From an uncultured Bacteroidales bacterium (GTDB taxonomy: Bacteria; Bacteroidota; Bacteroidia; Bacteroidales; VadinHA17): a DNA stretch of 64,000 nt. The stretch is taken from the NCBI GenBank assembly GCA_963701745.1, contig CAVPBE010000004.1, forward strand, positions 7,607-71,606, read 5' to 3'. How positions within the stretch are numbered: position 1 is the stretch's first letter; the number at the start of each line of letters is the position of its first letter. The notes under the pieces were generated by a model. That model searched no databases and had not been told where the DNA came from. It saw only the letters and a list, made by a program, of their open reading frames with translations. This document shows positions 1 through 64,000 of this stretch, piece after piece. Made by a program: the position numbers and the translations under genes.

Positions 1-2
1 CA

Positions 3-965
3 TTGCAGGAAAGCATAAGTCTCTTCGACAGTAATGAGCTGCTTGAAATATCATTGAGTTTTGACATAAAATACTTCAAAAAGAACAAATCTGACGACGA
101 ATATCAGGACGCCATACTTACATATTCTTTGAACGGCAATAATTATGTTACCAACAAGTTAAAAGTTAAGCCGCGGGGCGAGTTCCGTCGTACTTTCTGC
201 AGTTTCCCTCCATTGTTGTTGAACTTCAGGATGACAGATTCCATTAAGGGAGAATTCTATGGAATAGACAAACTAAAGATGGTACCACATTGTAATTCAG
301 GCTTTGAAGATTATATTTTAAGAGAATACCTTATTTATAAACTTTATAATGTACTCACAGATAATAGTTTCAGGGTCAGATTACTGAGAGTTAATTATAT
401 CAATACCGGAAAAAAAATAAAGCCGATTAGAGAATTTGGGTTTGTTATTGAACCGGTAAAACTTCTGGAAAAACGAACAAATACAATTGAGCTGGATTTA
501 AATAACCTCACACAAAAAAACATTAAACCTGAGATGATGGACAGAATGGCAATATTTAATTACATGATAGGGAATACTGACTGGTCGGTTCCGAAACGAC
601 ATAATGTCAAGATTTTTTCGCAGATCAATTCAGAGAGACCTGATTTGGGAATGATAGTGCCATATGATTTTGATTATACGGGACTGGTGAATGCGGATTA
701 TGCTATTCCTGTTGAAGAATTGGGTATCGAGTCAGTCAGAGAAAGGCTTTATGTCGGGATATGCAGAAGCAAAGAGACATTCGATAATGCCCTCAGGGAA
801 TTTTCGGACAAAAAAGAAGAATTCTTTAGAGTTATTAATGAATTTCCTTATCTTAAAGAAAGATCAAAAAATGAGATGATCCAATATCTTAATGGGTTTT
901 TTAAAGAATTCGACAAACGGAATACTATTGTTTACCAACTTCTCAAGGACTGTAAGAATTTTTAA
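3..965 (+). CDS. Hypothetical protein, possibly CotH-like atypical kinase fold (5' end probably outside window)
   Basis: Open frame from the window edge; motifs REYLIYKLYN, NYMIGNTDW..HN and PYDFDY resemble CotH-type kinase motifs. Confidence 0.5.
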   Translation: MQESISLFDSNELLEISLSFDIKYFKKNKSDDEYQDAILTYSLNGNNYVTNKLKVKPRGEFRRTFCSFPPLLLNFRMTDSIKGEFYGIDKLKMVPHCNSGFEDYILREYLIYKLYNVLTDNSFRVRLLRVNYINTGKKIKPIREFGFVIEPVKLLEKRTNTIELDLNNLTQKNIKPEMMDRMAIFNYMIGNTDWSVPKRHNVKIFSQINSERPDLGMIVPYDFDYTGLVNADYAIPVEELGIESVRERLYVGICRSKETFDNALREFSDKKEEFFRVINEFPYLKERSKNEMIQYLNGFFKEFDKRNTIVYQLLKDCKNF

Positions 966-1026
966 TTTATCTAAATGCTGAGAAGTTATACTAACAAATT
1001 CGTATTCTTGATTATTAATTATGGCA

Positions 1027-1196
1027 GAGTAAAATACTGAAAATGAAAAACTATCTGATTATCGGGGCATCTTCCGGGATTGGAAAAAAACTGGCAGAAA
1101 TGCTGGCAAATTCCGGCAATAAAGTTTATGGCACTTTTTGTACTAAACCCATTCAAAATAATGAGCCAGGGCCAGAGTATTATTTCTGCAATGTAT
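1027..1196 (+). repeat. Direct repeat copy A (~170 bp, SDR 5' end); copy B at 7559-7731
   Basis: GAGTAAAATA...ATGAAAAACTATCTGATTATCGGGGCATCTTCCGGGATTGG...CTGCAATGTAT occurs at both places with few differences. Confidence 0.9.
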
Positions 1197-1267
1197 CCTG
1201 TTCACCACAACTGGGGTTTTTAGGAGATTTTGATAAAGGATCATTTTTTGTTGAATATTTTATGTAA
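1043..1267 (+). pseudogene. Truncated short-chain dehydrogenase/reductase (N-terminal fragment)
   Basis: MKNYLIIGASSGIG Rossmann motif; similarity to the full copy stops at ~1196; no YxxxK-region. Confidence 0.8.
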
Positions 1268-1554
1268 TATTAAAGAAAGTGACATTTCCTTTTGTTGTTT
1301 AAAAATAAATATGTAAAGTGATAATACAATTAAGAAATGCAACATTTGAAAATTATATAGGGCTGAACCAGAGTTTGTCTGAAATGGCTTACCAGATGGT
1401 CGCGCATGTTCTAAGAATGGGATATGTTGTCATGCTGTCCGGACTCCCCTATAAGCTTGCAAATAATGAATATTTTTATCATCTGGTTTAATGTACATAA
1501 TTTAATATCAAGATGTTTCATCAGGCCAGATAAAACCAATTAAAAAATACACTT

Positions 1555-2019
1555 ATGAATAAAATGATTACAAAAATTGATCAATATGATTGCCCGATGG
1601 ATGAGACGCTGGAGTACTGCCTGCAATTAGAATTTCTTTTGGAATTATCTTTTTTGGTTTGGAATATTGAAAGCTTTTCGACGTTTCTTCAGCCGAAAGT
1701 CATGCTTAAAGCTACAGTAGTCTGGTTGCCTTTTGGCACGCCTGAATTTTGGTTAATAGTTATTGGCTGGTGGGAAGTAGCCATTGGGGTCACATTTCTA
1801 TTTTCACGAACCACAAAAATAGCTATCGCATTGCTTTTCCTTCAAATGTTTGGGACTTTTATGCCCTTGGTTTTATTGCCTGAGATGACATTCCAGAATG
1901 GGAATATTCTTACACCATCTCTGGAGGGTCAATACATTATAAAAAATGTAATTATTATTTCGGCTGCGTTGGTGTTAGGTGGTAAATACTATAAAGTAAA
2001 AGAAGAAAATACTCTATGA
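1555..2019 (+). CDS. DoxX-like membrane protein (N-terminal part possibly frameshifted)
   Basis: IGWWEVAIG, ALLFLQMFGTFMPL and LEGQYIIKN resemble DoxX/DUF417-type membrane proteins. Confidence 0.6.
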   Translation: MNKMITKIDQYDCPMDETLEYCLQLEFLLELSFLVWNIESFSTFLQPKVMLKATVVWLPFGTPEFWLIVIGWWEVAIGVTFLFSRTTKIAIALLFLQMFGTFMPLVLLPEMTFQNGNILTPSLEGQYIIKNVIIISAALVLGGKYYKVKEENTL

Positions 2020-2640
2020 TACAAGATCGTAATACAAAAGAAATCAAATCAATTAGCTGATCTTCCCCATCAGTTATCTGAGAAAAACCGTGTATTGATA
2101 AGTAAAGAATAATTTACATCGTTTAAGAATATTTGTATTTAAGACAATATAGACTCCATAAACAAAAAATAGCTCTTCACAAAGCCGCTATGAAGTTTTG
2201 CGAAAACCATTTTCGCGACAGAGGCTATGAGGTGAATTAAATTGATTCTTTGAAGTACTTAGGCGATATCAAAAATCTAATCCCTTATTTGGCAAAGCAA
2301 GGAGTTAGGAGCTTTTTTTGTGATTTAAGTGATGACTGGCTGGAATTTAAAATTGACTAAAACAATATTCTTACACAAACAGCAACTTTTATACCCTCAG
2401 GCCAATTATGCAGATTTTACTGGTAATCCGTTCAGGCGTTTTATAGATAAATACAGAAAATTTTTCCTGTCAAATCCAAGCTTGAGAATGTTGAAATAAC
2501 TTCTCATAAAATGGCTGAGGAAAGAAAAAATACTGTGCTATCTGCTGCTGAGAATTGTCTTAAAGCAATTTAGAATTTCCTTTGAGCGCAGGGAAAGGTG
2601 ATTTGTTTTTATTCCATTTTCCGGTTTATGCCACTTTCTA
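2016..2640 (+). pseudogene. Decayed cryptochrome/photolyase-related protein (DPRP / FeS-BCP type), boundaries approximate
   Basis: Manual translation gives LIFP/HQL...IYIV*EYLYLRQYRLHKQKIALHKAAMKFCENHFRDRGYEVN*IDS...CDLSDDWLE, with two nonsense codons and frameshifts; absent from ORF track. Confidence 0.7.
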
Positions 2641-2761
2641 AAGTCTGATGACAGTTACTTGTTATTATTATACATAGCTTCACAAAAAATAATTTACCAG
2701 GCAAGAACCATCCTCCGGCAAAGAAAGCAGGCTGGAAAGGGAAATAGGTGAAAATAGAACT

Positions 2762-4085
2762 ATGACATATCAGAAGGGACTAATTATCAGGAAAATCATT
2801 CATCTGTCTATAGGTCTGATTATATGGATACTTAGCTATGTTGTAGAAAAGAATGTTTTGTTGTACCTGATTTTAGCTGGTACAATTTTCTCTTTTTTGA
2901 CTTTCAATTATAAGAAATTTAATCTCTTGCATAAAACTACAGACGCTAGTCTGGGCACTTTATATTATCCCCTGGGTATATTATCATCCTATTTGATTTT
3001 ATTCAACCTGCCTTTGTATTTTTTTCAGTCTGCTTTGATGGTGCTATCCATTTCAGATACATTGGCAAATTTTGCAGGTCAGATACAGAAGGGTAATAGC
3101 TGGATACGGACCTTCCATGACAGAAAGAGTATTTACGGAATTATAGCGTACTCCCTTTCTGCCTGTTTGATTCTCTATCTTTTTTTGCCCGATTTATTGA
3201 GTTTAAATATCCAATATATCCTTTTTGCTGTATTATGGGCAGTTATTCTTGAAACTGCATCAATGCGAGGTTCTGATAATTTCAGTATTCCGGCCGGGCT
3301 CGCCTTGTTTTTCTTACTGACTTATCATTATGAGGTTGATTACCTTTATTTGTCCGTAATTCTTATTTGCTTTGGCGCCAGCGTGCTTTTTGTTATTTAA
3401 ATTCAATATTCTTACCCGCCGGGGAAGCTTTGTTGCCTTTTTACTGGGTTTTTATTTTGCAGGCATTGGAGGTTGGCATTGGTTGATGCCCGTTTTGCTC
3501 TTCTTTCTGAGCTCCGCAGCTTTTACAAAATTACAGCATGCAATAAAAGGCATTGGAAATAAATCCACAGCCCGCAATGCCTGGCAGGTTATAGCTAATA
3601 TAGTATGGGCAATAATCAGCTCTGCCTTATTTTTATTTACACGAAATGAAATATTTATACTATTCTTTATTGCTTTCGTGGCTGCTGTGACTGCTGATAC
3701 CTGGGCCAGTGAAATTGGTCCTTTGCTTAATAAAAGATGCTTTTCTTTGTCGAAGATGAGCATGGTAACGGCTGGTACCAATGGCGGTATTTCTTTTTTT
3801 GGCAGTTTGGCCGCATTGACAGGTGCAACTATTATCTCTTCCTTATCATACTATGTCTTTTTTGGCTCCTGGCATTGGGATATCATAGCAATTCTTAGCG
3901 TCTCTGCTTTTATTGCCTGCTTTGCGGATTCCCTGCTTGGAACTTTTGTCGAAGACAAAATGCTTAAGATGAATTATTTTAAGAAACGAAAGACATTAGA
4001 ATCTATTACTCCTAATGATCTGGTAAATATGATTGGTTCTGTTACGGCTTTTGTTTTTTACATTTTACTATCATGGATTTTTTAA
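2762..4085 (+). CDS. Phytol/dolichol-kinase-like domain fused to DUF92 (VTE5+VTE6-like), split by one frameshift near 3375
   Basis: N-part has RKIIH, SDTLA..G, KSIYG, GSDN (CTP-dependent prenol kinase family); C-part has RNAWQVIAN, ADTWASEIG, GTNGGIS, DSLLG, NDLVN (DUF92); the two ORFs overlap in different frames. Confidence 0.75.
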
Positions 4086-4108
4086 TAAGCATCAATCATG
4101 TTCAGCGA

Positions 4109-5038
4109 TTACAAAAATATATATATCACGAAACCAACGATCAGCAAAAAGGAAAATGCCACATGGATAAGCACTGTAAGTTTAGCGCCTTGCTTTATCA
4201 GGTCAGGATTGTTATGATTTTTAAATATAATACCTGCAGCTTTAGGAAAAATAAGAATGTAAGGGATAAGTGCAAAAAGGAAAAGCCATGAATTACCCGG
4301 GAAAAAGATGAACAATAAAATTACATTTGCTATTATTCCTGATTGCACAAGAAGATAAAGCACCGATGTAAACCTGGTACCCATACGTGATGCTACTCCG
4401 TGTTTGCCTCCTGCACGATCTGCGTCCAGATCAATCATCTGGCCTGCCAGTAATATTGATGAAGTGCTGAGCCCTGTAGCAGGCATCAATAGCCAAACCA
4501 AAGGATGCAATCCCAGGTTTTGACTCACTATGGCTATCAGTATAGCCATGGGACCAAAAGCGAACCAGACAGATATTTCACCCCAACCCCTGTAAGCCAG
4601 CTTAAAAGGTGGTGCCGTATAGTATTTGCTGAAAAAGGCTGATAGCAAATATAGTCCCCACAGATATGGCCAGAGCATCTTATCTATAAGTGGCATGAGT
4701 GCTATTGTTCCGGCAAGTGCCATAATCAATCCGATGCGGGCCAGAAGATACATCTTACCCATAAGTTCAGGATTATCAAGTAATACACCTGAACCTCCGC
4801 TGGATTCATTGCGGTGCACATTCACCTTATCTGTTCCCTGTATGGTATCATAAATGTCGTTATATACATTGGTAGCTACATGCAAACCAATACCGATAAT
4901 CAACACGATCATAAAATTGAGCACCTCCAGTCTGCCGTTCAGATGAACAGCCAGAAGGGTTCCCAATATTATGGGAGCGATAATGGAGGTCAGAAAATGT
5001 GCCCTGATCATTTTTGCAATTCCGGGTTGATTTTTCAT
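4109..5038 (-). CDS. menA: UbiA-family prenyltransferase, MenA-like (DHNA prenyltransferase)
   Basis: NVYNDIYD...GTD, YTAPPFKLAYRGWGE and DLDADRAGGK motifs; start trimmed to ATG at 5038. Confidence 0.7.
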   Translation of the reverse strand: MKNQPGIAKMIRAHFLTSIIAPIILGTLLAVHLNGRLEVLNFMIVLIIGIGLHVATNVYNDIYDTIQGTDKVNVHRNESSGGSGVLLDNPELMGKMYLLARIGLIMALAGTIALMPLIDKMLWPYLWGLYLLSAFFSKYYTAPPFKLAYRGWGEISVWFAFGPMAILIAIVSQNLGLHPLVWLLMPATGLSTSSILLAGQMIDLDADRAGGKHGVASRMGTRFTSVLYLLVQSGIIANVILLFIFFPGNSWLFLFALIPYILIFPKAAGIIFKNHNNPDLIKQGAKLTVLIHVAFSFLLIVGFVIYIFL

Positions 5039-5150
5039 TAGCTGTTTTTTTATTCGTTGTTTAATTGTAAATTTAGCATAAAATCGGACAATTTTTATAA
5101 GATTTTTTGTCTGCTCCCCTGACCCTAAATATAATAATAAAGATGACCAA

Positions 5151-6523
5151 ATGGACATAGAAATCTTATCACGATTGCAATTTGCATTTACAATTGCATT
5201 TCATTACATCTATCCTCCACTGAGTATTGGGTTAGGAGTTGCATTGGTTGTATTTCGAAGGGATGTACCTTCGTACCAAAGACAAGCATTGGGAACAGCT
5301 TACAAAATTCTGGATCAAAATATTTGCACTGATATTTGGAATCGGAGTTGCAACAGGAATAGTAATGGAATTTGAGTTTGGCACAAACTGGGCAGCCTAC
5401 TCGCGATATGTTGGAGATATTTTTGGAAGCGCTTTAGCAGCTGAAGGTGTTTTTGCTTTCGCCCTTGAATCTACTTTCCTGGGTGTTTTGCTTTTTGGAT
5501 GGAACAGAGTAAGCCCCAAAGTTCATTTTTTTTCAACCCTTATGGTAACATTTGGTTCTATGTTTTCAGCAATCTGGATTGTAGTCGCCAACTCATGGCA
5601 GCAAACTCCGGCAGGATTTAAAATTGTTGGGGAAGGATTGAATGCAAGGGCTGAAATTACAGATTTCTGGGCAATGGTTTTCAATCCATCTTCAGTAGAC
5701 AGGATTATGCATGTGTGGATAGGAGCTTTTCTGGCAGGTACTTTTTTAGTCCTGAGTGTTCATGCCTATTATATTCTTAAAGAACAGGTTTGTTGAGCAA
5801 TCAAAAAAGGCATTTGGTATAATACTTGTAATTGCAGCAATTTCTGCACTGGCACAATTGCTTACAGGCCATAGTTCGGCAAATGGTGTGGCAGAAAACC
5901 AGCCGGCAAAACTTGCTTCATTTGAAGGGCATTATGATAGTTTGGCAGTTGCCGATATGTACCTGTTTGGGTGGGTTAACGAAACGAAACAAACAGTTAC
6001 CGGAATAAAAATACCAAAAGGACTGACGTTTCTGATTCACCAGGATTTTACAACTCCGGTTAAAGGCCTCAACGCTTTTAATAAAAACGACAGGCCTGCA
6101 TATGGTTAACTTTGTTTTTCAGACATATCATTTAATGATTTCAATAGGTATGTTACTGATTGGGCTTACGCTATTTTCGCTCTTTTTATGGTGGAAAGGA
6201 AAACTTTTTAACAAACGATGGCTGATGATAATATTCAGCTTTTCGGTAGTGCTTCCGCAAATAGCAAACCAGGTTGGGTGGTATTCAGCCGAAGTAGGCC
6301 GGCAACCATGGGTTGTTTACGAACCTTTTACGGACTTCTGATGCACTGTCTGAAAATGTAAGAGCAGAGCAAGTGTTATTTTCTCTTATCTTATTCACCC
6401 TGGTTTATTTGATTCTATTCAGCTTGTTTATTTATCTGCTGAATAAAAAAATACAACACAGGATTGAGATCTTGCAGGACCAGGAAAGGAATATCCTCAA
6501 AAACCAACTTAACGACAAAATAA
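5151..6523 (+). CDS. cydA: Cytochrome bd ubiquinol oxidase subunit I (several frameshifts)
   Basis: [41 protein letters not shown] and AEVGRQPW across consecutive ORF fragments; TAATG overlap with cydB start. Confidence 0.85.
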
Positions 6524-7560
6524 TGGAAACATTTTTAAATATAGAATTTAGGAACCTGGATGTTTCTGGTGATTGGTGCAGTATTTAGCGGATACGCAAT
6601 CCTTGATGGTTTCGACCTTGGGGCAGGAACAGTGCATCTTTTTCTGAGAAAAGAAGAGAGCAGGCGGATAGCTCTCAATGCAATTGGTCCTGTTTGGGAT
6701 GGTAACGAAGTATGGCTGGTAATTGGCGGCGGAACGCTCTTTGCAGGTTTCCCAAAAGTTTATGCAACTTTGCTTTCAGCCTTTTATACACCTTTTATTT
6801 TATTCCTGGTTTTACTTATTATGACGGGCCATCGCAATTGAATTTCGAAGTAAAGAAACTATGCTTTGGTGGCGTAAACTATGGGATATCATTTATTCAG
6901 TTTCGAGTACGTTGGTCGGTTTTACACTCGGAGTAGTACTTGGAAATGTTGTATCTCGGAATAGCGATTGATGATAATATGATTTACAAAGGTGGACTGC
7001 TTGATATTTTCAATCCTTATGCACTGCTTACCGGACTTACTGTTGTAGCTCTTTTTGCACTGCATGGTTCGGTTTACCTTGTAATGAAAACGGATGATAA
7101 GTTAGCCGACAGACTTGTTTATATTTCAAAAATTGCAGGTATATTTTTCACCATCTGTTATGTTATTCTGTCAGTAGCAACACTCGTTTATGTGCCTCAT
7201 GCTGCTGATGAATTTAGGGAAATGCCCATTTTATTTGCGATTCCGGTTATAACATTATTGTTACTTTTAAATGAGAGAAGGTTAATTGTTAAGAAAAAAT
7301 ACTGGCTGGCTTTTTTAACATCGGCTGCATTAACATCGTTGTTGCTGATTACTATTGCAATAGGTCTGTATCCAAATATTCTGCTTTCAAGCATTGACAG
7401 CGCATATTCCCTTACAATTGCAAATAGTGCCGCTTCACATAAATCGCTGGGTATAATTCTGACTTTTGTGCTTATCGGAGCCCCGCTGGTATTGATTTAT
7501 ACTATTTTCCTCTTCAGAACATTCAGAGGAAAGGTTGTTTTAGATGAAATGAGTTACTGA
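6523..7560 (+). CDS. cydB: Cytochrome bd ubiquinol oxidase subunit II (several frameshifts)
   Basis: [24 protein letters not shown] and C-terminal FRGKV. Confidence 0.85.
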
Positions 7561-7731
7561 GTAAAATAAATGAGAAATGAAAAACTATCTGATTATCGGG
7601 GCATCTTCCGGGATTGGAAAAAAACTGGCAGAAATGCTGGCAAATTCCGGCAATAAAGTGTATGGCACTTTTTGTACTAAACCTGTTCAAAACAATGACG
7701 CCAGGGCCTGAGTATCATTTCTGCAATGTAT
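7559..7731 (+). repeat. Direct repeat copy B (SDR 5' end)
   Basis: Near-identical to 1027-1196, with an extra C at 7699. Confidence 0.9.
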
Positions 7732-8303
7732 TGGAAGAGACCTTGAATTTTAATTTTTTGCCTGACAGTCTGGATGGATTGGTTTATTGTCCGGGAAACA
7801 TTACTCTCAAACCATTTGGAAGGATCAGACCGGAAGAGTTCGTTCAGGATTATAACCTTCAGTTGGTTGGAGCGGTCAAAGTTATACAGGCTGTTCTTCC
7901 AAAACTAAAATCCTCAGAAGCTGCATCTATAGTATTATTCTCCACTGTTGCCGTTAAATCGGGGTTTAGCTTTCATTCACTGGTTTCGGCATCGAAAGGC
8001 GCAATTGAAGGCTTAACAATATCTTTGGCAGCAGAGCTGGCTCCAAAAGTTAGGGTCAATTGTATAGCTCCGTCACTTACCGATACCCCGTTGGCAGAAC
8101 CATTATTAAATAGTGAAGAAAAGAAGGAGGCCAATGCTCAGCGACATCCTCTAAAGAGGATTGGCAATGTAACTGATATAGCAGAAATGGCCGGATTTTT
8201 AATTTCTGATAAATCAGGATGGATTACCGGTCAGGTATTCCACGTAGATGGAGGTATATCAACACTTAAGAATTTGACATATGCTATAATCAGAACTATA
8301 TAG
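7577..8303 (+). CDS. SDR family oxidoreductase (1-bp insertion at 7699)
   Basis: ATG 7577 gives MKNYLIIGASSGIG; after the extra C the frame continues with ASKGAIEG, RVNCIAP and ITGQVFHVDGG. Confidence 0.85.
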
Positions 8304-8513
8304 AACCAGCTCACCAGGGGGGTTTGATGACAGAGAGTCCTTTAACCACCCTGGGTTTTTAGGAGTTTTAGTCAACAGCAACTTCGTCAGTAAGCAATTG
8401 GGTAGTATTTTCAATTACGTCAAAATTAACATGATAAACTATTCCCGGGGTTTAAGGGAAAAAAAAGCCCCCTATTAATCAGAGAGCTTTTATCTATTCT
8501 GTAAGTATCTTAA

Positions 8514-9020
8514 CTACTTAGGAAGAACCACTCCATCAATAACATGAACAACACCATTGGTACCCTTTAAGTCAGCTACAGTAACATATGCCGATTTCCC
8601 GGATTCATCTGTTAATTTAACTTTCCCCATATCCAGCGAGACAGTTAACTTACCACCGCTGACAGTTGTAAGAACTACTTTACCGTTACCCTTTTTGACA
8701 GCATCCATCACTGCAGCTGCATCAAGATTGCCGCTAATTACATGGTAAGTCAGAATTTTTGCCAACTGGGCCTTATTCTCAGGCTTAAGCAAATTTGCAA
8801 CAGTACCTTCGGGAAGTTTATCAAAAGCAGCATTAGTCGGAGCAAATACTGTAAATGGACCCGCACTTTTCAAAGTTGTAACTAAATCGGCGGCTTTTAC
8901 AGCAGCCACTAATGTTGTATGATCGGGAGACCCGATTGCAATATCAACAACGTCTTTTCCCTGGCTGAAAGCGCTCAACGAGGCAAACAAAGCGAGCATG
9001 ATTACACTTAATTTTTTCAT
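8514..9020 (-). CDS. Secreted fasciclin (FAS1) domain protein
   Basis: Signal peptide; GPFTVFAPTNAAF, ILTYHV, NGVVHVIDGVVLP. Confidence 0.92.
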   Translation of the reverse strand: MKKLSVIMLALFASLSAFSQGKDVVDIAIGSPDHTTLVAAVKAADLVTTLKSAGPFTVFAPTNAAFDKLPEGTVANLLKPENKAQLAKILTYHVISGNLDAAAVMDAVKKGNGKVVLTTVSGGKLTVSLDMGKVKLTDESGKSAYVTVADLKGTNGVVHVIDGVVLPK

Positions 9021-9052
9021 AACTATTTTTAGATTTTATTTTTTATATTAAT

Positions 9053-9079
9053 TAAACAAGAAGATCTGAATTTTGTTCA
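9053..9079 (-). promoter_or_regulatory. Candidate operator or ECF promoter TGAACA-N15-TGTTTA
   Basis: 32 nt upstream of the fasciclin ATG; same motif and spacing at 17092-17118. Confidence 0.55.
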
Positions 9080-9239
9080 ATATGTCAGTAAGTTATTATA
9101 TATGATGGTTAGATTTTTATTAGTATTTGATAGTCCCAAATTTAACTGACCAAATGCAACTGGACTTTACCCTGTTTTCATAATTACATTCAAAAAATAA
9201 GTTATCATTGACAATTATTAATCTTTAACTTTCTGCATC

Positions 9240-10088
9240 ATGAAATTAAGAATCTCCTTAACTATTCTCTCTTTGTTTTTTGCGTTCACGGCGAAAGCTC
9301 AAAGTAGAAATGTCAATATAAAATGCGACACTTCGAAATTCAAATTCCGGGCAGTATCAGAAATTGGTTTTGCTTCGGTTCTTGCCCACCATATTCAATT
9401 GGGTCAGAATGGGACCTATTTTGATTATGTAAAAGATGGAGGACAGGATGTGCTTTTCCCGATAACCCGTTTTTCCATTGAGATGGATGTGAACAAACGG
9501 AACACTTTTATTTTGCTGTATCAGCCGTTACGAATAGAGTCTCAGGCTTTTCTCAGAACGGATGCTGTTTTTAATGATATCATATTTCCTGCATCAACCG
9601 GAATAAACTGTCTATACAACTTCCCATTTTACCGGTTCAGCTATCTGAGGGAACTTATGCCCAATAATCCAAAATACAAGTTCGCCATAGGTGGTACTCT
9701 GCAGATACGTAATGCAACAATTTCATTTGAATCAACAGATGGGTCACGCTTCACAACTAACAGCGGAATTGGACCTGTTCCCGCAATAAAAATCCGTGGC
9801 AAGGCTCAGCTAAATAATTGTTTTTATGCTGAACTTGAGGCAGATGGAATATATGCACCGGTAAGTTATCTGAACGGGAGCGATAATGAAATTGTTGGCG
9901 CTATACTTGATGCCAGCCTGCGGATGGGTGCACAAATAAATGAGTCAGGCAGACTATTTCTTAACTTAAGATATCTTGGTGGTGGTGCTACAGGAACAGA
10001 TACAGGAGATACATGGCCAGGAGATGGCTATGTAAAAAACTGGCTCAATTTTATAACAGTTTCGACTGGATTTGTCTTCCAATTTTAA
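9240..10088 (+). CDS. Putative outer-membrane beta-barrel protein
   Basis: Signal peptide, amphipathic beta-strand pattern, terminal Phe (TGFVFQF). Confidence 0.6.
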   Translation: MKLRISLTILSLFFAFTAKAQSRNVNIKCDTSKFKFRAVSEIGFASVLAHHIQLGQNGTYFDYVKDGGQDVLFPITRFSIEMDVNKRNTFILLYQPLRIESQAFLRTDAVFNDIIFPASTGINCLYNFPFYRFSYLRELMPNNPKYKFAIGGTLQIRNATISFESTDGSRFTTNSGIGPVPAIKIRGKAQLNNCFYAELEADGIYAPVSYLNGSDNEIVGAILDASLRMGAQINESGRLFLNLRYLGGGATGTDTGDTWPGDGYVKNWLNFITVSTGFVFQF

Positions 10089-10130
10089 AATTCCATCATT
10101 ATAAAATGATTAACAAAATTTCTACAAACA

Positions 10131-10196
10131 GGTCGTCCCTAACGGGACTTATAAAAGCCAAGCTCCGTAGAGCCTGCCCCGCTTAGGCGGGGAGCG
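10131..10196. repeat. REP-like palindrome pair with nested CCCCGC-TTAG-GCGGGG hairpin
   Basis: GTCGTCCCTAACGGGACTT ... AGCTCCGTAG[AGCCTGCCCCGCTTAGGCGGG]GAGCGA. Confidence 0.55.
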
Positions 10197-10326
10197 AACC
10201 AGTTAGTTGATGATGCACCATCTCTTGTAAAACGATTAGATATCCAGGATACAGGGACAAAACAATTTTACCTTACCTTTGTTATTCATTTAGCATAGGC
10301 ATTAGCATGGCAGAACGAAAAGTTTG

Positions 10327-10648
10327 ATGATCAGAAAATTCAAAAATATTACTTCTTTATTGTTATTGCTGGTATTCCTTCTGCCTTCAATAATTAAACT
10401 TGAACATCACCACGAACACTTTGAATGCAAAGCAATAAATGAGAAACACTACCATGTCCTTCATGATAAGTGTGTTATATGTAATTTTGAATTTTCTGTC
10501 TTTTTGTCAAACACCGGAGATATTGATTTCCATAAAAGAAAATCCCTTAGAATATTTCTGCAATAATTACGATTCCGTATATTTTTCTAATCTCTCACAA
10601 TTCTCATTTTTATTACGCGCTCCTCCCATACTTACAAATAGTATTTAA
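10327..10648 (+). CDS. DUF2946/CruR-like leader protein: TM segment, His-rich, CxxC, C-terminal RAPP (one frameshift near 10535)
   Basis: Joining ORFs 10324 and 10439 gives ...HHHEHFEC...HYHVLHDKCVIC...FSFLLRAPPILTNSI*, 54 bp before a TonB receptor. Confidence 0.7.
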
Positions 10649-10702
10649 AACATCCTCCCGGATGTAAGACATCTTATTTGTAAAACATTAACTCGTAATA
10701 AA

Positions 10703-12967
10703 ATGAAAAGAATATTCATAATATGCGTTTTGATATTATTTTATCATTCATTAAACGCACAAAACAAGATCATAGGAAAAATTACAGACCAGAATAATTT
10801 ACCATTGACAGGAGCAACAATATTCATATCAGACATGAATAAAGGAACAATTTCAGATAAAAATGGGAATTATGAATTATCAAATTTACCAAATGGCAAA
10901 AACAGAATTCAGTATTCATTCGTTGGTTTCGCTAACCGTATTGAAACAGTTGAGCTTAAATGGAGAAAGTATAGAACTTAATATTTCACTAAAACAAACG
11001 GCAATTGAAGCAGACGAAGTGGTGGTTATCCGGTGGTTATAATTCAACCCAACATGAAAATGCAGTAAAAATTGACGTACTAAAACTTGACCCTCATACA
11101 ATTAAAAATACACCTAATTTCACAGAAGTACTTACACAAGTGCCTGGCGTTGAAATGATTTCTAAAGGGAGCGGCGTTTCAAAACCTGTTATTCGTGGAC
11201 TTTCAATGAATGACATTTTGGTTTTAAATAATGGAGTGCGGTTTGAAAATTATCAGTATTCAAGTCATCATCCACTTGGAATTGACGAATTTGGAATTGA
11301 AGATGTTGAAATCATCAAAGGACCTGCTTCATTGCTTTATGGCTCCGATGCAATTGGCGGGGTTATTAATTTTATCAAAGAAAAACCTGCTCCTGTTGGC
11401 AGTATTATTGGCGATTACAATTTGCAGTTTTTTTCAAACACACTTGGAATGACAAATAATTTTGGAATAAAAGGAGCATCGAAGAAATTTTTCGGAGGAT
11501 TAAGAGTTGGTCAAAAAACAAATTCCGATTTTCTTGCAGGGAGGTGGTGCTTTTGTTCCCAATTCGCGTTTTAATGAAATATCAGTTAAAAGCAAATGCA
11601 GGATTATACAGATAAAGTCGGAACATTTCAAATTGTTTTATGATTTCAATAATCAGAAACTTGGATTGGTGGAAGACGAAGCAATTGAAGAAATCACAGA
11701 AAGAGGAAGAGAAAACAGAAATTTGGTATCAGGAATTGAATACTCATTTACTTTCTTCGCAAAACAAGTTGTATTTGGGCAAATTTAAACTTGATATTAA
11801 TTCAGCATATCAGAATACAGAATTGATTCATTTTGGTGAAGTAGATGTTTATGAAATACAAATGAGGCTTTCAACACTTAACTTATGAAGCCAGGCTTCA
11901 TTTACCTTCGAAAGAAAATTCAGAATATATTATCGGTTTTCAGGGTTTTAATCAAACAAATACAAATCTGAATGACAGAGAAACAATGTTATTGCCTGAT
12001 GCTATAACAAACAATTATTCTGCTTTTGGTTTATTACAATATACTTTTTTAAAGAAATTAAAATTGCAAACAGGTGTTCGTTACGACAATAAATCAATTT
12101 CAACACAAGCAGTTGGGTCAGCCAGCTGACCCGTATGACCTATCGTGCAGCCCTTGATAAGTATTTTGGCAGTTTCAGCGGTTCGTTTGGTGCAACATAT
12201 AATTTATCTGAAAAACTTCTTATTCAGAGCAAACTTTGCCGCTGCTTACCGTACTCCAAATTTAGCTGAACTTACTTCAAACGGACAGCACGAATTGCGA
12301 TACGAAATCGGGGATAATAATCTTGTTCCTGAAAATGCCTATGAAACGGATTTGAGTATTCATTACCATAAAGATAATTTCACTTTCGACATTGCAGGTT
12401 TTTACAATATCATCAATAATTATATTTTTATTTCACCAACAGGCGACACTACATCTTCGGGGATTGATATATACAAATATAAGCAGGCTAATTCAGCTTT
12501 ATTTGGTGGTGAGGCAGGTTTGCATATTCATCCAAAACAATTAGAATGGCTGCATTTTGAAACAACATTTTCATCAGTTATCGGAAAACAAGACAATGGT
12601 GACTATTTGCCTTTTGTACCTGCGCACAAATTGCGTTTTGAATTAAGGGCAGAAAAAGAAAACTTATTGTTTCTGCAAAAAGCATTTGTTTCAGTTAATA
12701 CAAGCAACTGCATTTAATCAAAATGAATGCTGCTCCTGATGAAACAACAACTGCAGGTTACTACACTTTTAGATCTGAGTATAGGAGGAAATATAAAAAT
12801 GAAAAACCAATTTATTTCAGTCAGGCATAAGTGCAAATAACATTTTTGATAAAAAATATATTGACCATTTATCGACATTAAAAGAAGTGGATTTATATAA
12901 TCCGGGGAGAAATATTGCATTAAATTTAAGAATCCCATTTTCAATAACAAAAGATGAGAAACAATAA
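10703..12967 (+). CDS. TonB-dependent outer-membrane receptor (many frameshifts)
   Basis: CarboxypepD-like N-domain, plug motifs KPVIRGL and VEIIKGPASLLYGSDAIGGVIN, RTPNLAEL, C-terminal YNPGRN..LNLRIPF. Confidence 0.85.
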
Positions 12968-13001
12968 CATACCTTGATAAACCTCAAAGATAATCAAAAT
13001 C

Positions 13002-13636
13002 ATGAAAATAGTAGTATTTGGGGCAAGCGGTAAAACAGGCTCATTGTTAATACAAGAAGCATTAACATCAGGTCATGAATGTAATAGCTTATGTTCGCAA
13101 ACCAGGAATCTGTTAAATCAGATCATCCGAATTTAAAAATTGTTCAGGTTATCTGAATGAAAAGGACAAACTTAAATCAGTCATTACCGGTTCGGATGCA
13201 TGTATTTCAACTCTCGGTGGAGCATCTCTGACAAAACACAGTAGAGAAATTATTGAGGGAATAGATAATATCGTCAGCATTATGGAAGAAGAAAAAGTAA
13301 TACGCTTTATTTATTTATCGAGTTTCGGTGCCGGCGATAGTCGCAAATATATGCCTCAGCCTATTCGTTTTCTTATTGCTGATGTTATGCTTCTTGTACC
13401 TTTAGCTGACCACAATACCAACGAAAGTCGTATTGCTAAAAGTCAACTTAACTGGACAATAGTCCGCCCGGGAGGATTAACCAATGGTGCTAAAACTGAC
13501 AATCTGAAACATGGTTGCGAAATGACAAAAACTTAAAGGTAGTTTAAGTATCTCACGGTTAAATGTGGCAGCTTTTCTTCTTAATCAGGTTAGCAATAAT
13601 GACTATGCGAATAAGAGTGTTTGGTTACATGAATAA
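13002..13636 (+). CDS. NAD(P)H-binding flavin-reductase-like protein (frameshifted)
   Basis: MKIVVFGASGKTG at 13002; LNWTIVRPGGLT; ISRLNVAAFL near the end. Confidence 0.75.
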
Positions 13637-13656
13637 ATCATGTTGATATTTTAAAG

Positions 13657-14587
13657 ATGAGCACGAACAATATTGATTATCAGCACAGCATACCTCAAAG
13701 TTTTCAATCAAAACTTATACAAATGGCTATGGGTTTGTTTGGAATGAAAAAGAAAATGGAGAAGAAAAATGATAACAAACGGTTTTACAAAAAAACCGGC
13801 AAAGATCCCTAATTCATTATTGAAGTAACTTTAATATTCAGGAAGCTGAACAAAACGGCACGTAAGATATGGACAATTTCTCCTATTGATAGTAAATCTG
13901 ACCTGATTATTTTATATTTACATGGTGGTGCATATATGAGTAATATCCGCAAAGAACACTGGAGTTTGATTGAGAAATTAATCATTAAGACTGATGCTAC
14001 AATAATTGTTCCTGACTATCCATTGACACCGGAAGCCAGCTTGCAAAGAAACATATGATTTTATTAAAGATTTATTTACAAGATTGATAACTGATTATCC
14101 TGCAAAACGTATTATTTTCATGGGGGATTCTGCAGGTGGTGGATTAGCACTTAGGATTTACACAACAATTAAGAGATGAAAATAAAAAGCAGCCTGATCA
14201 GATAATAATTTTTTCTCCCTGGTTAGATGTCACTATGAGTAATCCCGAAATTAGAGAGATTAGACAAAGAGGATAATTTATTAAGTATTACCGGGCTTAA
14301 AAATGCCGGACAGAAATATGCTGGAAACTTAGATTTGAAAGATTTTCGGGTAAGCCCGATTTATGGCGACTTAACAGGTATGTGCAGAATATCAGTTTTC
14401 ACAGGTACAAGAGACATATTAAATGGAGATGCTAAAGAATTAAAAAAGTTAATGAAAGACCAAAACATCAAGCTTTAATTATTTTGAGTATCCGGATATG
14501 TTCCATGATTGGGTGATAATTACCAGTTTAAAGGAATCAAGTGATGTAATTAACAAAGTTGATAAACTTGTAAATGATTATGGATAG
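13657..14587 (+). CDS. Alpha/beta hydrolase, HSL-type esterase (frameshifted; not in ORF track)
   Basis: Manual translation: YLHGGAY (~13915), VPDYPLTP, MGDSAGGGL (~14120), SPWLD, MFHDW (~14500). Confidence 0.75.
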
Positions 14588-14681
14588 AAGAAACCAGCCA
14601 CACATCATAGCCGATGAAAACTCTTTTTCAGCATAAAGTCTTCAGCGTGATCATAATGTAATAAACCCAACAGATGATTTG

Positions 14682-15554
14682 TTAAAAGTACTTCTTAAGA
14701 TCACTTACTGATCTGACAGGATAAATATTATTGTACTTTTCAATTGCAGGTTCATCAGCCAGAGAACCGGATACAAGGATCTTTTGTGACCTGAATGCTG
14801 AGCTTAGGTTATTGAGATACTCTTCAGGTTCTGAAATTGAAAGATTCGATATAGTGCCTGTGACAAGTATGTCAGAATGCCATTTTTGGTTCACTTCAGT
14901 GAGAGCAAGAAATGGGGTCGTCTGACCCAGGTAAAGAACCTCATGCCCCAATTTTCGGATCAGATATGAATAGAAAAGAAGCCCCATTTCATGCAATTCA
15001 TTCTCAGGAAGGAACATGATAACTCTCTTTCTTTTCGGATCGTTTGCCGCTGGAAGGGAATAGGTTGCTGCAATTAGTCTTCCACGGAAAATGTTTGTTA
15101 CAAAATGCTCTCCACCTGTATTTACAGAACCGGTATGCCACATTATCCCAACCCTTTTGAGAAATGGAAATACCACATTGGAAAAGGTTTCTTCAAAACC
15201 AATGTTTATGATAGACCTTAAGAGGATTTCGTTAACAGAATTACCATTATAAGAGAGCATTGCAACAATTAAAGAGTTGATATATGTGTTAGAGCCGACA
15301 GAATCCATTAAAAGAAACTCAACCTTCTCTTCCAATTCAGATTCGGAATACCTGGCAATTTTTGAAATCTTGATTCCATTATGATAGATGATGGTGATGT
15401 TTATTAATCGCCTCAGGTCATCATCATCATACCACCTTCTGTTTGTATCAGTGCGTTTAGGTTTGATGATATTATATCGCCTCTCCCAGACCCTTATTGT
15501 AGCAGACTGTATACCGGTCAGTTTTTCAAGTTCGTATAAGGTGTAATGTCTCAT
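14682..15554 (-). CDS. MerR-family regulator with cobalamin-binding domain (CarH/LitR-like)
   Basis: MerR HTH (TIRVWERRY...NRRWY), W-x9-EH (WHTGSVNTGGEH), ExHxxG (ELHEMG), YLGQ; start trimmed to ATG 15554. Confidence 0.88.
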   Translation of the reverse strand: MRHYTLYELEKLTGIQSATIRVWERRYNIIKPKRTDTNRRWYDDDDLRRLINITIIYHNGIKISKIARYSESELEEKVEFLLMDSVGSNTYINSLIVAMLSYNGNSVNEILLRSIINIGFEETFSNVVFPFLKRVGIMWHTGSVNTGGEHFVTNIFRGRLIAATYSLPAANDPKRKRVIMFLPENELHEMGLLFYSYLIRKLGHEVLYLGQTTPFLALTEVNQKWHSDILVTGTISNLSISEPEEYLNNLSSAFRSQKILVSGSLADEPAIEKYNNIYPVRSVSDLKKYF

Positions 15555-15612
15555 CCTGAGAGTAATTCTGTTGATAAATATAGATATTATTGGAGTAGCA
15601 AAGATTGGCATC

Positions 15613-15644
15613 AAAAAAAAATCTGCAGCCTTTCGACTGCAGAT
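15613..15644 (-). terminator. Intrinsic terminator between fasciclin and MerR genes
   Basis: ATCTGCAG/CTGCAGAT stem followed on the minus strand by a T9 tract. Confidence 0.7.
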
Positions 15645-15662
15645 CTCTCTGGTTTAAAAATT

Positions 15663-17060
15663 CTATTTTCCTGAAGGCAAAAGAACCTTGTTTATAGTAT
15701 GAATAACCCCGTTAGTCCCTAAAACATTGACCAGGGCTGCATTTGTACTGATGGTAGCCAATGTTCCATTCCCGGAAGTAACTGTACCTGCGGTGGCGCT
15801 GATACTTATGTTACCATTCAGAGTGGGCACATTTCCTGTAATCAGGTCGCGTGAGAATACCCTGCCGGTTGTGGTTGTAGGCGAAGAAATGATATGATGC
15901 TGCAACACGGCTGTTAAGGTGTTAAGATTTATATCATTAATACCTGCCACACCTAAAGCTGTGTACAATTCCCTGAAAGCTGCATCAGTAGGAGCAAAAA
16001 CAGTTAGGTTTGAACTAGCTGTTGAGGCAGCAGTGAGCAATGCCGGAACTCTGACCAGAGCAGCTACCAGTTGTGTAAATTCTGCTCCCGTAGAAGCCGT
16101 GGAAAGTGCTGTAGCAATCTGAGCTATGGTTTGTGAAGGAGGCAATAAAGTTCTGTCGATAACATGTACAACACCATTATCAGCCAGTATGTCTGTGGTA
16201 ATGACACGTGTACGCCCATTGATAAATACCCCGTTTGAACCACGGTTACTCAGATAGAACATACCGCCTAATGTAGTTATAGCATTATTCGAAGGAGCAG
16301 TATTGGCCGGAAGCTGACTGGCCCTTACTTCACTGCCAACTACATGATAGCCTAGAACAGCATCGAGTGTAGCCTGTGCTGGTAATGTTGTTATACCTGC
16401 GGCTGTGAAAGCGTCATTAGTCGGTGCAAAAAGTGTTTTCTTTGAAGAATTGAGCAAAGTTGCAAGAATCGTAGGACTTGCAGCTGTTACTGCTGCAATA
16501 AGAGTTGTAAAGTTCTTACTGAAGTAAGCAGGCTCGACAACTGTGTTAACGAATCGTCCAATAGATGCAGGAACTAAAACCTGATCAATTATATGCACTA
16601 CACCGTTTGTGGCATTGACATCAGCAGTCAGTACTTTTGCGGATCCATTCAAACGGATACCTCCTGATGTCGTAACAGCAATGTTTTCTGTATTGGCAGT
16701 AGCAACATTACCAGCCTTTAACTGGGTTGAAAGAACAGCACCCGATGTTACTACATGGTACTGAAGTAATGATTTCAGAACCGGTTCAGGAACATCGTTA
16801 ATGCTTGATTGTCCTATGGTTGCAAGCAGGGCAGTAAAAGCATCATTTGTAGGAGCAAACACTGTAAATTTACCTGTCCCGCTAAGAGTTGAAACCAAAT
16901 CGGGAAATTTTGTCAGTGCTGTTACAAGTGAGCTTAGGGTTGGCTGAGCTTGAGCCAGCTGTACAATGCTATCTGTAGGTTCGTCTTTTTTTTCACACCC
17001 TGACATAATAAAAATGCCCATAAGTGCAATTAGTAAAGAAGTTAATCTGTAATTTTTCAT
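15663..17060 (-). CDS. Fasciclin-domain lipoprotein with three FAS1 repeats
   Basis: Lipobox MSGC; three FAPT(N/D)xAF ... NGV(V/I)HxI repeats. Confidence 0.9.
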   Translation of the reverse strand: MKNYRLTSLLIALMGIFIMSGCEKKDEPTDSIVQLAQAQPTLSSLVTALTKFPDLVSTLSGTGKFTVFAPTNDAFTALLATIGQSSINDVPEPVLKSLLQYHVVTSGAVLSTQLKAGNVATANTENIAVTTSGGIRLNGSAKVLTADVNATNGVVHIIDQVLVPASIGRFVNTVVEPAYFSKNFTTLIAAVTAASPTILATLLNSSKKTLFAPTNDAFTAAGITTLPAQATLDAVLGYHVVGSEVRASQLPANTAPSNNAITTLGGMFYLSNRGSNGVFINGRTRVITTDILADNGVVHVIDRTLLPPSQTIAQIATALSTASTGAEFTQLVAALVRVPALLTAASTASSNLTVFAPTDAAFRELYTALGVAGINDINLNTLTAVLQHHIISSPTTTTGRVFSRDLITGNVPTLNGNISISATAGTVTSGNGTLATISTNAALVNVLGTNGVIHTINKVLLPSGK

Positions 17061-17091
17061 GATCTGTTTATTTTAAATTAATTTTAAACAA

Positions 17092-17118
17092 TAAACATCA
17101 CAGAAAAGATATTGTTCA
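17092..17118 (-). promoter_or_regulatory. Candidate operator or ECF promoter TGAACA-N15-TGTTTA
   Basis: 31 nt upstream of the ATG; half-sites and spacing identical to 9053-9079. Confidence 0.55.
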
Positions 17119-17394
17119 TTATTATATTCATTTTATGAGTCATTTAATAAATTTATTATATTTACTTAATGCATATATGTGTTTTATATATCTGTTTTAT
17201 AATTATATAGTGCATATTTGAACTTTTTGCATTTTGTTCTTATTTATTTTAATATTAATGAACGCATTCGAAAATATAGATAATTGAAATAACTTCATTT
17301 TAATACTTATCTCGATAACTTAGTCTACGTTTGGACAGAGACCTTGATATGCCTTAAAACAATAACCAGAAAATAACTCTAATTATTCATACAT

Positions 17395-18150
17395 ATGAAG
17401 CAGTGGTACGAAGAACTCTTTCAGGATTTTGCAGATAATTACGACAGGGAAAATTTCACTGCCGGAACTATCGGTGAAGTAGATTTTATCGAAAGAGAAA
17501 TTAAATTCAATAAAGAAATCCGTATTCTTGATATCGGCTGCGGCACTGGGAGACATTCACTTGAACTGGCCCGAAGGGGTTACACAGTTACCGGATTCGA
17601 CCTGTCGCCCGGTATGATCGAAAAGGCAAAAGCCCTTGCACAGAAAGAAGAAATGAAAATCGATTTCCATGTAAGGGATGCCAGGAAATTTAATTTCGAT
17701 GGATCATTTGCTCTCGTAATAATGCTTTGTGAAGGGGCTTTCCCCCTGATGGAAAATGATGAAATGAACTATTCAATTCTCCAGAATGCATTCAACTCGA
17801 TAAAACCTGGTGGCAAACTGATCCAAACAACTCTGAACGGATTGTTTCCACTTTTTCATTCTGTGAAGGATTTCATGGACAAAGGTGATAACCTGGGTCA
17901 ATCGAATGGTAATACTTTTGATCTGATGACCTTCAGGGATCTGTCGGTCTATGAAATTGAAGATGATAATGGCGTTAAAAAGAGCCTCAAATGCAACGAA
18001 AGGTACTATGTCCCCTCTGAGATGTCATGGCTGCTAAAATCAGCAGGGTTTAAAAAGTCAGAGATCTTTGGATGCAAGCTTGGTGCGTTCAGCAGAAAGG
18101 ATGTCCTTACCACTGAAGATTTTGAGATGCTGATAATTGCTGAGAAATAA
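17395..18150 (+). CDS. Class I SAM-dependent methyltransferase
   Basis: ILDIGCGTGRH motif I, GFDLS, KPGG. Confidence 0.9.
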   Translation: MKQWYEELFQDFADNYDRENFTAGTIGEVDFIEREIKFNKEIRILDIGCGTGRHSLELARRGYTVTGFDLSPGMIEKAKALAQKEEMKIDFHVRDARKFNFDGSFALVIMLCEGAFPLMENDEMNYSILQNAFNSIKPGGKLIQTTLNGLFPLFHSVKDFMDKGDNLGQSNGNTFDLMTFRDLSVYEIEDDNGVKKSLKCNERYYVPSEMSWLLKSAGFKKSEIFGCKLGAFSRKDVLTTEDFEMLIIAEK

Positions 18151-18230
18151 AATTAAACTACCTTTAATAGTTGATTATTTTAGAATTCCTGATCTCAAAA
18201 CATAACAACTTCAAAACAAAACTAAAAACT

Positions 18231-18650
18231 ATGTCAGAAACAACTCAGGCAAAACCTTCAAGATGGGCAGGTGCCGTAAAAAGGACAAAAAAAGTTCTCA
18301 AGTGGACATTGTCACTACTTATTATTTTCCTAGTTACTTTCATATACTTCAAGTACTTTTTTACCTACAGCGAGGGTTACCGGGCAGGCTTATTGCAGAA
18401 GTTCTCAAATAAGGGAGTCGTTTTCAAAACTTATGAGGGTGAATTGATCCTAAGCAGCATTTCAAGTACTGCAAATGTTGCCCTTGCGTCTGAGAAATTC
18501 CTGTTTTCAGTAGTGAATAAAAATCTGAGAATCCAGTTTGACACACTTCAGGGAAGGAATGTGATTGTGCATTATAAAGAAAAGAAAGGGACCGTTCCCT
18601 GGAGGGGCGAATCAAAATACCTGGTTGACAGCATTGCGCTTCGAAAATAA
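18231..18650 (+). CDS. Conserved membrane-anchored hypothetical protein
   Basis: Single TM segment, then YSEGYRAG..QKFS.KG..FKTYEGEL; start trimmed to ATG 18231. Confidence 0.65.
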   Translation: MSETTQAKPSRWAGAVKRTKKVLKWTLSLLIIFLVTFIYFKYFFTYSEGYRAGLLQKFSNKGVVFKTYEGELILSSISSTANVALASEKFLFSVVNKNLRIQFDTLQGRNVIVHYKEKKGTVPWRGESKYLVDSIALRK

Positions 18651-18704
18651 TCTTACCCTTTAAAGGTTATTATAGACTGACCTTTTTTAACATAATTTCA
18701 TCTG

Positions 18705-19580
18705 ATGTCCCCGATTGTTAAAGAAACCATTAAAAGTATCTTTCTGATTGTTCTTGGTATATTTTCCGCAAGCTTCGGTCTCAAGGGATTTCTTATACCA
18801 AATCAGTTTATTGACGGAGGCGTGACTGGTATTTCAATGCTTGTATCTTTTTCCTCCGGTATACCTTTATCCCTGTTGATATTTGTCATAAATGTGCCAT
18901 TCATTATACTGGGCTTCAGTCAGATATCAAGGACCTTTGCAATTAAAGCCTTTGCAGCTATTGCCGGCCTGTCCATTGTGCTGGCAACTGTAAATTTTCC
19001 GGTAATAACTCACGACAAGCTGCTGATTGCAATTTTCGGAGGAATTTTCCTTGGGGCGGGGATTGGATTTTCGGTGCGCGGAGGTGGTGTACTCGACGGA
19101 ACGGAAATACTTGCATTGTACATATGGAGAAGGAGTGAAACCTCTATCGGCGACATGATAATGGTCTTTAATATTGTAATATTCAGCTCTGCTGCCTTCA
19201 TTCTTGGCATTGAAACCGCCTTATATTCTATTCTTACCTATCTTGCTGCTTCAAAAACGCTTGACTATCTTGTTGAAGGAGTTGAAGAATACACAGGGGT
19301 CACTATAATATCAGAAAAGAGCTCCAAAGTTAAGCGCATTCTGATGACAAAATTCGGACGTGGAATTACAATTTATAAAGGCAAACGCAGCATGATTGGG
19401 AAAAATGCAGATATGGATGGTGTTGCCGATATGGAGATCATTTTTACTATAGTTACCAAGCTCGAGATAGGGAAAGTCAAAAAACTTGTAAACGAAGTGG
19501 ATGAAAACGCCTTTATATATTGCTCACCTATAAGCAATACAAAAGGAGGGGTACTAAAGAAAAGACCTCTGCATGATTAG
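18705..19580 (+). CDS. YitT family membrane protein (with C-terminal DUF2179)
   Basis: IDGGVTGIS, INVPF, GGVLDGTEILA, RGITIYKG. Confidence 0.88.
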   Translation: MSPIVKETIKSIFLIVLGIFSASFGLKGFLIPNQFIDGGVTGISMLVSFSSGIPLSLLIFVINVPFIILGFSQISRTFAIKAFAAIAGLSIVLATVNFPVITHDKLLIAIFGGIFLGAGIGFSVRGGGVLDGTEILALYIWRRSETSIGDMIMVFNIVIFSSAAFILGIETALYSILTYLAASKTLDYLVEGVEEYTGVTIISEKSSKVKRILMTKFGRGITIYKGKRSMIGKNADMDGVADMEIIFTIVTKLEIGKVKKLVNEVDENAFIYCSPISNTKGGVLKKRPLHD

Positions 19581-19599
19581 AAGGAACATCTGAAAAAGC

Positions 19600-21144
19600 T
19601 TATAATTTAATTACCTTCTTCATTATTCCAAACATGCCTCTTATAAAAGTCGCACTCGTGAGAACTTTTACCACAGGGTTTCTGAGAACGCTTCCTCTTC
19701 TTGAAGAACCTGATGTACTTCTCCCTCCTCCTCCCCATCTCTCCTTTTCCCTTTCCTTCCTTGCAGCATCTTCTTCAGCTTGTTTCTGAACAGCTTCTAT
19801 TTTACCAGAGAGAAGCTCAAAAGCGCTTTCACGATCAATAGTCTCGCTGTATTTGCGGACCAGATCTGAACTTCTGTTAATTGAATCAATTTCGGATTGT
19901 GACAGAATATCCATTCTGCTCATCGGAGCTCGCATCATTGTCGCAGCTAACGGTGTCGGGATACCCTTTTCATTAAGTGCTGTTACAAGGGCCTCTCCTA
20001 TACCCAGGGATGTAAGAGTCTCATCTGTTTTATAGTAATCGGATAACGGGAAGTTTTCTGCAGTCAGCTTAATGGCCTGCCTGTCGATGGCCGTGAAAGC
20101 CCTGAGCGCATGCTGGATTTTCAATCCAAGCTGAGCAAGAACTTCATTCGGAACATCCATCGGGTTTTGAGTGACAAAAAAGACTCCAACTCCCTTTGAA
20201 CGTATGAGCTTGACAATATTTTCAATCTCGTTCAGGAGTGCTTTGCTTGCCTGGTTGAATACTAGATGCGCTTCATCGATGAATATCACAAGTTCGGGTT
20301 TTTCAATATCACCTCTCTCAGGCATTGTATCATAAACTTCTGCCAGAAGGCAGAGCATAAAGGTTGAAAAAAGCTTTGGTCGGTCCTGTATGTCGGTCAG
20401 TCTGATTATGTTAATATAGCCATTCCCATCCCTGTCGCGTCTCATCAGATCTCTTATGTCGAATGAGGTCTCACCGAAAAACAATTCTGCATCCTGCTGT
20501 TCAAGCTCTATTAACTTGCGTAGAATTATTCCAGTTGAGGCCGGTGAGATTTTTCCATAATCGCGATCCATTTCTGATTTTCCCTCTTCTGTAACATACT
20601 GTATAACCTTTTTAAGGTCTTTTATATCTAGCAACGGCATCTTTCTATCGTCACAATACTTGAAAATGACTGACAGAACTCCGCCCTGGGTATCGTTCAG
20701 GTCGAGGATTCTTGACAGAAGCACAGGGCCAAATTCAGAAACCGTTGCACGAAGCCTTACTCCGTCCTGCTTTGAAATTGTCAGTAGTTCGACCGGAGAG
20801 CCTCCAACCGAGTAAGGCAATCCGATCTTCGCATGTCGTTCTGTAATGAACGGTTTCTCTTGTCCGGGCATCGCTATCCCGCTGAGATCGCCTTTTACAT
20901 CCATCAGCAGAACCGGAACTCCTAGCCTTGAAAGTTGTTCTGAAATTACCTGAAGTGATTTTGTTTTTCCGGTTCCTGTAGCACCGGCAATGAGACCATG
21001 CCTGTTCATTGTCTTTAGAGGAACTTTTACATGGGCGTCTGAAAGCGGAGTGCCGTCAAGCATTGCACCACCCAGAATTATTGATTCCCCTTTGCATGCA
21101 TAACCATTATTGATATGAGCCGAAAACATTTCTTTTCTATCCAT
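19600..21144 (-). CDS. DUF853 HerA-like ATPase (YjgR family)
   Basis: NRHGLIAGATGTGKT Walker A, DVKGDLSG, FIDEAHL, RSKGVG, TQNP. Confidence 0.9.
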   Translation of the reverse strand: MDRKEMFSAHINNGYACKGESIILGGAMLDGTPLSDAHVKVPLKTMNRHGLIAGATGTGKTKSLQVISEQLSRLGVPVLLMDVKGDLSGIAMPGQEKPFITERHAKIGLPYSVGGSPVELLTISKQDGVRLRATVSEFGPVLLSRILDLNDTQGGVLSVIFKYCDDRKMPLLDIKDLKKVIQYVTEEGKSEMDRDYGKISPASTGIILRKLIELEQQDAELFFGETSFDIRDLMRRDRDGNGYINIIRLTDIQDRPKLFSTFMLCLLAEVYDTMPERGDIEKPELVIFIDEAHLVFNQASKALLNEIENIVKLIRSKGVGVFFVTQNPMDVPNEVLAQLGLKIQHALRAFTAIDRQAIKLTAENFPLSDYYKTDETLTSLGIGEALVTALNEKGIPTPLAATMMRAPMSRMDILSQSEIDSINRSSDLVRKYSETIDRESAFELLSGKIEAVQKQAEEDAARKEREKERWGGGGRSTSGSSRRGSVLRNPVVKVLTSATFIRGMFGIMKKVIKL

Positions 21145-21379
21145 AATTCAAATTTTTAGCCGGCCAAAACCGAGGTTTGCAATTTAGCATTTTAGGTTCA
21201 GTTTTCAAACTAGGAAAGAATATTCGATTAATCCGACAGGATTGCCGGTTTATGGTTGGTTGTTGCCGATTATCTGACAATGAATAATCTCTCACCTCTG
21301 TATAATACTTGTTAATGATAACCGATACTCATAAATTAAATTTTAATTCCGATTTGATAATATTGAGTAAATTGTTTAC

Positions 21380-21414
21380 AAACCAGTAACAAGAAACAAG
21401 AAACCGCGAACCCA
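21380..21414 (+). repeat. Degenerate heptamer tandem repeat (5 units)
   Basis: AAACCAG TAACAAG AAACAAG AAACCGC GAACCCA. Confidence 0.5.
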
Positions 21415-21421
21415 AATTAAT

Positions 21422-21462
21422 TAAACAGATTTAATAAAAAATGTTTAAAAATAGTATATTTG
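21422..21462 (+). promoter_or_regulatory. Bacteroidota -7 box TATATTTG with upstream palindrome TAAACA-N14-TGTTTA
   Basis: TAnnTTTG at 21455-21462; inverted repeat at 21422-21447. Confidence 0.5.
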
Positions 21463-21522
21463 AAACCTGATTGTTTGATTATTACTTTCAAATCATAATT
21501 AATTAACTTAAACCTTATTACA

Positions 21523-21858
21523 ATGGCAAAGTTTGAAGTTTACCAAAGCGGTAAAAATAAGGAATTCCGCTTCCGCCTGAAAGCTGACAATGGCCAGACA
21601 ATTCTCAGCAGCGAAGGTTACACAAGCAAAGCATCATGCATGAATGGTATCGAATCAGTAAAGAAGAATGCCGGCGATGCTAAAAGATTCAACAAAAGCC
21701 AGACCCCTACAAAAATGTTCCGGTTTGCAATAACCGCTGCAAACAGCCAGATAATAGGAACAAGCCAGAACTACAAATCTGAAAGCGGCCGCGACAATGG
21801 TATCGAATCAGTAAAAAGAAATGCCACCAAAGCCGAAATAAAAGAAGTTGAAAAATAA
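21523..21858 (+). CDS. YegP/DUF1508 family protein (two tandem domains)
   Basis: FRFRLKADNGQTILSSEGY...NGIESVKKNA, repeated in the C-terminal half. Confidence 0.9.
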   Translation: MAKFEVYQSGKNKEFRFRLKADNGQTILSSEGYTSKASCMNGIESVKKNAGDAKRFNKSQTPTKMFRFAITAANSQIIGTSQNYKSESGRDNGIESVKRNATKAEIKEVEK

Positions 21859-21875
21859 TTGACTTTTAGTTTCAT

Positions 21876-22038
21876 GAGGCTTTATCAAAAGTAATTTTTA
21901 ACCGCAAAGCACGCAAAGTTAGTGCAAAGGGCACAAAGTCAAATTCCTATAAATTAGATCTTTGCGATCTTTGCGTATCCCGAGTACTCGGGATGGCGAC
22001 CTCTGCGGTTAATGGATTTTATCTTTTGATACAACCTC
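21876..22038. mobile_element. MITE-like element with 16-bp terminal inverted repeats and internal inverted GCAAAG arrays
   Basis: Left GAGGCTTTATCAAAAG, right CTTTTGATACAACCTC (14/16 complementary); no ORF. Confidence 0.6.
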
Positions 22039-22073
22039 TTTTATTATTATAATCTTAAATTAATTCATATAAT

Positions 22074-23027
22074 ATGAAGTTGAAATTATTTTCTTTAGTT
22101 TTAATATCTACACTTTTTTTCTCTGCTTCTTTTGGGCAGGTTACTGATGCTGAAAAGAAATTGAAAGAAGTTAATGCCGACACTGTCATGGGTTGGAAAA
22201 AAGGTGGTCTTTTTGCATTAAACATTGCCCAAACCTCGCTCACAAACTGGGCTGCCGGAGGCCAGAATTCAGCTGCATTTAATGGTCTTTTCAGTGCATT
22301 TGCCAACTATAAACAGGGCAAATCGGCCTGGGATAATTCACTCGATATCGGCTATGGGATACTTAAGCAGGGGAAGGATGCCAACCCGATGAAAACTGAC
22401 GACAAATTCGATTTTTTTTCCAAATTCGGCAGGGAGGCATTCAAAAACTTTTACTATTCAGCCCTTCTGAATTTCAGGACTCAGATGAGACCCGGGTATA
22501 AATACCCTGACACGGAAAATAAAATCTCCGATATTTTCGCCCCGGCATATCTACTTTTCGCTGCCGGGATGGATTACAAGCCAAGTGCTTATTTCAGTGC
22601 CTTCATTGCACCACTTACAGCAAAATTTACTTTTGTAAATGACCCGGTCCTTTCTGCAGCCGGAGCATTCGGCGTAAAACCCGGCGATAACTCAAGGGGT
22701 GAGATCGGAGGTTACCTTAGAGCTATCTTTACAAAGAATGACTTTAAAACTGAGTTCATGAAAAATGTTTCTTTTACATCAAAAATTGATCTGTTCTCAA
22801 ATTATGCCCATAATCCCCAGAATATAGATGTAACATGGGAAAATCTCATCGGCCTCAAAGTGAACAAATTCCTTTCAGTGAATTTCAACACTGTCCTTAT
22901 TTATGATGACGATATTAAAGTCCCTGTAGACCGGAACGGGAATGGTCTGTTTGAGTCAACAGAGGCTCCAGGTTCAAGAACCCAGTTTAAAGAAATTTTA
23001 GGTATAGGATTTTCTTACAAATTTTGA
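22074..23027 (+). CDS. DUF3078 outer-membrane protein
   Basis: NWAAGG, WDNSL..GYG, KTDD, QFKEILGIGFSYKF. Confidence 0.85.
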   Translation: MKLKLFSLVLISTLFFSASFGQVTDAEKKLKEVNADTVMGWKKGGLFALNIAQTSLTNWAAGGQNSAAFNGLFSAFANYKQGKSAWDNSLDIGYGILKQGKDANPMKTDDKFDFFSKFGREAFKNFYYSALLNFRTQMRPGYKYPDTENKISDIFAPAYLLFAAGMDYKPSAYFSAFIAPLTAKFTFVNDPVLSAAGAFGVKPGDNSRGEIGGYLRAIFTKNDFKTEFMKNVSFTSKIDLFSNYAHNPQNIDVTWENLIGLKVNKFLSVNFNTVLIYDDDIKVPVDRNGNGLFESTEAPGSRTQFKEILGIGFSYKF

Positions 23028-23052
23028 TATTTTTTAACTAAAACCTGACAAA

Positions 23053-23451
23053 ATGAAATTTTTAGACGAATTCAAGCAGTTTGCAATGAAAGGCAACATG
23101 GTCGACATGGCCGTAGGTATTATCATCGGTGCTGCATTTGGCAAAATTGTGGCCTCACTCGTAAGTGACATTATTATGCCCCCAATAGGATTGCTTCTTG
23201 GCGGTGTTAATTTCGCTGATCTGAAAGTAGTCATGAAAGCAGCTACAGAGACAGTTCCTGCGGTTACATGGAATTATGGGAGTTTTGTCCAGACTGCCAT
23301 AGACTTCCTGATTATAGCATTAGTTGTCTTTATGCTTATTAAAGCAATCAATTCCATGAAGAAGAAAGAAGAAGCAGCTCCTGCAGCTCCTCCTGCTCCG
23401 TCAAAGGACCAGGTTCTGCTGACAGAGATCAGGGATCTGCTTAAAAAATAA
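23053..23451 (+). CDS. mscL: Large-conductance mechanosensitive channel
   Basis: [28 protein letters not shown]...[11 protein letters not shown]. Confidence 0.97.
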
Positions 23452-23480
23452 AATTTATCATTTTTTTACATGAATTAATG

Positions 23481-23509
23481 GTAGAGACGCCCAAATTGGG
23501 CGTCTCTAC
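23481..23509. repeat. GTAG-type REP-like palindrome (may also terminate mscL transcription)
   Basis: GTAGAGACGCCC-AAATT-GGGCGTCTCTAC, perfect 12-bp stem. Confidence 0.7.
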
Positions 23510-23587
23510 GTTTTATGCGGTGTCCCAGCGTATTTATTGGACGTCTCTGCACTTTTTAATATATTTACCCTGCAAATATTCCTTCCC

Positions 23588-25924
23588 ATGAAAATAAGAA
23601 CTGCTTCCCTCCTTCTTTTTTCAATCTCTTTTCTTTCCCTGGGTATCTCCCTCAGAGGACAGCCTGCTCCTTCAGGAATGAAGATCTGGTTCAACAAGCC
23701 TGCTGAAACATGGAATGAAGCCCTACCCATAGGGAATGGCCGTCTGGGGGCCATGGTCTTCGGAGGCGCTGAGAAGGAACGTCTTCAGCTGAACGAAGAA
23801 TCTGTCTGGACCGGAATTCCGCGATGGGATGCAAATCCGGACGCCCTGAAGAACCTTCCGAAAGTGAGGAAGCTTCTCTTCGAAGGCAAATACGGTGAGG
23901 CTGAAAAACTTGCCCAGAACGGGATCATGGGAGCTTTCAAACGTGATAACGCTTCGAGTTATCAGACCCTTGGAGATCTTATACTTGATTTCACTCCCTT
24001 AAGAGTAGTATCGGGATACCGTCGCGAACTGGATATCGAAGAAGCAATATCAAGAGTTATCTATACTGCCAATCAGGTAAACTATACACGCGAAGTATTT
24101 TCAAGCTTTCCTGATCAGGCCCTGGTTATGAGTATAACTGCTGACAAACCAGGGTCAGTTACTTTTTCTGTCAGGCTTTCCAGACCTGGTAATAAGGCTG
24201 TCATAAAGGCTTCTAACAATGAAATTGTTATGAATGAGCATGTTGGAAATGGGATCGGAGTCAGGATGGAGACCCGGGTTAATCTTATCAATGATGGTGG
24301 AAGAATTTTGTCGGGAGGCGACAGTATAAGAATTGAAAAGGCAAATTCAGTTCTGATTTTGCTTACTGCTGCAACTGACTATTTTGGGAATGATCCTGCC
24401 GTTATTGCAGGCAATCAGCTTGAAATTGCCTCAAAGAGATCCTATTCCGAAATCAGAAAGGATCATGTTGATGATTATCAAAAGTATTTTAAGAGGGTCT
24501 CACTGGATCTCGGATCAGGCGATGGGAATTTTTTTACAACTGATGCCAGGCTCACTGCAATGCAAAATGGTTATGTCGATACCGACCTAATAGAGCTCTA
24601 CTATCAGTTCGGAAGGTATTTGCTCATCAGTAGTTCACGGCAAGATGACCTGCCGGCAAACCTTCAGGGGATTTGGGCTGACGGATTGAATCCTCCATGG
24701 AGCGCCGATTATCATATCAATATCAATATCCAGATGAACTACTGGCCCGCTGAAATAACAAACCTGGGAGAAATGTTTATGCCATTTGCAGATTTCCTCG
24801 ATGCCATGCGTCCGGATGCCAGGCGAACCGCCAGCGAAGTGTACGGTTTGAAAGGGATTGTGGCCCATTACACGACCGATGTCTGGCACTACACAGAACC
24901 TTTGGGAGCTGTCGGATACGGAATGTGGCCAATGGGAATTGCCTGGAGCTGCCAGAATATCTTTGATCATTACAGGTTCGGAGGCAATATTGATTATCTG
25001 AGGAACAAAGCCTATCCCATAATGAAGGAAGCTGCTGAATTTTGTGTTGGCTGGCTCGTTACTGATCCAAAAACAGGATTTCTTGTTTCAGGTCCGTCAA
25101 TTTCACCGGAGAACAGATTTAAAATTCCGGGAGGAGAGGGAAATGCCAGCATTGTTATGGGTCCGACGATGGATCATATGATAATCCGCGACCTGCTTCA
25201 GAACACTATTGAAGCAAGCATTATTCTTGATACCGATAAATCCTTCCGCAGCAAGATGGAGAAGACGCTTGATAAGCTGACACCTATAAAAACCGGGTCG
25301 GACGGCCGGATCCTGGAATGGTCCGAGGAATTTGAGGAACCTGAACCGGGCCACAGGCATATTTCACATCTTTACGGCCTTCATCCGGGAAATCAGATTA
25401 CAGAACAAAAAAATCCTGAATTGCTTGAAGCGGCCAGGAAAACTATAGAGTACAGACTTGCCAACGGAGGAGGACATACAGGGTGGAGCAGGGCCTGGAT
25501 AATAAATTTCTTCGCCCGGCTTAAGGATGGTGAAAAAGCTTATGAAAATGTTCTGGCTCTTATCAGGAAATCGACTCTTTATAACCTGTTTGACAATCAT
25601 CCTCCCTTCCAGATCGACGGAAACTTCGGGGGTACCGCGGGCATTACGGAAATGCTTCTTCAGAGCCATGCCGGTGAAGTGGAATTGCTTCCTGCCCTGC
25701 CCTCTGCCTGGGGAACAGGATATGTGCACGGACTTATGACCAGGGGCGGCTTTGAAGTGGATATTGACTGGCAGAACGGGATGCTGAAACAGGCAAGGAT
25801 CATCTCGAAGCTTGGCAATCCTTTGAGATTGAGTTACAAAGGGGAAGTCATCGAACTGAAGACTACAGAAAAGGGGAAGTCGTATTTGTTTAGGGAAGGA
25901 ACTTCGGGATTAATCATTATTTGA
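23588..25924 (+). CDS. GH95 alpha-L-fucosidase
   Basis: [58 protein letters not shown]; start trimmed to ATG 23588. Confidence 0.93.
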
Positions 25925-25977
25925 TTAGCCTGGAGCTTCAGCCTGGTAGAAGTTTGCGGATCATCATTGAGAATATC

Positions 25978-26135
25978 AGGGCTAAAGCCCTCTCCAAAAC
26001 TTTATCTCCTAACCACGGCCTTAAGGCCGTGGTTATCGCAAACATCTACTCTGTGGGCTTTAGCCCCAATCTCCTAACCACGGCCTTAAGGCCGTGGTTA
26101 TCGCAAACATCTACTCTGTGGGCTTTAGCCCCAAT
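25978..26135. repeat. REP-like array with a 65-bp tandem duplication
   Basis: 26004-26068 repeated at 26069-26133; contains TAACCACGGCC-TTAA-GGCCGTGGTTA and GGGCTTTAGCCC; GGGCTAAAGCCC at 25979. Confidence 0.85.
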
Positions 26136-26170
26136 ATTTATTATTATTAATAAAAATTTTCATAAAATAA

Positions 26171-26203
26171 TTTGGATATTGATGTTATTTATTTCTAACT
26201 TTG
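26171..26203 (+). promoter_or_regulatory. Bacteroidota primary-sigma promoter
   Basis: TTTG-N21-TAACTTTG, 32 nt before the ATG at 26236. Confidence 0.6.
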
Positions 26204-26235
26204 TGTTAGAATTAATTAACTAATACTTTACCGTC

Positions 26236-26634
26236 ATGAAAAGAGGAATTATAGTATTTATCGTAGCAGCCCTGGTCCTTTTCACAACCGGGCTGTGGTT
26301 ATTTACTGCAACTGAAAAGTTCAAACCCTTTGAGCTTGTTGGCTTTGGCATTTTAATCCTTGTGGTCTTATTTGCATTATTTATCGGATTCAAAAGAATA
26401 AGCAGTGCAAAGAAAGGTGAACCTCCTGAAGATGAGCTGACTAAAAAGGTTATGCAAAAAACTTCATCGATTTCTTACTACATTTCGCTCTACTTATGGC
26501 TGGCGATAATGTACTTTTCAGACAGGCTAGATTATGAAACCCATACTGTAATAGGCGCAGGTATCCTGGGGATGGCCGTGGTCTTTGCTGTCTGCTGGCT
26601 GGTATTCAATTTCAAAGGTGTAAGAAATGAATAA
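26236..26634 (+). CDS. Four-TM membrane protein (DUF2178-like)
   Basis: Four hydrophobic segments with a PEDELTKK loop; overlaps the downstream XRE gene. Confidence 0.6.
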
Positions 26635-26818
26635 CAGGATAAAAGAATTCCGGGCGAGATACAATCTCACCCAGGAGGATCTGGCCAAAAAGGTAAATGT
26701 AAGAAGGGAGACAATTGTCTTTCTTGAGAAGAATAAATACAACCCCTCACTTAAGCTGGCCCACGATATTGCCAAAGTGTTCGGTACAGCTATCGAAGAA
26801 ATATTTATCTTCGAATAA
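26627..26818 (+). CDS. XRE/Cro-family HTH regulator
   Basis: NRIKEFR...[17 protein letters not shown]...YNPSLKLA. Confidence 0.9.
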
Positions 26819-26832
26819 ACATTCTTCCCTTT

Positions 26833-26986
26833 GAGGCTGTCTCAAAAGTCCTCTGTGGACCTCTGTAGAAACTCTGTGATCTCTGTGTAAGCTCTTATAA
26901 ATATTTGTTACACAGAGTGCCACAGAGAAGACACAGAGCGACACAGAGAAAACATAAATGGAATTTAAGACTTATGAGACAGCCCC
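26833..26986. mobile_element. MITE-like element with 18-bp terminal inverted repeats and internal CTCTGTG/CACAGAG arrays
   Basis: Left GAGGCTGTCTCAAAAGTC, right GACTTATGAGACAGCCCC (16/18); extra right-end-like copy at ~26991-27008. Confidence 0.65.
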
Positions 26987-27008
26987 AAAGGATTTATGAC
27001 ACAGCCTT

Positions 27009-29789
27009 ATGAAAAAACTCCTGCTTTTTTTTGTCATCATCCTGTTTTCGTGTTCTTGCAGTAAACCCGATTCATCTGATTTTACAGCAGCCTGGCTACA
27101 TTGCAACAATCTCGAAAATCCTGCCGGGGTTTCTAAAGATCCCTCATTTAGCTGGATCATTACATCCGGAACCAGGGGTGCAGTTCAAACTGCCTATCAG
27201 ATAATTCTGGATTCCTATGAAAAAAACCTGAAATCAGAGAGCAGATGTCTCTGGAATTCAGGAAAGATATCTTCTTCCCAATCTTCATGGATAAGCTATT
27301 CCGGACCTGCCCTCGAACCTGCAAAAAGATATATCTGGAAGGTAAGGATTTGGGATAAAAATGATAACCTTTCAGAATGGAGCTCTTCAGCTTATTTTAT
27401 CACAGGACTATTCGTCAGGTCTGACTGGGGCGATGCAAAATGGATCGGATATGAAGAGATCCCCGATTCACTTCTTCTTGTCCCCGGGGTTCATGGAAAT
27501 GGCAATGATCTTGGTGAAGTTGCAAAAAAACGTACAGTAGTCCCATATTTCAGAAAAGAGTTTCGGCTGAATAAAAAGATATCCCGGGCTCTTGTTTTTG
27601 TTAGCGGGCTTGGCCATTATGACCTGTATGTAAATGGTGAAAAGCCAGGTGAACGTTTTCTTTCTCCCGGATGGACTGATTACAGGAAAACCTGTTATTA
27701 CAACACTTTTGACATAACCAATAATCTGAGGCGTGGCCAAAATGTTTTGGGAGCTATTGTTGGCAACGGATTTTACAACATAAACAGGGAACGTTACAGG
27801 AAGCTGGTGATAGCCTATGGCGCACCAAAAATGATATTGAAGCTTATTGTGCAATATAGTGATGGCTCTGAGGAGACAATCGTAAGTGACAGGACCTGGA
27901 AGTCTTCTCCTTCGCCGGTCACATTTGCCAGTATTTATGGAGGCGAAGACTATGATGCACGTCTAGAACAGGAAATGTGGCAAAAAGTGGGATATAGTGG
28001 TAAAACATGGAAAGAATGCCTGGAAATCAGGGAGCCTTCAGGAGAACTTAGGCCCGAAATGGATCATCCGCTTAAAATAATGGAAGTGTTCGATCCCGGG
28101 AATATAACCTGCAGGAATGATAGCATCAGTATCTATGATTTTAATCAAAATGCATCCGGGATTGTCAGGTTGAAAGTCCATGGGAAGAAAGGACAGGTTG
28201 TCCGGCTCGTTCCGGGCGAACTTATAAGTAATGACACCACAGTTACTCAAAAGGCAAGCGGGGAGCAATATTATTTTACGTATACACTAAAAGGGGGAAA
28301 GGAAGAGATCTGGGTTCCGCGATTCAGCTATTACGGCTTCAGGTACGTTGAGGCTGAAGGAGCCAGGCCTGCAGGTGAGCCTAATCCGGATAATCTGCCG
28401 GTAATAAAAGAATTGCAGCTTCTTCATACAAGAAATTCCTCCCCATCTGCAGGGAGCTTCAGCTGTTCGAATGAGCTTTTCAATTCAATATACAAACTGA
28501 TAAACTGGTCGATAAAAAGCAATCTAGCAAGTGTTGCAACCGACTGCCCGCACAGGGAAAAGCTAGGATGGCTTGAACAGACCCATCTGATGGGAAACTC
28601 GATCAGGTACAACTTTGACATTCATAATCTGTATGGTAAGATCATTGATGATATGACTGAAGCCCAGCTCGAAAACGGACTTGTCCCAGATATTGCACCC
28701 GAATATGTTCAGTTCCAGGGTGGTTTCAGGGATTCACCCGAATGGGGCAGCGCCTGTATCCTGGTTCCGTGGGATATTTTCAAATGGTACGGAGATATCG
28801 GTGCCGTTAAAAAAGCCTACCCGATGATGAAAAGATATCTGAATTACCTTGAAAGCATGTCAGAACACTGTATCCTTTCGCACGGACTTGGTGACTGGTA
28901 TGATTTGGGACCCAAATTTCCGGGGGAAGCCCAGCTTACGCCCAGGGCTTTAACTGCAACATCAGTTTTTTTCTATGATGCAAAATTGCTGGCTGAGATG
29001 GCTGCACTGATCGGTGAAAAAGAGGATGCCGATCTTTATAGAAACCTGTCAGAAGAAATCCGTAAAGCTTTCAATAAAGAATTCTTCAATCCTCAGACGA
29101 ATGTTTATTCCACAGGAAGCCAGACAGCATATTCAATGCCGCTTTTTTTCGGTATGGTTGATGACAGTTTAAAAAATAAAGTTACAGCCAATCTTGTCAG
29201 TTCAATAAAAGAAAACAAAAATGCACTTACAGCAGGTGATGTAGGATACCGGTATCTCTTACGGGTACTCGAGCAGGAGGGTTATTCTCAGCTGATTTTC
29301 GATATGAATTCAAGGACTGATGTGCCCGGCTATGGGTACCAGCTTTCAAAGGGAGCGACATCACTTACTGAATCCTGGGCCGGACTGAGGGATGTTTCGA
29401 ACAACCATATGATGCTCGGACATCTGATGGAATGGTTTTTTAGTGGCATCGGGGGAATCCGCCAGATGGCAGAATCAAATGCTTTTAACCATATTCTTAT
29501 TGCACCTGAAATTGTTGGTGACATTACCTGGGCTAATGCATCAATAGAATCTGTCCATGGTGAAATTTCAAGTTCCTGGAAAATCAAGGGCAATGATTTT
29601 TCGTTAACGGTAAAGATACCCGCTAACTGCAAGGCAACTATAGAACTGCCTCAGCCTGATGCTGATAAGATCAGTGAAAACGGCAATCCCGTGAAAACTT
29701 CTGAAAATTTAAAAGTCCTTAAGAGCTCAGGAAGCAAAACTCTTATAGAAACTGCTTCAGGAGAGTACGATTTTACATGCCCATTATGA
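27009..29789 (+). CDS. GH78 alpha-L-rhamnosidase (lipoprotein)
   Basis: TDCPHREKLGWLE, SPEWG, GLGDWY, GATSLTESW, SNNHMMLG. Confidence 0.92.
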   Translation: MKKLLLFFVIILFSCSCSKPDSSDFTAAWLHCNNLENPAGVSKDPSFSWIITSGTRGAVQTAYQIILDSYEKNLKSESRCLWNSGKISSSQSSWISYSGPALEPAKRYIWKVRIWDKNDNLSEWSSSAYFITGLFVRSDWGDAKWIGYEEIPDSLLLVPGVHGNGNDLGEVAKKRTVVPYFRKEFRLNKKISRALVFVSGLGHYDLYVNGEKPGERFLSPGWTDYRKTCYYNTFDITNNLRRGQNVLGAIVGNGFYNINRERYRKLVIAYGAPKMILKLIVQYSDGSEETIVSDRTWKSSPSPVTFASIYGGEDYDARLEQEMWQKVGYSGKTWKECLEIREPSGELRPEMDHPLKIMEVFDPGNITCRNDSISIYDFNQNASGIVRLKVHGKKGQVVRLVPGELISNDTTVTQKASGEQYYFTYTLKGGKEEIWVPRFSYYGFRYVEAEGARPAGEPNPDNLPVIKELQLLHTRNSSPSAGSFSCSNELFNSIYKLINWSIKSNLASVATDCPHREKLGWLEQTHLMGNSIRYNFDIHNLYGKIIDDMTEAQLENGLVPDIAPEYVQFQGGFRDSPEWGSACILVPWDIFKWYGDIGAVKKAYPMMKRYLNYLESMSEHCILSHGLGDWYDLGPKFPGEAQLTPRALTATSVFFYDAKLLAEMAALIGEKEDADLYRNLSEEIRKAFNKEFFNPQTNVYSTGSQTAYSMPLFFGMVDDSLKNKVTANLVSSIKENKNALTAGDVGYRYLLRVLEQEGYSQLIFDMNSRTDVPGYGYQLSKGATSLTESWAGLRDVSNNHMMLGHLMEWFFSGIGGIRQMAESNAFNHILIAPEIVGDITWANASIESVHGEISSSWKIKGNDFSLTVKIPANCKATIELPQPDADKISENGNPVKTSENLKVLKSSGSKTLIETASGEYDFTCPL

Positions 29790-30020
29790 AATTATTATTC
29801 CTTGCCCCAGTCATCTTCTCCTGCCACTGCTACAACTCGTTCCATTTGCCTGGATAAGCAAACCTGCACTGTTTTGGCAAGGTAGTGGGTTTGTGGATCC
29901 TGAACTATGAATTGACCAGCACTCTTTTTTTACTATTTTAGAAGATTATTGAGTTATACTGATTTATTTTGTCATGCCGTCTGGACTGATTTGGCACATT
30001 TATTAAATACATTGTTTCTG

Positions 30021-32699
30021 ATGATACAATACTACAATAGGGAATTCAGTGAAATAATTTCCAGTTTGAAAACAGATACCACAACAGGTTTGCGCACCGA
30101 TGAGGTTAAACGAAGGCTTGGAGAATACGGATATAACCAACTTGATTCAAAACGCAGGAAAAGCTTTGTAGTGATGTTCCTTGAGCAGTTTAAAAGCTTT
30201 ATGATAATCATTCTGCTTATTGCAGCTGCAATATCAGGAGTGGTTGGTGTAATGGAAGGAGAAGGATTGCTAGATACATATGTAATATTGGGTATTCTGA
30301 TAGTGAATGCTTTTGTCGGTGCTTTCCAGGAGCGTAAAGCTGAAACTTCACTTGAGGCTCTGAAAAGTCTTGCTGCTCCGCTTACCAAAGTACTTCGCGA
30401 CGGAGTTATAAAAGAGGTCCTGACAAGAGAGCTCGTCCCGGGAGATATTATTATTCTTGAAACCGGTGCCATAATTCCTGCGGATCTACGGCTGACTGAG
30501 GCAGTCAATCTTAAAATACAGGAATCAGCACTTACAGGAGAATCAGTTCCTGTCGAAAAGCATACTGACGCAATCAAGGAAGAAGATGTTGCCCTTGGTG
30601 ATCGCATAAACATGGCCTTTTCGAGCGGTATGGTGACTTATGGGCGCGGACGCGGTGTTGTAATAGCAACTGGTATGAAGTCCGAAGTAGGGAAAATAGC
30701 TAATTTGCTTCAGGAGGCTGTTGAAACTGAAACCCCGATGAGCAAGCGTCTTGAACAGCTAGGAAAGCTTCTTGGGACCGCAGCACTGATAATATGTGCC
30801 CTGATCTTCGTTGTGGGAGTTCTTTATGGCAATTCAATTATCAGCATGTTCATGACCGCTGTAAGTCTCGCCGTTGCTGCAATTCCTGAGGGACTGCCCG
30901 CAGTTTCAACAGTTGTTCTGGCAATCGGTGTACAGCGTATGGTCAAGAGAAATGCGATAATCCGTACACTCCCTTCGGTTGAGACTCTTGGCAGTACAAC
31001 TGTAATATGCTCTGATAAGACAGGGACACTTACCCAGAACAAAATGACAGTCGTTGAAGCCTATGTCAATCACAAAAAGGATGTCATAAACAGGTCTGCC
31101 CCCGCTACTGTTCTGAATAAGGAGGAGAACAGGCTGCTTGCAATAGCTGTACTGTGCGCCGATGCACAGGTAAGGAACAATGATAATGGCAAATACGAGT
31201 TTACAGGAGATCCCACCGAGACAGCTCTTCTCGATTTTGGTATCCTTTATGGCATGTTCAAAGATGCCGTTGAGAAGAAGTTTCCAAGGATCGCTGAAAT
31301 CCCGTTTGATTCAGAAAGGAAACGAATGACAACAGTCAACAGAATATCTGAATCAAGCACCCGTATAAATGTAAAAGGCGGACTGGATGAGGTTCTAAGT
31401 GTTTGTGACAAAATTATAATCCACGGCAAGATACGACCAATTGTTAATGAAGATAAGAAGCTGATACTGCTGGCAAATGAGTCTATGGCAAATTCGGCTC
31501 TGCGTGTTCTTGCAATGGCATACAAGGATCTGCCAGAGGCTCCCCGGAATGTTCAGATAGGTGATCTTGAGAACGGGCTTATCTTCATTGGCATGCTTGG
31601 AATGATCGACCCTGCACGACCAGAGGTTATTGAAGCAGTCGCCAGGTGCAATACAGCCGGCATCCGGCCGGTGATGATAACAGGTGATCATAAAAGCACA
31701 GCAATGGCTATAGCCCGGGAGATAGGCATCTTCAAGGAAGGAGATACAGCCATTACAGGAGCTGAACTTGAAAAACTCAGTGATGAGGAATTTGCTAGCA
31801 ATGTTTCAAAGTATGCGGTTTATGCCCGGGTGGCTCCTGAGCATAAGGTCCGTATTGTTAAAGCCTGGCAGAATCATGGTGAGGTAGTGGCTATGACGGG
31901 CGACGGTGTTAATGATGCTCCGGCACTTAAGGTAGCTGATATCGGGGCCGCGATGGGTATAGTTGGCACTGATGTGGCAAAAGGGGCAGCCGATATGGTA
32001 CTTACCGATGACAATTTTGCAACGATTGTGTCGGCGGTTGAGGAAGGAAGAAGGATCTATGACAATATTCTAAAGGCCATCCAGTTTCTCCTTTCTACTA
32101 ATATTGGTGAGATATTCCTTTTACTTATAACATCGATTTTTAATCTTGGTACACCACTTCTGCCTATCCATATACTCTGGGTGAACCTTGTCACTGATAG
32201 CCTTCCGGCACTTGCACTAAGCGTTGATCCGGCTGAAAAAGATATTATGAACAGGAAGCCCAGGAATTCAAAGAAAGGTTTTATGACAAACGGGATGGTA
32301 TGGCGCATAATGTATCAGGGTATAATGATTGGTGCAATACCTCTGGCAGCCTTCATAGTTGGATTGCGCGAGCAGGGTGTTGCCCTCGGGCAGACAATGG
32401 CTTTTGCAACGCTGATGTTTGCACAGCTTGCTCATGTACGCAACCTGCACTCAAATACCAGGTCATCGCTGGCAATCAGTCCGTTTAAGAACATACCACT
32501 CATATTGGCAATTGCTGTTTCTGCTGGTCTCGCTTTGATAGTGCTGCTTATCCCTCCAATCCGCGATGCTTTCAGTCTGACAGAACTCGACGGCAAGCAT
32601 TGGCTTGCAGTAGCATTAATGTCACTTATTCCTATCCTGGTGGTCGATATTTTCAAATTATTCAGGATCAATACTACCAGAGATGAAAGGATCAAATAG
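30021..32699 (+). CDS. P-type cation-transporting ATPase (type IIA, Ca2+-like)
   Basis: LTGES, IPEGL, DKTGTLT, MITGD, TGDGVNDAPAL, WVNLVTD; start trimmed to ATG 30021. Confidence 0.93.
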   Translation: MIQYYNREFSEIISSLKTDTTTGLRTDEVKRRLGEYGYNQLDSKRRKSFVVMFLEQFKSFMIIILLIAAAISGVVGVMEGEGLLDTYVILGILIVNAFVGAFQERKAETSLEALKSLAAPLTKVLRDGVIKEVLTRELVPGDIIILETGAIIPADLRLTEAVNLKIQESALTGESVPVEKHTDAIKEEDVALGDRINMAFSSGMVTYGRGRGVVIATGMKSEVGKIANLLQEAVETETPMSKRLEQLGKLLGTAALIICALIFVVGVLYGNSIISMFMTAVSLAVAAIPEGLPAVSTVVLAIGVQRMVKRNAIIRTLPSVETLGSTTVICSDKTGTLTQNKMTVVEAYVNHKKDVINRSAPATVLNKEENRLLAIAVLCADAQVRNNDNGKYEFTGDPTETALLDFGILYGMFKDAVEKKFPRIAEIPFDSERKRMTTVNRISESSTRINVKGGLDEVLSVCDKIIIHGKIRPIVNEDKKLILLANESMANSALRVLAMAYKDLPEAPRNVQIGDLENGLIFIGMLGMIDPARPEVIEAVARCNTAGIRPVMITGDHKSTAMAIAREIGIFKEGDTAITGAELEKLSDEEFASNVSKYAVYARVAPEHKVRIVKAWQNHGEVVAMTGDGVNDAPALKVADIGAAMGIVGTDVAKGAADMVLTDDNFATIVSAVEEGRRIYDNILKAIQFLLSTNIGEIFLLLITSIFNLGTPLLPIHILWVNLVTDSLPALALSVDPAEKDIMNRKPRNSKKGFMTNGMVWRIMYQGIMIGAIPLAAFIVGLREQGVALGQTMAFATLMFAQLAHVRNLHSNTRSSLAISPFKNIPLILAIAVSAGLALIVLLIPPIRDAFSLTELDGKHWLAVALMSLIPILVVDIFKLFRINTTRDERIK

Positions 32700-33900
32700 A
32701 GAGAAAAAAGGATCCGGGATTTTCGGATTTAACAGGAATATTATATTTACAGGCCTCACAAGCTTTCTGACGGACACATCCGTAAAGATGGTTTATTCGG
32801 TTATGCCTATGTTTCTTATGTCGATAGGTGCATCGAAAACCAGTCTGGCATTGATTGAAGGCATTGCCGAAAGTACTGCGGCACTTGTAAAAGTGCTGTC
32901 AGGTTTCTGGAGTGATAAGATAGGCAAGAATAAACCATTCATGCTGATAGGTTATGGGCTGTCAGCACTGATTATTCCATTATATACTTTTGTTGTCTCC
33001 CCGATCCAGGTTCTTGTCCTGAGATTCATTGAACGTTTCGGCAAAGGCATAAGAACGGCCCCTCGTGACAGTCTGATAGCCGGTTCGATAATTGATGGGG
33101 AGAGTGGCAGAAGTTTCGGATTGCAGAAAGCCATGGATAATAGTGGTGCAATAGCAGGTCCGTTAATTGCTTTTGCAATGTTGTCATCAATTCCCGGGAA
33201 CTACAGGATGATTTTTCTTGTTGCCGGAATACCTGCCGTACTGGCTATTCTCGTACTGATATTGGGGATAAAGGAAGCCAGAAAGAACAGTCATGAGCTG
33301 TTTGTAAAATTTCACTTTAAGGATTTTCCTGCAAAGTATTATTTCTTTCTGATCGTTGTATTTGTTTTCACACTCGGTAACTCAACCGATGCACTGCTGA
33401 TGGTAAAGGCAAACGATGTTGGCATAAAGGTTGCCCTCATACCCCTTGTCTATCTGGTCACAAATGTAGTTTCTGTCCTAGCATCGATTCCTGTTGGGTC
33501 GCTTGCCGACAGAATCGGCAAGGAGAAGATCCTTATAGTTGGATTCCTGATTTATGCTGTTGTCTATTATGGATTTGGAATAACTACAAGTATTGGAGCT
33601 ATTATTGCGCTTTTTGCACTTTATGGATTGTATTCAGCAGCAACAGATGGCATTATGAAGGCATTTATTTCCGATATGATCGACAATAACAAAAAGGGTA
33701 CAGGGCTGGGTATTTATAATGCCCTTCTGGGAGTTACCTTACTGCCTGCCAGCCTTATTGGTGGTTCTCTTTATGACAAGGTCAATTCATCAGTTCCATT
33801 CTATTTCGGAGCAGCAACGGCAGGAATTTCAGCGATATTGATGCTGATCTATCATTGGCGTTTCAAAAACCCCCTTTCAATCCCGCCTGGCGGGATGTAA
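32683..33900 (+). CDS. MFS transporter
   Basis: About 12 TM segments; GFWSDKIGK, RFGKGIRTAPRD, GSLADRIG. Confidence 0.9.
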   Translation: MKGSNREKKGSGIFGFNRNIIFTGLTSFLTDTSVKMVYSVMPMFLMSIGASKTSLALIEGIAESTAALVKVLSGFWSDKIGKNKPFMLIGYGLSALIIPLYTFVVSPIQVLVLRFIERFGKGIRTAPRDSLIAGSIIDGESGRSFGLQKAMDNSGAIAGPLIAFAMLSSIPGNYRMIFLVAGIPAVLAILVLILGIKEARKNSHELFVKFHFKDFPAKYYFFLIVVFVFTLGNSTDALLMVKANDVGIKVALIPLVYLVTNVVSVLASIPVGSLADRIGKEKILIVGFLIYAVVYYGFGITTSIGAIIALFALYGLYSAATDGIMKAFISDMIDNNKKGTGLGIYNALLGVTLLPASLIGGSLYDKVNSSVPFYFGAATAGISAILMLIYHWRFKNPLSIPPGGM

Positions 33901-33942
33901 AACAAACTCCTTCCCCCCTGGGGGAAGGCTGGGAAGGGGGTT
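33880..33942. repeat. ATCCCG-N5-CGGGAT palindrome plus C/G-rich hairpin repeat
   Basis: ATCCCGCCTGGCGGGAT (33880-33896) and CCTTCCCCC-CT-GGGGGAAGG followed by CTGGGAAGGGGG. Confidence 0.6.
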
Positions 33943-34007
33943 AGGACAAAAGAAGAATTAGTAAATTGTTTTTTCTTATTTTTATATTCTGATAAACACA
34001 ACCACTA

Positions 34008-35111
34008 ATGAAACAGGTTTTAAAATATACAGGGTACATATTAGTGCTGGCAATACTGGGATATATGATCTGGCGCTTCTCTTACATAATTGCCTGGGTT
34101 CTGATTGCAGCAGTTCTTTCATTTATGGGGCAGCCGCTTGTGCGGTTTTTTGACAGGATCCATATAAAGAAGCTCAGAATGCCTCATTTCCTGAGCGCTT
34201 TGTTATCACTCTTTGTAATTGTACTGGTTCTGCTCGGATTGATAGCTATTTTTGTCCCCCTGATTATTAACCAGGCAGAGACTATATCCAGGATCGATGT
34301 AGGACAGATTGCCCAGAACCTTCAGGGGCCTTTGCAATGGCTGGATGAAAAACTTCATCTGCTTGGTGCTATCCCTGCTGTACAGACACTCCAGGATTTT
34401 CTTGTGGACAAAGCAAAAACATTAGTTAATCTCGGAAGCGTTGGATCACTTATGGGAAATTTCATAAGTGTTGCAGGAAATATTTTCATCGGATTGTTCT
34501 CTATTCTTTTTATAGCTTTCTTTTTTCTGAAAGATGAAAATATGTTCGAGGAGGGTCTTCTTCTTTTTATTCCCACGGAACATCATCTTGCAACCCGTAA
34601 AGTGGTGGCCGAATCCAAAAACCTGCTTATTCGTTACTATATTGGTGTTGTGCTGGAGTTAATCGGAGTTATGTCTCTGATTACAATAGGACTCCTGATA
34701 TTTGGCGTTAAAAATGCACTCCTTATAGGATTTTTCGGAGGGATCATGAATATAATCCCATATCTTGGTCCGATAATAGGTTCAGCAATCGGAATTGTTC
34801 TTGGTGTTACATCCACCCTCGCAACCGGATCATATAACGAACTATTTTCTGTGATATTAAAACTTACAGGGGTATTCTTAGTTGTGAATTTTATTGATAA
34901 CAATATTCTGGTTCCGGTAATTTATTCGAAAAGCGTCAAATCGCATCCTCTTGAGATCTTCCTTGTAATTATTATCGGTGGAGGAATTGCAGGATTACTG
35001 GGGATGTTATTGGCAGTACCGGTTTATACACTGTTAAGAGTTATTGCAAAGGAATTCTTCCAGCAGTTCAGGGTTGTGAAAAAGCTTACTGAAGATATCG
35101 ATAAGAAATAA
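34008..35111 (+). CDS. AI-2E (PerM) family transporter
   Basis: FFFLKD, NIIPYLGP, DNNILVP, HPLEI, GMLLAVP. Confidence 0.9.
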   Translation: MKQVLKYTGYILVLAILGYMIWRFSYIIAWVLIAAVLSFMGQPLVRFFDRIHIKKLRMPHFLSALLSLFVIVLVLLGLIAIFVPLIINQAETISRIDVGQIAQNLQGPLQWLDEKLHLLGAIPAVQTLQDFLVDKAKTLVNLGSVGSLMGNFISVAGNIFIGLFSILFIAFFFLKDENMFEEGLLLFIPTEHHLATRKVVAESKNLLIRYYIGVVLELIGVMSLITIGLLIFGVKNALLIGFFGGIMNIIPYLGPIIGSAIGIVLGVTSTLATGSYNELFSVILKLTGVFLVVNFIDNNILVPVIYSKSVKSHPLEIFLVIIIGGGIAGLLGMLLAVPVYTLLRVIAKEFFQQFRVVKKLTEDIDKK

Positions 35112-35124
35112 ACCCTCTCCCCAT

Positions 35125-35181
35125 CCCCTCTCCCTTCGCCTTCGCGTAGCCGCTTCGGCGAAGCAAGGCAAGGGCGAGGGG
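35125..35181. repeat. C/G-rich hairpin with a nested 32-nt palindromic insert
   Basis: CCCCTCTCCCTT / AAGGGCGAGGGG stem enclosing GCCTTCGCGTAGCCGCTTCGGCGAAGCAAGGC. Confidence 0.55.
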
Positions 35182-35193
35182 CTACTATTAAGA

Positions 35194-35392
35194 TCCCCTC
35201 CTGGGAGGGGCTGGGGGTGGGTTGGTTTTAAAGGCTCCCCTCCTGGGAGGGGCGGGGGGTGGGTTGGTTTTAAAGGCTCCCCTCCTGGGAGGGGCGGGGG
35301 GTGGGTTGGTTTTAAAGGCTCCCCTCCTGGGAGGGGCTGGGGGTGGGTTGGTTTTAAAGGCTCCCCTCCTGGGAGGGGCGGGGGGTGGGTTG
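35194..35392. repeat. 42-bp tandem repeat (~4.7 copies) of a CCCCTCC-TG-GGAGGGG hairpin unit
   Basis: Unit TCCCCTCCTGGGAGGGGC(T/G)GGGGGTGGGTTGGTTTTAAAGGC; hairpins start at 35195, 35237, 35279, 35321 and 35363. Confidence 0.93.
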
Positions 35393-35414
35393 TTAATATT
35401 TAAAAACAATTATA

Positions 35415-36440
35415 ATGAACCGTTTTAAGGATGATTTCACAATCAACAGATCTGCTCTCCTGGTTTTTGTCGCGTTTTTAACCATTCTTCCCGCGTGCAA
35501 CAGGTCAAAAGCAGTTTACAGAAAAAATCAGACTGTATCTGAAACAAAGATCACAAATGCCGAAAAGCTTGGATTCCCCCGCGGAACCAAGGTAATACTT
35601 CTTCACTGTGATGATGCCGGAATGTGTGATGAGGCAAATATTGCCATAAGACATTATTTTGAAACAGGAGATCTTCTTTCTACAGCAGTAATGGTGCCCT
35701 GCCCTTACGCCATGGAGCTGGTTGAATGGGCGAAGACACAGAAATCCCCCGATATCGGAATTCATCTCACCCTGACAAGTGAATGGAAAACTTACCGATG
35801 GGGACCTGTGTCTGAAACCTCCAAAGTCCCCGGATTGATAGACCCCGAAGGAAAAATGTGGCATGACGTCCCGGAGGTTGTCACACACGCTTCAGCGGCT
35901 GAGGTTGAAACAGAAGTGCGTACCCAGATAGACAAAGTGATCGCGGCTGGATTTACTCCCTCTCATATTGATACACATATGGGAACCATGTACGCCTCCC
36001 TCGAATATCTCAAAGTCTTTCTTAAGATTGCAGAAGAATATAAAATTCCCGCAAATGCGATTGACCTCTCCTATCCTGCCATAGCTGAAAACTTCAGGAA
36101 GGAAGGTTATCCTATTACAACTGATGTTGTGGAACTTTTAAATCAGTATTCCCTTCCAAAGCTTGATAATTTTTCAAGTGTTCCTGACGGTAATACTTAT
36201 GAAGAAAAAAAATCAAACTTTTTCAAATTGCTAAATTCACTGGGGCCTGGTCTGACAGAAATAATCTTTCATCCGTCAGTTGAAACAGATAATCTTAAAA
36301 CCATTACTGGTTCATGGCAGCAGAGAGTTTGGGAGGCTCAGCTGTTTTCAGATCCGGCTGTAAAAAGTTTCTTTGCAGACAATGGTATAATAATAACCAC
36401 TTATAGAGAGGTAATGCATAAGTTTAACAAGAGCAAGTAA
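35415..36440 (+). CDS. YdjC/ChbG-family carbohydrate deacetylase (probable lipoprotein)
   Basis: LHCDDAGM, IGIHLTLTSEW, SHIDTHMG, EIIFHP; lipobox LPAC. Confidence 0.85.
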   Translation: MNRFKDDFTINRSALLVFVAFLTILPACNRSKAVYRKNQTVSETKITNAEKLGFPRGTKVILLHCDDAGMCDEANIAIRHYFETGDLLSTAVMVPCPYAMELVEWAKTQKSPDIGIHLTLTSEWKTYRWGPVSETSKVPGLIDPEGKMWHDVPEVVTHASAAEVETEVRTQIDKVIAAGFTPSHIDTHMGTMYASLEYLKVFLKIAEEYKIPANAIDLSYPAIAENFRKEGYPITTDVVELLNQYSLPKLDNFSSVPDGNTYEEKKSNFFKLLNSLGPGLTEIIFHPSVETDNLKTITGSWQQRVWEAQLFSDPAVKSFFADNGIIITTYREVMHKFNKSK

Positions 36441-36450
36441 CAGCAAAGCA

Positions 36451-38706
36451 CTAATTCAGGCCTGGCAGAATTTTATTCTCAGGTTGCTTTTCCGGTTCAC
36501 TTATTACCTTAAGATACCTCCCCATCCAGTAGGGCAGCAGCCATATATCTCCTGCGCTGTATTCTGATTTCCCGCCTCCGTTATCATCAAGCATAAAACG
36601 GTTTGCATTATGCCGGGAAACAGGCAGTTCGTCGGGTGCAAGAACCTCCCTGATAGTCTGACCACGGAAATCAGGCTGAATTAATTCAATGTCCTTACGG
36701 TGACTGTTTTTAATACTCCAGTCAATAAGGTCCAGAGGGTATTCCTGCAGATACCAGATTGCATCTTCCAGTCCAAAGCTTGCAGGATTTACAAGAGCAG
36801 TAATGATATTCCACAAACCCTCTTTTTCTGGTTTCTCCGCTTTCCAGTGGTCAATAATTGCCATCTTATATTTTGCCTTCAGGGTATCATTGAAAGCATA
36901 ACGGTATAATCCCCAGTATCCGCAGTAATACATTTCATCATCGGAATGATTCCATCCATCCGATAACATTTTGCTCCATGCATCAGAATCAGATGGCGCC
37001 GGGCCGATTTTACTCAAAGGACGAGTCAGGTTATTGAGGTATCCATGTTCATTAATAAGATAGAAAGCTGCTTTCCTGTATTTCTCCTTTCCGGTAAAAT
37101 GGAAGGCAGTCTGCAGCATTCCAATGATGTTCGATGAATTGAGCCTCCGGTCACCCACCATTTCAGGACGGGCATTAACATATTCAGGATTCCATTTACC
37201 CCATAATGTTGGGTTACCGTCCCAATCGATAAGATAGAAATCATTTTTAACAATGTTAGACATCAGAGTGTCAATCAGCATGATTGCCTTATCCTTAAGG
37301 TCTGTTGAATCTATCAGCTCTGCAATAACACCAAGCGCAAAAATATGACCAATGGCTTCATCACTGCTTGTTGTTGATTTCCAGTCCCATTCAGGATCTT
37401 CAGCTCTTCGCCAGAGTTTGTCTTCGTATTTATATCCCCGTCGTTCAAAGGAGCGAGCCGGAAATCCGGGTACTTGATTAATGCAGTATAATCTTTCAAT
37501 TGCGTCAAGCGATTCACGAACATTTTGCAATGCCTCTTCCTCATTTGTAACGGAATACCTGAAGGCCTGGGAAGTAACATACATCGAAGTCCATAATCCA
37601 TCATTATCTGAATCTTCCAGACTGCCTGTGGTTATATCACCATTCTTCATTCCGCCAACAGTTGCATTGAACCCGTGTCGTATATGACGCTCCCTTGTCT
37701 GTTTTTCATAAAATAATGCCTTATCATACAATGTCAACTCACTGAAACAAATTTTTGCCAGTCCCTTTCCGGTAAGTATAAGAACTGAATTATCGGGACC
37801 TTTGGAAATATCAATGACATCATCAGACGGGAGCCAACGCTCAGAGGCATAATAGTCGAACTTACCATCCTTGCGAAGGCTGAAGACTCCGGAAGTGGAT
37901 CCGAACCATAAAGTTCCATCAATATCGCTGATTGATACTATTTCTGTGCAGGGTAAACTTTTAATGACATCTGATTGTATTTTCCTGGTTCTTATATCTA
38001 ATTCAAAATATCCGTCACTTGTCCCAATAATTAGTTTACCGGAGAACAATTCGATACAGGTAAGGTTGTCCTTTTCAATGATCTGCTCAATTTCCCCTTC
38101 CACAGGAGATAAAATGCTGATTGTTTTTATACCAAGTATCCAATAAAGGTTATTTGATATATCATATTTTATGTCGCGCACTTCTTCCCGGAAATCAGCC
38201 TCCCATAATGTTTGAGAATTCTTAAGCAGTACAAGCTTTCTGCCATCTGAGACAAGGAAAGTAAAGTCGTCTCCTCCGGCAAAGATTTTTGCAGAGGCAA
38301 TGGAGTGCATGGAATATAATTTCCCTGCCCAGGCATTGCTTAGAACTGCTTTGTCATCAATATAGACAAGCTGATTTTGGTATGTTCCAATACCTGAAAT
38401 GCTCTTTTCCGATGTTGGCCTGTAATGTAAATCATGAACAAGACTGCCCGGGAATAAAAACTGACCTCCCGCAGGTCTTAATAACCCCCTTGATGAAAGT
38501 ATCTGTATATATCCGTTCCTGTCGGATTCAACTTTATAAAGCCTGACATTTTCATCCCTGACAAAATATTTTATTGAATAATCCTGGATAAAAGGCTTAT
38601 CAATATGACAATTGATTTCCTGAGTATTTTTTTCCGTTGTACAGCCGGCTAAAAAAACCAGAACATAAACAACTGCTGATATTTGTATGTTTGCTTTCAT
38701 GTTCAT
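36451..38706 (-). CDS. Lipoprotein with N-terminal beta-propeller-like region and C-terminal helical, possibly glycosidase-like domain
   Basis: Lipobox LAGC; LWFGSTSG / WLPSDDV propeller-like repeats; acidic motifs DSDNDGLW, TSSDE, NHSDDE. Confidence 0.55.
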   Translation of the reverse strand: MNMKANIQISAVVYVLVFLAGCTTEKNTQEINCHIDKPFIQDYSIKYFVRDENVRLYKVESDRNGYIQILSSRGLLRPAGGQFLFPGSLVHDLHYRPTSEKSISGIGTYQNQLVYIDDKAVLSNAWAGKLYSMHSIASAKIFAGGDDFTFLVSDGRKLVLLKNSQTLWEADFREEVRDIKYDISNNLYWILGIKTISILSPVEGEIEQIIEKDNLTCIELFSGKLIIGTSDGYFELDIRTRKIQSDVIKSLPCTEIVSISDIDGTLWFGSTSGVFSLRKDGKFDYYASERWLPSDDVIDISKGPDNSVLILTGKGLAKICFSELTLYDKALFYEKQTRERHIRHGFNATVGGMKNGDITTGSLEDSDNDGLWTSMYVTSQAFRYSVTNEEEALQNVRESLDAIERLYCINQVPGFPARSFERRGYKYEDKLWRRAEDPEWDWKSTTSSDEAIGHIFALGVIAELIDSTDLKDKAIMLIDTLMSNIVKNDFYLIDWDGNPTLWGKWNPEYVNARPEMVGDRRLNSSNIIGMLQTAFHFTGKEKYRKAAFYLINEHGYLNNLTRPLSKIGPAPSDSDAWSKMLSDGWNHSDDEMYYCGYWGLYRYAFNDTLKAKYKMAIIDHWKAEKPEKEGLWNIITALVNPASFGLEDAIWYLQEYPLDLIDWSIKNSHRKDIELIQPDFRGQTIREVLAPDELPVSRHNANRFMLDDNGGGKSEYSAGDIWLLPYWMGRYLKVISEPEKQPENKILPGLN

Positions 38707-38751
38707 AAAAATTCAGTTAAGTTTATGAATTAATCATCAAATTCTTTAGAG

Positions 38752-40104
38752 ATGAAGAAATTATTATTTAAAGTTCTTGTAATATTTTCTGTTTTAACAG
38801 CACCCTCATGTTCTCATGTTCCTGTAACACCGGAAACTGCCCTTCAGGCATATCTCAATAACTCCGACAAATCGTTCCACTGGGAGGTTCAGGAGATGCA
38901 AAAAGCCGAGAACGTCACATTATACCGCATTTTATTTACATCACAGAAATGGCGTGATAAAGAATGGAATCATGAACTTATGATTATGGTACCTGATATT
39001 TTGGATTCGGGTGATGCATTATTGTTCATTACAGGTGGAAGTGTCAAGGACGGGAAGCCTAACACTCATGAATTTAATGATGATTTGGTAAAATCGATTG
39101 GCAACATTGCAGTGATCAATAAGGCCATTGCAGCAATAATCTGGCAGGTGCCGAATCAGCCACTGTATAATGATCTTACCGAAGATGCACTCATTACTTA
39201 TACACTTTACAACTTCAAACAAGATAAAGATTTTACGTGGCCACTTCTTTTCCCTATGACAAAGAGTGCAATAAAGGCAATGGATGTCATTCAGGAGTTT
39301 TCAGGAAAGAAAGCAGGCAGAAAGGTTAATTATTTCATTCTTTCAGGAGCTTCAAAAAGAGGATGGACCACCTGGCTTGCCGGTGCTTCCGACAAAAGGG
39401 TCAAGGCTATATGTCCCATGGTTATTGACGTGCTCAACATGCCAGCAAATATCAGTTATCAGAAAGAAGTCTGGGGAGACTACAGCATTGAAATTGAGGA
39501 TTATGTAAAGCTGGGAATAGCACAGGACCTTGCTTCATCTGATGGAAATGACCTGGTTAAAATGATTGATCCCTACTCCTACCGAAAAGCTCTTACGATG
39601 CCAAAAATGATTTTCATGGCAACCAACGATCCTTACTGGCCTGTTGATGCTGTTAAGAATTATATTGACAGTATACCTGGTGACAATCATATCTGTTATA
39701 CACCCAATGCAGGCCATAATCTTGGAAATAAAGTAAAGGCCCTGACAACATTAAGCGCCTTTTTCGGGATAACAACCACAAACGGAAATTACCCCGACTG
39801 TAATTATGAAATCACTGAATCTGACGGAACCATTACTCTTACGGTCAGGTCGGAACCAGGCCAGATAACCGATGCAGACCTGTGGATTGCTGATTCCGAT
39901 GATCTGGATTTCAGGGATGAAGAATGGTTGGAATCTGATCCGGAGAAAATAGGCAATAACGAAACTACAGCTTCAATCAGATTTCCGGAAAAGGGATACC
40001 TTGCATTCTATATCGATCTGAAGCACAAAAGCTCTTCAGGTTCTGAATATACTCAAAGCACAAGGATGTTTGTGACTGATACCAGCCATATAATGCTGAA
40101 ATAG
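38752..40104 (+). CDS. PqaA-type (PhoPQ-activated pathogenicity-related) alpha/beta hydrolase lipoprotein
   Basis: VPNQPL, EDALI, WPLLFPMTKS, SGASKRGWTTW, IDPYSY, PNAGH. Confidence 0.88.
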   Translation: MKKLLFKVLVIFSVLTAPSCSHVPVTPETALQAYLNNSDKSFHWEVQEMQKAENVTLYRILFTSQKWRDKEWNHELMIMVPDILDSGDALLFITGGSVKDGKPNTHEFNDDLVKSIGNIAVINKAIAAIIWQVPNQPLYNDLTEDALITYTLYNFKQDKDFTWPLLFPMTKSAIKAMDVIQEFSGKKAGRKVNYFILSGASKRGWTTWLAGASDKRVKAICPMVIDVLNMPANISYQKEVWGDYSIEIEDYVKLGIAQDLASSDGNDLVKMIDPYSYRKALTMPKMIFMATNDPYWPVDAVKNYIDSIPGDNHICYTPNAGHNLGNKVKALTTLSAFFGITTTNGNYPDCNYEITESDGTITLTVRSEPGQITDADLWIADSDDLDFRDEEWLESDPEKIGNNETTASIRFPEKGYLAFYIDLKHKSSSGSEYTQSTRMFVTDTSHIMLK

Positions 40105-40125
40105 TGTAATTACAATGTAATTACA

Positions 40126-41115
40126 TTATTTCAGATATTTTTCAAAAAATTCCGTCATTTTGACCTGGCAGAAATCATTTACCCTCTGGACTATATCCAT
40201 TGTATGCGGCCATAAAGGCAGTCTATAGTATTCGCATGGAACTCCCAGAGAATCGAGCTTTTCCTTCAGATCATCCGACTGGCTTATTGGAACAAGCCTG
40301 TCGGACGTCCCATGCAGAATCAGTGTCGGAGGATCATCCTTATCGAGATATTGAACAGGAGAGGCTTCCTCATATAGAGCCGGCGCCTCTTCATACGACC
40401 GGGCGAGGAAAGATTTTACCAGCGGATGGTTCCTTGCATAGTCGGTTGTGAGGTCAGCGGGCCCGTAGATATCTACAACTGCCTTTATTTTATGATTTAT
40501 GCTGTCAGCTGTCCAATTAGTTTTTCCCCATCCATAGCCGCCGAGCATGGCAAGATGGCCGCCGGCCGAACCTCCGATAAGAGCTATCCTGTCGGGATCA
40601 TATCCATATTTTTCACCGTTCCTGAAAAACCATCCTAAAGCATCTCTTATATCTTCGGCACATGCAGGATAGGTGCCATCATTTAAAAGTCTGTAAGATA
40701 CAGTTGCAGTGACATATCCCCTTCTGGCAAAGTCGATAAGATAGATCAGGTAATCAGAACGTTTGCCGCTTTTCCATCCGCCTCCGTGAATAAATACAAG
40801 TAATGGAGCAGGATCTTGCAGATGTACAGGCTTGTATAGATCCAGCTGCAGTGACTTTCCATTAATGTTCTTGTACTCAATATCTTTAATCTCTTCAACA
40901 TCTGAAGGTACAAGAGGAGCAGTATTTACCAGCTTTTCCAGTCCGACCCATAATGCGAGATAAGAAGGAGCCATAAAATGATAACCAACAGGAGGCTTAT
41001 CAGGATTCAAAGCTGACCAGGTTCGTGGAAATAAAATCCAAAGGATAAACAGAACTAAAACAATTGCCAATCCATAAAGAATTCGTTTTAATCTACGAGA
41101 TTTCATATTTATCAC
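40126..41115 (-). CDS. Alpha/beta hydrolase (esterase)
   Basis: IHGGGW, GGSAGGHL, LHGTSD..VP, terminal His. Confidence 0.88.
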   Translation of the reverse strand: MINMKSRRLKRILYGLAIVLVLFILWILFPRTWSALNPDKPPVGYHFMAPSYLALWVGLEKLVNTAPLVPSDVEEIKDIEYKNINGKSLQLDLYKPVHLQDPAPLLVFIHGGGWKSGKRSDYLIYLIDFARRGYVTATVSYRLLNDGTYPACAEDIRDALGWFFRNGEKYGYDPDRIALIGGSAGGHLAMLGGYGWGKTNWTADSINHKIKAVVDIYGPADLTTDYARNHPLVKSFLARSYEEAPALYEEASPVQYLDKDDPPTLILHGTSDRLVPISQSDDLKEKLDSLGVPCEYYRLPLWPHTMDIVQRVNDFCQVKMTEFFEKYLK

Positions 41116-41121
41116 AGAATA

Positions 41122-42681
41122 TTATTGTTGATTTAATTCTGCCAGCATTTCTTTTAAATTTCTGTGCAATAACCGTGCAGTTTCAGGCCCCAGTGAATTC
41201 TCCTCTCCATAAGGAGAACGATCATTGCCGTAAGTATAGGGGGCTTTTTCATCCCAGGCGCTTTTAGGAATAATATAACCAATCTCATCATTTGCAAGGC
41301 CAAGAATGAATTTGTAATTGCCCTTCATCAGTTCTCTGACCGGGGGTACTTCCACAGGATCCCCAGGGAAATCTCGACCCTCCGGTGCTTCTATTTTCCC
41401 ATTAATAATTTCAGGATAAACCTCACCGGGAAGAGTGGCAAAGGAAACTGGTCCAAATTTGAAAACCGAAATCTCGGTGCGCATTTTCATCCAGCCTGAT
41501 GTTCCCCGGTTAAAAATGCCAAGCATAGTCCCAAGTTTGAAAAATTTGTTATCGATTGGCAGGGAAATAGTCCTGACCACCAAAGAAATGCCTGCAGAAT
41601 CAATTTTCTCAACATAGTTTTCCATTGCACTCAAAGCAAGCAATGCCAGCTGCTTACCCTGTGCTTCTGCTTTTTCAAAAGTCGGATCCTTAAACTCCTG
41701 TCCAGTGAATGGATCTTTTACTCCTTGACCCGGAGGGGTTGTCATTAATCCTCCAATTGCACCATTGACATAAAGTGAGATCCCGCCAATGCCGGATTTC
41801 ACCTGATTTTCCCCGTTAAAAACGCCCTTCTCGACTCCTTCGCGCAGATAATGGGGAAAATCTGATGTTATCTGAAGGTTTTTTCCCCATAGAGTCTCAG
41901 GGTGATCAGCCCATGCAATCATGGAACCAAGTGTATTTCCATTTTCCTTGTTAATGACCCTGATCGTTCTTAGTCCGGAATCAAAAACCTCAGGCATCCG
42001 TGTATCCACGACAAGTGAAGTTGCTCCGGACATATCCTCAGATATTTCCAGGATCGCAGGATGCATGTTTTTAACGGCAGTTGAAATTGATTCAACAATC
42101 CGGCCTTTTAGAAATTCCATGTATTTTTTATCAGTTCCGCTCTTCAGCGGGGTCTTTCCCCAGAGACCCAACAGGTCAGGACCTTCGTGAGTATGAGTCG
42201 ATACAATTATGGTATATGTTACTTTGGCGTCTTCAGGGATACTATTTCTGATATCAATTATTTCATTGTTCATAAGTCCGATTGCATCAAGCGCTACGAT
42301 TGCCATCCGGGTTCTGCCATCATCAATAACCATACTCCTTGCCCATAAATCGTCGTGTATCCCGTTGGCTGCCCTTGCATTGCCAAATCCTGCGATCCAG
42401 ACCGGATCAAATTTCCCATTGTCATTTCCATCGATGAAAGTGTCCCCGTCTTTTGGAAAGTATTTGGCATCCGCGTTTGTATCTGTCCATCTGTCAGGGA
42501 CTTCAGGTGTAACGACAACAGAGGAAAAACCTGCCTGCAATGGAAAGGCTTTCTCTGTTATAATTTTTAAATCTGCCTTATAGCCGGGGTTTTGGTCTCT
42601 CATGTTTGAAAAGATCCATAAAGTCAATACAATAATTATCAGGAGCAAAAATGTTCCGATCACTTTTAAAATATTTTTCAT
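41122..42681 (-). CDS. Neutral/alkaline ceramidase-like protein
   Basis: GIHDDLWAR, STHTHEGPD, HPE, NGAIGG, LPGEVYPE, GLANDEIGYI, YGEENS. Confidence 0.65.
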   Translation of the reverse strand: MKNILKVIGTFLLLIIIVLTLWIFSNMRDQNPGYKADLKIITEKAFPLQAGFSSVVVTPEVPDRWTDTNADAKYFPKDGDTFIDGNDNGKFDPVWIAGFGNARAANGIHDDLWARSMVIDDGRTRMAIVALDAIGLMNNEIIDIRNSIPEDAKVTYTIIVSTHTHEGPDLLGLWGKTPLKSGTDKKYMEFLKGRIVESISTAVKNMHPAILEISEDMSGATSLVVDTRMPEVFDSGLRTIRVINKENGNTLGSMIAWADHPETLWGKNLQITSDFPHYLREGVEKGVFNGENQVKSGIGGISLYVNGAIGGLMTTPPGQGVKDPFTGQEFKDPTFEKAEAQGKQLALLALSAMENYVEKIDSAGISLVVRTISLPIDNKFFKLGTMLGIFNRGTSGWMKMRTEISVFKFGPVSFATLPGEVYPEIINGKIEAPEGRDFPGDPVEVPPVRELMKGNYKFILGLANDEIGYIIPKSAWDEKAPYTYGNDRSPYGEENSLGPETARLLHRNLKEMLAELNQQ

Positions 42682-42784
42682 CGCGCAGGAATCCTAAAAA
42701 TTTGTATTCAGTAAAGATGACTATTTGAAGGGAAATTACAAATGACAAGAAAATTTTGAAGCAAAATGCAATCAGTTCTGTTAT

Positions 42785-42850
42785 TAAACAAAAGAAAATT
42801 TATTTTTGTTTTTAAATAACAGGGAAACAAAACAATATTTTGATCGTCTT
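42785..42850 (+). promoter_or_regulatory. Candidate operator/ECF promoter sites upstream of crtI
   Basis: TAAACA-N16-TGTTTT (42785-42812) and GAAACA-N15-CGTCTT (42824-42850, 37 nt before the ATG). Confidence 0.45.
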
Positions 42851-42887
42851 TAACGAAAATTTGTTTATTGCACCTGAGAAATAAAAT

Positions 42888-44387
42888 ATGGGGAAAAACA
42901 GGACGGCAGTTATCATAGGAGCAGGTATCGGAGGTATCACCACTGCCGTTTATCTTGCGAAAAAAGGGTATAGTGTAAGTGTTTATGAAAAGAATTCATC
43001 TCCCGGAGGGCGCTGCGGTCAGCTGATACGTGAAGGCCATCGGTTCGACCTTGGGGCAACAATGCTGATGATGCCCGGAATTTACCACGAAACTTTTGAT
43101 TCACTTGGAATAGAGCTTAAAGAAGGAAGTGACATCGTCCGGTTGAAAGATCTTTACACCATCTTTTTTGATGACTGCAGTCGTCTGGCATTTACGAGCG
43201 ACAAGGAGAGAATGAAGGAGCAGCTGGAAAAGATAGAACCAGGAAGCTATAAAAGATCGGAAGAATATATCTCTAAAGGATACAGGATCTTCAGGCTCGG
43301 TATTGACAAACTGATAGGACGGAATTTTTACAATATCTTCCAGATGGTAAATCTGAAAAACGTCCCGCTGCTTTTCAGAATAAAAGCCTTTACTCCCCAT
43401 TATAAATTTGCGCAAAGATTTTTCACCCATCCTCACCTGCTGATGGCATATACTTTTCAGAATATTTATGTGGGGCAAAGTGCTTTTGATGCTCCGGCTC
43501 TTTTTTCAATGGTTCCGGCAGCAGAAATTACTGAAGGTTCATTTTTCCCTTCCGGAGGAGGAATGTTCAGGATTGTAGAAAAAATGCTAAAAGCAGCTGA
43601 AGAGAAAGGGGTGCAATTCTATTACAGCAAACCTGTAAAACAAGTAATCATTACCGGGAAAAAAGCAGATGGAATTATACTTGAGAATGGGACCGAGATA
43701 AGATCCGAAATAATAGTTGCCAATGCCGATCTTCCCTATGTTTACCGGAACCTGCTGCCTGACAAAAGAAAATCAAAACATCTGGACAAATTAAAGTATT
43801 CATGTTCTGCCATCTGTTTTCACTGGGGACTGGATAAGGTCTATCCACAGCTTGACCATCATAATGTTTTTCTGACTGATGGATTCCGTGAAGGTCTCGA
43901 CAGGATCTTCAGGGACAAAACAGTCAGTGAGAATCCATGCTTTTATGTACATGCGCCTGCAAGAACTGATCCCGAGGCTGCTCCAATGAATAATGATACC
44001 ATCTCAGTTGCTGTTGCAACAGGGCATATAGATAAGAATTACAAGCAGGATTGGGACAAAATCATTGACAGTACCAGATTGGCGGTAATTGACCGCCTGA
44101 AACGTCAGGGACTGGAAGATATTGAGCACCATATTAAGTTTGAAATATGTCATTCGCCTGAAAGCTGGGAAAATGCCTGCAATATTTCAAGGGGTTCCGT
44201 CTTTGGAAGCCTGGGGCATAATATTTTCCAGATGGGATATTTTCGTCCCCATAACCGTCATGATAATTACAAAAACATTTATTTTGTTGGAGGAAGCACA
44301 CATCCAGGTAACGGAATTCCAAATGTATTGTTATCGGCAAAACTTGTATCGGAAAGAATTTTTAAAGAAACCAGCGCTGAAGAGTGA
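42888..44387 (+). CDS. crtI: Phytoene desaturase family protein
   Basis: IIGAGIGG, EKNSSPGGR, FDLGAT, VANAD, YFVGGSTHPGNGIP. Confidence 0.88.
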   Translation: MGKNRTAVIIGAGIGGITTAVYLAKKGYSVSVYEKNSSPGGRCGQLIREGHRFDLGATMLMMPGIYHETFDSLGIELKEGSDIVRLKDLYTIFFDDCSRLAFTSDKERMKEQLEKIEPGSYKRSEEYISKGYRIFRLGIDKLIGRNFYNIFQMVNLKNVPLLFRIKAFTPHYKFAQRFFTHPHLLMAYTFQNIYVGQSAFDAPALFSMVPAAEITEGSFFPSGGGMFRIVEKMLKAAEEKGVQFYYSKPVKQVIITGKKADGIILENGTEIRSEIIVANADLPYVYRNLLPDKRKSKHLDKLKYSCSAICFHWGLDKVYPQLDHHNVFLTDGFREGLDRIFRDKTVSENPCFYVHAPARTDPEAAPMNNDTISVAVATGHIDKNYKQDWDKIIDSTRLAVIDRLKRQGLEDIEHHIKFEICHSPESWENACNISRGSVFGSLGHNIFQMGYFRPHNRHDNYKNIYFVGGSTHPGNGIPNVLLSAKLVSERIFKETSAEE

Positions 44388-45331
44388 TGACAAATTCGCA
44401 CAGGGAACAATTCATTGAGAGATTCAACTCAATTGATTTCAATAAGATAATTGATCATCCCAATATACTTATTGCTGCCAATTTCTGGGATGAAGACAGG
44501 TTTTGCGCTGCAAAAACCTGCTACAGGTTTATGCGGACAATTGATGATATGATTGACAATTATAAAGCAGCCAACAGGATGATCGACCCTGAAAAAAGAA
44601 AAGAGTTCATATCTGGCGTCAATGAATGGCTGAAAACGATTATAATTTCGGAAGACTGTAATCCCGAAAAGGCAACGCTAATCAAAACCATCGAAAGGTT
44701 CAGTATCCCGTTATGGCCCCTGGAAGCATTTGCAAAATCAATGATCTACGATATAAATAATGACGGATTTGAATCTCTTGAGTCATTTTTAAATTATGCA
44801 CAGGGAGCTTCGGTTGCTCCGGCGTCGGTCTTTGTCCATCTGAGCGGGCTTACTTCGCACAATGGCCAATATATTATTCCCTCTTTCGATGTAAGAGAAG
44901 CTGCTACTCCTTGCGCCATTTTCAGCTATTTTGTACATATTATCCGTGATTTTCAAAAGGATCAGTTTAATAATCTCAACTATTTTGCTGATGACCTTAT
45001 CATGAAAAATGAACTAACCAGGCGGGATCTTAAAAATATTGCGCACGGAGCACCTGTTCCTGACCGATTCCGTAACCTGATCAGGGAGTATTATACTTTT
45101 GCAGACGGATACAGAAAGAAAACCAGGGAGATCATAGAAAAGATTGGCCCGGCTATGGAGCCAAGGTATCGGCTGAGCCTTGAAATAATATTCAGTCTTT
45201 ATGTGATGGTATTTGAGAGGATCGATGTTGACAAAGGAAACTTTACTTCTTACGAATTAAATCCGACACCTGAGGAGACCAGGGCAAGGGTTTTGGAAAC
45301 AATTATTAGGTTCCCCTCCCTGGAGGGGTAA
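44384..45331 (+). CDS. crtB: Phytoene/squalene synthase family protein
   Basis: YRFMRTIDDMID and HIIRDFQKD aspartate-rich motifs; overlaps the crtI stop. Confidence 0.75.
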   Translation: MMTNSHREQFIERFNSIDFNKIIDHPNILIAANFWDEDRFCAAKTCYRFMRTIDDMIDNYKAANRMIDPEKRKEFISGVNEWLKTIIISEDCNPEKATLIKTIERFSIPLWPLEAFAKSMIYDINNDGFESLESFLNYAQGASVAPASVFVHLSGLTSHNGQYIIPSFDVREAATPCAIFSYFVHIIRDFQKDQFNNLNYFADDLIMKNELTRRDLKNIAHGAPVPDRFRNLIREYYTFADGYRKKTREIIEKIGPAMEPRYRLSLEIIFSLYVMVFERIDVDKGNFTSYELNPTPEETRARVLETIIRFPSLEG

Positions 45332-45405
45332 GGGGTGGGTAAGAAGTCAGATTATAAAAAAATTTTCACAGAGAATCACGGAGAAATACACTGAGGGCCA
45401 CAGAG
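45312..45405. repeat. CCCCTCC hairpin repeat (overlapping crtB stop) followed by a CACAGAG-type array
   Basis: TCCCCTCCCTGGAGGGGTAAGGGGTGGG; CACAGAG, CACGGAG, CACTGAG, CACAGAG at 45367-45405. Confidence 0.6.
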
Positions 45406-45424
45406 TTATTAACAAAATACCCTT

Positions 45425-46366
45425 ATGATAAAGTACTTGATCACCATTCTCTTTCTGGCATCTACCCTGTTGTCATCGTCCCAGACCAGCAAGGTGTACC
45501 TGTTTTCATATTTCACAGGGAATGGGGAAGACGGCCTTCACCTTGCTTACAGCCGCGATGGTTTGACATTTACTGCCCTGAATAACGGCAAATCCTTCCT
45601 GAAACCTGTTGTTGGAGTTTCAAAGCTCATGCGCGATCCTTGCATAATCCAAACACCTGATGGTACTTTTCACATGGTATGGACAGCAGGCTGGAGCGAA
45701 AGAGGTATAGGGTACTCTTCTTCAAAAGATCTTATAAACTGGACGGAACAGAAATACATTATGGTGATGGAAAAGGAACCAGCAGCCCTTAATTGCTGGG
45801 CACCTGAAATTTCGTACGACAGGAAGAAAAAACAGTTCCTTATTATCTGGTCCACCACAATCCCGGGACGGTTTCCTGAAACTGAAAAAGCTGGGGATAC
45901 AGGTTATAACCATCGTATTTACTCTGTTACTACCAAAGATTTTGTCACTTTTTCAGAAACCCGGCTATTCTATGATAATGGATTCAACGTGATAGATGCA
46001 ACAATTAACAGGATCGGCAATAAGTATGTCATGTTTGTAAAGGATGAAACAAAGAATCCTCCTCAAAAGAATATAAGGCTAACAAACAGCAAAAGTATGT
46101 ATGGTCCGTTCAGCGCTCCTTCAGAACCAATTACTGGAAATTACTGGGCCGAAGGGCCATCCTCAATAAAGATAAATGGTATCTGGCACGTCTATTTTGA
46201 TAAATATATGGATAAGAAAATGGGTGCCGTCATCTCTAAAGACTTGATATCATGGGAAGATATTTCTGATAAAATAACTTTCCCTTATGGAGTCAGGCAT
46301 GGGACCGTTTTCAATTCAGATATGAAATTTCTTCAAAATCTTTTAACTAATGGGCAAATACGTTAA
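45425..46366 (+). CDS. GH43-like glycoside hydrolase
   Basis: GLHLAYS, MRDP, FHMVWT, WAPE, VIDAT, WAEGP. Confidence 0.85.
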   Translation: MIKYLITILFLASTLLSSSQTSKVYLFSYFTGNGEDGLHLAYSRDGLTFTALNNGKSFLKPVVGVSKLMRDPCIIQTPDGTFHMVWTAGWSERGIGYSSSKDLINWTEQKYIMVMEKEPAALNCWAPEISYDRKKKQFLIIWSTTIPGRFPETEKAGDTGYNHRIYSVTTKDFVTFSETRLFYDNGFNVIDATINRIGNKYVMFVKDETKNPPQKNIRLTNSKSMYGPFSAPSEPITGNYWAEGPSSIKINGIWHVYFDKYMDKKMGAVISKDLISWEDISDKITFPYGVRHGTVFNSDMKFLQNLLTNGQIR

Positions 46367-46718
46367 TGATCATCTCATTAAAGATGAATCAGTTGCTTTC
46401 GAAACAAAGTATCACTGGGTAATCTTTTTTACTCTAAAATCACTTTTTACCCTCACAATAGCCCCCATGATTCAAAGGGCATTGTCAGAATTTGTTATTA
46501 CGAACCGAAGGATAATCATAAAAATGGGCTTCATTGCCAGGAGCACTTTTGAAATGAATCTGTCGAAGATCGAAACTGTGAATGTCGATCAGACAGTAAT
46601 GGGGCGGATCCTGAACTATGGGTCAATAACAATCATTGGTACAGGCGGGACAAAAGAGACCTTTCACAATATTTCAAAGCCGCTCGAATTCAGAAAAGCA
46701 TTCCAGGAGCTCTGTTAA
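46350..46718 (+). CDS. Bacterial PH-domain (bPH_2) protein
   Basis: EFVITNRRII.K.GFI, KIETVNVDQ..GRILNYG. Confidence 0.85.
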   Translation: MGKYVNDHLIKDESVAFETKYHWVIFFTLKSLFTLTIAPMIQRALSEFVITNRRIIIKMGFIARSTFEMNLSKIETVNVDQTVMGRILNYGSITIIGTGGTKETFHNISKPLEFRKAFQELC

Positions 46719-46778
46719 TACTGAAAACCGTTTGCCTGTCTCATTTGTTTAGTATTAAGAACTTAAGTATTATCATAA

Positions 46779-48564
46779 ATGCCATTTAAAAGAAATAATC
46801 TCAATAATGCGTCTTCTCCTTATCTCCTTCAGCATACTGAGAATCCAGTCTGGTGGCAGGAATGGAGTCCGGATGTCATCAGACATGCCGAACTTGAGAA
46901 AAAACCTTTATTTGTTTCGGTCGGATATTCGACCTGCCACTGGTGCCATGTGATGGCTTCAGAGGCGTTTTCGGATAGGGATACTGCCGATTACCTTAAC
47001 TCACATTATGTTTGCATTAAGATTGACAGGGAGCAGAGACCTGATATTGACCAGTTTCTCATGGATTTCATCAACAGACAGAATGGAAGCGGCGGATGGC
47101 CTCTTAATGTATTTCTGACAGAGGATCTCAGACCTGTGTATGCTCTAACCTATGCGCCCGTAAAACATCGGAATCCAGATTTTTCCCTCCTTTCGGTTGC
47201 AAGGAAGGTATTTGAATTCATTGAACAAAAAAAAGAGATTATTCCACAATTCAATCCGGAGAAATATGATCCTCCATTTTCAGATCATGAAAACCTGGTT
47301 GAAGCAATAATTAGATACTTTGATCGTGATAACGGTGGATTCGGAAACAGCCAGAAGTTTCCATCACATACTACATTACTTTACTTATTATACTTTCAGG
47401 CTTCAGAAGAAAATGACTCTGTAAGGAATATCTGCATCAAAACTCTTGATGCTATGAGGCTCAGAGGACTTAATGACCATCTTCAGGGTGGTATTTTCAG
47501 ATATTGTGTCGACCCGGAATGGACCATCCCCCATTTTGAAAAGATGCTTTATGACCAGGCCATGGCACTCTGGGTATATGCGCTTGGGGTTCAGGTTGAC
47601 CGGTAATTTTGTTTACAAATCAATGGCTGAGAAGATAACAATCTGCCTTGAAGATTCTTTTAAGGAAGGTGAATTCTATATTTCGGCTCATGATGCAGAC
47701 ACAGGACATGAGGAAGGGGCAACTTATCTGTGGAGCTATAATGAGCTGGAGGAGATCCTTACTACTGAAGAATTCAACCGGTTATCTGAAACATATATAA
47801 TCGGTAAGGATGGGAATTTTGACGGAAGGATCCATCTGATCAGGAGGAATGATAATTCAATTAAGGAGATTGAAGACAAGCTTCTATCATTCCGTAAAGG
47901 CAGGGAACAACCTTCAAGAGACGGGAAGATAATCTCCGGCATTAATGCTCTTACCGCCATTTCTTTAATTCAGGCCGGCCGGTATCTTGACAATAGTGAT
48001 CTGGTGACAAAGGCTGATTCTCTGGTTCATAATATCATTCATAAATTCTGGAATGGGAAAACACTCGGCCATTCATTTTTCAATGGTTCACTACAGGAAC
48101 AAAGTTTCCTTTCCGATGCTGCATCCCTGCTTACTGCAGTCAGTATGCTTTATGAGCATGACCGGTCTTGGGAGGGAATGATGTCAATAATGGCAAGATA
48201 TGTCAATACATTTAAAGATGGAGATAACTGGATTGAATCGAAAGCTGATGATTTTCCTTCCGTTAGTGCTTCCTGGTTTGATCATCCGGTTCCTTCAGGA
48301 ATGAGTATGACATGGATGGGAATGACCAGAGCCATGTTAATGTCGGGAGGGGAGACAACCCCAATGGAATTCAGGCAACCTCTTCAGGCTGATTTCTATA
48401 ACGTTGCAGCAATGATCTCAAATGGTCTTTTTCATGTTTTTACCACAAAGAAATTTGTCCCATGGAATATGCTGCCGGCAAATTCCTTGCAGAAGCGAGG
48501 AGAACCCGAGAATGATTGCTTCAGGGGAGTATGTAAAAATTATTCCCCGCCAGTTATTGAATAG
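46779..48564 (+). CDS. YyaL/DUF255 thioredoxin-domain protein (one frameshift near 47585)
   Basis: SPYLLQH..NPV.W, GYSTCHWCHVM, GGWPL, PHFEKMLYDQA; continues in ORF 47473 (SAHDADT...EGATYLW). Confidence 0.85.
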
Positions 48565-49275
48565 TTATGCTTTTCTCAGAAAGATCCAGAGGCTAATCAG
48601 AGCCACAAGCGAAAGGGCAACTATTGCAGAAATAAATATTGACCTGTAGTCATCCTGCCTCTTTATGGCAATACCGATAAATGCCCATACTACAGCCAAT
48701 CCGATAAAAGGATTTTTCAGCCTGTAAACAGTCAGCCCAATGAGCACTGTACCAATGAAGATCATTATAATTGTCCAGGTTTCCTGCGGAATATTGAATC
48801 CGGCCCATTTTAAATTTACAAGTAAAGCTGTAACATTGGCTATAGTAGCAATGCAGATCCAGCCCAGGTAGACGCCGAAGGTTGCTTTTATGATCCCGAA
48901 TGGCAGTTCACGGATTGAAATATTTATCAGGATAAGGGTCACGAGCAATCCGATCATAACAATCAGCGATAACGGCAGTTTGCCGTAATGCCAGAATATA
49001 ATCCATATTGCATTCAGTATGCATGAGATGCTGAACAGCCAGCTTATATCCGAAATAACCACCCTGCCTGATCCAGTGAACTGTACTACACAATAAACTA
49101 TTAGAAGCAGATAAATAACACCCCATATTGAGAAAGTAAGTCCGGCCGGAACAAAAAGATTGGGAAAAGAGTCAGAGAGCTCTCCGGTAGTTTTATTATT
49201 CAATGGAAGTGCATTGGCCAGATAGTTCATTACCAGCATTCCGGCAAACAGAACAATATTTAAATATTTAACCAT
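48565..49275 (-). CDS. TspO-like tryptophan-rich membrane protein
   Basis: FVPAGLTFSIWGVIY, LNAIWIIFW, YLGWICIATIAN; TATATTTG box on the minus strand at 49304-49311. Confidence 0.7.
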   Translation of the reverse strand: MVKYLNIVLFAGMLVMNYLANALPLNNKTTGELSDSFPNLFVPAGLTFSIWGVIYLLLIVYCVVQFTGSGRVVISDISWLFSISCILNAIWIIFWHYGKLPLSLIVMIGLLVTLILINISIRELPFGIIKATFGVYLGWICIATIANVTALLVNLKWAGFNIPQETWTIIMIFIGTVLIGLTVYRLKNPFIGLAVVWAFIGIAIKRQDDYRSIFISAIVALSLVALISLWIFLRKA

Positions 49276-49379
49276 GGCAAAATTAAATTTGAGGTTATAT
49301 GATCAAATATAAGAAATTAAAACAGCACTGTTACCTTTACAATACTTTCTACATTTGAAGTTATTTAAAACCACGGGGC

Positions 49380-49802
49380 ATGTATCAGAAAGATTATATT
49401 CTCAGGATGATGGAGATGCTTGGTGACCTGTTGGCTGCAATTTTCGGTTTGATAAAAAAGGGAGATTACAAGAAAGCTTCTGAACAGCTCAGTAAGATCT
49501 ATTTTAACATGCTTAAAGAAGATGCCGCCTTCTTCAGGGCAATACCTGCAAAGGACCTGACCAATAAACTGATGAAAGAACATAATTATACAAACGGTCA
49601 TCTTGAGATCCTTGCAGAGCTTTTCAATGCTGAAGCTGAACTGGAGATTACACAGGGACATAAATCGGATTCTCTGGAATACCTTGAGAAATCACTTATG
49701 CTTTTTGAGTTCATCGACAGGGAGCAAAAGACTTATTCTGCTGAAAGACAGAAAAAGATGAACTCTATAAGAGAAAAAATTCAAGCTATAAGATTGGGCT
49801 AA
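49380..49802 (+). CDS. Helical hypothetical protein (DUF6483-like)
   Basis: MYQKDYILRMME N-terminus; TACATTTG box upstream. Confidence 0.6.
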   Translation: MYQKDYILRMMEMLGDLLAAIFGLIKKGDYKKASEQLSKIYFNMLKEDAAFFRAIPAKDLTNKLMKEHNYTNGHLEILAELFNAEAELEITQGHKSDSLEYLEKSLMLFEFIDREQKTYSAERQKKMNSIREKIQAIRLG

Positions 49803-49906
49803 AACCAACGGTAATTGAATCAGGAGTAGGGGTTGGTCTTAATTGCCGTCAGCTTTAGCTGACGGATGCAGAAGCTTCTCCCCTTTCAGGGACTTCAGTC
49901 CCTGAA
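49794..49906. repeat. REP-like palindrome cluster at the 3' side of tnpA
   Basis: CCGTCAGC-TTTA-GCTGACGG and TTCAGGGAC-TTCA-GTCCCTGAA; the same units recur at 50432-50800. Confidence 0.85.
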
Positions 49907-50329
49907 TTTCTCAAGATTGTATTCCTCAATTAACTTGTTCAATTCTTCTTCAAGTGTAACTTTTTTGTGATGTTGAACCTGATTCCTGATATACTTCCTC
50001 AGTTCATTCAACTGATTCATCCCTATTGATACTGCATAGTAATCATCCTGCCATTCAAATTTTAATTTTGTCAGGCTATTCTTGTTGATCCAGAAAGAAC
50101 TTTCTCCCTTGATCTGTTGCATTATTTCAGAAGTGTTTTGTTTACCCCCCAACGATAGTATAATATGCAAATGATCATAATAACCATTTATTTGATCTAT
50201 ATAAATTCCTTTTGATTTTGCATTCTCGCGAATATGTAAGATGACACTACCTCTTATGTGATCCTGCAAATATGGAATTCTGTTTTTTGTGGTCCACACA
50301 CAGTGAACCCAGATCCTTATGAATGACAT
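49895..50329 (-). mobile_element. tnpA: IS200/IS605-family Y1 HUH transposase, no tnpB
   Basis: HCVWTTKNR, HUH motif DHLH, KGESS, FEWQDDY, catalytic Tyr in YIRNQ. Confidence 0.9.
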
Positions 50330-50431
50330 ATTTTAGGAATTAACAGCGTTTGACAGGATTAAAGTTAAGATTTCTTAGTCAAAAAATAAAATCCTATTGC
50401 AGGTTATTGGATGATTTCTAGAGAAAGCCTC

Positions 50432-50800
50432 AATTGCCGGATGCTGAAGCTTCTCCCCCTTTCAGGGACTTTAGTCCCTCATCCTTGTTGGGCTGAAGCC
50501 CCAAAAAGTGTGTTGTGCCTATCCGTTGGCTGAAGCCAACGGTAATTGATTCACCTATAAAAGTTATTCTCAATTGCCGTCAGCTTTAGCTGACGGATGC
50601 TGAAGCTTCTCCCCCTTTCAGGGACTTTAGTCCCTCATCCTTGTTGGGCTGAAGCCCCAAAAAGTGTGTTGTGCCTATCCGTTGGCTGAAGCCAACGGTA
50701 ATTGATTCACCGATAAAAGTTATTCTTAATTGCCGTCAGCTTTAGCTGACGGATGCAGAAGCCATTGGTAATTGAATCACAGTAAGAAATTCTTCAATTG
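50432..50800. repeat. 156-bp tandem array of REP-like palindromes (BIME-like) at the 5' side of tnpA
   Basis: Units start at 50432 (16-nt deletion), 50572 and 50728 (partial); hairpins CCGTCAGC/GCTGACGG, AGGGAC/GTCCCT, GGGC-TGAA-GCCC, CCGTTGGC/GCCAACGG. Confidence 0.9.
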
Positions 50801-50943
50801 CCTGAAAAAATTTCAATGATTCAAATTATCTCATCCTGAATCTGTTGCCGACACAATATTTTACCAGATTATCCGCTATAAAATCGATTGGCACAAGTTT
50901 TGCCATTAAAAGATTGTAACAAGTTCTTTAAACAATAAACGTC

Positions 50944-52179
50944 ATGAAAAGATTCTTAACTACCTCGATACTTGCAACAATGCTTGCAGTCGGGACCGCA
51001 CTTATGGCTCAGGATTATCCGGATGAATATCTGGGTCTGCCCGGAGATAATTTAAACCTCTATGCCGTAATGAATTTATTCCAGAAATCTGAAACCATTG
51101 AAGGTTTTGAAAGAAGCCTTAACGATGAGAACACCAGGATAAATAACCTGGATCTTAATAATGATAACTATATCGATTATATTAAGGTGGCTGACTATGT
51201 CGACGGTAACGTCCATACAATAGTCCTGCAGGATGTCCTTGACCGGAATGAAAGTCAGGATGTGGCTGTCTTCACCGTCGAAAAGCTCCGTGACGGATCG
51301 GTACAGATACAGCTTATAGGAGATGAAGCCTTATATGGGAAAAACTATATTGTGGAGCCCAAATATGCCGAGACACCAAACCCCGGTTATACAGGCAGGA
51401 CAAACAGGAAGAATGTAAGTGTTGTTACAAACAACTATATTATGGTTGATTCGTGGCCGCTTGTAAGGTATATTTATCTTCCCAATTATTCAGTATGGCA
51501 CTCTTCGTGGTACTGGGGTTATTACCCTGAATACTGGCACCCATGGCGCCCTTACTATTGGCACTACTATTACGGATACCATTATAACTGGTTCCCTGAG
51601 TACTACAGTCACTTCCATCGTTACGACCATCCACGTTATGCACACTGGAACGATTTCTACTACAGCAATAAGAGGGTTTATTCAAAAAATGTCGTGATCA
51701 ATGTAAATGAAGGCCATTATAAAAATACTTACTCACGTCCCGAGCAGAGACGGGAAGGCGAAGCCCTTTATGCAAAAGTACATCCCGAAAGAGCATCAAG
51801 TATGTCGACCGGAAACAGCAATAGCAGAAGACAGGCTTCTGAAGGTGTCTCCAACAGGCAGTCTGTCGGATCAGATAATGGAACTTCAAGACGTTCAACA
51901 GGTACAGTAGAAGGTAATACAAGGGCTAATACAAATTCCTCTGGAGGGCAGAGTACTGTTACTAACAGGAGATCATCATCTGAAACAGTTGGTTCAAGAC
52001 CTGCTTCAAGCTCAAAATCAGATCAGAAGGCTGAACCTTCAAGAACGACCAGACAGCAGTCGACGGGACAAAGCTCCTCAACACGCAGAACAACAGAGAG
52101 AGCAAAAAAAGAAACTGTTATAAGGCAGAGCTCCTCAACAAAAAAAGAATCTGAAAGCAGTTCAACTCGCAGGAAATAA
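50944..52179 (+). CDS. Secreted hypothetical protein with EF-hand-like loop, aromatic-rich segment and Ser/Arg/Thr-rich tail
   Basis: Signal peptide; DLNNDNYID; WHSSWYWGYYPEYWHPW; low-complexity C-terminus. Confidence 0.7.
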   Translation: MKRFLTTSILATMLAVGTALMAQDYPDEYLGLPGDNLNLYAVMNLFQKSETIEGFERSLNDENTRINNLDLNNDNYIDYIKVADYVDGNVHTIVLQDVLDRNESQDVAVFTVEKLRDGSVQIQLIGDEALYGKNYIVEPKYAETPNPGYTGRTNRKNVSVVTNNYIMVDSWPLVRYIYLPNYSVWHSSWYWGYYPEYWHPWRPYYWHYYYGYHYNWFPEYYSHFHRYDHPRYAHWNDFYYSNKRVYSKNVVINVNEGHYKNTYSRPEQRREGEALYAKVHPERASSMSTGNSNSRRQASEGVSNRQSVGSDNGTSRRSTGTVEGNTRANTNSSGGQSTVTNRRSSSETVGSRPASSSKSDQKAEPSRTTRQQSTGQSSSTRRTTERAKKETVIRQSSSTKKESESSSTRRK

Positions 52180-52203
52180 GAAATATCTCATGACAAAATA
52201 ACG

Positions 52204-52264
52204 CCCCCCTTCTCCCCTGAAGGGGGGTTTTTATTTTGATTTAAGGGGAGGGGTTGGGGAGAGG
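52204..52264 (+). terminator. C/G-rich hairpin repeat acting as probable terminator
   Basis: CCCCCCTT-N8-AAGGGGGG followed by TTTTT, then a partner G-rich half. Confidence 0.55.
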
Positions 52265-52337
52265 TCTATTAGCTCAGGGCTTGGGATTTTGCTTTTTTAT
52301 ATATCTTTATATTGTTTCTTATGCCATTTGTAAGATC

Positions 52338-53129
52338 ATGTTACGTTATTTATCCATGTTATCAGCTTTGTTTGCTTTATCCCCGGGATTTGCTCCTGAA
52401 AAAAAACCAAAACCAACCATTTATCTTATCGGCGATTCAACAGTTAAGAACGGAAGCGGCAAAGGAGAAGGAGGATTATGGGGCTGGGGAGCTTTTCTGA
52501 ATACTCAGATCGACACATCGGAAGTTTCAATCAGAAATTATGCCATGGGCGGAAGGAGCAGCAGAACATTTATAAGTGAAGGGCTATGGGATAAAGTACT
52601 GGCAAAGCTGAAGCCTGGCGATTATGTTTTCATCCAGTTCGGGCATAATGACAGCAGCCCGGTAAACGATAACAGCCGTGCAAGGGGTACACTAAAGGGA
52701 ACCGGTGAAGAAACCGAGGAAATTGACAATATCCTTACAAAGAAGCATGAGATAGTCCATACATACGGATGGTACATCCGGAAATATATTTCTGATGCAA
52801 AAGCGAAAGGAGCCATTCCGGTAGTTTGCTCCCTGGTTCCGAGGAATATGTGGGAAAACGGAAAGGTTTTAAGGGCTTCAGAGGATTACGGGAAGTGGGC
52901 TAAAGAATCAGCTCAGGAAGGAAAGGCATATTTTATCGATCTGAATGAGATTATCGCTGCAAAATATGATCCTCTGGGGGAAAATGAAGTCACTGCAAAG
53001 CTTTTTCTGACCGATCATACGCATACAAATGAGACCGGAGCAATTATAAATGCACAGGGAGTAGCTGAAGGAATCAGGCAACTGAATAGATGTAAGCTTA
53101 AGAAATTTCTTTCGCCCCCTGCCCCCTAA
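52338..53129 (+). CDS. Rhamnogalacturonan acetylesterase-like SGNH hydrolase (CE12)
   Basis: IGDSTV, AMGGRSSRTF, QFGHND, DHTHTN; start trimmed to ATG 52338. Confidence 0.88.
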   Translation: MLRYLSMLSALFALSPGFAPEKKPKPTIYLIGDSTVKNGSGKGEGGLWGWGAFLNTQIDTSEVSIRNYAMGGRSSRTFISEGLWDKVLAKLKPGDYVFIQFGHNDSSPVNDNSRARGTLKGTGEETEEIDNILTKKHEIVHTYGWYIRKYISDAKAKGAIPVVCSLVPRNMWENGKVLRASEDYGKWAKESAQEGKAYFIDLNEIIAAKYDPLGENEVTAKLFLTDHTHTNETGAIINAQGVAEGIRQLNRCKLKKFLSPPAP

Positions 53130-53182
53130 AGGGGGTTCATTATATCCTGAATATCAGCCCCCCTTCAGGGGGGTTGGGGGGC
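53115..53182. repeat. Inverted pair of C/G-rich hairpins between convergent genes
   Basis: CCCCCTGCCCCC-TAAA-GGGGG ... CCCCCC-TTCA-GGGGGGTTGGGGGG. Confidence 0.65.
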
Positions 53183-53187
53183 GGTTA

Positions 53188-54387
53188 TCAGAATGCAGTA
53201 ATTACTCCAACACTCACTTTCCCGTATGAGTCAGGATTAAGAATCTGTGTAAATTCCCCGACAACCCTCATATTACGCCTCAGAAGATATCCTGCATGCA
53301 GGGTTGCCGAACTGTAATCCAGACTATTATAATCCGATTCAACCCAGTTATAGAGTCCGGTAAGGTACCATTTGCTCATATCTCCTTTAGGAGCATATAT
53401 AACTTCTGCAAAAGCGCCTGAAGTCAAAACATCATGTTCAAGTAAACCAGGAGTATCGCCAGCAACTCTTGAGTCGGTTCTTCTTACATACTGTGCATTT
53501 ATAATCAGCTTTTCATCAATGTCAATTGTAAGATCCGGACCGAACATCTGTATCTGACTGACATCTGTATAGTAAGGATCATAAACCACTTCCCTTCCGG
53601 TATAACCGAAAATACCGATCGAAATATATTTGCCGATCGACTGGTTTATCCTGACCATATAGTTCTTGTACTTATCTTTATCAAATATGTATCCCTCCCT
53701 TGCTTCACCAATGCCGCATCCGTTAAGAATTTGTGCAACAACTGTCGTCCCGGTCGAAAAATCCTTCTCAATTATCACACCTCTGTCATATTTCAGGTCG
53801 GCGGTTGAAGTCCCTGGAGCAGATCCATATATTTGATAAGGTTCAAGAGTGTATCTCAGTTCACTTTTGAAGAGCGGGTCTGAAACCTGGAACTGGCCTG
53901 CATACAGGTTAATTCCGGTATTAAGAAAATTGTTATATATCAGGAAAGCATCCTCAAGGCCGGCAACTGAGCCTCTTTCATTCATAAGAAAATAGAAATA
54001 ATATGAAAGATGATCAGATATTTCACCGCCTGATAGTATTTTAAGGACAAAAGGTGCTGCAAAATCAGGAGTCCCTTCATTATTGAAATTATATGAGGTA
54101 AATCCGTCAATCCTTATTGCGAGAGGGAGCTCCCTGAAGAGAGAAAGCTTATCATCGCCAGTCTGAATAAAATATCTTGGTGATTCGTATTCCTTCAGTC
54201 TGAAACCGTTCCCGGCAAATTCATCGCCGAATGGCTTCAGTCTTGGCATCGCAGGTGAATGGCATACCTGGCAGCTTATCTGGTATTTCCGGGCAAACGC
54301 AGGGATGGCATTACCTGGTTTGGAGGGAATGAAAAAAAGAAGAACTGAGGCAAACAGGGTGATTGATACGTATTTATGGGTTTTCAT
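53188..54387 (-). CDS. Cyc2-like fused monoheme cytochrome c / outer-membrane porin
   Basis: Signal peptide, then IPAFARKYQISCQVCHSPAMPRLKPFGDEFAGNGF (PxFARK..CxxCH..PxL..FG..F..NG signature); beta-strand-rich C-domain ending in Phe. Confidence 0.75.
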   Translation of the reverse strand: MKTHKYVSITLFASVLLFFIPSKPGNAIPAFARKYQISCQVCHSPAMPRLKPFGDEFAGNGFRLKEYESPRYFIQTGDDKLSLFRELPLAIRIDGFTSYNFNNEGTPDFAAPFVLKILSGGEISDHLSYYFYFLMNERGSVAGLEDAFLIYNNFLNTGINLYAGQFQVSDPLFKSELRYTLEPYQIYGSAPGTSTADLKYDRGVIIEKDFSTGTTVVAQILNGCGIGEAREGYIFDKDKYKNYMVRINQSIGKYISIGIFGYTGREVVYDPYYTDVSQIQMFGPDLTIDIDEKLIINAQYVRRTDSRVAGDTPGLLEHDVLTSGAFAEVIYAPKGDMSKWYLTGLYNWVESDYNSLDYSSATLHAGYLLRRNMRVVGEFTQILNPDSYGKVSVGVITAF

Positions 54388-54405
54388 AGAATTAGGATTT
54401 AGTTT

Positions 54406-55782
54406 TTATGGCAAAATCTGAATACTTGTTGAATGATCGTTCACGTGTTTAATTTCAGATTCATCTGCAGGTACTTTCAGGAAATCAGCTACAGACTTTA
54501 CAAGGAGCTGGTAGTTTAAAACAGCCTTCACAGTCATTACACCCTGAGCAGCATCATTTGGTATACGGAAAGTAAACTTTTCGACTTTTGTTTCCCTTGG
54601 TCCAATGCGGTAATCCACTCCCTGTTTTGCTGTGTTCCATTGCATAATCGTCATTCTGCCTTCAGGGTCAAAATATGGCATCCTGAATATCCTGTTACCT
54701 GACGGGATCCCGTCACGCTGAACGCCTTTGAAGTCGGGTTGACCAAGAGGCACACCCATATCCTGGTATGCAAGATAATCTCCTGATATTGTGTATTCTT
54801 CTCCCTCAAATCCCTTTTTGTCGACATTAAGATGGTAAACCTTGCCCTTTGAATCTGTTGCTTCAACATTCAGCCATGCAATACGATCTTCAACCGATCC
54901 TGTCGGGAATTTATGTCCCGTTTTCTGGTTAAAGAGAGCAACTGTAAAAATCACACTCTCTCCCGGTTCAGCCTCACGTACATCAGGATGGATCCTGACC
55001 TCAATTGTTCCTCTTACTTTACCCGGATCATGTGCGCCATGAAACAGGTGAATCCTTGCATCGTCATATGGTTTTGCCATCAGGGCATTAAGAAAAGGAC
55101 CTCCCTTAGGCATATGACAATCCTGGCAATGAACTTCCTCTTTTGCATATGGCCCCTCTTTCCATTCCAGCTGGGTGCTTTTCACCCAGACTCCAAATGG
55201 ATTTTTTTCATTGTGGCAGTTGCCGCAGAATTCTGTTGTACGGAAGAAATCGTTCGTAACTATTTTGTGCGCAGGAGATTCAACTGTTGGAGTACGTCCG
55301 GCATATTTAGTCATCCCCGGCCTGATTAGATAGCTAAAATTATAAGGTGGGTCTGTCTGGGCCGATTGTGTCAGGTGGCACACTTCACAGGAAACAGATT
55401 CATTGGCCATGCTTTTTTCAGAAGGCCTTGGAGGCGGAAATTGCTTCCCTCCCATAAAAGCCAATGGAGCATGGCATCCGTTGCAACCGTCAACTGGATC
55501 TTTAAGATCAGGCTTTGCTGCCGCATGTGGTACGGCAAGATCAAAATATTCTATTTCATCCCAGTGATGCGTATAGGCCTGTGACATCATTGCCTGGGAC
55601 CATTGTTCATATATGCCCGGATGACACGATCTGCATTTCTTTGCGGATTCAAAATCCTTATAGTCATATTTGCTCTTCAGGTTCTCCTGCGGCAGCATAA
55701 GTCTGAACGCTGTCAATAACAATATAACAATACCAGAGGAGCCAAGAAGCACTAAAACAAGCGAATTGGTTTTTCTGCTCAT
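54406..55782 (-). CDS. Pentaheme c-type cytochrome (c554-like) with N-terminal membrane anchor or signal
   Basis: Five CxxCH motifs: CRSCH, CNGCH, CEVCH, CGNCH, CQDCH; GHKFPTG in the C-domain. Confidence 0.88.
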   Translation of the reverse strand: MSRKTNSLVLVLLGSSGIVILLLTAFRLMLPQENLKSKYDYKDFESAKKCRSCHPGIYEQWSQAMMSQAYTHHWDEIEYFDLAVPHAAAKPDLKDPVDGCNGCHAPLAFMGGKQFPPPRPSEKSMANESVSCEVCHLTQSAQTDPPYNFSYLIRPGMTKYAGRTPTVESPAHKIVTNDFFRTTEFCGNCHNEKNPFGVWVKSTQLEWKEGPYAKEEVHCQDCHMPKGGPFLNALMAKPYDDARIHLFHGAHDPGKVRGTIEVRIHPDVREAEPGESVIFTVALFNQKTGHKFPTGSVEDRIAWLNVEATDSKGKVYHLNVDKKGFEGEEYTISGDYLAYQDMGVPLGQPDFKGVQRDGIPSGNRIFRMPYFDPEGRMTIMQWNTAKQGVDYRIGPRETKVEKFTFRIPNDAAQGVMTVKAVLNYQLLVKSVADFLKVPADESEIKHVNDHSTSIQILP

Positions 55783-55857
55783 AGATTTTGGATTTAAGGA
55801 AATCTAAGATAAGCAGATTTTTCTAATCATATTATATTTATTATTACAAAAAATACA

Positions 55858-56598
55858 GTGAAGGGGTCGATGCACAGCATTATAATCATACTATTGTCAG
55901 CTTCAATGCAATTGAATACCAGCTACAGGTCGGAAATATATTCTGCATATGTAAACAACAAAATGGATCTCTGGCGAGATGTTATTGACAGAATGGATAC
56001 AATCCCAGAAAAAAGCAATGAGCTGCTTCTTGAACTTGTAAATTACCAGTACGGATATATTGGATATTGCGCAGGATTCGATAAAAAAGAGGAGGCAAAG
56101 AAATATCTTGATTTAGCCCAAAGGAATGTCGAGATACTTGAGAAATGTAATTATAACCTGTCGGTTATAAATTCATACAAAGCTGCTTTTTATGGATTCA
56201 GAATTGGATTAAATCCCATTTCTGCTCCGGTTAACGGATTCAGAAGCATTGACTGTGCCAAAATGGCTCTAAGCCTCGATTCGGCCAATTACCTTGCATA
56301 TGTGCAGTATGGAAATATGAAGTTTTATATGCCATCCGCTCTCGGGGGATCAAAAAAGTTGGCCCTCGAGTACTACCTGAAGGCCAGAGACCTGCTTGAA
56401 CGAGAAACCGATTCCATAACAGGGAACTGGAATTATTTGAGCCTGCTGGTAGTGCTCGGACAAACATATACTTATCTGAATGATTATCTCTCTGCACAAA
56501 AGGTATATGATACCATTCTTAACATTGAACCTGAGTTTTTATATGTTAAAGATGATCTATACCCGAAACTTCTAAAGAAAATGGAGAATCCAAATTAA
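55858..56598 (+). CDS. TPR-like hypothetical protein, probably co-transcribed with photolyase
   Basis: Helical repeats (ALEYYLKA, AQKVYDTILNIEP); 7-bp gap to the next gene; start may be ATG 55870. Confidence 0.6.
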   Translation: MKGSMHSIIIILLSASMQLNTSYRSEIYSAYVNNKMDLWRDVIDRMDTIPEKSNELLLELVNYQYGYIGYCAGFDKKEEAKKYLDLAQRNVEILEKCNYNLSVINSYKAAFYGFRIGLNPISAPVNGFRSIDCAKMALSLDSANYLAYVQYGNMKFYMPSALGGSKKLALEYYLKARDLLERETDSITGNWNYLSLLVVLGQTYTYLNDYLSAQKVYDTILNIEPEFLYVKDDLYPKLLKKMENPN

Positions 56599-56605
56599 TT
56601 GTATT

Positions 56606-57904
56606 ATGAAACTCAATGTTTTCTGGTTCAGAAGAGATTTAAGGCTTGAGGATAATGCCGCACTCGATCAGGCTCTTGATTCAGATTTGCCTGTACTGCC
56701 ACTTTTCATTTTCGATACAAATATCACCGATGAGCTTCCCCGTGACGACGCCAGGATCAGCTTTATTCATGAAACTCTTACAGATATAAACAGCAATCTT
56801 CAAAAAGCCGGCAGTTCTCTTTATGTTCTGAAAGGAGATCCGGAGAAAAAATGGAAAGAACTAATTTTATCATTTGAAATCAACGCAGTATATATCAACA
56901 AGGACTATGAACCATATGCCATACAGCGTGACAAAGAGGTTGAGGAGCTTTTGAAAAGGAACGGGGTAAGCCTTTTTATTTACAAAGACCAGGTGATCTT
57001 TGAAGAAAATGAAATCATAAAACCCGACAACAGACCATATACGATTTTCACGCCATACAAGAATCGCTGGCTGAAAAGATTGTATGAAAATCCGGCTGTT
57101 ATTAACCAGGTCAAAGGTGAAAAGCATAGAAAATTTTATCAATTCAGATATTCTTTCCCTTCACTTGAGGAAACAGGCTTCATAAAAAGCTGCATAAGGG
57201 TCCGGCCTTACGATCTGTCGGTGATCTCTGATTATCATAAATATCGTAATCTGCCAGCAATTGACAGGACCAGCTATCTCTCACCGCATCTTAGATTCGG
57301 TACGGTCAGCATAAGGCAAATAGCAACCCTGGCATTGAAACAGAATATGAGTTTCCTGAATGAGCTGATCTGGCGAGAGTTCTTCATGCAGATACTGTAT
57401 CATTTCCCCGGCGTGGTAACAGATAATTTCAAACCGGTTTATGATGATATACAATGGAGAAATGATGAAAAGGAGTTCCTGAGATGGTGCAATGGCGAGA
57501 CTGGTTATCCAATAGTGGATGCAGGGATGCGTCAGCTTAACAAATCCGGGTATATGCATAACAGGGTAAGGATGATAACTGCAGGATTTCTCTGCAAGCA
57601 TCTGCTGATCGACTGGAGATGGGGTGAAGCCTATTTTGCGCAGAAACTTCTCGATTATGAACTATCGTCAAATAACGGCAACTGGCAATGGGCAGCAGGA
57701 ACAGGTTGTGATGCCGCGCCTTATTTCAGGGTTTTTAATCCTGAAACACAACAAAAGAAATTCGACCCTAAGGAAGAGTATGTAAAGAGATGGGTTGACA
57801 ACTATGGCAAACCAGATTATCCTGCAAAAATCGTGGAACATGATTTTGCCAGGCAAAGAGCTTTAGCGGTTTATAAAGCTGGCATCAAGAAAAGAATAAT
57901 CTGA
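56606..57904 (+). CDS. phrB: Deoxyribodipyrimidine (CPD) photolyase
   Basis: WFRRDLRLEDN, TSYLSPHLRFG, ELIWREFF, GYPIVDAGMR, MHNRVRM, NNGNWQW, PYFRVFNP. Confidence 0.93.
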   Translation: MKLNVFWFRRDLRLEDNAALDQALDSDLPVLPLFIFDTNITDELPRDDARISFIHETLTDINSNLQKAGSSLYVLKGDPEKKWKELILSFEINAVYINKDYEPYAIQRDKEVEELLKRNGVSLFIYKDQVIFEENEIIKPDNRPYTIFTPYKNRWLKRLYENPAVINQVKGEKHRKFYQFRYSFPSLEETGFIKSCIRVRPYDLSVISDYHKYRNLPAIDRTSYLSPHLRFGTVSIRQIATLALKQNMSFLNELIWREFFMQILYHFPGVVTDNFKPVYDDIQWRNDEKEFLRWCNGETGYPIVDAGMRQLNKSGYMHNRVRMITAGFLCKHLLIDWRWGEAYFAQKLLDYELSSNNGNWQWAAGTGCDAAPYFRVFNPETQQKKFDPKEEYVKRWVDNYGKPDYPAKIVEHDFARQRALAVYKAGIKKRII

Positions 57905-57913
57905 TATCAAAGC

Positions 57914-58008
57914 CATTGTGCACCTTTGTGATTAGCTTTGGATGCCTCGTGGTTAAATTCTTTTTTCATCATAAAGGAAGCAAATGATAACACAAAGTTG
58001 CAAAAATG
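57914..58008. repeat. Degenerate inverted CTTTGTG/CACAAAG array
   Basis: CATTGTG CACCTTTGTG ... CTCGTGG on the left; CATAAAG ... CACAAAG on the right. Confidence 0.45.
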
Positions 58009-58248
58009 AAATCCATGAAAGTTACAAAAGCTTTTATCCCTTTTGTCAGCCTCATTGCTTTCTCCTGGATCTTGCTATCGGTGCAAACGCCATGGATCCT
58101 TCGAAATCAGCCTTTCCGATAGAATATGAAGTCTAATGGGTGAGGGTATATCAAAATAAGTAGTCCTGTTTCTTGACTCATATTATTAAATTTCTGAAAT
58201 TTATTGAAAGGTTAAAGTAGGATCAGGATAATATAAACCCATTAATCT

Positions 58249-60348
58249 ATGAAGAGATATCAATTAGTTGTTGTTTGTGTTTTATTATTGTCATCCTGCT
58301 TGTTACGGGGACAAAGTGATGGGTGCCCTAAAATAAAGGTAGGAGTAAAAATTGCGGGGATTCATGAGGAAGTCTTTGATGAGCTGAATATGCAATATAA
58401 CACTGAAAAACACAAAGCTGTATGGCTGGCAGAGCTGGGTGGATTGCTGATGAAGTCTCTCCAGGAAAATTCCCCGGACCTTGAGTTTGTTTACCTTTCT
58501 GCAAATCCAGATGCAGACTATGATTACCTTTTTAATGCACTGTTTGCTCTTACCGGAGGAGGTAAAACAATTGAAATAACACCTGAAACTGTTATTATTG
58601 GGTCTGATGGTAACATTTTCAATATTCCTCCACTTTACGACTCAGAATACACCGAATATAAGGTCTGGTCCTCTTTGATTATAAATTCAAACTGCTTTCC
58701 AAACAGAAGATATATCCTGGCAGTTGAAAAAGGTCAGAGCCAGGATATTTACAGAGCTATCCTGACAAGCTTGAGTGGATTCGGCCGAGGTCTGGAATAT
58801 GTAATCTTTGAAAGGGAAAAATCGCGGCCGGTACCTGCAAGGAATCCTTTAGTTTCCACCAGCCTTGAAAGAGAGTATATTTCAATACTTACTCCTGAAA
58901 CAAGGAAGATCAAAATCTATGAAAACGTATTGAACTGCGATGGCACAGTACCTTTTTTCCCTTCAGGACTCCATAGTCAGGCTGTTAAATTCCCGACAAA
59001 GACCGACCGTGGGACAATAGATGCAATACCAGGGGAAGGCTGTAAGCTTGAAATACAAGATGCTAATTGGCTATATATTCTGGTAAATAATGCCGGGAAT
59101 GCAATTGCAGAATATACTCTCGAAAGAGGCTTGGCACCGCAAATCGAAAAGATAAAACTGACTACATGCCCACGGGGTAACAAACCTGACATTGAGAAAG
59201 AAGTTGAAGTCATTATTCGAGGACTTGAACTCGAGGTTGATCCTGACCGTACGACAATTTACAATGGAGAAGGGACCTCGATTCAAATAGATCTTCATGA
59301 AATTGATCCTGATGGTACAGAGATACTTTCCTGTGCCGGGAAGGAAGTCGAAGTTAAGGTGACAGGGCTTGTTGACGGGACTGTAAGCCATGAATCGGGA
59401 ATGATCACCCTGAATGAAGCTGGAGTAGCTTTTATTGAATACACGGCAGGTGAAAAAGACAGGCAAATAAAGATCAGTGCCACTTTCACTCCTCCCGGAT
59501 ATCCGGAAGAGGTTAAAGGTGATGCTATTATAACTGTTAAAAAGCCTGCGGGTTCTTTCACCGGCACAATCACTTACAAGCGTAATGTTCACTGGAAGGA
59601 TGAATCGGAGCAGCCGGCAGGAAGCTCTTCCATGTCGGTCGATCTTGATGAAAGTGCAATGATCAATGTTGTAGCCCGCTTTGTGCGGACCTATAAAGAG
59701 GGCAATGATGTTATCGAACTTTACGAAGCAAACCAACTTTCCGGAAACTGCTCGGTTGTTATGAGAAAGATCTCAGTAGTTACAGATAAAGAGGGAACCT
59801 GGTCAAAAATCATAGATAACTGGCAGGGAGATAAAATGATTGAACCCGAAAGTGGTTCCAATCTCTTATTGACTATTAATACCACTAAAAATACATACAT
59901 ATTACAAGCTTCAATATATTTTACTCCGGTGGAGGGTACTACTGAGATATCAAGCTCTAAAGGCCTGAGATCGACCTCGGAAGCAGAACCATGGGGTGTT
60001 AACGCCAGTTTGGAAATGGAAGATAAGATTAAAGGCATTTTGATTATTGGTAACTGGTCGGAGCCAGCAATAGAAAAGATAGCAGTTACCCCTCAGGCAG
60101 GTTTGCTGCCGGGATCAACATGGAACTGGAGCCTGAGCCGCATCAATAGGAGCCAGAAAGTAGAAAAAGAACAATTTCGGCTACAAAATTATAGGAAAAT
60201 CTACCTATTGTCAGAAAAGGTTAAATTAGATATCTTTATTCGGTCAAAACCAGGTGGATATGAAAAAATGTCTTCCCTTTTATTTATTACTGATCTTTTT
60301 TATTTCGCTTTTTATTCCTTCCTGCGAATCTCTCAAGAAAGATCCTGA
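58249..60348 (+). CDS. Secreted hypothetical protein with Ig-like region (true end probably near 60150)
   Basis: Signal peptide; beta-rich middle (ITLNEAGVAFIEYTAG); last ~65 codons run through the next gene's upstream region and start. Confidence 0.55.
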   Translation: MKRYQLVVVCVLLLSSCLLRGQSDGCPKIKVGVKIAGIHEEVFDELNMQYNTEKHKAVWLAELGGLLMKSLQENSPDLEFVYLSANPDADYDYLFNALFALTGGGKTIEITPETVIIGSDGNIFNIPPLYDSEYTEYKVWSSLIINSNCFPNRRYILAVEKGQSQDIYRAILTSLSGFGRGLEYVIFEREKSRPVPARNPLVSTSLEREYISILTPETRKIKIYENVLNCDGTVPFFPSGLHSQAVKFPTKTDRGTIDAIPGEGCKLEIQDANWLYILVNNAGNAIAEYTLERGLAPQIEKIKLTTCPRGNKPDIEKEVEVIIRGLELEVDPDRTTIYNGEGTSIQIDLHEIDPDGTEILSCAGKEVEVKVTGLVDGTVSHESGMITLNEAGVAFIEYTAGEKDRQIKISATFTPPGYPEEVKGDAIITVKKPAGSFTGTITYKRNVHWKDESEQPAGSSSMSVDLDESAMINVVARFVRTYKEGNDVIELYEANQLSGNCSVVMRKISVVTDKEGTWSKIIDNWQGDKMIEPESGSNLLLTINTTKNTYILQASIYFTPVEGTTEISSSKGLRSTSEAEPWGVNASLEMEDKIKGILIIGNWSEPAIEKIAVTPQAGLLPGSTWNWSLSRINRSQKVEKEQFRLQNYRKIYLLSEKVKLDIFIRSKPGGYEKMSSLLFITDLFYFAFYSFLRISQERS

Positions 60349-60774
60349 ATTTACGTCGGAACCTGGCAATTCAGTGAAAAGATCACTTCCGATGACATTG
60401 TTTTTAACACTACCAGAACCCTGATACTTACAAAGAATTCATATGAGGAGACTTATACTATCCAGCGTGAAAACTCAGCTGTGATCTCTGCTATTATCGG
60501 TACAAAAGGCTATCTTCAAATGGATCGTTTAAGCCTGATATTTGAACTGAAAGAGCTTGGAACCTGCGCGCTGGATAATTCAGAAATCTGCACCGGAAAT
60601 ATTCAGTGGTACGGTGATGGGACCCAGTACTGGACAGATAATATTGTCTACTTCAAAAAAACAGTTACCGGAGCCTTTGAGGTCATTGGAAATACTCTCA
60701 GACTTACCCGTGATCTTAATCGCGACTTTGATTATGAAGATACCGGAGAGGATGTCACATTTGAAAAGATCTGA
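60260..60774 (+). CDS. Lipoprotein, lipocalin-like (frameshift near 60350)
   Basis: ATG 60260 gives MKKCLPFYLLLIFFISLFIPSC (lipobox); continues as VGTWQFSE... in the frame of ORF 60481. Confidence 0.55.
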
Positions 60775-60787
60775 AACCGGTTAATCA

Positions 60788-62917
60788 ATGAATACTGCCT
60801 TGCTGTTGTTTTTTCTGTTCTCCTTTGTTCATGGCAGCACAAAAACCCGGATTGAATCCCCAACCGGACTTATGGTTGAATTCATCCGTGAGCCGGAGCA
60901 TGTTCTGATTTCTGACCCCAAACCTGAATTCAGCTGGATAGTTCCTGATAATGCCGGAAGGCAAACTGCTTACCAGATCCTTGTTTCTTCATCGGAAAAA
61001 TTGCTTTCGGGAGATATTGGTGATCTCTGGAATGGGAATAAGACAATCAGTTCAGTATCCGTGGAGGTAGAATATTCGGGAAGCAAGCTCTCTGACAATT
61101 CAAAATATTACTGGAAAGTCAGGATATGGGACAGGAAAGGTATGTCTTCGTCATGGTCTGAAATTCAGTCTTTTAGAACAGGTGTGCTTAAAGATTATGG
61201 AACTGCCGGGAACAGATTCGTTGAAACAATTATAAAACCTGAGAAACTCATTAAAACAGGCGAAAAAAGTTACTTCATTGATTTTGGAAAAGATGCGTTT
61301 GGAAAACTTGAACTGGAAATCAATCCCTCCTCAAAGGATACCATTATTGTCCATCTGGGTGAAAAGATCGAAGGATTAAACAGGATCGACCGCAAGCCTG
61401 CAGGCACAATCAGGTATTACAGGATCCTTCTGCCCGTAGAACCGGGTAAAAGCATTTATGTCCCTGAGATTCCCCCTGATTCGAGGAATACAGGTCCGGC
61501 AGCAGTGCATCTTCCCGATTCAATCGGTGTAATTACACCTTTCCGGTATTGTGAACTTGAAAACTGCAGCTTTGAACTTAGTCGTGAAAATGTTCACCAG
61601 AAAGCTCTCTGGTACTATTTCAAGGATGAGTTTAGTGCATTTATAAGTTCGGACACTGTTCTGAATAAGGTCTGGGATATATGTAAATACACGATTAAAG
61701 CTACTTCCTTTGCAGGTCTTTATGTTGACGGCGATCGTGAACGGATCCCTTATGAGGCTGATGCATATATAAATCAGCTTGGTCATTATTATACCGACCG
61801 TGAGTTTTCGCTTGCGAGGCGAACAAACGAGTACTTCATTGAACACCCGACCTGGCCCACCGAATGGATACTGCAGACAGTGCTTATGTTTTACAACGAC
61901 TTCATGTACACGGGAAATAAAGAATCGGTAAATTATTTCTTCACGGAGCTTAGTCACAAAACCCTTATTGACCTTGCCCGGCCTGACGGGCTGATCAGCT
62001 CAAAGAATGTCACCGATGAGATAATGACTAAACTTGGCTTTTCAAATGCGAAGGAGAGGATAAGGGACATTGTTGACTGGCCCCCTTCGCAGAAGGATAC
62101 CGGATGGAAGCTGGCTACTCCCGAGGGCGAGAGAGATGGCTATGATTTGGCTGAGGTCAATACTGTGGTAAATGCATTTCATTACAGAAGCCTGGTCCTT
62201 ATGTCGGAATTTGCCGGCTACCTTGACAGGACTGCTGATTCAGTCCTTTTCCGGTATCAATCTTTAAAAGTCAGGAAGGCTGTAAATGAAAAGCTGTTCG
62301 ACAGAAACAGGGGTATATATATTGACGGAGAATTTTCGGACCACTCCTCTCTTCATGCAAATATGATGGTATTGGCGTTTGATCTTGTTCCGGAAGAGCA
62401 TAAAAAGACGGTGATTGATTTTATAAAATCAAGGGGGATGGCCTGCAGTGTTTATGGGGCGCAGTTTCTTCTGGAAGGACTGTATAAGGCAGGAGAACAG
62501 GATTATGCACAGAGTCTGATGACTTCCACTCACAACAGAAGCTGGTGGAACATGATAAGGTCAGGATCTACAATAACAATGGAGGCCTGGGACATTAAAT
62601 ACAAGCCAAATTCAGACTGGAATCATGCCTGGGGTGCAGCCCCGGCAAATATTATCCCTGGTTACATGTGGGGTATCAGACCAGAATCACCCGGGTACTC
62701 AAAAGCAGTTATTAAGCCGCAATTGGGAAGTCTGACATACAGTCAGATAAGCGTACCCACAATTCGAGGAAATATTGTTGCGGAATTTAAAAAATCAGGG
62801 AAATCTAAGGAATATTTAATAATTATTCCGGCAAATATGGAATGTGATTTTATAATAAATACTGTTAATAATTTAACAATAAAACTGCATCCGGGCACCA
62901 ATAAGATAGTACTTTAA
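60788..62917 (+). CDS. GH78 alpha-L-rhamnosidase-like protein
   Basis: IDFGKDAFG, VDGDRERIPYEAD, IVDWP, TMEAW, NHAWGAAP. Confidence 0.85.
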   Translation: MNTALLLFFLFSFVHGSTKTRIESPTGLMVEFIREPEHVLISDPKPEFSWIVPDNAGRQTAYQILVSSSEKLLSGDIGDLWNGNKTISSVSVEVEYSGSKLSDNSKYYWKVRIWDRKGMSSSWSEIQSFRTGVLKDYGTAGNRFVETIIKPEKLIKTGEKSYFIDFGKDAFGKLELEINPSSKDTIIVHLGEKIEGLNRIDRKPAGTIRYYRILLPVEPGKSIYVPEIPPDSRNTGPAAVHLPDSIGVITPFRYCELENCSFELSRENVHQKALWYYFKDEFSAFISSDTVLNKVWDICKYTIKATSFAGLYVDGDRERIPYEADAYINQLGHYYTDREFSLARRTNEYFIEHPTWPTEWILQTVLMFYNDFMYTGNKESVNYFFTELSHKTLIDLARPDGLISSKNVTDEIMTKLGFSNAKERIRDIVDWPPSQKDTGWKLATPEGERDGYDLAEVNTVVNAFHYRSLVLMSEFAGYLDRTADSVLFRYQSLKVRKAVNEKLFDRNRGIYIDGEFSDHSSLHANMMVLAFDLVPEEHKKTVIDFIKSRGMACSVYGAQFLLEGLYKAGEQDYAQSLMTSTHNRSWWNMIRSGSTITMEAWDIKYKPNSDWNHAWGAAPANIIPGYMWGIRPESPGYSKAVIKPQLGSLTYSQISVPTIRGNIVAEFKKSGKSKEYLIIIPANMECDFIINTVNNLTIKLHPGTNKIVL

Positions 62918-62928
62918 ATCAAAAACTT

Positions 62929-62984
62929 CCACAAAGACACGAAGGCACAAAGTGAAAATCTTAGCGCCTTAGCGTCGTGGTGGC
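62929..62984. repeat. Inverted CACAAAG-type 9-bp array
   Basis: CCACAAAGA CACGAAGG CACAAAG ... CTTAGCGC CTTAGCGT CGTGGTGG. Confidence 0.5.
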
Positions 62985-63014
62985 AATAGTAAGAATTTAT
63001 TAATCCTCAAATCA

Positions 63015-64000
63015 ATGAAAACCAAATTAACTATTATCTTTTTTCTGATCTTATGCCTTTCAGGTCTTAATTGCGGCCGCGATCCAGCAAATGTATTCAG
63101 GGCTGATGTCATTGTATACGGAGGTACTTCAGCTGCAGTAACAACTGCAGTTCAGGTACAAAGGATGGGGCAGTCGGTGATAGTGGTATCGCCCGATAGC
63201 CACCTTGGGGGGATGTCTTCTTCGGGTCTGGGCTTTACTGACACCGGAAACAAAGAGGTTATCGGGGGTCTGGCAAGGGAGTTCTACCAGCTCATATATC
63301 AGCATTATCAGAAACCAGAAGCATGGAAATGGCAGAAACAATCGGAATACGGGAATACAGGTCAGGGTAACCCGGCAATTGACGGAGAAAAACGGACTAT
63401 GTGGATCTTTGAGCCCCATGTTGCAGAAGCAGCATTTGAAACACTTATAAAGCAAAATAATATAACGGTTCACAGGAATGAATGGCTCGACAGGGAAAAT
63501 GGGCTGATCAAAAAAGACGGGAAAATTGTGTCCTTCAGGACATTGAGCGGAAAGGTTTACAGAGGTGACATGTTTGTTGATGCAACCTACGAGGGTGATC
63601 TGATGGCGTCAGCAGGTGTGAGCTATACTGTGGGGAGGGAAGATAACGGGCTTTATAACGAAACCTGGAACGGCGTGCAGGCAGGAGTTTTTCATCATGG
63701 ACATTATTTTAAAGATAAGATCGATCCATTTAAGATCCAAGGAGATCCTTCAAGCGGCCTGCTTCCCCGGATCTCAACTGAAAAACCCGGAGAGAATGGT
63801 TCGGGCGATTCAAAGATCCAGGCTTACTGTTTCAGACTTTGTCTTACACAGCATCCTGAGAACAGGATCCCTATAACAAAACCTGAAGGTTACGATAGCA
63901 CCCAGTATGAAATTCTTGTGAGGCTTTCAGCAACAAGATGGAATGAATTTTTTGGAAAATATGACCCCATCCCCAATCTGAAAACTGATGTAAATAACCA
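63015..64000 (+). CDS. FAD-dependent oxidoreductase lipoprotein (runs off the 3' end; not in ORF track)
   Basis: MKTKLTII...GLNC, then ADVIVYGGTSAAV, HLGGMSSSGLG, FEPHVAE, FVDATYEGDLMA, IQAYCFRLCLT. Confidence 0.85.
   Translation, partial: MKTKLTIIFFLILCLSGLNCGRDPANVFRADVIVYGGTSAAVTTAVQVQRMGQSVIVVSPDSHLGGMSSSGLGFTDTGNKEVIGGLAREFYQLIYQHYQKPEAWKWQKQSEYGNTGQGNPAIDGEKRTMWIFEPHVAEAAFETLIKQNNITVHRNEWLDRENGLIKKDGKIVSFRTLSGKVYRGDMFVDATYEGDLMASAGVSYTVGREDNGLYNETWNGVQAGVFHHGHYFKDKIDPFKIQGDPSSGLLPRISTEKPGENGSGDSKIQAYCFRLCLTQHPENRIPITKPEGYDSTQYEILVRLSATRWNEFFGKYDPIPNLKTDVNN

Follow-up and report, generated by a model that had tools for sequence, protein, structure and literature searches.

The 64,000-nt stretch of Bacteroidales DNA analysed here (the window) carries a gene for a Cyc2-family cytochrome-porin of 399 aa directly behind a gene for a pentaheme c-type cytochrome of 458 aa, and the two form a strictly co-inherited, conserved unit. 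Judging from its sequence and predicted structure, the 399-aa protein has every published sequence and fold hallmark of Cyc2, and the pair probably serves to carry electrons across the outer membrane. Its genes are likely to constitute one operon encoding a two-protein outer-membrane redox module. Given such a module, an outward flow of electrons is somewhat favoured; the complete reading, i.e. a one-operon module that exports electrons, is put forward tentatively. We lean towards export, with soluble Fe(III) or humics as acceptors; Fe(II) oxidation comes close behind as a rival.

Layout and conservation of the gene pair

Based on the ORF listing of the window, two minus-strand ORFs follow each other, first the one of 458 aa and then the one of 399 aa, with 18 nt between the stop of the former and the ATG of the latter (Table 1), as the initial annotation of this DNA had described. 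The promoter of the pair is presumed to lie in the intergenic region upstream of the pentaheme gene. A sigma-70 scan of this region returned 7 sites against a shuffle mean of 8.0, i.e. no better than shuffles. Neither this region nor 68 orthologous upstream regions showed a Fur, FNR or CRP box, and the Bacteroidetes -7 motif is not conserved across the 68; the best match to the Fur consensus had a mean of 6.9 mismatches in these 68 regions versus 7.7 in shuffles. At the other end, the two hairpins would likely function as a bidirectional terminator. DNA datasets listed for positions 53100-55900 of the window are labelled (labels only) as freshwater-sediment, sediment or soil metagenomes.

Table 1. 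Features of the gene pair and its borders, in window positions
Feature	Position	Strand	Basis
Two GC-rich hairpins between the convergent Cyc2-like and GDSL-lipase genes	53122..53173	.	Sequence; one (53123-53135) from hairpin scan
Cyc2-family fused monoheme cytochrome-porin gene, 399 aa	53188..54387	-	Motifs, conservation, predicted fold; criteria from PMC8406198
16-strand beta-barrel (predicted), residues 89-399, aromatic end F399	53191..54123	-	AlphaFold2 strands, porin matches
Cytochrome domain, residues 28-85: IPAFARKY, CQVCH (nt 54259-54273), PRL	54133..54306	-	Sequence
Signal peptide, residues 1-27	54307..54387	-	Sequence and family consensus AxA/IPAFARKY; cleavage after GNA inferred
Spacer between the pentaheme and Cyc2-like genes, 18 nt	54388..54405	-	Sequence
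Pentaheme c-type cytochrome gene, 458 aa, PHC family (T. tepidum c552 / ExtKL-MccSep type)	54406..55782	-	ORF, Pfam, NCBIfam, PDB, Foldseek
Heme-free beta-rich C-terminal domain, ~residues 255-458, Ig-like as in c552/MccSep	54409..55020	-	Model blocks, Foldseek, PMC13510729
GHKFPTGS, residues 289-296; Ser296 at the MccSep selenocysteine place	54895..54918	-	Motifs matched by eye
Heme motif 5, CQDCH, residues 219-223	55114..55128	-	Invariant
Heme motif 4, CGNCH, residues 186-190	55213..55227	-	Invariant
Heme motif 3, CEVCH, residues 132-136	55375..55389	-	Invariant
Heme motif 2, CNGCH, residues 100-104	55471..55485	-	Invariant
Heme motif 1, CRSCH, residues 50-54	55621..55635	-	Invariant in 31/31 aligned orthologs
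N-terminal residues 1-26: Sec signal peptide or uncleaved signal anchor	55705..55782	-	Uncharged stretch 7-26, possible LTA/F site
Intergenic region upstream of the pentaheme gene, 75 nt, AT-rich, divergent	55783..55857	-	Sequence

A genome scan with a 10-sequence alignment confirmed relatives at 576 places in a one-genome-per-species collection. The pentaheme gene lies directly upstream of the Cyc2-like gene in 80 out of 80 related loci. Of 301 genomes sampled from the order, 20 hold an ortholog of the Cyc2-like protein (E <= 1e-100) and the partner adjoins it in all 20; the partner occurs in 21, the extra one being at a cut contig. The joint conservation on which the initial annotation had staked its proposal is thus borne out in loci and genomes alike. 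The pair is present in ~7% of the sampled genomes of the order, and its adjacency spans ~15 families at 52-94% identity, with both ORFs intact in nearly all. Across the 80 loci, the partner (58-94% identity) is more conserved than the Cyc2-like protein (52-91%), while flanking genes recur in 0-15 loci only. The pairing is confined to one clade, as none of 58 loci of a distant Cyc2-like subfamily has the partner. A full-text literature search, covering the main text of articles, found no published account of a Cyc2-pentaheme pairing.

It could be argued that the adjacency is merely historical and that the products act separately, or that one of them is not made. This would be in line with the fact that no RNA run is listed for window positions 53100-55900 and that no fused pentaheme-Cyc2 form exists among the longer matches. 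However, with 80/80 loci and 20/20 genomes adjoining across so many families and such a range of identity, an 18-nt spacer and nearly all ORFs intact, we regard this as very improbable. One apparent fusion, P0400 (964 aa), was rejected as a gene-call read-through made up of a partial pentaheme protein, out-of-frame filler, a Cyc2-like protein that has a signal peptide of its own, and more filler; it does show the adjacency in one more organism.

The cytochrome-porin and its pentaheme partner

According to passages of Keffer et al. (2021, PMC8406198), Cyc2 is defined by a signal peptide, a single N-terminal CXXCH and a length of at least 365 aa, with the motifs AXPXFAR[Q/K][T/Y] five residues upstream and PXL four residues downstream of CXXCH, and by a 16-strand porin structurally like OprO/OprP. 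All six features (signal peptide, CXXCH, both motifs, length and, by prediction, the 16-strand porin) are found in the 399-aa protein, which confirms the Cyc2-type N-terminus recognised by the initial annotation. The protein reads ...PGNA/IPAFARKYQISCQVCHSPAMPRLKPFGDEFAGNGF... and ends in ...ITAF. Its first 27 residues run from a basic n-region through a hydrophobic core to GNA, and the signal peptide is probably cleaved after this GNA, in front of I28. The only CxxCH is C39-Q-V-C-H43, preceded by A27-I-P-A-F-A-R-K-Y35 with five residues between R33 and C39, and followed by H43-SPAM-P48-R-L50, where four residues precede PRL and most relatives have three. The motif had been given initially as PxFARK-x5-CxxCH; the motif itself is there, but the spacing should read PxFAR-x5-CxxCH, with four residues after the K.

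P29, C39, C42, H43 and P48 are invariant in 41 out of 41 relatives, down to 25% identity, and conservation of F31, R33 and L50 in the same 41 is 90% or higher. Searching all six frames of the 4.2-Mb genome for P.[FY][AST][RK]-x4-7-CxxCH returned the 399-aa gene as the single site, which together with the conservation indicates that the motif is not a chance match. AlphaFold2, run on the 41-sequence alignment, predicts 16 strands with a mean pLDDT of 87.1 and a pTM of 0.84. In Foldseek, this model matched 16-strand porins, with OprP (2o4v, E 7.2e-12) and OprO (4rjw, E 2.6e-11) among the top matches, in support of the barrel that had been suspected in this gene. No Pfam or NCBIfam model matches the porin, a PDB profile search gave nothing significant, and tblastn against plasmids found no match. 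The clusters of ten distant representatives carry neither names nor taxa. The nearest Atlas clusters are from Aminicenantota, a lineage with FeGenie cyc2 calls according to part of PMC7914226. Ghiorsea Cyc2 has a low-spin heme of His/Met type (PMC13692758), whereas the family alignment contains no invariant His or Met besides H43 as candidate for the sixth ligand; the surroundings of the heme may therefore be different.

There are exactly five CxxCH motifs in the 458-aa protein, as counted in the initial annotation, and these contain all 10 of its Cys. Five are likewise present in 74 of the 75 orthologs examined, the remaining one (L059) being cut by a contig end. Pfam assigned Cytochrome_C7 (E 6.1e-11) and Cytochrome_C554 (E 2.3e-7), and the NCBIfam model ExtKL NF040886 matched with E 8.4e-11 and 41.1 bits, below its cut-off of 250. 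In the PDB, T. tepidum c552 (5ze8) was found over three collinear stretches, with E 9.6e-9 for the profile and 6.2e-9 for the single sequence. It was also the top Foldseek match (E 1.6e-7, with a low-confidence model), followed by Ig-like folds. The model of the pentaheme protein is poor overall (pLDDT 55.9), with the beta strands of the C-terminal domain at pLDDT 86-93 in blocks, and heme ligation is therefore proposed from conservation alone: six non-motif His are invariant for the five hemes in the 31 aligned orthologs. A co-prediction of the two mature proteins with four hemes scored 0.00, was made without controls and has no bearing either way.

The protein resembles the PHC family, i.e. 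Thermochromatium tepidum c552 (PDB 5ZE8), Geobacter ExtKL/MccSep (PMC13510729) and cable-bacteria sPHC (PMC11976967), in its helical N-terminal half with five CxxCH, its beta-sandwich C-terminal domain, its length of ~440-460 aa, the collinear match to 5ze8 over heme and C-terminal domains, and the conserved GH..P.G loop. MccSep (Geobacter ExtKL) is a multiheme selenoprotein with polysulfide reductase activity; its active-site loop peptide GHSIPDGU holds the catalytic selenocysteine, a Cys is the distal ligand of heme 2, and the variants C239H, U325A and U325C show a severe loss of activity in vitro (PMC13510729). In contrast, the 458-aa protein has Ser at the Sec/Cys position and no Cys ligand for heme 2. 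GHKFPTGS is found in 74 of 74 orthologs, Cys outside CxxCH is absent from the window's protein and from 73 of the 74, and the ORF has no in-frame TGA. The Ser and the lack of a free Cys exclude the MccSep chemistry; together with the six invariant His, they fit an all-transfer, bis-His cytochrome. The protein is therefore probably an electron carrier and not a polysulfide reductase.

In Geobacter sulfurreducens, the extHIJKL cluster contains a barrel gene (ExtI) and the PHC pentaheme ExtKL (PMC11976967, PMC13510729). The pair described here likewise clusters a barrel with a PHC-family pentaheme protein. However, its barrel is of the 16-strand Cyc2 type with its own heme instead of a plain porin with a rhodanese, neither ExtH (rhodanese) nor ExtJ is present, and there are two genes only. 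By analogy with ExtI/ExtKL, the porin might admit a small oxidised S, Se or N compound, to be reduced catalytically at one heme of the pentaheme protein. The partner is indeed related to ExtKL/MccSep, a polysulfide reductase encoded beside a porin gene, and its C-terminal domain and GH..P.G loop are invariant. Nevertheless, Ser replaces Sec/Cys in 74/74, a heme-ligating Cys is impossible in 73/74, the MccSep variants mentioned above lose their activity, and the porin heme would be left without a reason, which makes such an enzyme improbable.

The N-terminal anchor proposed initially for the pentaheme protein is present as an uncharged stretch, but the anchoring does not follow from it: in the orthologs the stretch has a median of 20 aa, and a permissive -3/-1 rule places a potential site in 73 out of the 74. 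This is equally compatible with a Sec signal, which may be cleaved instead. No quinol-binding module was found. NapC/NirT/CymA quinol dehydrogenases have a tetraheme, quinol-binding fold behind an N-terminal membrane helix; a NapC/NirT reading of the gene was left aside, since the borderline match to PF03264 (24.4 bits versus a cut-off of 24.1) covers residues 181-236 only, i.e. hemes 4-5 and not the N-terminal heme. Of the two-component trans-envelope path in the initial annotation, the conserved pair thus stands; its trans-envelope part stays putative, given the possible Sec signal and the lack of a quinol-binding module.

Electron path and direction

From the gene architecture, motifs, predicted fold, family links and co-inheritance, we infer heme attachment, localisation, contact between both proteins, substrate and direction as follows. 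The Cyc2-like protein, with its signal peptide removed, would hold a one-heme N-terminal domain at or in its 16-strand porin, and a small dissolved redox species would reach this heme through the pore. The pentaheme protein would be secreted and consist of a heme 'cap' and an Ig-like 'stem', without the catalytic Cys and selenocysteine of MccSep. As the periplasmic partner dedicated to the porin heme, it would work as a wire and buffer for multiple electrons. In Acidithiobacillus, the periplasmic partner of Cyc2 is Cyc1 or rusticyanin, to which this role may be likened. Electrons would pass singly between the periplasmic respiratory chain and an extracellular or pore-bound species. With outward flow in anoxic sediment, soluble Fe(III) chelates or humic quinones would take up respiratory or fermentative electrons, and reductive iron acquisition is a possible by-function.

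MtrAB/MtrCAB, PioAB and MtoAB likewise combine a periplasmic multiheme cytochrome with an outer-membrane barrel for moving electrons. In MtrAB-type conduits, a decaheme cytochrome is threaded through a large (~26-strand) heme-free barrel. The barrel found here has 16 strands and a single heme of its own, its partner has five hemes, and, from known porin sizes, it would be too small to enclose a decaheme cytochrome. As argued in passages of Keffer et al. (PMC8406198), Cyc2 is suited to soluble and not to solid substrates, which would therefore apply to this own-heme barrel as well.

Five of the 21 pair holders (G245, G049, G072, G185 and G249), at a completeness of 89-99%, show no heme-copper oxidase, in favour of outward flow. 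G245 belongs to the same genus as the window's genome. The relatives of the partner point the same way, with c552 called low-potential in the title of its paper (as cited in reference lists of citing papers) and MccSep being a reductase. Cyc2 homologs have already been published for Bacteroidetes of an anoxic humic bog and for Fe(III)-reducing taxa, as stated in part of PMC6344600. Against outward flow, COX1 is found in 16 of the 21 pair holders versus 113 of 280 other genomes, and the window's own genome has two COX1 genes. We know of no Cyc2 that has been shown to run outwards so far. The oxidase enrichment suits O2-linked Fe(II) oxidation; yet the genomes are related and both traits need cytochrome c maturation.

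In the canonical direction, the porin heme would oxidise Fe(II) and the pentaheme protein would feed a cbb3/caa3 oxidase or nitrate reduction. The gain would be either extra energy or a means of holding Fe(II) and the products of its oxidation outside the cell. All biochemically tested Cyc2 are Fe(II) oxidases (parts of PMC8406198; PMC13692758). The 399-aa protein fits the Cyc2 definition and shares with the fused cytochrome-porins Cyc2 of Acidithiobacillus ferrooxidans, Mariprofundus PV-1 and Ghiorsea bivora and Cyt572 of Leptospirillum the signal peptide, the N-terminal CXXCH, both motifs, ~400 aa and the OprO/OprP-like barrel. Besides the oxidase enrichment, the genome has a hexaheme gene (six CxxCH), ActA-like, near one of its two heme-copper oxidases, which by sequence reading we take to belong to ACIII. 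On the other hand, the five holders above, including G245, manage without COX1, the partner's relatives are low-potential or reductive, and an all-His pentaheme protein would accept electrons from Fe(II) poorly at neutral pH. The pair differs from known Cyc2 in its dedicated pentaheme gene, always directly upstream, and in its host, an environmental polysaccharide-degrading Bacteroidales and not a lithotrophic iron oxidiser. The neutrophilic iron oxidisers known to us have Cyc2 without a pentaheme partner and are closer to the stand-alone subfamily (0/58 loci with partner). As the function of this pair, Fe(II) oxidation is possible, though somewhat less likely than export.

A further option is assimilatory reductive iron uptake, in which Fe(III) chelates would be reduced at the pore and Fe(II) imported, with no role in energy metabolism. 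Its electron direction equals that of the export reading and the Cyc2-like gene is single-copy. However, there is no iron transporter and no Fur-like box at the locus (mismatches given above), the neighbours are not conserved and a five-heme partner would be lavish for a trace metal, so we consider it quite unlikely as the main function.

Concerning the wider context, a CcsA-domain ORF of 1026 aa in the genome provides the cytochrome c maturation that the initial annotation had wanted checked, and GH95, two GH78 rhamnosidases, GH43 and esterases in the window agree with the polysaccharide degrader it had described. A second cluster in the genome holds a porin and several multiheme cytochromes. 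The proposed quinone-side partners menA and cydAB are not supported: they lie ~47 kb from the pair, 'menA' is a UbiA-family match only (E 3.8e-15), frame shifts or stops break the window's cydA into five or more pieces, and the cydB match is confined to the second half of the profile. An intact cydA is located elsewhere in the genome (C1:656272).

Implications for Cyc2 and for Bacteroidales

Cyc2 is a common marker gene for neutrophilic iron oxidation, e.g. in FeGenie. Its periplasmic partner in neutrophiles is not yet identified (PMC13692758), and here a fixed, highly conserved partner comes from a cytochrome family whose first function appeared in 2026. The pair therefore offers a two-gene system for asking what the partner of Cyc2 is, in which direction its electrons run and whether Bacteroidota and neighbouring phyla are rightly called 'iron oxidisers' in metagenomes. 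With a Ser occurring naturally in the active-site loop known from MccSep, the partner also informs on how the family switches between catalysis and plain electron transfer.

It is conceivable, though far from assured, that one Cyc2 clade was re-tooled by recruiting a non-catalytic ExtKL/c552-type pentaheme protein, resulting in a minimal two-protein export conduit in Bacteroidales. If true, 'cyc2' matches in these lineages would mark electron export and not iron oxidation. Abundant Bacteroidales of sediments, soils and digesters, both fermentative and respiratory, would then unload electrons onto dissolved Fe(III) or humics, and such heterotrophs would have a large and overlooked share in extracellular electron transfer.

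Architecture of the gene pair and the Cyc2-type porin

The initial annotation had described two co-oriented genes 18 bp apart, the first with five CxxCH motifs and the second with a Cyc2-like N-terminus. This observation was correct, since the two ORFs, the 18-nt spacer, the five CxxCH motifs (which contain all ten cysteines of the 458-aa protein) and the porin N-terminus can all be read in the sequence. In the 399-aa protein, an N-terminal signal peptide with GNA as its last residues is followed by IPAFARKYQISCQVCHSPAMPRLKPFGDEFAGNGF, and the sequence closes with ITAF. The N-terminal motif is present as described, although its spacing had been miscounted by one residue. Upstream, a 75-nt AT-rich region is common to the pair and a divergent TPR gene, while downstream two GC-rich hairpins precede a convergent GDSL-lipase gene.

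Coordinates of the features discussed (positions without prefix are those of the window; G000 is its own genome, C a contig)
Feature	Position	Strand	Source or context
Cytochrome bd genes, apparently broken (cydA at G000:C4:12772-14065)	5166-7560		window
SDR gene	7614-8303		window
TonB-dependent receptor, seemingly split	11005-12717		window
Phytoene-desaturase-like flavoprotein and squalene/phytoene synthase	42888-45331	+	window
IS200-like Y1 transposase	49895-50329	-	window
411-aa secreted protein	50944-52179	+	window
Cyc2-type porin ORF (399 aa)	53188-54387	-	ORF listing
Pentaheme ORF (458 aa)	54406-55782	-	ORF listing
DNA photolyase	56606-57904		window
DUF5777 membrane beta-barrel	C1:625.6-635 kb		second cluster
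Seven-heme cytochrome with C-terminal helix	C1:625.6-635 kb		second cluster
Cytochrome b561	C1:625.6-635 kb		second cluster
4Fe-4S dicluster protein	C1:625.6-635 kb		second cluster
NrfD-like membrane protein	C1:625.6-635 kb		second cluster
Six-heme NapC/NirT-like protein	C1:625.6-635 kb		second cluster
Five-heme probable lipoprotein, collagen-like GxxG repeat, weak MtrC/MtrF-domain matches	C1:625.6-635 kb		second cluster
CRP-family regulator, then fused CcsBA-like gene			after the second-cluster cytochrome genes
Partial relatives of the porin (examples)	G178:C1:483491-483898; G268:C136:18136-18972		order sample

No Pfam or NCBIfam model matches the 399-aa porin. By sequence similarity, it is a member of a large family, with 3300 relatives at E ≤ 0.001 in a 90%-clustered protein collection and 1295 matching clusters in a 50% library, of which 96 reach E ≤ 1e-30. 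In an alignment of 41 sequences, reaching down to 25% identity, P29, C39, C42, H43 and P48 are invariant and F31, R33 and L50 near-invariant. The barrel fold, earlier called probable, is supported by the AlphaFold2 model built from this alignment (pLDDT 87.1, pTM 0.84), in which 16 strands are predicted C-terminal to a helical N-terminal part. Foldseek places the model among 16-strand general and specific porins (OprP 2o4v, E 7.2e-12; OprO 4rjw, E 2.6e-11).

Cyc2 as defined by Keffer et al. (2021; PMC8406198) has a signal peptide and one CXXCH. Five residues upstream of the CXXCH stands an AXPXFAR[Q/K][T/Y] motif, which these authors regard as unique to Cyc2, and PXL stands four residues downstream of it; the protein is no shorter than 365 aa and includes a 16-strand porin modelled on OprO/OprP. 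Each of these features is found in the window protein, as far as its sequence and predicted structure indicate. Its neighbours in a language-model Atlas are clusters from Bacteroidota and Aminicenantota, together with a Pseudomonadota cluster partly annotated as Porin_O_P; FeGenie-based cyc2 calls in Aminicenantes appear in the accessible part of a published study (PMC7914226).

The heme of Ghiorsea Cyc2 is low-spin and of the His/Met type (PMC13692758). Because no His or Met besides H43 is conserved in the 41-sequence alignment of the porin family, the sixth heme ligand of the porin may differ from the one in Ghiorsea. Speculatively, the invariant K241 could take this place, or the new N-terminus left when the signal is cleaved just ahead of the motif. 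Within the barrel, the model is least confident (pLDDT 66-69) for the loop of residues 222-241, NGCGIGEAREGYIFDKDKYKN, in which N222, G223, D236 and K241 are all invariant or nearly so. Judging from the model, this loop may fold inwards into the pore, close to the heme.

The pentaheme partner

Using Pfam, the partner matches the generic multiheme families Cytochrome_C7 (6.1e-11) and C554 (2.3e-7), with a borderline NapC/NirT match covering hemes 4-5 only. The best NCBIfam match is the ExtKL model NF040886 (E 8.4e-11), at 41 bits against a cut-off of 250. A profile of 31 orthologs matched one solved structure, that of the Thermochromatium tepidum penta-heme cytochrome c552 (5ze8, E 9.6e-9). This match consists of three collinear stretches that together cover both the heme and the C-terminal halves, and the single sequence matches 5ze8 as well (E 6.2e-9). 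Although the AlphaFold2 model of the partner is poor (pLDDT 55.9), Foldseek still ranks 5ze8 (E 1.6e-7) first for it, with Ig-like domains next.

In the accessible part of PMC11976967, a pentaheme cytochrome (PHC) family is proposed that comprises ExtKL, Gsu2801, the cable-bacteria PHCs and c552. ExtKL is a single selenoprotein, MccSep, a soluble periplasmic polysulfide reductase with a signal of 25 residues, whose cap holds five hemes and whose stem is Ig-like (PMC13510729). Its catalysis requires a Cys distal ligand on heme 2 and the selenocysteine in the loop ...GHSIPDGU... (PMC13510729). The partner has this loop in common with MccSep, but as GHKFPTGS, with Ser at the place of Sec; this form is exact in 74/74 full-length orthologs, and 73 of them lack any cysteine outside the heme motifs that could ligate a heme as in MccSep. 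With Ser at this position and no Cys beyond the heme motifs, MccSep-type chemistry is excluded for the partner on sequence grounds. Six non-motif His are invariant in the partner alignment, for five hemes, and the simplest reading is that of a pure electron-transfer cytochrome. By analogy with ExtI/ExtKL, a channel combined with an enzyme is a minor rival reading of the pair. In the main texts covered by a literature search, no description was found of such a partner with Ser in the MccSep loop.

The N-terminus of the partner has an uncharged stretch of about 20 residues and then a possible LTA|F cleavage site. Under a permissive rule, a -3/-1 site is present in 73/74 orthologs. This end might be either a membrane anchor, as in the initial annotation, or a cleaved signal peptide.

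Conservation of the pair and its limits

Scanning a single genome of each species gave at least 576 confirmed relatives of the porin among the 597 pattern-matched places listed. The best 80 of these loci are nearly all from Bacteroidales or Bacteroidota MAGs, with one contig labelled Chloroflexota. Conservation of the two genes together, on which the initial proposal depended, is evident here, as the pentaheme gene lies directly upstream of the porin in all 80, while the window's flanking genes recur in only 0-15 of them. Partner matches exceed 400 aa at 75 loci, and five CxxCH motifs are present in 74 of these; the exception (L059) is cut by the contig start, and five loci with partial matches only (L004, L013, L024, L047 and L053) were left out of this count. 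Over the 80 loci, the partner is better conserved than the porin (58-94% versus 52-91% identity). No genuine fused form was found; the sole 'longer' match, a candidate porin-pentaheme fusion, was rejected as a gene call that reads through.

The same holds in an even sample of the order that comprises 301 genomes from 148 families. A strong porin ortholog (E ≤ 1e-100) is present in 20 genomes, with the pentaheme gene adjacent on the same contig in 20/20. For two of these the pentaheme match is in two pieces (G010:C144:5798-6985 and G049:C183:243-1213), which may represent frameshifts or decaying copies. The pentaheme profile matches 21 of the 301 genomes, the extra one (G055) having a truncated copy and no porin found in its 620-contig assembly.

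A distant Cyc2-like subfamily from metagenomes, with an FPKLNSF-type N-terminus, is 25-41% identical to the porin where more than half of the porin aligns. None of its 58 loci has a pentaheme relative nearby, and at the 24 loci picked for longer flanks no neighbouring ORF has more than two CxxCH. Since the partner is absent from these loci, it is, judged by gene neighbourhood, an acquisition of one Cyc2-family clade rather than a feature of Cyc2 in general. Also present in the order sample are proteins of 450-510 aa that have only the Cyc2 cytochrome end and the first strands in common with the porin, and porins of about 350-400 aa that have only the barrel in common and lack the heme end. Neither kind adjoins a pentaheme gene in the 301 genomes.

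Cyc2 itself is well known. Cyc2-like genes in Bacteroidetes have already been published, as indicated by the available text of PMC6344600. The full-text literature search did not turn up a fixed pairing between one clade of Cyc2 and a pentaheme cytochrome of the PHC family, though supplements may list such neighbourhoods.

Among the genes around the pair, a DNA photolyase adjoins it, and the Y1 transposase (PF01797, E 4.1e-26) is encoded at a distance of 2.9 kb, with relatives near the pair in 4/80 loci. The 411-aa secreted protein is without a Pfam match; its middle part is rich in Tyr, Trp and His (YYWHYYYGYHYNWFPEYY...) and its long tail in Ser, Thr and Arg. It is found downstream of the pair in 11/80 loci, close relatives in every case.

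Genome context and direction of electron flow

The assembly to which the window belongs (4.2 Mb, 6 contigs, 95% complete, 0.13% contamination) has each gene of the pair in single copy. Cytochrome c maturation, raised earlier as a point to check, is represented by a 1026-aa ORF with a CcsA cytochrome-c-assembly domain. Two heme-copper oxidases and an intact cytochrome bd gene (cydA, C1:656272) are present as well. Near one of the oxidases lies an ActA-like hexaheme gene (six CxxCH), a putative ACIII component assigned by reading its sequence rather than by a family match. A second cluster of barrel and multiheme cytochrome genes is located at G000:C1:625600-635100 (locus L090, 1629-11068).

The initial annotation had suggested menA and cydAB in the window as quinone-side partners. 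This idea is not supported, because the UbiA-family and bd oxidase genes are 47 kb away, with cydA broken and cydB partial. Against its Pfam profile, the window cydA falls into at least five pieces that lie in different frames and are separated by TGA, TAG and TAA stops, and the cydB match is confined to profile positions 137-302; this reflects either a pseudogene or assembly indel errors. Nearby, the TonB-dependent receptor has its Plug in a 189-aa ORF and part of its barrel in a separate 190-aa ORF, and the SDR gene begins at profile position 70. Together with the broken cydAB, these suggest that reading frames are disrupted at several points within the window's first 14 kb, where GC is lower (0.33-0.39). 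The window is rich in glycoside hydrolases. A 4-nt overlap joins its desaturase-like and synthase genes, pointing to a pathway for carotenoids or related isoprenoids.

Based on architecture, family links and strict co-inheritance, the pair probably forms a two-protein redox module. The porin heme would meet small dissolved redox species, and the pentaheme protein would link this heme to the periplasmic electron pool. Fe(II) oxidation by the pair is a close rival to electron export, as every Cyc2 assayed to date oxidises Fe(II) (PMC13692758 and the available text of PMC8406198). A heme-copper oxidase is also found in 16/21 pair holders versus 113/280 other genomes of the order, a weak enrichment because the holders are related to each other and each of the two traits depends on cytochrome c maturation. 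However, five holders (89-99% complete) have no heme-copper oxidase found, including G245 from the same genus as the window's genome. In reductive conduits the wires are usually all-His multihemes, which counts for export, as do the partner's relatives, described in the literature as low-potential or reductive. Also counted for export is a report of Cyc2 homologs both in taxa that reduce Fe(III) and in Bacteroidetes MAGs from an anoxic humic bog (PMC6344600). Assimilatory iron reduction by the pair is a minor rival. Within the reading as a redox module, the balance tips slightly towards electron export, by which the pair would pass electrons outward onto soluble Fe(III) or humics.
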